A stretch of 20,000 bases of DNA from an uncultured virus (IMG/VR IMGVR_UViG_3300031787_000087) (lineage: Duplodnaviria; Heunggongvirae; Uroviricota; Caudoviricetes). Location of the stretch: the IMG/VR virus record IMGVR_UViG_3300031787_000087; one strand, 5' to 3'. Positions 1 through 20,000 of the stretch are shown piece by piece. Each line of letters starts with the position of its first letter. The first letter of the stretch is position 1. The notes beneath the pieces were generated by a model, which worked only from the letters and a program-made list of their open reading frames with translations, searched no databases and had not been told where the DNA came from. The translations under genes and the position numbers were made by a program.

Positions 1-2
1 TT

Positions 3-674
3 AAGCAAGGGTGTGCTCTCCTACATGAAGGGCGTATGGAGTTGGAAGGGGCTAAGAAGACAGCCGAGCAGGTCATTGGTGATGTCAAGGCAATCAAGGG
101 CATTTTTGATTGGTTCATTGGTCTATTCACTAGTAAACCAGCCAAGCCAGACGAAGCGCCCAAGCCTGTGGCAAAAGCGAAAGCCAAAGCCGCAACCAAA
201 CAGCAACAGTCTTACGAGGAACTTGAACTCAAACTCATCAAGGACATCGGAGACAACATTGGTGTCCTCTTTGATACACAACAACAGATTACAAACTTCT
301 ATCTTGAACTAGAGGAAACATCAAAGACCGACTACGACCCAACGCAAAACACTAGCAAAAAAGCCATAGAGCGGGCGCTGATTGAGTTGCAGTTGGAGAA
401 GTTGATGGAGCAGACAAGGGAAGCGATGGTCTATGCGCCGCCTGAGTTGAAGGACTTGTATAGCCGATTCCTCAAGATGCACGCCCGAATAGAACAAGAA
501 CAAGCGTGGGCAAGGTCAGAACTGATACGCAGGAATAGGCTGGCAAGGTGGCAGAAGGAACAAGACGAGATTCGGACTATTGAAACAACAACTGGAGTAA
601 TTGCCGTGATGTTCATATCAATGTTTTTTGGGTGGCTAATGTGGCAACTACGCGCCTTGTCTGGTGGATACTGA
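3..674 (+). CDS. Phage helical/coiled-coil protein with a C-terminal transmembrane segment, lysis-cassette associated; probably 5'-truncated by the window
   Basis: The frame is open from position 3 (KQGCALLHEGR-MELEG...), so the true start may lie upstream of the window. Long amphipathic helices; hydrophobic C-terminus GVIAVMFISMFFGWLMW; lies directly upstream of the holin and endolysin. Confidence 0.75.
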   Translation, partial: KQGCALLHEGRMELEGAKKTAEQVIGDVKAIKGIFDWFIGLFTSKPAKPDEAPKPVAKAKAKAATKQQQSYEELELKLIKDIGDNIGVLFDTQQQITNFYLELEETSKTDYDPTQNTSKKAIERALIELQLEKLMEQTREAMVYAPPELKDLYSRFLKMHARIEQEQAWARSELIRRNRLARWQKEQDEIRTIETTTGVIAVMFISMFFGWLMWQLRALSGGY

Positions 675-808
675 TAGGAGTAGCGATATGCGTAATTGTT
701 GGAGTAACCTCAATGGCATACGTAGAAACCCTATACATGCGAGCACAACTTAAACAAGAGATTAAAGAGTTGCGCAAACTGAAACGTGAATTAAAGGAAA
801 ACAAATGA
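641..808 (+). CDS. Small single-TM plus coiled-coil protein, 55 aa, inner-membrane spanin (Rz)-like; alternative GTG start at 632
   Basis: Manual translation: MATTRLVWWILIGVAICVIVGVTSMAYVETLYMRAQLKQEIKELRKLKRELKENK*. GGTGG lies 5 nt before GTG641. The ORF fills the gap between the flanking genes and its TGA overlaps the holin ATG (ATGA, 805-808). Below the ORF-track length cutoff. Confidence 0.7.
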   Translation: MATTRLVWWILIGVAICVIVGVTSMAYVETLYMRAQLKQEIKELRKLKRELKENK

Positions 809-1203
809 TACCTATTGGCGCACTTCTAGACATTGGTGGAAAGATACTTGATAAGGTATTTCCTGACCCTGCACAGGCAGAGCAAGCCAAACTCAAGCTG
901 TTAGAGATGCAGCAAAGTGGCGAGTTAGCCAAACTCAATGCAGATGTTTCTGAGCAACATGAACTGACTGAACGCCTCAAAGCTGACATGGGTAGCGACT
1001 CTTGGCTGTCCAAGAACATTCGTCCTATGACCTTAGTGTTTATTCTGCTTACCTACACAACCTTTGCCATGATGAGCGCTTGGGACATTGAGGTAAACAA
1101 CAACTATGTGGAACTGCTAGGTCAATGGGGTATGTTGATTATGTCGTTTTACTTCGGTGGTAGGACGCTAGAAAAAATCATGGATATGAAGGCCAAGAAA
1201 TGA
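805..1203 (+). CDS. Holin, 3TM / gene-transfer-agent holin family
   Basis: Characteristic N-terminus (LLDIGGKILDKVFPDP...AKLKLLEMQQ), W-x-x-x-x-IRP preceding a TM helix, and FYFGGRTLEK after the last TM. AAGGA RBS; ATGA overlap with the endolysin gene. Confidence 0.85.
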   Translation: MIPIGALLDIGGKILDKVFPDPAQAEQAKLKLLEMQQSGELAKLNADVSEQHELTERLKADMGSDSWLSKNIRPMTLVFILLTYTTFAMMSAWDIEVNNNYVELLGQWGMLIMSFYFGGRTLEKIMDMKAKK

Positions 1204-1652
1204 ACCTTTCCGATCACTTCACCCTAGAAGAAGGCACCTATAGCGAGACTGCTATACGCCTTGGCATCAGCAACCAGCCCGATGAGCGCCAACTGGCAAA
1301 CATGAAGTCGGCTGCTGAACAACTGGAGGCAGTCCGAAATGTCACAGGCGCTCTTCGTGTTAATTCTTGGCTACGCTTGCCTGATGTCAACGTGGCTGTT
1401 GGCGGTTCTAAGGTATCCAGCCACATGGATGGTTGGGCTATTGACTGCTCTTCTTCTACTCACACTCCTTATGAAGTATGTCAGCTTGTTCTAGGCGCTG
1501 GCATCAAGTTTGACCAGATGATTCACGAGTATGGTCGGTGGATGCACATATCCTTTGCGCCTGAGATGCGTCAGCAAGAGTTGACAATTTACAAGCCAGA
1601 GGGAAAATACAAACTTGGCATCTTGACAGAAGCCCAATACCACACAAAGTAA
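1200..1652 (+). CDS. Endolysin, peptidase M15A family (Zn-dependent LAS-type peptidase)
   Basis: NLSDHFTLEE N-terminus, SSH-x6-D (SSHMDGWAID), DQMIHE and WMHIS zinc-ligand motifs; immediately downstream of the holin. Confidence 0.88.
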   Translation: MNLSDHFTLEEGTYSETAIRLGISNQPDERQLANMKSAAEQLEAVRNVTGALRVNSWLRLPDVNVAVGGSKVSSHMDGWAIDCSSSTHTPYEVCQLVLGAGIKFDQMIHEYGRWMHISFAPEMRQQELTIYKPEGKYKLGILTEAQYHTK

Positions 1653-1653
1653 T

Positions 1654-4248
1654 ATGCCATTACAAAAACTACTGCTCAAACCCGGTGTGAACAAGGAAAA
1701 CACCCGTTACACCAACGAGGGTGGGTGGTATGACTGCGACAAAATTCGCTTTCGCCAAGGCACGCCTGAGAAGATCGGTGGTTGGTCACAGATTTCTGGT
1801 TATACATACGAAGGCACATGCCGCTCCCTCTGGTCATGGGCTTCTCTAAACGGGATAGTCTATGTTGGGGTTGGCACGTATCTAAAGTTCTATGTAGAGC
1901 AAGGTGGGGCGTATAACGACATTACGCCGATTCGGTCTTATGTAACGCTGAGTGGTCCGTTCGCTGCAACAACAGGCTCAACCACAGTTACTGTTACTAG
2001 CGCATCACATGGTGCATCTACAGGCGACTACGTTAACTTCCTTGGTGCAGTGGCACTAAGCACGCAGACTTTTACTCGGTCTACAGCAACTAACTTTGTG
2101 TTGGCTACAACGGCTTTTGCAACGAATACGCCAGTAACGCTTACTGTGTCTTCTGGTGGTGCTCTACCTACTGGTCTGGCTGAGAACGTACAGTACTACA
2201 TATTGGTTGTGTCTGGCACAACTGTTAGCTTTACAAACGTGCCCGGTGGTGCGGCTATCTCTACATCATCTGCTGGTTCTGGTACTTTTTCCATTGCCGC
2301 TACTACAGGAATTACCGCCGACGTTTTAAACAGTAGTTTTGCTATCACTAAGATTAACGCTAACTCATTTACTATCACTACCTCAGTTGCAGCTACGGCT
2401 TATGATGTTGGCAGTGGTGGTACAACGGTTAACACCAACTACGAAATACCTGTCGGATATGACTCATCACAGCCATTAACTGGTTGGGGCGCAGGTTCTT
2501 GGGGTTCTGGCTCTTGGGGTTCAGGGCAGGCTAGTGTTGCCCCTGCTCGTATCTGGTATCAGAACAACTTCGGTCAGGATTTAATCTTTGGCTACCGTGG
2601 TGGCCCACTCTATTATTGGAACGCTTACGTTACCCCCAACGGGCTTAATGTCACTATAACTATTAACTCCCAGACTGTTTCTGCTGTTGATACTGCTACG
2701 GAGTACATCACGTTCTCCACGGCTATTGCTACCGGAACGCCTGTTAAATTTACTTCAACCACTTCTCTGCCCGCGCCTTTGGTGGCTGGCACTGTCTATT
2801 ACATAGTTAACCCTGTTGCAGCTACAGCGCAACTTGCGACGACCGTTGGTGGGGCGGCTATTAACTTGACTACTGCAGGTTCTGGGACTATCACGATCTA
2901 CACCCCAGCGACGTTTACGACCATCAGCACTTTGACTAATGCTACGGCTATTCAGATAGTTAGTACTGGCACTGTGCCGACTGGAATGACTATTGGCACA
3001 ACATACTATGTAAACAACTTTGCGTCTAATACGTTCAACATCTCTGCTACATACGGTGGGGACTTAATCGTATTGACTGGAACGCAGACAGGTACGCAGA
3101 CTATCTACCAACACGGCATTCCTGTAACTTCTCTGAACGGGGCGTCGGCTGTGCCAGCCCTTGTAAACAACATGATGGTGTCGGATGCTAGTAGATTTAC
3201 TATTGCGTTTGGCTGTACGCCTTTTGGCGGCGGTGACTTAGACCCCATGTTGATTCGCTGGTCTGACCAAGAATCCGTAACTAACTGGACACCCGCAGTA
3301 ACTAACCAAGCGGGCTTTATCCGCCTATCGCACGGTTCTGAAATCGTTGCTGCAGTACAGACTCGCCAAGAGATTGTTGTGTTTACGGATACATCGCTGT
3401 ACTCTATGCAGTATCTTGGTGCGCCGTTTATCTGGGGCACACAACTCTTAGGTGACAACGTCTCCCTAGCAGGATACAACACAGCCATCATTGCATCTGG
3501 TGTTGTTTATTGGATGGGTGTGGACAAGTTCTATAAATACGACGGTAGAACCCAAACTCTGCGTTGTGACTTACTACGACACGTTTATAGCGACATCAAT
3601 CTTGACCAACAAGCGCAGTTCTTTGCCGGAACTAACGAAGGCTTTAATGAGGTCTGGTGGTTCTACTGCTCCTCTGGTTCTACAACTATTGACCGCTACG
3701 TGACGTATAACTACACCGAAGATTTGTGGGCTTACGGTAATATGGCTAGAACAGCATGGCTGGATTCTGGTTTGATTACTAACCCTATTGCGGCTACTTA
3801 CGTAAACAATCTTGTCTACCATGAGTACGGTGTTGACGATAACACTACAGGCACTGCACTTCCTATTGAGGCATACATCACTTCGTCCGAGTTTGATATT
3901 GGCGATGGGCACAACTTTGGGTTTATTTGGCGTTTACTCCCTGACCTTACATTCCGTGGATCGTCTACTACTGGGGCTACTCCGCAAGTTACGTTCTATC
4001 TGCTACCCATGCAGAACTCTGGTTCTGGGTATAACGATACCAATGAAGCAGCGAACCAATCGGTTGGCGGTACAAGTTATGCCAATGTAGCCCGTATCGG
4101 TACATACACGGTGGATCAGTTTACTGGTCAGGTCTACACACGGGTGCGCGGACGGCAGATGGCTATGAAGATTTCTTCTAATCAAGTTGGAACCCAGTGG
4201 CAGTTGGGTGCCCCGCGTATTGACATCAGACCAGATGGACGTCGCTAA
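1654..4248 (+). CDS. Tail hub / DNA-stabilization protein (P22 gp10 / T7 gp12-like beta-propeller) with inserted Thr-rich beta-repeat domains
   Basis: 864 aa. Motifs typical of podovirus nozzle proteins (PEKIGGW, DPMLIRWSDQE, FNEVWWFY, ARTAWLD, RVRGRQ, WQLGAPRIDIRPDGRR). Three ~62-aa repeats. Located just before the ejection-protein genes. Confidence 0.75.
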   Translation: MPLQKLLLKPGVNKENTRYTNEGGWYDCDKIRFRQGTPEKIGGWSQISGYTYEGTCRSLWSWASLNGIVYVGVGTYLKFYVEQGGAYNDITPIRSYVTLSGPFAATTGSTTVTVTSASHGASTGDYVNFLGAVALSTQTFTRSTATNFVLATTAFATNTPVTLTVSSGGALPTGLAENVQYYILVVSGTTVSFTNVPGGAAISTSSAGSGTFSIAATTGITADVLNSSFAITKINANSFTITTSVAATAYDVGSGGTTVNTNYEIPVGYDSSQPLTGWGAGSWGSGSWGSGQASVAPARIWYQNNFGQDLIFGYRGGPLYYWNAYVTPNGLNVTITINSQTVSAVDTATEYITFSTAIATGTPVKFTSTTSLPAPLVAGTVYYIVNPVAATAQLATTVGGAAINLTTAGSGTITIYTPATFTTISTLTNATAIQIVSTGTVPTGMTIGTTYYVNNFASNTFNISATYGGDLIVLTGTQTGTQTIYQHGIPVTSLNGASAVPALVNNMMVSDASRFTIAFGCTPFGGGDLDPMLIRWSDQESVTNWTPAVTNQAGFIRLSHGSEIVAAVQTRQEIVVFTDTSLYSMQYLGAPFIWGTQLLGDNVSLAGYNTAIIASGVVYWMGVDKFYKYDGRTQTLRCDLLRHVYSDINLDQQAQFFAGTNEGFNEVWWFYCSSGSTTIDRYVTYNYTEDLWAYGNMARTAWLDSGLITNPIAATYVNNLVYHEYGVDDNTTGTALPIEAYITSSEFDIGDGHNFGFIWRLLPDLTFRGSSTTGATPQVTFYLLPMQNSGSGYNDTNEAANQSVGGTSYANVARIGTYTVDQFTGQVYTRVRGRQMAMKISSNQVGTQWQLGAPRIDIRPDGRR
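2062..3105 (+). repeat. Three diverged protein-level repeats (~2062-2298, ~2668-2898, ~2902-3105)
   Basis: Core alignments: TNTPVTLT..GALPTGLAENVQYYI..GGAAISTSSAGSGTFSI / TGTPVKFT..SLPAPLVAGTVYYI..GGAAINLTTAGSGTITI / NATAIQIV..TVPTGMTIGTTYYV..GGDLIVLTGTQTGTQTI. Confidence 0.85.
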
Positions 4249-4511
4249 TGTCACAAATAAACGTAACCCCACCAAACCTGCCATTAGCCCCAGAGCAATA
4301 TCAACGGCAGTTTCAAGATCAACTGAACAACATTTTGCGATTGTTTTTTGCACAACTAACTAACCCCGGACCGATCGGCGCTACTTCTATCAATTTAGAT
4401 TTGCGATACATGCCAACAGATGCTGATTTTGCTGATTTGCGCTCTGGTGACGTCTACTACGATACGTCTGGTGGCGTAGCATCAAGCTACCCATTAAGAG
4501 TTAAGGCATGA
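4248..4511 (+). CDS. Small virion protein, possibly tail needle/plug-like
   Basis: 87 aa; TAATG coupling to the hub gene; N-terminal PNLPLAPEQY followed by a helix (QDQLNNILRLFFAQL). Its position matches P22 gp26; function inferred from synteny only. Confidence 0.6.
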   Translation: MSQINVTPPNLPLAPEQYQRQFQDQLNNILRLFFAQLTNPGPIGATSINLDLRYMPTDADFADLRSGDVYYDTSGGVASSYPLRVKA

Positions 4512-4517
4512 TAAACT
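4509..4517 (+). promoter_or_regulatory. Possible extended -10 promoter (TG-A-TAAACT)
   Basis: TGnTAnnnT match at the start of the longest intergenic gap of the + operon (34 nt), which also contains a GAGG RBS before ATG4546. No -35 element is visible. Confidence 0.25.
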
Positions 4518-4545
4518 CGATTAACCCCCTACACGCGAGGCAAAA

Positions 4546-5985
4546 ATGAGCCTACAACTTGCTGCCAAACATCTATCTAATCAAGGTCGAGGACCTGACG
4601 ATACGCTCGTCCACATGTCCCAAGATGAGGTCAGCAGCCTCAATGACTTGGCTATGGCGCATGGGGGTCAGTTAACAATCAATCCTGAGACTGGACTACC
4701 CGAAGCGGGCTTCTTGTCTTCAATGCTACCAATGATTGCTGGTATGGCGCTAGCCCCTGCGACTGGTGGTGCTTCATTGGGTCTAACTTCAGCTTTTCAA
4801 ACTGCGGCGTTAGTTGGTGCTGGTAGTTATTTATTGAACCCTAAAGCAGGTTTGATGGGTGGCTTGATGGCTGGACTTGGCGCATATGGTGGCGCTGGAT
4901 TGGCTGGCGGATTAGAAGGTCTCGCTACTTCAGAGGCTGGTTCTACTGCGGCTAATGAAGCGACGTTATCCAGTGACATTGGTCTAAAAGAAGAAATAGC
5001 TAGAAACAATGCTGTTGTACAACAGCAAGCTGAACAAGCCGCCCAAGCAAAGGCTCAAACACTTGAAAGCGCGAAGTACTTAACGGACTATGGTGCCCCT
5101 GTAAACGAATTTGCACAGGTAGGTTCCGGGTTGCCTACTAGCCCCGGTGGTATAGAAGTCGCAGCTCCAACACCTACTACAGCACAGCCATATACAGCAG
5201 CGGGAGAAGCCGAGATGCGAGAGAATCTGGCTAATCAAGTTGGCATGAAAACTTCTCAGGCCAACCCATACGCTGTACCACTTAGTAAACCAATCCCTAC
5301 AGGGCTTGACGCTGTGTATAAAGGCGCTGAATCTTTAGTCTCTAACCCAACAGCGGATAAATTTAAAACAGTCGGTGGCGGAAGCTACATGGGGCTAGCC
5401 AAACAGGGTTTAGCGGCTGCGGCTCCTGTGGCTTCTGAAGGTTTAAAACCAGACGGATTAAATGTGCCAAAAACTCAACAAAAAGCACAGGTTGTACCCC
5501 ACTACAGATTTAGTCCCGGTATGGTGTCGCCGACTCCAGCGGCAGGTGCTACTGGCACAGAGAACACTTACTTCAACCCATCCTACACAGCGCTTTCAGA
5601 TCAAGAGTCTCAGCAGTTGTATCCGGGTTATCCCGCAGCGCAGGCAGCGGATGGCGGTTTGATGGGCTACGCTACAGGGGGGCTATCCGATGCACATTAC
5701 AACCTTGGTGGCTATTCTGATGGTGGTCGCCTCCTCCGTGGTCCCGGTGATGGTGTATCTGATTCGATACCTGCTGTAATAGGTAAAAAACAGCCTGCTC
5801 GTTTGGCTGATGGCGAGTTCGTTGTTCCCGCAAGAATTGTCTCTGAAATTGGCAACGGCTCAACTGAGGCTGGCGCACGCAAGCTATACGCAATGATGGA
5901 CAGAATTCAAGCCGCCCGTGGTAAAACCGTGGGTAAAGGGAAAGTTGCTAAGAACACTAGGGCAGATAAGTATTTGCCCGCATGA
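4546..5985 (+). CDS. Internal virion / DNA ejection protein
   Basis: 479 aa. N-terminal GRGPDDTLVHM...TINPETGLPEAGFL; Gly/Ala-rich hydrophobic membrane-inserting stretch; C-terminal GPGDGVSDSIPA...RLADGEFVVPA domain resembling a motif of tape-measure proteins. Confidence 0.65.
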   Translation: MSLQLAAKHLSNQGRGPDDTLVHMSQDEVSSLNDLAMAHGGQLTINPETGLPEAGFLSSMLPMIAGMALAPATGGASLGLTSAFQTAALVGAGSYLLNPKAGLMGGLMAGLGAYGGAGLAGGLEGLATSEAGSTAANEATLSSDIGLKEEIARNNAVVQQQAEQAAQAKAQTLESAKYLTDYGAPVNEFAQVGSGLPTSPGGIEVAAPTPTTAQPYTAAGEAEMRENLANQVGMKTSQANPYAVPLSKPIPTGLDAVYKGAESLVSNPTADKFKTVGGGSYMGLAKQGLAAAAPVASEGLKPDGLNVPKTQQKAQVVPHYRFSPGMVSPTPAAGATGTENTYFNPSYTALSDQESQQLYPGYPAAQAADGGLMGYATGGLSDAHYNLGGYSDGGRLLRGPGDGVSDSIPAVIGKKQPARLADGEFVVPARIVSEIGNGSTEAGARKLYAMMDRIQAARGKTVGKGKVAKNTRADKYLPA

Positions 5986-6407
5986 AGATAAATTTAGTAC
6001 CCGTTGGGCAAATCTCTGGAGTGCTTCCAGCGTTGTTGCCTTATCTAGCTAAGTCTGGGGAATGGACAAGAGGTAGGGCGGTTGTTGATGATATTTTGCG
6101 GTTTGTCTTAAATGGACAAATGCAGTTGTGGGTGGCGCATCAAGATGGGCAGATTTATGGTCACGTAATCACGGAGATCAAAGATTACCCAAGATGCAAA
6201 ATGCTGACTGTGCAATATTGCGCTGGTGAAGAAGACCATATGCAGTACGCAGAAGACGAAATGTTCGACCTACTAGATAGGTTTGCTAAGGACGCTGGAT
6301 GCGCTGGTGTTGAGTTTGTTGGTCGCCCCGGATGGCGCAAGCAAGCCAATAAGTATGGATATTCCATACAAAGCGTAATGTATCAAAAGTTTTTTAAAGA
6401 GGTCTGA
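5982..6407 (+). CDS. GNAT-fold acetyltransferase-like virion assembly protein (analogous to P22 gp14 / T7 gp13)
   Basis: 141 aa with an alpha/beta GNAT-like pattern (MQLWVA..IYGHVITEI; FAKDAGCAGVEFVGRPGW..YGY); lies between ejection genes; ATGA overlap with the upstream gene. Confidence 0.65.
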   Translation: MKINLVPVGQISGVLPALLPYLAKSGEWTRGRAVVDDILRFVLNGQMQLWVAHQDGQIYGHVITEIKDYPRCKMLTVQYCAGEEDHMQYAEDEMFDLLDRFAKDAGCAGVEFVGRPGWRKQANKYGYSIQSVMYQKFFKEV

Positions 6408-6408
6408 G

Positions 6409-8601
6409 ATGGACTTATTAGCATTAAAAAGAAGCCTTATGCCCATGAGCGGGCCTCAAGACAGTGGCGGTGGCGGTGGTGGCGGCGGTGCCCCAGCGGA
6501 TACTACGTCTGTTCAAACCCAAGACTTACCTGATTGGGCGAAACCTTATGCACAAGATGTACTGTCCAAGGGTAAGGCAGTAACAGACGTTAGTCAAAAT
6601 CCATATCAAGCATACGGTGGCGAGCGCGTAGCAGGGTTTACCCCACTACAACAACAGGCACAAACTGGCGCGGCTAATATTCAAACCGGGCCAGCAGGAT
6701 TCCAACAAGACGTCGGCGGGTACATGAACCCGTACATGAACCAGATTTTGGCTCCACGACTTGCCGAAGCCAATCGTCAATATGACATTAGCGGTATGCA
6801 GGCTAACACACAGGCTACTCAGGCAGGTGCATTTGGTGGTGGACGTCAGGCTTTGATGCAAGCTGAGAACGAGCGCAACCGCAACATGGGGTTACAGAGT
6901 ATCTATGGTCAAGGTCTGGATACTGCATTTGGTAATGCGCAAAACCAATACAACCAAGGTTTTAACCAAAACGTACAGACGCTTGGGTTGCAAAATCAAT
7001 TAGGTGCGCAACAACAGGCACAGACACAAAAAGGTTTAGATGTTGGGTATCAAGACTTCTTGACTCAGAAGAACTACCCATATCAGCAACTCAGTTACAT
7101 GGCTAACTTAGTTCGTGGTACTCCGATGGGAATGAACACACAATCTCAGGTCTATCAAGCGCCTCCTAATACGTTGGGACAACTTGGCGGTTTGGGTATG
7201 GGCGCTTACGGCTTAAGCAAAATGATGGCTGAAGGTGGCGAAGTCCATTCATATGCGGATGGTGGGGCAGTTCAAGGCTACAAATTGGGTGGAGATATAC
7301 CTGATCCAATGAACGACCCATATGAGATGGCGTCTGCTGTTGATAAATTAACTGATGAGCAGTTACAAGGCATTTTACGTAACCCATCTTCTCCAGCAGA
7401 GTTCCGTGCTGCACAAGATGAAATGGCTATGCGTGCTTCTGAGCAACGCGGGGTAGCCAGCGGCATTACGCCTGAGATGGCTAACAGAATGGCTGGTGGC
7501 GGTGTAGTTGCTTTTGCTGATGGAGACCTAATTACAGACCCACAATTTGGTGGTTCAACTAGCACATATGAGCCTCCTGAAAAATTATCTATGAGTGAAG
7601 TGCAAAAAATAGTTGATAGCGCAAGAAATCGAGGAGAAACTATAGGACTCTCACAAATACAAGATATTATGGATGGCAGAGGCAGTTATGCTAAAGAACA
7701 AATAAAAGCAGCTAAAGAAAATTTAAGGCTTGCCAACATACAAAACCAACCAGACTCTGGTTCTACATTAAACGCTGTTTCTACTAGTAACAAGATAGCC
7801 ACTGCTCCCGTAAAAGATAAATTAAACCAACAGAAAGTTACAAAACCCGGTATTACTGCTGGCGCTGGTTCTACCCCATCTAAAGAACCGTCTTTTATAG
7901 ACGACCTTAAAACAGCGCAAGAATTTTTGAGAGACCCAGAGAGTGAAGCTCGTGCTAAAAAAGTTGAAGCTTCTATTGAGGCACTCAAGAAACAACCTGA
8001 AGAAATTAAAAAGCAAGGGTTAGCTAACCTTCTTACCGTTGGCGGGTTTGGTATGGCTCAAGCTGCTTCGCAACCCGGAACACGGCGTGGTCTTGCAGGA
8101 GTTATCCAAAGTGCTTCTAGAGCAGGTCCCGGTGTGGCTCAAGCTGCGATGGATCAACAGAAACTTGTACGCGCTTCACAAGATAACGCAGCCAAACTGG
8201 ATATTGAATATCAGAAGTACAGAATTGCTGAAAGCAGGGGCAATAAACAAGGCATGATATCTGCTGCTTCTAATATTCGCATGATGCGTCAACAGCAAGC
8301 TCAGTTGGATGAAACAAGACGCAGCAATATAGCTAAAGAAGGTCTAGAAGGTCAACGTTACGCACTATTAAAGAGTCAATACGCTAACAAGTCTATGACT
8401 CCGTACATAAATGCATATAGTAAAGCCGAAGATCGTGCTATACAAGCAGCAAATGGTTACATGAAAAGTCGTTCTGGCATGATGGATAAACGCCCATATC
8501 CAGAAATAGTTGAAGAATTTGCTAAAAAATACCGCAAAAATGCAGGTGCTTCTATAGGGTTTGGCCCAACAGGTAACACGTACGATACTGACGAAGATTA
8601 A
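6409..8601 (+). CDS. DNA ejection / pilot protein (P22 gp7/gp20-like position)
   Basis: 730 aa. Short leader plus Gly8, LPDWAKPY, YQAYGGERVAGFTPLQQQA, YMNPY, AFGGGRQ; Gln-rich helices and Gly-rich hydrophobic segments. GAGGT RBS. Confidence 0.7.
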   Translation: MDLLALKRSLMPMSGPQDSGGGGGGGGAPADTTSVQTQDLPDWAKPYAQDVLSKGKAVTDVSQNPYQAYGGERVAGFTPLQQQAQTGAANIQTGPAGFQQDVGGYMNPYMNQILAPRLAEANRQYDISGMQANTQATQAGAFGGGRQALMQAENERNRNMGLQSIYGQGLDTAFGNAQNQYNQGFNQNVQTLGLQNQLGAQQQAQTQKGLDVGYQDFLTQKNYPYQQLSYMANLVRGTPMGMNTQSQVYQAPPNTLGQLGGLGMGAYGLSKMMAEGGEVHSYADGGAVQGYKLGGDIPDPMNDPYEMASAVDKLTDEQLQGILRNPSSPAEFRAAQDEMAMRASEQRGVASGITPEMANRMAGGGVVAFADGDLITDPQFGGSTSTYEPPEKLSMSEVQKIVDSARNRGETIGLSQIQDIMDGRGSYAKEQIKAAKENLRLANIQNQPDSGSTLNAVSTSNKIATAPVKDKLNQQKVTKPGITAGAGSTPSKEPSFIDDLKTAQEFLRDPESEARAKKVEASIEALKKQPEEIKKQGLANLLTVGGFGMAQAASQPGTRRGLAGVIQSASRAGPGVAQAAMDQQKLVRASQDNAAKLDIEYQKYRIAESRGNKQGMISAASNIRMMRQQQAQLDETRRSNIAKEGLEGQRYALLKSQYANKSMTPYINAYSKAEDRAIQAANGYMKSRSGMMDKRPYPEIVEEFAKKYRKNAGASIGFGPTGNTYDTDED

Positions 8602-8613
8602 TAAAGGGCTACT

Positions 8614-11600
8614 ATGGCGTTGTATAAAGTCCGAGGACCTGGTGGCAAACTTCATGAGTTCAAAGGGCCTGAAGGTTTATCGCAAAACTTCGTTAATTCG
8701 ATGGCGCAAGATTACTTTGAAGCGCCAGCTCCTGTTGTCGCTCCAATAGAAGAAAAGGGCGCAACTGGTTTCATTCCGTCCGTCATGCGTGGCGGTCGTG
8801 GCATCTCCTCTTTATTGGGTGATGTTGCTCCAGCCATGATTGGCAAAGCGTTTGGCGCTGATGAGTACGCTAAGAAACAAATGCAGGAAGCTGCTGCATA
8901 TCAACAAGAAACTCAAAAACTTTATCCCGCAGAAGTTGCGTCATACAAAGATATTGATAGTGTTGGCAAAGCGCTAACGTATATCAAGGAATCTATTGGC
9001 GAAGCCATACCGTCCATCCTGCCTAGTATTCTTACTGGTGGTGCGGCGGCAATGATAGGTCGCCCTGCTATTGTGGCGGCAGAAAAAGCAGCGCAAGACT
9101 TTGCAGCTAAAGAAGTTGCACGCGCTGCCGCTAAGAATATTCTTACGCAAGAAAGTATTGAGGGGATCAAGAAAGCCGCACTAGATGTAGGCATGAAGGA
9201 AGCCCAAAAAATTGCGCTTAAATATCAAGCCGCTGGTGCATTGACTGGTTCTGCAGCACAGAACATCCCTGATGTTTATCAAAACATTTATGAGGCGACA
9301 GGTAAAGAAGACCTTGGCGCGGCTCTAGCGTTTGGTTCATTCAATGCTGCACTAGATGCAATTACGCCTGTCGCCTTGTTACGCAAGATGAGTAAGGCTG
9401 GCCTCAAGCCAGAAGAAGTTGCAGCCGCATGGTACAAGCGTGCTGGTAAAGGTGCAGCGCAAGGCTTCGTCACTGAAGGTGGTACTGAGGCATTACAAGA
9501 AGTATCGTCCGCCGCTGCTGAAAAGTTTGTTGATAAGAATCAGCAGTTTTTCTCTGAGAAGAACTTTGAGCGCTTTATTAACGCTGGCCTTAAAGGTGGA
9601 TTTGGTGGCGCAGGTATAACTGCGGCTACTGATGTGGCGTTCGGTAAAGGGCCAGAAGCACCTATTACTCAAACTGGTGAAGATCAGACTCAGCAACAAG
9701 AACAAGTTGAACCACCACCCCCACCGCCCGGTACTAAGACTGCCCCTGCATTCACTGGCGATGAAGAATTTAAGATTCATCCAGAAGGTTTTAATCCCCC
9801 TCAAGCCCCAGCACCTCCTGCTGGCGCGGTTACATCACTGCCTACTAATCCTGACATCGATGAAAAGCAAAAGCAGTACGACAAACGTGAAGCAGAAATT
9901 GCAGAACTAAAAGCTAAGAACGGTGCGCCACAGCATATTCAAAGCAAGATAAATAAGAACCTTAAATTAAAGGCGCAGATAGATGCAGCACGTACCGCGC
10001 TTGCCCAAGCGCCTACAACAGGAGAAGAAAATGTTGGACAACCTATCACTCAAACAGGTGGAGAAGGCGCTGGCATATCTGGCGCAGCCAGTGCAAACGC
10101 ACCCGCCGGAGGGCTTGGAGGAGCTGAACCCCCAGGAATGGTTCGTACTGGAGAGGATGCTACAGGCGCTGATCTCGGAGAAACTGCACAGCCCACTCCA
10201 GTAAATGAATTAACACCAGAACAAGTAGCTCAAAAGTTAAATGACGACCAAGCAGCGATGGCGGCTGCCAGAGAATCTATTGGGAAAAAAGCGACACCAG
10301 CGGGACCACAAGTAAAGTCTGTTCAAAAAGACTTAGATGAACTCAATAGTTTGTTTGGTGATGACGGCTTGCCATCTAAAGGTACTGCACGTCGTACTAA
10401 AGCACAGATCGCGGAAGATGAAGACCGCGATGCTAAATTAAATGAGATAGGTCAAAACTACGGATTAACTCGTAAAAAAGACGAGACTCAACGTGAGTAT
10501 GCCGCACGTATTAAAGACGCTGGCAAATATGAAATAAAGCGTCAAGCTGAAGCAACCGAAGGGATGCCTGATACTCAGATTCCAGAAACGGAAACAGCCA
10601 AGCAAGAACTTAAAAAGCCAACACTGTATAAAAATTCCATCACGGATGAGCAACGTCAGATGTATGACGATATGGTGGAAGAGTACAACGGCGCTATTGA
10701 GACAGCAAGAAGAGAAGCCGAAGAAGCGTTAAAAGATAAAGCTGCGTTAGGGTCTACTGAAGCTATAAAAAAGAATGTTGAAAAAGCGCAGGCTAATAGC
10801 GTAGATCAAGAGCTTCCAATATTTGACAACCTGACCGATGATGAAGTACGTAAGTATTTTGGTGAGCATATTGTTCGCAATAGTTACGATGAGCATTTAA
10901 AAGCTGCGCAAGCTTTGTCAGATTACATGTCTGATAAACGGTTTGAGAGTCGTGCTGCTGGTAAAGAAACTCAAACCAAAGAACAGAATGATGCTGATAA
11001 AGCAGCGGCTGTTGCAGAAGTAGTAGCGCAAGACAACTACATGAGCGTCAGAGATGCGTATGGTAGAAAGACTGGGCTATCTTATAGATTCCCTGCATGG
11101 AATGCTCTATCGCAAGCAAGCAAAGATTTATATCAAGCAATTAATGATGTCAATTCTGCGATGGAGCAGGATATGGCATTTCGTGCCATAAAGAAACAAA
11201 TCCAGAAAGAACTGCTAGATAAGCAGACTGAAGAAAATATCAAGGAAGCAAAGCAGCAGTCTTACAGAGAGATGCTGGTAGCCGCAGAACGAGCACGTAA
11301 AGGTCAACCGGCTGGTAAAGGCGTACTTCTTCCAGACAATATTCTCAAGAAACTACTATCTGGCGATATAGCTGGTGTACTTAAATACCTTAATGAAGAA
11401 GGTAAGGGCGTCAAGGCTCAAACTAAATTTGGCAATATGTTCTCGCGCCAGATTTTCCGTCTGTTGGCGGGCGCATTACAAAACATAGAAGACTTTAAAG
11501 TTAACGTCGTATACGACGAGAACATGATCTATGACGATCTTGGTACATATGATGCCAATAGCAATACGTTTTATTTCGGTCCTAACGGTATGGACGAAGC

Positions 11601-14600
11601 TACCGTCCTGCATGAATTAACCCATGCTGCTACTGTAAAACTTATCCATCAATACTACACTGATAAGAGCAAACTAGATGCTCGCACAGTCAAGGCAGTT
11701 GAACATCTAATCAATGTAGCTAACCTAGCTAAAGCTGAACTGGGTAGTAAATATAAAAACGCATTTGAAAATATTTACGAGTTCATTGCTTATGCAATGA
11801 CTGACTTAGATTTCCAACATGATTTAGCGCAGATACAAGTAGAGAGTGCAGCAACTGTTACAGGGCAAGTTAAACGCACTCCATACTCTCAGCGTGAACA
11901 ACGCCAAGTAAGCATTACTGGCTATGACACCATGCTTGACAACTTGTGGAACTACTTCACAGGTACGTTGGCATACATGTATCGTCTCTTCTATCCAAGA
12001 CAGCAAAAACAAGCGATCTTGATGCCTACTGAGTTGACGGGCAGACCGCGTGGTACTAAGAAAGAGGCGGTCTCTGAAGCAGAAAATATAAAAGCGCTAG
12101 ATAAGATAAACAGAAAGCTTCGTAAAAAAGGTGACCTCAATGAGCAAGATGTTGAAGAAAGCACGACTGGATTAAAACCCGGTGACGTTGTACCAGTAAA
12201 TGAAGACACAGCCGCTAGGTCACCAGATGAAGCTTCAGCTGAATTCAAAGCCGCATTTGATCAAGAGAAAAAAGAGAGGCGTGATGAACTAGCGCCTATC
12301 TATGGTGATCTTGTAGACAAAGGTGGTGTCACTAATCTCAAGCGCGAAATATTACGTGAACCAGGATTCAAGGGTAACTTGCTTCTTGAAGCTGCGGATG
12401 TAATTCAACAACTATTTGCTGCGCCTGTAGGTGGCATTGAACAGTTAGGTGGCAAGGGAGGCTTTGGTTCAGTACTGCAATCCAAAGGTACAGCTAAAAC
12501 TACAAAGCAGGCAACAACTCCTCCCGCACAAACAGATGCGCAGATTACGCAAAAGGCTTTAGGCATCGTATCAATCAAAGAACGTAGCGCTAAATCATTG
12601 TTACGTAACATATTTTCTAAAGCTGGATACGATACTGCAGTTGAATACTTTCAAAGTGACCGTCATCCATTAAAAATGGTGTTTGATCGTGGGCGTATAT
12701 TTGGTGTTGTAGATGTAATTGGTAAAAAAGCAAATGATGTTTACACCGAAGTAAGTCTTTCTATTGGTAAAGCTACAGATATATACGCAAGGCAAATGAA
12801 ACCGCTTGCGGACGATGTCAATTCTGCTGTAGAAGCGTACGCTAAAAAACTTAACATTTCTGTTAAAGATGCGTTAGCTAACTTGCATCTGATACTTCAA
12901 GCACGTCATGAGCCAGAGCGTCGCCATATCAAGTTTTTACTAGATGTGCCGCTTGACGATACACCATCTAATAAACGATTCCAACTTGGTAACGAGTATT
13001 ATTCTGCGGCTGGTTTACGGCAAGCAATTCTTGACATACTTGCTGAACCTGCTCCTGGACTTAGCGATCAACAACGCACTGCCCGCGCTCAAAAGTTACG
13101 GCAGATGCTCGAAACAGTTGTAGCTGATCCTTCGTCACATCAAAAAATAAATGCTAAAGGTGAGCTTACAAAAGCGATTGAATTTGACGAGCAAGCTGAA
13201 ATGTACAGCGTGATTGCTGGTCGTTCACCTAATGAGATTCAAGCATTCCGCAACACGTTAGATATCAGGGCAAACAAAGCTGAGATAGATGCTGTATCAG
13301 ACGCATTGAGAAAGGTGCATAAACAGACTATTGCACTAAACAAGGAGGCCAATTATTGGTCTGAGCCTGTTGCTAACATCGTAGACTTCTACGGTTTCAA
13401 TGATTACGTACCATTTAAAGGTAGACCAGATCAACGTACGATTGACGAAGAATTTAACTTTGAAACTAAACGTATTGGCGGTGATTATCAAGATGCGCAA
13501 GATAGATTTGAAGGGCGCGAGTCTGAATCTGAAAACCCGGTATTGCAATCTCTTGCTGATGGTGCAACTGCTTCCCTACGCGCTGGTCGTAAAGATACGC
13601 CCCAGACAATCGTAAACGCAATAAACGCAAAGATTATTCGTGGGCACAAAGTTGATACCATAACATTCGCCGATCGTTTTTCTGGGCGCACAACTAAAAA
13701 AGATATTACAGGTACAAACAAAATCTTTTTATATAAAAAAGATGGAACTATTGACGTTTACCAGATTGACGATAACAAAATAGCGCAATCCATCAAGCGT
13801 AGTTATAGAACTTCTAACCCTATATGGGATAGAGCCGACATGATTACTAGCGGTATTGGTCAGACTCACACACGCTACAACCCCGCCTTCGCTCCAATGA
13901 ACTTTGTGCGTGATGCATTCACCAACGCTGGAATAATTGGCGCTGAGTTTGACCCAATCACAGGCGGTAAGTTGCTGACTGGTATGGCATCTGATGTTGC
14001 TAACAACGGTCTTGCTAGATCATTAAATTTTGCAAAACTCTATGCCGAAGGTAAGTTTGATCAAATAGAAAAGCTTGCTGGGGCTGGCAAACCTTACGAA
14101 AGCCTGAGTAGTAAAGAGCGTTACTACCGTGATTTAGACTATTATGTAAAGAAGGGTGGTCGCGTTTCTTATCTGCAGGGTGTGGCTGCTAAAGGTGCGT
14201 TAGATCAACTTATTAAAGAAGTTGGACGCTCTGGCATTCTAAGAACTAAAGACCAAATAGATAAGTTCATTGATATCTATAACGATATGTTTGAATTATC
14301 TAGCCGTGTAGCGGCGTATAGATTGTTGAAAGACCAGTACTACCATGAGAATCTAGCAAACAAAATGAGCGTGGCTGATGCGCAAGAAGATGCAAAAATT
14401 CGTGCAGTTACATATGCAAAGAACCTTGCTAACTTTGAGCAGGTCGGTAAGTGGGGCAAGCAGGCTGGTGCGCTATTCATGTTCTTCCGTCCTGCCGCTA
14501 CTGGTGCAGTACGCGCTATTGAGGCGTTGGCTCCAGCATTTAGTTTTAATGAAGAAAACTTCCGTAAAGAAGCGATAGCCGAAGGTCGTACCCCACAGCA

Positions 14601-15669
14601 GATCGAGAGAGCCGTGGCTATTATGCAGAAGCGTCAGTATGGTGCCAGACGCATGATGGTGACGATGACAGGAATTGGCGTAGCGTTCTATACGATGGCG
14701 TTGATGATGGCTGGTGACGATGAAGAGGGTCGCAACCGTGTTGCTACAGATGACATGGCACGTTGGACTCGTTACGTTAGAATCTTTATTCCTGGTTTTG
14801 AGAAACCATTGCAAATATCTTGGGGCTTCGGACCTGGCGCTTTTGCTGCGGCTGGGGCACAGATTGCATCTATGGGTTCAGGTCGTGTATCGATTGGAGA
14901 AGCGCTCTCCAACATTGTTACTGTTGGGCTTGATTCATTCTTACCATTGCCATTCTCACGTATTAGCCCAATAGAAAATTTCCCTGCATGGGCTATGGAT
15001 TCGGTAACCCCATCCGCGTTCCGTCCGTTCTTTGAGTATGTGATGAACATGGATGGTTTGGGTCGTGAGATTTACAACAATCGTCAAACACGTTATGGTG
15101 ATGCGTATACAGGTGGGGATAGCATTCCTGAAGCATACAAATTAGCAGCACGTACGCTATTTGACGCTACCGACGGAGCAATCGACTGGAGTCCAAACAC
15201 AATGTACTTCTTCGCTAGCAACTACTTTGATGGTATGGCAAAGATGGGTACAGCGGCTACTAACTTAAGTTACACAGTCGCGGGCAACAAAGACTTTGAC
15301 CCCAAGCACGACTTGCCGTTTATTGGTAGTTTCATTGGCACTAAGTCCAACGTAGACGCACGCGAATTTAGCAAAGTTGAAGATAAAATTAAGGCAATGG
15401 ATAAGCGCATAAATGCGTTGAAAGATAAGCCAGAGGCGCTAGAAAGGTACCTTGACTCTAATCCAGATGCGTATGCTGCTGTTGAGTTCTACAACGAACA
15501 AGTTAACGGACAACTACGTGAAGTGCGTGCAGTAGCAAATCAAGTTAGAGCTAACGGTGAGTTAACTCCACGTGAACGCAAACTGCAACTGGAAGAGATT
15601 AACGGCATATCAAGCACTATAAAACGTCAACTGTTAAATGTGTTTGAAGAACTAGATATTAAACCCTAG
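8614..15669 (+). CDS. Large polyvalent ejection protein with a zincin-like metallopeptidase domain and an LPD38-like C-terminal domain
   Basis: 2351 aa. N-terminal Ala/Gly-rich membrane-type helices (TEGGTEALQE); Pro-rich linker; HELTH at 11611-11625 with a downstream YEFIAY; C-terminal NPAFAPMNFVRD, ALFMFFRPA, ISWGFG, SFLPL, RPFFEYVMNMDGLGREIY pattern typical of LPD38-containing proteins. Confidence 0.75.
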   Translation: MALYKVRGPGGKLHEFKGPEGLSQNFVNSMAQDYFEAPAPVVAPIEEKGATGFIPSVMRGGRGISSLLGDVAPAMIGKAFGADEYAKKQMQEAAAYQQETQKLYPAEVASYKDIDSVGKALTYIKESIGEAIPSILPSILTGGAAAMIGRPAIVAAEKAAQDFAAKEVARAAAKNILTQESIEGIKKAALDVGMKEAQKIALKYQAAGALTGSAAQNIPDVYQNIYEATGKEDLGAALAFGSFNAALDAITPVALLRKMSKAGLKPEEVAAAWYKRAGKGAAQGFVTEGGTEALQEVSSAAAEKFVDKNQQFFSEKNFERFINAGLKGGFGGAGITAATDVAFGKGPEAPITQTGEDQTQQQEQVEPPPPPPGTKTAPAFTGDEEFKIHPEGFNPPQAPAPPAGAVTSLPTNPDIDEKQKQYDKREAEIAELKAKNGAPQHIQSKINKNLKLKAQIDAARTALAQAPTTGEENVGQPITQTGGEGAGISGAASANAPAGGLGGAEPPGMVRTGEDATGADLGETAQPTPVNELTPEQVAQKLNDDQAAMAAARESIGKKATPAGPQVKSVQKDLDELNSLFGDDGLPSKGTARRTKAQIAEDEDRDAKLNEIGQNYGLTRKKDETQREYAARIKDAGKYEIKRQAEATEGMPDTQIPETETAKQELKKPTLYKNSITDEQRQMYDDMVEEYNGAIETARREAEEALKDKAALGSTEAIKKNVEKAQANSVDQELPIFDNLTDDEVRKYFGEHIVRNSYDEHLKAAQALSDYMSDKRFESRAAGKETQTKEQNDADKAAAVAEVVAQDNYMSVRDAYGRKTGLSYRFPAWNALSQASKDLYQAINDVNSAMEQDMAFRAIKKQIQKELLDKQTEENIKEAKQQSYREMLVAAERARKGQPAGKGVLLPDNILKKLLSGDIAGVLKYLNEEGKGVKAQTKFGNMFSRQIFRLLAGALQNIEDFKVNVVYDENMIYDDLGTYDANSNTFYFGPNGMDEATVLHELTHAATVKLIHQYYTDKSKLDARTVKAVEHLINVANLAKAELGSKYKNAFENIYEFIAYAMTDLDFQHDLAQIQVESAATVTGQVKRTPYSQREQRQVSITGYDTMLDNLWNYFTGTLAYMYRLFYPRQQKQAILMPTELTGRPRGTKKEAVSEAENIKALDKINRKLRKKGDLNEQDVEESTTGLKPGDVVPVNEDTAARSPDEASAEFKAAFDQEKKERRDELAPIYGDLVDKGGVTNLKREILREPGFKGNLLLEAADVIQQLFAAPVGGIEQLGGKGGFGSVLQSKGTAKTTKQATTPPAQTDAQITQKALGIVSIKERSAKSLLRNIFSKAGYDTAVEYFQSDRHPLKMVFDRGRIFGVVDVIGKKANDVYTEVSLSIGKATDIYARQMKPLADDVNSAVEAYAKKLNISVKDALANLHLILQARHEPERRHIKFLLDVPLDDTPSNKRFQLGNEYYSAAGLRQAILDILAEPAPGLSDQQRTARAQKLRQMLETVVADPSSHQKINAKGELTKAIEFDEQAEMYSVIAGRSPNEIQAFRNTLDIRANKAEIDAVSDALRKVHKQTIALNKEANYWSEPVANIVDFYGFNDYVPFKGRPDQRTIDEEFNFETKRIGGDYQDAQDRFEGRESESENPVLQSLADGATASLRAGRKDTPQTIVNAINAKIIRGHKVDTITFADRFSGRTTKKDITGTNKIFLYKKDGTIDVYQIDDNKIAQSIKRSYRTSNPIWDRADMITSGIGQTHTRYNPAFAPMNFVRDAFTNAGIIGAEFDPITGGKLLTGMASDVANNGLARSLNFAKLYAEGKFDQIEKLAGAGKPYESLSSKERYYRDLDYYVKKGGRVSYLQGVAAKGALDQLIKEVGRSGILRTKDQIDKFIDIYNDMFELSSRVAAYRLLKDQYYHENLANKMSVADAQEDAKIRAVTYAKNLANFEQVGKWGKQAGALFMFFRPAATGAVRAIEALAPAFSFNEENFRKEAIAEGRTPQQIERAVAIMQKRQYGARRMMVTMTGIGVAFYTMALMMAGDDEEGRNRVATDDMARWTRYVRIFIPGFEKPLQISWGFGPGAFAAAGAQIASMGSGRVSIGEALSNIVTVGLDSFLPLPFSRISPIENFPAWAMDSVTPSAFRPFFEYVMNMDGLGREIYNNRQTRYGDAYTGGDSIPEAYKLAARTLFDATDGAIDWSPNTMYFFASNYFDGMAKMGTAATNLSYTVAGNKDFDPKHDLPFIGSFIGTKSNVDAREFSKVEDKIKAMDKRINALKDKPEALERYLDSNPDAYAAVEFYNEQVNGQLREVRAVANQVRANGELTPRERKLQLEEINGISSTIKRQLLNVFEELDIKP
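10031..10204 (+). CDS. Candidate overprinted 57-aa protein in the +1 frame of the polyvalent gene
   Basis: AGGAG-AAGAAA-ATG; MLDNLSLKQVEKALAYLAQPVQTHPPEGLEELNPQEWFVLERMLQALISEKLHSPLQ*; two amphipathic helices; lies under a low-complexity linker of the host frame. Confidence 0.6.
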   Translation: MLDNLSLKQVEKALAYLAQPVQTHPPEGLEELNPQEWFVLERMLQALISEKLHSPLQ

Positions 15670-15890
15670 CTCATGCGCCAAGCACGGACACCGAGAAAAC
15701 CTTCCTCGGTTGTCGTAAACACTTTCATAACCACGCCTGCCTTCTTAGCTGTCGTGTCAATGATGTACGCCATGTATGCTGGCTTCATCGTTGGCAAGAA
15801 GAAGCTATCCCCCACACTCATTCCAGCGTAGGGGAAGACCCATGTCGGTTCATCGAACGGAGTGTCATTCGGAGACGGCTTCTTGCTCAT
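15666..15890 (-). CDS. Small phage protein, 74 aa, possibly DNA-binding
   Basis: Probable start MSKKP at 15890, overlapping the primase 3' end by 26 nt. FPYAGMSVGDSFF...GVRAWR pattern is seen in a common family of small phage proteins. Confidence 0.7.
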   Translation of the reverse strand: MSKKPSPNDTPFDEPTWVFPYAGMSVGDSFFLPTMKPAYMAYIIDTTAKKAGVVMKVFTTTEEGFLGVRAWRMS

Positions 15891-18750
15891 CTTGGAATAA
15901 GTGACTGATGTCCATGACGATGCGGTATGCCTGAATGTTTGTAGAACCAAACGCAGACTTCCAGCCGCTAGCCATCTGTTTACGGTCTTTGTGCTTCAAG
16001 ATGCCCTTGCGAGTCAACTCAGATTCAAACCAAGTGGTGCCTAACTTTACAGTCTTTAGGTATTCTTTCATGGCGGCAGACGAAACCCATATAGTGTTCT
16101 CATCCACCTCGGCACGGATGTAGAGCGCCTGTTTAGGATCAGCAACTACACGTCCGTCACGGATAACCAAAGTGTTCTGAATGTTCTTGTTGATAAAGTC
16201 ACCAAGCACGCTCTCTGCTTTGCTGTCATCTTCTTCCTGTTTGCCATCAATGATCTTCTCGAAGTCAACTCCAACCACAGCGAAGATGCGATCTAAGTCA
16301 AAATTAGTTAGACCCATGTTGTTGGTGATGTTGCCCGCAACTCTAGTGATAGCAACTAGGTTAGACAGGAAGCGGTACTCTGCGTTTTTGGTGTACTTCT
16401 CACCGACGTTCAGGTATTCTTTGGTAGCGCGACGCTTAACTTCTTCTGTTGTTATTCTAAATAACTCTTGTATGTACAGTGGGCCCGCGTGACCGAAGTG
16501 GGACTTCAACGTCTCAAACATTAACATGCCACGCTCGTCTGTCAACTCATATCCAGCAACATTAGGGCGTTGGATGATTGGCTCAAGGATACGCATCTCT
16601 TCTGGGTTAGTGTCACCTTTGTACTGAGACATTGCATCTCGCAGTCTGGTGTTGGTTGTGATGACCGAGATAAGTTTGGTAATGAACGATGCTTCACGCT
16701 CTTGGTTAGTAGACGCTTGCATACGTAACTTAGGCTGACCCGATGAGACGTTGTAGGCTACGTGAGACAGAATCTTTCCATCTGTGTTTGACTGTTCATC
16801 CAAACCGAAAGGCAGGTTCTTACAGGCAATCATGCGAGTAATCAACGCGTTCTGTGTTGCATCGAACACGGCAAGGTTCTCAGGGTGACCCCAAATACTT
16901 AGCGCACCGTATAGCGCACCAGTCTTACCAAAGCCAGACTTACCATAGAGAGAAAGTATCACTCCGTTGACATTGGTAAATTCCATCAATGGGCTTGCAA
17001 ATCCGCAAAGCACAGAGAAGGCGTGCCATTCGTATCCTGGGTCCCCGAACATAGAGATTGACTTCTTCCAATCTTCTAACGTGCCATTCGGTCTGATGTT
17101 ACGCACAATGTTCTTCACCAAGGGTGAAGGTGGGCACTGTCTTGTTGTTCCGTCTGCCATGTACTCCGTAGTACCAATAACAAATGAATCGCATTTTTCT
17201 GAAGTCCAACCTTGTTGCATTCTCATTACCTCCGCTTTCCTTACGTTTGTTAAGTATGTTGACCATTTCATGATGTAACTCGCCATCTTGGGTGCGCTAG
17301 CTGGCTCGAACTTCAGACCATTACTAAGAAGAATAGTCTTAAGTTTGTCGTACAGGCCAACGTCTTTTAGTGGAAGAATAAATTCACGCGACTCGTCTTT
17401 TGGAAAGTCGATGCGCATGACCAAGCATTCACCGTCATGCGGGCTGTAAATCCGCTGTATCGGGTATACATCGAAAGGCGATAGCAGTTCAGGATCATCC
17501 TGAATCAACTTACCTTTTTTGTCTCTTCTTGGGGGAGGCATAACGTAGATGCCTCCGTTGACTCCTCTGAAGTAGGGTTGGAGGTAGTCTGGGAAGAAAA
17601 TTTCTTTGGTATTCGGCTCTTGCCGAACTGATTCCTCTTGATCTTCTGTTTGTCCGCTTGTGCTTCCATTAGGTTCTCCGTCAATTTGTTCATAAGATGT
17701 GTGTTCGGCAATCTTGATGACTTTTCCAAGTCCGATAGGCCCAACTTTTCCAAGCCTAGAGCGATGGGGACACCCAACGCATCCGCTTGGGTTTTCTTTA
17801 GCAAAGGCGTCGCAACTGTGAGACCAAGCGGCTTCTCGTTTTGACTGTTCTGCTTTTCGTTCTGTTTCATCCCATGTGTAGTTAGGATGTTCATCTGACA
17901 TTCCATGTATGGCAGTAGCGCCATCACGACACCGAGCGGCGACAGATAGTCCAGCGTACCAGAGTGGCTCTGGGCAATCAGCTTGCTCTTCGAGTATGTA
18001 TTTAATTTGTGCACAACCATTTCCTTCTAGGCTGTCAACTGCAATCTTTTGAAAGTCGTATTCAAAGTTGCCATTGAGTTTGTCGTATATGGCTTGTGTA
18101 TCTTCGTCGAGTCCTTTCTCAACATTACGCAAGTCGAACTTCTCTTCAATCTCGCCCAATGCTGGCGCGAGGCGATCAAAGCTGTAGGTATAAACATCCG
18201 TCAACATCACAGACGGTGTTGGAGGATCATATCTATAGTTGCTTGTCCCAGGCACGCGCATTAAGCGTGCTGAGTCTGCTGGTACGTTCTGATCGATGAT
18301 TAGGTTATGGTCTGTGCAGAGTTGTTTGAACTTCTCAGCATAGGGCACCCACTTTTCAGCGGGCATCTCCTCATCAAATATCCAGTAAGCATGTATGCCA
18401 CCACCCGAATCTATTAAGATAGGTTGGGGCCAGTTGATTTCATCACAAAAGCGCTGTAAGTCTTGTAGAGCATCTGCCTTGGAAGGATAGCGGTCTTTAC
18501 CGTGTTCAACATCCAAATCAAGGAAGAATGCTTTTACGTATATGCAGTTCTCTTGCTTGCGGCGCAAGCCTTCGTAAGTACCAGGTGTGAAATAAACATT
18601 GTGTTGAATATCAATAAACCTTTGAGCAAGTGCAATAGCGTCTCCAACACTAGTTGCAAATTTTGGTTTAATGATTCCTTCTTTGTCTATTCCAGCAATA
18701 CATACGTTACCCTGCGTAGGGAAGATTTTCTCGAAAAATTGTTGGTTCAT
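15865..18750 (-). CDS. Primase-helicase: AEP/RepB-type primase, Cys-rich helical domain, DUF927-type P-loop helicase
   Basis: AEP motifs FLDLD, SGGGIHAYW and DSARLMRVPGTSN; GCAQI...EPLWY...SC-x8-CVGCPH; Walker A GKSGFGKT (16921-16944) and Walker B PFGLDE. Confidence 0.88.
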   Translation of the reverse strand: MNQQFFEKIFPTQGNVCIAGIDKEGIIKPKFATSVGDAIALAQRFIDIQHNVYFTPGTYEGLRRKQENCIYVKAFFLDLDVEHGKDRYPSKADALQDLQRFCDEINWPQPILIDSGGGIHAYWIFDEEMPAEKWVPYAEKFKQLCTDHNLIIDQNVPADSARLMRVPGTSNYRYDPPTPSVMLTDVYTYSFDRLAPALGEIEEKFDLRNVEKGLDEDTQAIYDKLNGNFEYDFQKIAVDSLEGNGCAQIKYILEEQADCPEPLWYAGLSVAARCRDGATAIHGMSDEHPNYTWDETERKAEQSKREAAWSHSCDAFAKENPSGCVGCPHRSRLGKVGPIGLGKVIKIAEHTSYEQIDGEPNGSTSGQTEDQEESVRQEPNTKEIFFPDYLQPYFRGVNGGIYVMPPPRRDKKGKLIQDDPELLSPFDVYPIQRIYSPHDGECLVMRIDFPKDESREFILPLKDVGLYDKLKTILLSNGLKFEPASAPKMASYIMKWSTYLTNVRKAEVMRMQQGWTSEKCDSFVIGTTEYMADGTTRQCPPSPLVKNIVRNIRPNGTLEDWKKSISMFGDPGYEWHAFSVLCGFASPLMEFTNVNGVILSLYGKSGFGKTGALYGALSIWGHPENLAVFDATQNALITRMIACKNLPFGLDEQSNTDGKILSHVAYNVSSGQPKLRMQASTNQEREASFITKLISVITTNTRLRDAMSQYKGDTNPEEMRILEPIIQRPNVAGYELTDERGMLMFETLKSHFGHAGPLYIQELFRITTEEVKRRATKEYLNVGEKYTKNAEYRFLSNLVAITRVAGNITNNMGLTNFDLDRIFAVVGVDFEKIIDGKQEEDDSKAESVLGDFINKNIQNTLVIRDGRVVADPKQALYIRAEVDENTIWVSSAAMKEYLKTVKLGTTWFESELTRKGILKHKDRKQMASGWKSAFGSTNIQAYRIVMDISHLFQDEQEAVSE

Positions 18751-18763
18751 GTTCGCAGAGACG

Positions 18764-18785
18764 AAAAAGCGGAAGTTACTCCGCT
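18764..18785 (-). terminator. Rho-independent terminator/attenuator just upstream of the primase gene
   Basis: Minus-strand RNA AGCGGAG-UAAC-UUCCGCU-UUUU: 7-bp stem including one G-U pair, followed by a U-tract that ends 13 nt before the ATG at 18750. Confidence 0.6.
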
Positions 18786-18794
18786 GTGAAAGAT

Positions 18795-18814
18795 GAACCG
18801 ACCTAAGTCAGTTC
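18795..18814 (-). promoter_or_regulatory. RNA hairpin in the HTH-primase intergenic region
   Basis: GAACUGAC-UUAG-GUCGGUUC, an 8-bp stem. The single DNA mismatch is a U-G wobble only on the minus (coding) strand. Confidence 0.55.
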
Positions 18815-18816
18815 GG

Positions 18817-19146
18817 CTATTTGTGATTCGCGGAAGTTATCGGTTTGCCGACCATATCTTTCAAATACGCACGCGCATCACGCAGGTTCTTGCAAGGCAA
18901 GATACCCTTTGATAAGTCCTCCTCAACTAGTTTGATAAACACTTCTATCTTGGCTCGTTTGGCGTAGCGGATGACCCCGCCCCTGAACCACGAATGGATA
19001 GTCATCCGTGTGGTATCGAACACTTGCGCAACGTATGTAGCAGGCAAGCCTGCTTTAATACATGTACTGGCTAAGTCAATACCTAGCCTGTATGTTTTAG
19101 TGTTCTCTACCGTGTCCAGTAGGTCGGAGCCGTATCCTCTAGCCAT
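18817..19146 (-). CDS. Helix-turn-helix (Cro/XRE-like) DNA-binding protein
   Basis: LPATYVAQVFDTTRMTIHSWFRG matches an HTH pattern; TAATG coupling to the upstream gene. Confidence 0.7.
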   Translation of the reverse strand: MARGYGSDLLDTVENTKTYRLGIDLASTCIKAGLPATYVAQVFDTTRMTIHSWFRGGVIRYAKRAKIEVFIKLVEEDLSKGILPCKNLRDARAYLKDMVGKPITSANHK

Positions 19147-19994
19147 TACTTCTTAGACCACTTCTTAACAATGTCTGTTACGTCTTCGCTTTTAGCTGAT
19201 GCTTTAGCAGTCTTGTTAACAGTTGGTTCAGGCATGGCTTCTTGTGTAGAAGGCTGTGCTTCTTCCTCGTCACCACCATCGGTCTTATACACAGTCAACT
19301 TAACTGCGCTCTCCGCCGCAATAGACTTGCTTTGGTTAAGAATAGTCTCACGCATATCAGGAGGGACAGCGCTGCTTGGAGAGAACAACAGACGAGGCAC
19401 TGGCGAGTTGATATCAAATTGCATCTTTGTAATGATCTTGCCTGCACTCACGTTGTTGTTAGCAAGCATTTGGATATATGGTCTGAAAGGCCATTTACCG
19501 CTATCTTCCTTGCCGAACGCGCTAGTTGCTGGAAGCACTAACTGATACACGTCTCCTGCGGGATCATTCGGAAGAACGACAGCAGTGCGCCATGAGAGAC
19601 GACATGCAGTGCCTTGACCGCCTTGACCTGAACCCTTTACAGAGTTAGGGCAGTCAGCGCAAGTAAGCGCGGCTGGCGATTTAACCTCTGCGTCAGGAAC
19701 CTTAGAGTCGTTAGACCAGCAAGCAGGGGACAACTTAACGCCCTTCTTGTAAGACTGGTTGTAGTAAGTGCGCGATGCTTCGTGAGCCATCTTGACGATG
19801 ATTACGTTCATCGAGTTGTCAGTGTTGACACTCTGCTCTTTACCGCCAACAATCTTGCGGAACACACGCCCCTCAATAGAGATGCGCTTATTGCCTTTGG
19901 TTGCACCGCCTGCTACTGCAAGGGTGTCTGCATCAAGACCCAGTTCAACAAGGCTGTTATCTGAACTGATGATGTTTGCGAGTTCGTTACTCAT
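19146..19994 (-). CDS. Putative single-stranded DNA-binding / replication accessory protein with a Cys4 (Zn) site
   Basis: Beta-rich core with CWS..TCADCP..ACR followed by an acidic/Ala-rich disordered tail; located in the replication operon. SSB function is an inference. Confidence 0.55.
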   Translation of the reverse strand: MSNELANIISSDNSLVELGLDADTLAVAGGATKGNKRISIEGRVFRKIVGGKEQSVNTDNSMNVIIVKMAHEASRTYYNQSYKKGVKLSPACWSNDSKVPDAEVKSPAALTCADCPNSVKGSGQGGQGTACRLSWRTAVVLPNDPAGDVYQLVLPATSAFGKEDSGKWPFRPYIQMLANNNVSAGKIITKMQFDINSPVPRLLFSPSSAVPPDMRETILNQSKSIAAESAVKLTVYKTDGGDEEEAQPSTQEAMPEPTVNKTAKASAKSEDVTDIVKKWSKK

Positions 19995-20000
19995 AATACT

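Follow-up and report, generated by a model that had tools for sequence, protein, structure and literature searches.

Does a short open reading frame lying out of frame inside a giant phage gene encode a protein of its own, and is that protein tied to the giant product? This question was raised by the 20,000-nucleotide stretch of DNA analysed here (the window), which comes from an uncultured tailed virus (IMG/VR record IMGVR_UViG_3300031787_000087). The features concerned, with the evidence for each, are as follows.

8614-15669, plus strand: giant gene for a virion-associated polyvalent protein (P0003), 2351 codons; ORF, Pfam LPD38, PHROG and operon context in G001
8614-9663, plus strand: conserved N-terminal domain of the giant protein, residues 1-350; conservation profile, HMM and phrog_6958
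9664-11433, plus strand: hypervariable, gap-rich linker of the giant protein, residues 351-940; alignment and conservation profile
10020-10024, plus strand: Shine-Dalgarno (SD) motif AGGAG of the nested gene; 6 nt 5′ of its ATG
10031-10204, plus strand: nested +1-frame gene, 57 codons and TAA; translation, conservation in relatives, selection and AF2
11611-11625, plus strand: HELTH (HExxH) motif of a putative metallopeptidase, residues 1000-1004; alignment of homologues
14761-15294, plus strand: LPD38 domain, residues 2050-2227; Pfam PF18857, E 2.3e-14

The giant gene is the last in a late structural operon, as judged from the operon context in G001. Its product matched Pfam LPD38 (E 2.3e-14) and a PHROG of virion structural proteins (E 5e-11), and the match to phrog_6958 covered residues 61-338. 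In the alignment of homologues, the linker showed a column identity of 0.03-0.35 and a gap fraction of up to 0.73. The nested ORF occupies codons 473-530 of the giant gene, inside this linker, and main-frame residues 470-531 are 69% G/A/E/P/T, compared with 38% for the whole giant protein.

The start signals were read directly from the window sequence. AGGAG at 10020-10024 is followed by AAGAAA and then by ATG at 10031, and the frame opened there ends with TAA at 10202-10204. The 57-aa ORF that the first-pass annotation had seen behind this motif was confirmed by sequence and translation. It lies wholly within 8614-15669, on the same strand and in a different frame, as an embedded overlapping gene does, and its frame relative to the 2351-codon ORF is +1 (10031-8614 = 3x472+1). 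The window has 12 other main ORFs, and not one of them starts behind an AGGAG. No sigma-70-like promoter was found on the plus strand in 8000-11000.

On the other side, the window contains three occurrences of AGGAG-N4-9-ATG, where chance alone would give 3.4 +/- 1.9, and the 92-aa +1 ORF at 9632-9910, which lies shortly before the nested one and exceeds it in length, showed no conservation in relatives. Therefore, the ribosome-binding site and the open frame, taken alone, would not exceed chance; it is the comparison with relatives that raises the nested ORF above it. The same two observations favour a reading in which there is no gene here at all, the open +1 frame arising incidentally because the spacer is rich in G/A/P/T or because an RNA or DNA element lies there. 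Moreover, such a main-frame composition makes stops rare in the +1 frame.

The relatives compared were 103 viral-contig loci with 68 distinct peptides, and those recovered with the peptide profile were the best 80 of 323 confirmed stretches. A nested ORF with an ATG or GTG start, an SD-like motif and an intact frame to the stop was kept at all 103 loci examined, and at each of them it stood in the +1 frame of the giant-gene homologue. The first-pass annotation had suggested looking in homologous genes for stops in this frame or for loss of the ribosome-binding site or ATG, and the nested gene came through at 103/103 loci examined. All 15 first-round homologues covering the region carried the +1 ORF, its start and stop unchanged. 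Among the profile loci (the best 80 of 323), 80/80 had the nested ORF within a giant ORF, whose frame it trails by one base. Eight distant loci, which had been kept out of the profile, also carried it (E 1e-21 to 2e-5), and their giant proteins were 33-40% identical to that of the window. The 68 distinct peptides were 57-63 aa long and began with ATG (65) or GTG (3). An SD-like motif (AGGAG, GGAG, GAGG, AGGA or similar) was present 3-10 nt, mostly 6, upstream of the start in 68/68. Since this spacer varies, the motif falls in different main-frame phases. The nested family comprised 286 clusters at 50% identity.

Selection was then compared between the two frames. In 22 independent close pairs with 255 base differences, 195 were silent in the nested frame (23% expected) and only 18 were silent in the main frame (28% expected). 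Between the window and its relative L001, 18 of the 19 base differences were silent in the nested frame and none in the main frame. The mean pairwise amino acid identity over the same DNA was 59% for the nested frame versus 39% for the main frame, and the nested-frame value was the higher one in 78/78 pairs. Variability at the three nested codon positions was 0.364/0.216/0.438, and the least variable positions are the third positions of the main frame; only in these 60-odd codons of the giant gene were main-frame third positions the least variable. In an alignment of 11 genes based on the main frame, the four alignment windows over residues 467-536 scored -0.17 to -0.20, against a mean of +0.286 (sd 0.10, 160 windows) and a next lowest score of +0.074. 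These per-frame silent changes and variabilities bear out the earlier proposal that constraint rests on the nested frame and that the main frame, a low-complexity spacer, is left to drift. Because the constrained second positions of the nested frame dictate the third positions of the main frame, a codon-usage test for the ancestral frame would mirror current selection only.

The reading without a gene is contradicted by these data: the three-base periodicity of variation tracks the nested frame, the silent changes concentrate there, and start, stop and length are conserved. Furthermore, there were no Rfam matches in the window, and the local RNA fold at the nested gene was not unusual (z = -1.0), which argues against an RNA element. 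We give this reading a close to negligible chance. Judged by sequence comparison, bases 10031-10204 almost certainly represent a genuine protein-coding gene.

Translation of the same frame could also be reached by another route. A programmed ribosomal frameshift into the +1 frame would yield a short protein made of the N-terminal domain with a 57-residue alternative C-terminus, and AGGAG would then stimulate the frameshift instead of binding ribosomes. Internal SD-like sequences do stimulate frameshifting in prfB and dnaX, and in many relatives no +1-frame stop occurs for tens of codons before the start (median 23). However, the first codon was always a start codon in the 68 distinct sequences, and 14 of the 68 had a +1-frame stop within five codons upstream of it. 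The +1 sequence 5′ of the start was unconserved, the bases between motif and start differed freely among relatives, and no shared slippery sequence was seen by eye. A frameshift is thus highly improbable, and translation of the nested gene, in a frame shifted by one base from that of the giant gene, would be driven by its own SD motif and ATG. Selection acts on the small protein and leaves the overlapping Gly/Ala/Pro/Thr/Glu-rich spacer free to drift in amino acid sequence.

We were further interested in the character of the product. The AF2 model, built on a 13-row alignment, showed helices at residues 7-18 and 34-53 flanking a Pro-rich loop (mean pLDDT 85.7), matching the helix, Pro loop and helix that had been read from the translation at the outset. 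The 68 distinct peptides had a pI of 4.05-5.73 and a net charge of -1 to -8, and the window peptide (P0001) contained no cysteine and no long hydrophobic stretch. The product would be a soluble, acidic, cytoplasmic two-helix hairpin. No curated family was matched by P0001 in Pfam (E<=0.1), PHROGs v4 (E<=1e-3) or NCBIfam 20 (E<=0.01). Structure searches with the model gave nothing above background, with a best E of 2.7 (PDB) and 0.64 (BFVD) in Foldseek and a best Z of 4.8 in VIA-align wide, and a helical hairpin of 57 residues discriminates poorly in such searches. ESM Atlas gave no usable match for the nested protein.

One possibility offered by the first-pass annotation was an embedded effector-immunity pair, with the nested protein as inhibitor or chaperone of the HExxH metallopeptidase downstream. 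The HExxH motif was conserved in 11/11 aligned homologues (the window's own gene included), and the nested gene was present in all of them, as such a partnership would have it. In distant relatives, however, the two part company. Three distant giant genes, L113, L114 and L115, were compared, and only L113 had the HExxH block (E 1e-14). L114 (1763 aa) kept the nested gene with the HExxH motif absent and a non-significant match to the block (E 0.12), so that the nested gene and the HExxH domain do not strictly co-occur. The match in L115 was partial (E 0.0016) and did not cover the motif region. With the window's protein, the distant giants that carry the nested gene have just the N-terminal domain in common. 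These observations do not support a peptidase inhibitor, chaperone or immunity partner, and we regard that proposal as very unlikely.

The N-terminal domain was the only part of the giant protein that co-occurred with the nested gene in all relatives. Its HMM matched distant giants at E 1e-51 to 1e-67, the remaining sequence of these proteins being unrelated. The wider claim of the earlier reading, that a small +1-frame gene overprints the giant virion gene and is locked to it, was borne out across relatives. The location of the spacer might by itself explain why the nested gene and the N-terminal domain occur together. Direct modelling of the pair was also attempted. AF2 of the N-terminal domain gave a pLDDT of 48.7, too poor for a fold search, and complex prediction for the nested protein with residues 1-345, using alignments for both, scored 0.00 in two runs without controls, which weighs neither way.

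These results are consistent with a small gene that shares its late mRNA with the giant gene and is translated from it. The small protein is most likely a helper dedicated to the N-terminal module of the giant protein, such as a chaperone or an adaptor for assembly or packaging. Nesting would guarantee co-inheritance and co-expression with the giant gene. Co-occurrence, nesting and physico-chemical character are the sole grounds for the helper role. As one whole statement, comprising a real nested gene, late translation from the shared mRNA and a helper role for the N-terminal module, the proposal is tentative, and we hold it at somewhat less than even.

Equally, a small acidic protein made late in infection could have a host target or be packaged. 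The nested gene may be real and its product independent of the giant protein, a host-directed factor (for anti-defence, host takeover or lysis timing) that is possibly co-packaged and ejected, with the spacer as the only cost-free place for a second frame in a crowded late operon. All the evidence for a real gene applies to it identically, and the small, acidic nested protein is of the kind seen among many phage inhibitors of host proteins. On the other hand, a position in the late operon is poor timing for anti-defence unless the protein is packaged, and the gene stays linked to one family of N-terminal domains across deep divergence while C-terminal modules are exchanged. Moreover, no free-standing (non-nested) copy was found in the 103 loci examined, and in the profile search the match reached to within a few residues of the protein end in 147 of the 150 matches listed. 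The exceptions among these 150 were P0170 and P0213, in which the match stops 6 residues short, and the chimera P0194. An independent factor is a possibility we consider unlikely, though a serious one.

Known systems offer partial parallels for a dedicated helper. In lambda, as here, a complete small gene (Rz1) is contained entirely within a longer one (Rz); the two share a strand, the inner one is read in the +1 frame, and it carries start signals of its own. Rz and Rz1 are two-component spanin genes whose two products work together, and this cooperation provides a model for the nested protein as a dedicated partner. The likeness ends there: unlike the nested protein, Rz1 has a signal sequence and a lipobox cysteine and is a lipoprotein of the outer membrane, and Rz is a lysis gene, whereas the host gene here encodes a giant virion protein and has an unconstrained spacer frame. 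An o-spanin (Rz1-like) identity was considered for the nested protein and rejected, as the window peptide has neither the signal peptide and lipobox nor any cysteine or long hydrophobic stretch. Secreted or fibre proteins are served by small, acidic, helical chaperones, such as the type III secretion chaperones and phage T4 gp57A. By analogy, the nested protein may resemble them in being small (57-63 aa), acidic (pI 4.05-5.73) and two-helical, with a gene that co-occurs with the N-terminal domain of its presumed client; that gene would be encoded inside the client gene rather than beside it. No sequence or fold similarity to these chaperones was found for the nested protein, and nesting is not a known feature of theirs.

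Asymmetric evolution, in which one frame is constrained and disorder in the product of the other frame relieves the conflict, forms part of the account of overlapping genes in PMC8227390. The nested phiX174 genes, B in A and E in D, are cited in that review. Like them, the present gene is an out-of-frame nested phage gene with asymmetric evolution. With its 5.4-kb ssDNA genome, phiX174 is under extreme pressure for size; the present phages are dsDNA tailed phages of about 40-65 kb. A further difference is that order and better conservation here belong to the small nested protein, and disorder to a segment of a protein of 2351 residues. The locus is an unusually clean natural case of segregated overlapping-gene evolution, in which a short nested frame takes nearly all of the constraint and the host frame serves as a spacer.

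More broadly, the 57-residue protein and the N-terminal (virion-targeting) module may be obligatory, co-evolving partners across a class of giant ejected phage proteins, the small protein acting for example as a packaging or ejection chaperone or a co-injected cargo, and the spacers of giant polyvalent genes may generally be harbours that lock small genes to their clients. This generalization is speculative and, as a whole, rather doubtful. If true, it would imply a hidden layer of phage coding capacity, largely missed by standard gene callers. Packaging, ejection and effector delivery by giant virion proteins are poorly understood, and the nested gene would add a new component linked to the N-terminal module of such proteins in a widespread group of uncultured phages. 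There is also a consequence for annotation. Some gene finders forbid same-strand nesting, and these would overlook this family of small proteins, despite its deep conservation here, its 286 clusters and its presence in all relatives sampled.

Relatives were also sought outside the sampled viral contigs. In cultured phages, blastn of 9400-10800 gave no match, and tblastn with three members of the nested family gave no match or only chance matches at E=1. With the giant protein itself, tblastn gave matches to the C-terminal part only, in Vibrio and Pasteurella phages (22-23% identity). Its N-terminal domain gave one weak tblastn match in cultured phages, to gp58 of Pseudomonas phage UFV-P2 (E 5e-3), and no nested relative was detectable in the gp58 gene (best E 0.53). 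No relative was found in bacterial and archaeal genomes, and thus no prophage form. Neither this gene nor a gene nested in a polyvalent protein gene was described in the full-text literature searched, subscription journals lying outside its scope. No RNA runs were listed among the public runs that contain the stretch. The nested ORF had been taken at first as unannotated. This does not hold, since automatic pipelines had already called it in public metagenomes as a nameless hypothetical protein; among the 134 database matches there, none carried a Pfam domain or a name beyond 'hypothetical protein'. The public DNA runs that contain the stretch were labelled freshwater, lake, wetland and runoff.

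The nested gene occupies the +1 frame of the giant gene, and the features of both are as follows (residues and codons are those of the giant protein).

8614-15669, + strand: giant gene, an ORF of 2351 codons
residues 1-350: conserved N-terminal domain
residues 61-338: match to a virion structural protein family (PHROGs, E 5e-11)
residues 351-940: hypervariable linker, with the nested gene at codons 473-530
10020-10024, + strand: Shine-Dalgarno AGGAG, followed by AAGAAA and then the ATG at 10031
10031-10204, + strand: nested gene of 57 codons, TAA stop at 10202-10204
residues about 950-1100: HExxH block
residue 1000: HELTH motif
residues 1250-2351: conserved C-terminal region, preceded by a second variable stretch
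residues 2050-2227: LPD38 "large polyvalent protein-associated" domain (Pfam, E 2.3e-14)

On single-sequence evidence alone the nested ORF would not be convincing, because AGGAG-N4-9-ATG occurs in the window at chance frequency (3 seen versus 3.4 expected) and a longer, non-conserved +1 ORF (9632-9910, 92 aa, basic and junk-like) lies directly upstream. The main frame across the nested ORF is 69% G/A/E/P/T, versus 38% in the giant protein overall. ORF 9632-9910 was used as a negative control for conservation; in 16 related loci, the corresponding place gave no match to it but did match in the main frame.

A first homologue set of 26 viral-contig loci was retrieved with the giant protein. All 15 loci covering the region (52-65% identity) have the +1 ORF, its start and stop aligning at the same points, and the related locus L012 also carries a +1 ORF. 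A profile of the nested peptide, run against viral contigs, had 323 confirmed matching stretches. In the best 80 of these 323, the nested ORF lay within a giant ORF, in a frame one base behind, in every case (76 by script parsing, the other 4 confirmed separately), and the enclosing ORFs were about 1900-2700 aa where the locus was uncut. Eight further loci carry a +1 relative of the nested gene (E 1e-21 to 2e-5), matched by a profile built without them. Their giant proteins showed only 33-40% identity to that of the window, six of the eight in the N-terminal domain only. The 103 loci in total, with some contigs counted twice, gave 68 distinct nested peptides of 57-63 aa. The starts were 65 ATG and 3 GTG, the stops were TAG (36), TAA (29) and TGA (3), and a Shine-Dalgarno-like motif was located 3-10 nt (mostly 6) 5' of the start. 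The first-pass annotation had proposed a small nested gene with its own RBS and ATG, and had named their loss, or stops in homologues, as evidence against it; start, motif and stop were retained in 68/68. In 14/68 a +1 stop precedes the start by no more than 5 codons, so independent initiation is favoured over frameshifting, an explanation weakened by both the start codons and these upstream stops. At the very start of one related contig (L008:1-102, - strand), part of the nested gene recurs in inverted orientation (34 residues, E 5e-18), on the strand opposite to the C-terminal part of the giant gene; faulty assembly at the contig end is the probable cause.

The frame under selection was determined from the same DNA. 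Among 13 non-redundant sequences, the nested-frame translations had a mean pairwise identity of 59%, as against 39% for those of the main frame and 42% for those of the third frame, and nested identity exceeded main identity in 78/78 pairs. Variability by nested codon position was 0.364/0.216/0.438, as is usual for coding sequence read in the nested frame, and main-frame third positions are thus the least variable. This alignment was built on nested peptides, and the test was therefore redone with 11 whole genes aligned by their main-frame proteins. Third-position excess, scored in 160 windows of 40 columns, had a mean of +0.286 (sd 0.10). It was negative only in the 4 windows over residues 467-536 (-0.17 to -0.20), the next lowest being +0.074. 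Between the window and the related locus L001, 18 of the 19 base differences in the nested ORF were silent in the nested frame and 0 in the main frame. Across 22 independent close pairs, 195 of 255 differences were nested-silent and 18 main-silent, where mutational opportunity under a uniform, and hence rough, model predicts about 23% and 28% (binomial p 1e-71 and 1e-16). These counts bear out the earlier proposal that the nested frame carries the constraint over a low-complexity main frame. At the level of sequence comparison, the results show that the nested ORF is a gene in its own right, strongly held by purifying selection and provided with start signals that are conserved; the selection tests contradict the view that there is no gene here. 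Neither Rfam nor local folding gave an RNA element over the nested gene, and such an element would not produce the three-base pattern.

An out-of-frame nested gene is an arrangement already known in phages; what is notable here is how neatly constraint is confined to the nested frame, and the depth to which this layout is conserved. No description of this protein family and its host-gene context was found in full-text literature outside the subscription journals. Constraint on one frame alone is termed "asymmetric" or "segregated" evolution in PMC8227390, which also mentions a proposed easing of the overlap conflict through disorder in one of the two proteins; in the present case the giant protein's spacer is the disordered partner.

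Pfam gave nothing beyond LPD38 on the giant protein. A holin, an endolysin and several large virion proteins are encoded upstream of the giant gene, and a primase/helicase downstream on the opposite strand. In G001, the nearest virus record compared (100% identity to the window over 1401 bases), the region upstream of the window is the head and tail module, which places the giant gene at the end of the late structural operon. Given this operon context, its product would be an internal protein of the virion that is ejected. Residues 1650-1749 (window 13561-13860) showed a weak, non-significant likeness to rifampin ADP-ribosyltransferase PDB chains (E 0.38).

The nested protein had earlier been suggested to be an inhibitor, chaperone or immunity partner of the HExxH metallopeptidase. 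Three distant giants, L113, L114 and L115 (2073, 1763 and 2184 aa), were compared whole. Only the N-terminal domain was common with the window's giant protein (HMM E 1e-51 to 1e-67), and C-terminal profiles gave nothing against them (E no better than 0.026). L113 has the HExxH block (E 1e-14) and L115 part of it (E 0.0016, motif region uncovered); L114 had neither an HExxH motif nor a significant match to the block (E 0.12). All three carry the nested gene. Its presence in L114 without HExxH, together with the common N-terminal domain, indicates linkage to the N-terminal module or the following spacer and not to the peptidase, and the idea of a peptidase inhibitor or peptidase chaperone is thereby weakened. 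As read from these sequences, the giant protein is built of modules: the N-terminal one is constant and the payloads behind it are exchangeable. In BLASTP and HMM comparisons of the distant giants, the N-terminal 340 or so residues were common and the C-terminal two-thirds unrelated. Pseudomonas phage UFV-P2 gp58 is a remote cultured relative of the N-terminal domain (E 5e-3 over 63 residues), in which no nested relative was detectable.

In the AF2 model of the nested protein (13 relatives; mean pLDDT 85.7), helices span residues 7-18 and 34-53 on either side of a Pro-rich loop, in agreement with the first reading of the peptide as helix, Pro loop and helix. The family is acidic throughout (pI 4.05-5.73, net charge -1 to -8), and the window's peptide lacks both cysteine and any long hydrophobic stretch. 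M1, L5, E11, A13, L17, P26, L29, L32, W37, L40, L44, L47 and E50 were near-invariant in a profile of 325 distinct sequences, a pattern that describes two predicted amphipathic helices with a few conserved acidic residues. No family was found in Pfam, PHROG or NCBIfam, no fold matched the model above background, and the Atlas search gave no match. A profile search of 1.84 billion representatives yielded 286 clusters at E<=1e-3, 63 of them at E<=1e-10. Among the 150 matches listed, proteins were 47-194 aa long, the match reached within a few residues of the protein end in 147, and the longer proteins were upstream extensions in the same frame. In the database proteins P0170 and P0213 the match ends 6 residues before the protein end. 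P0194 (194 aa) matches the family at residues 9-47 with unrelated sequence after; the contig behind it is probably chimeric or frameshifted. The gene, first called unannotated, indeed lacks a named family, but automatic pipelines sometimes call the ORF, only as a nameless hypothetical protein.

Translation of the nested gene would use the late mRNA that carries the giant gene; a search for + strand promoter-like sites found none near it (the promoter type of the host may differ). Its product would be a soluble acidic helical hairpin, with a role tied to the N-terminal module. Our best guess, a tentative one, is that it serves as a dedicated chaperone or packaging adaptor, by analogy with Rz1/Rz, nested partners that interact, and with the small acidic helical chaperones to which we liken it. 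The main rival, an independent host-directed or packaged factor for which the spacer is merely free coding space, is somewhat less likely.

Two small ORFs were observed near the holin (805-1203). The 58-aa ORF 632-808 (+), directly 5' of it, has a clear hydrophobic transmembrane-like stretch and overlaps the end of the 212-aa ORF 36-674 (+), whose own end is a hydrophobic segment. PHROGs gave no match to either, and both may be lysis-cassette members, such as an antiholin or spanin-like component. DNA near-identical to window 8600-11600 was present in 20 public DNA runs from 17 studies, 9 of the 20 possibly being the source sample. The run labels (freshwater, lake, wetland, runoff, aquatic, "fungus metagenome") hint at a widespread freshwater phage.
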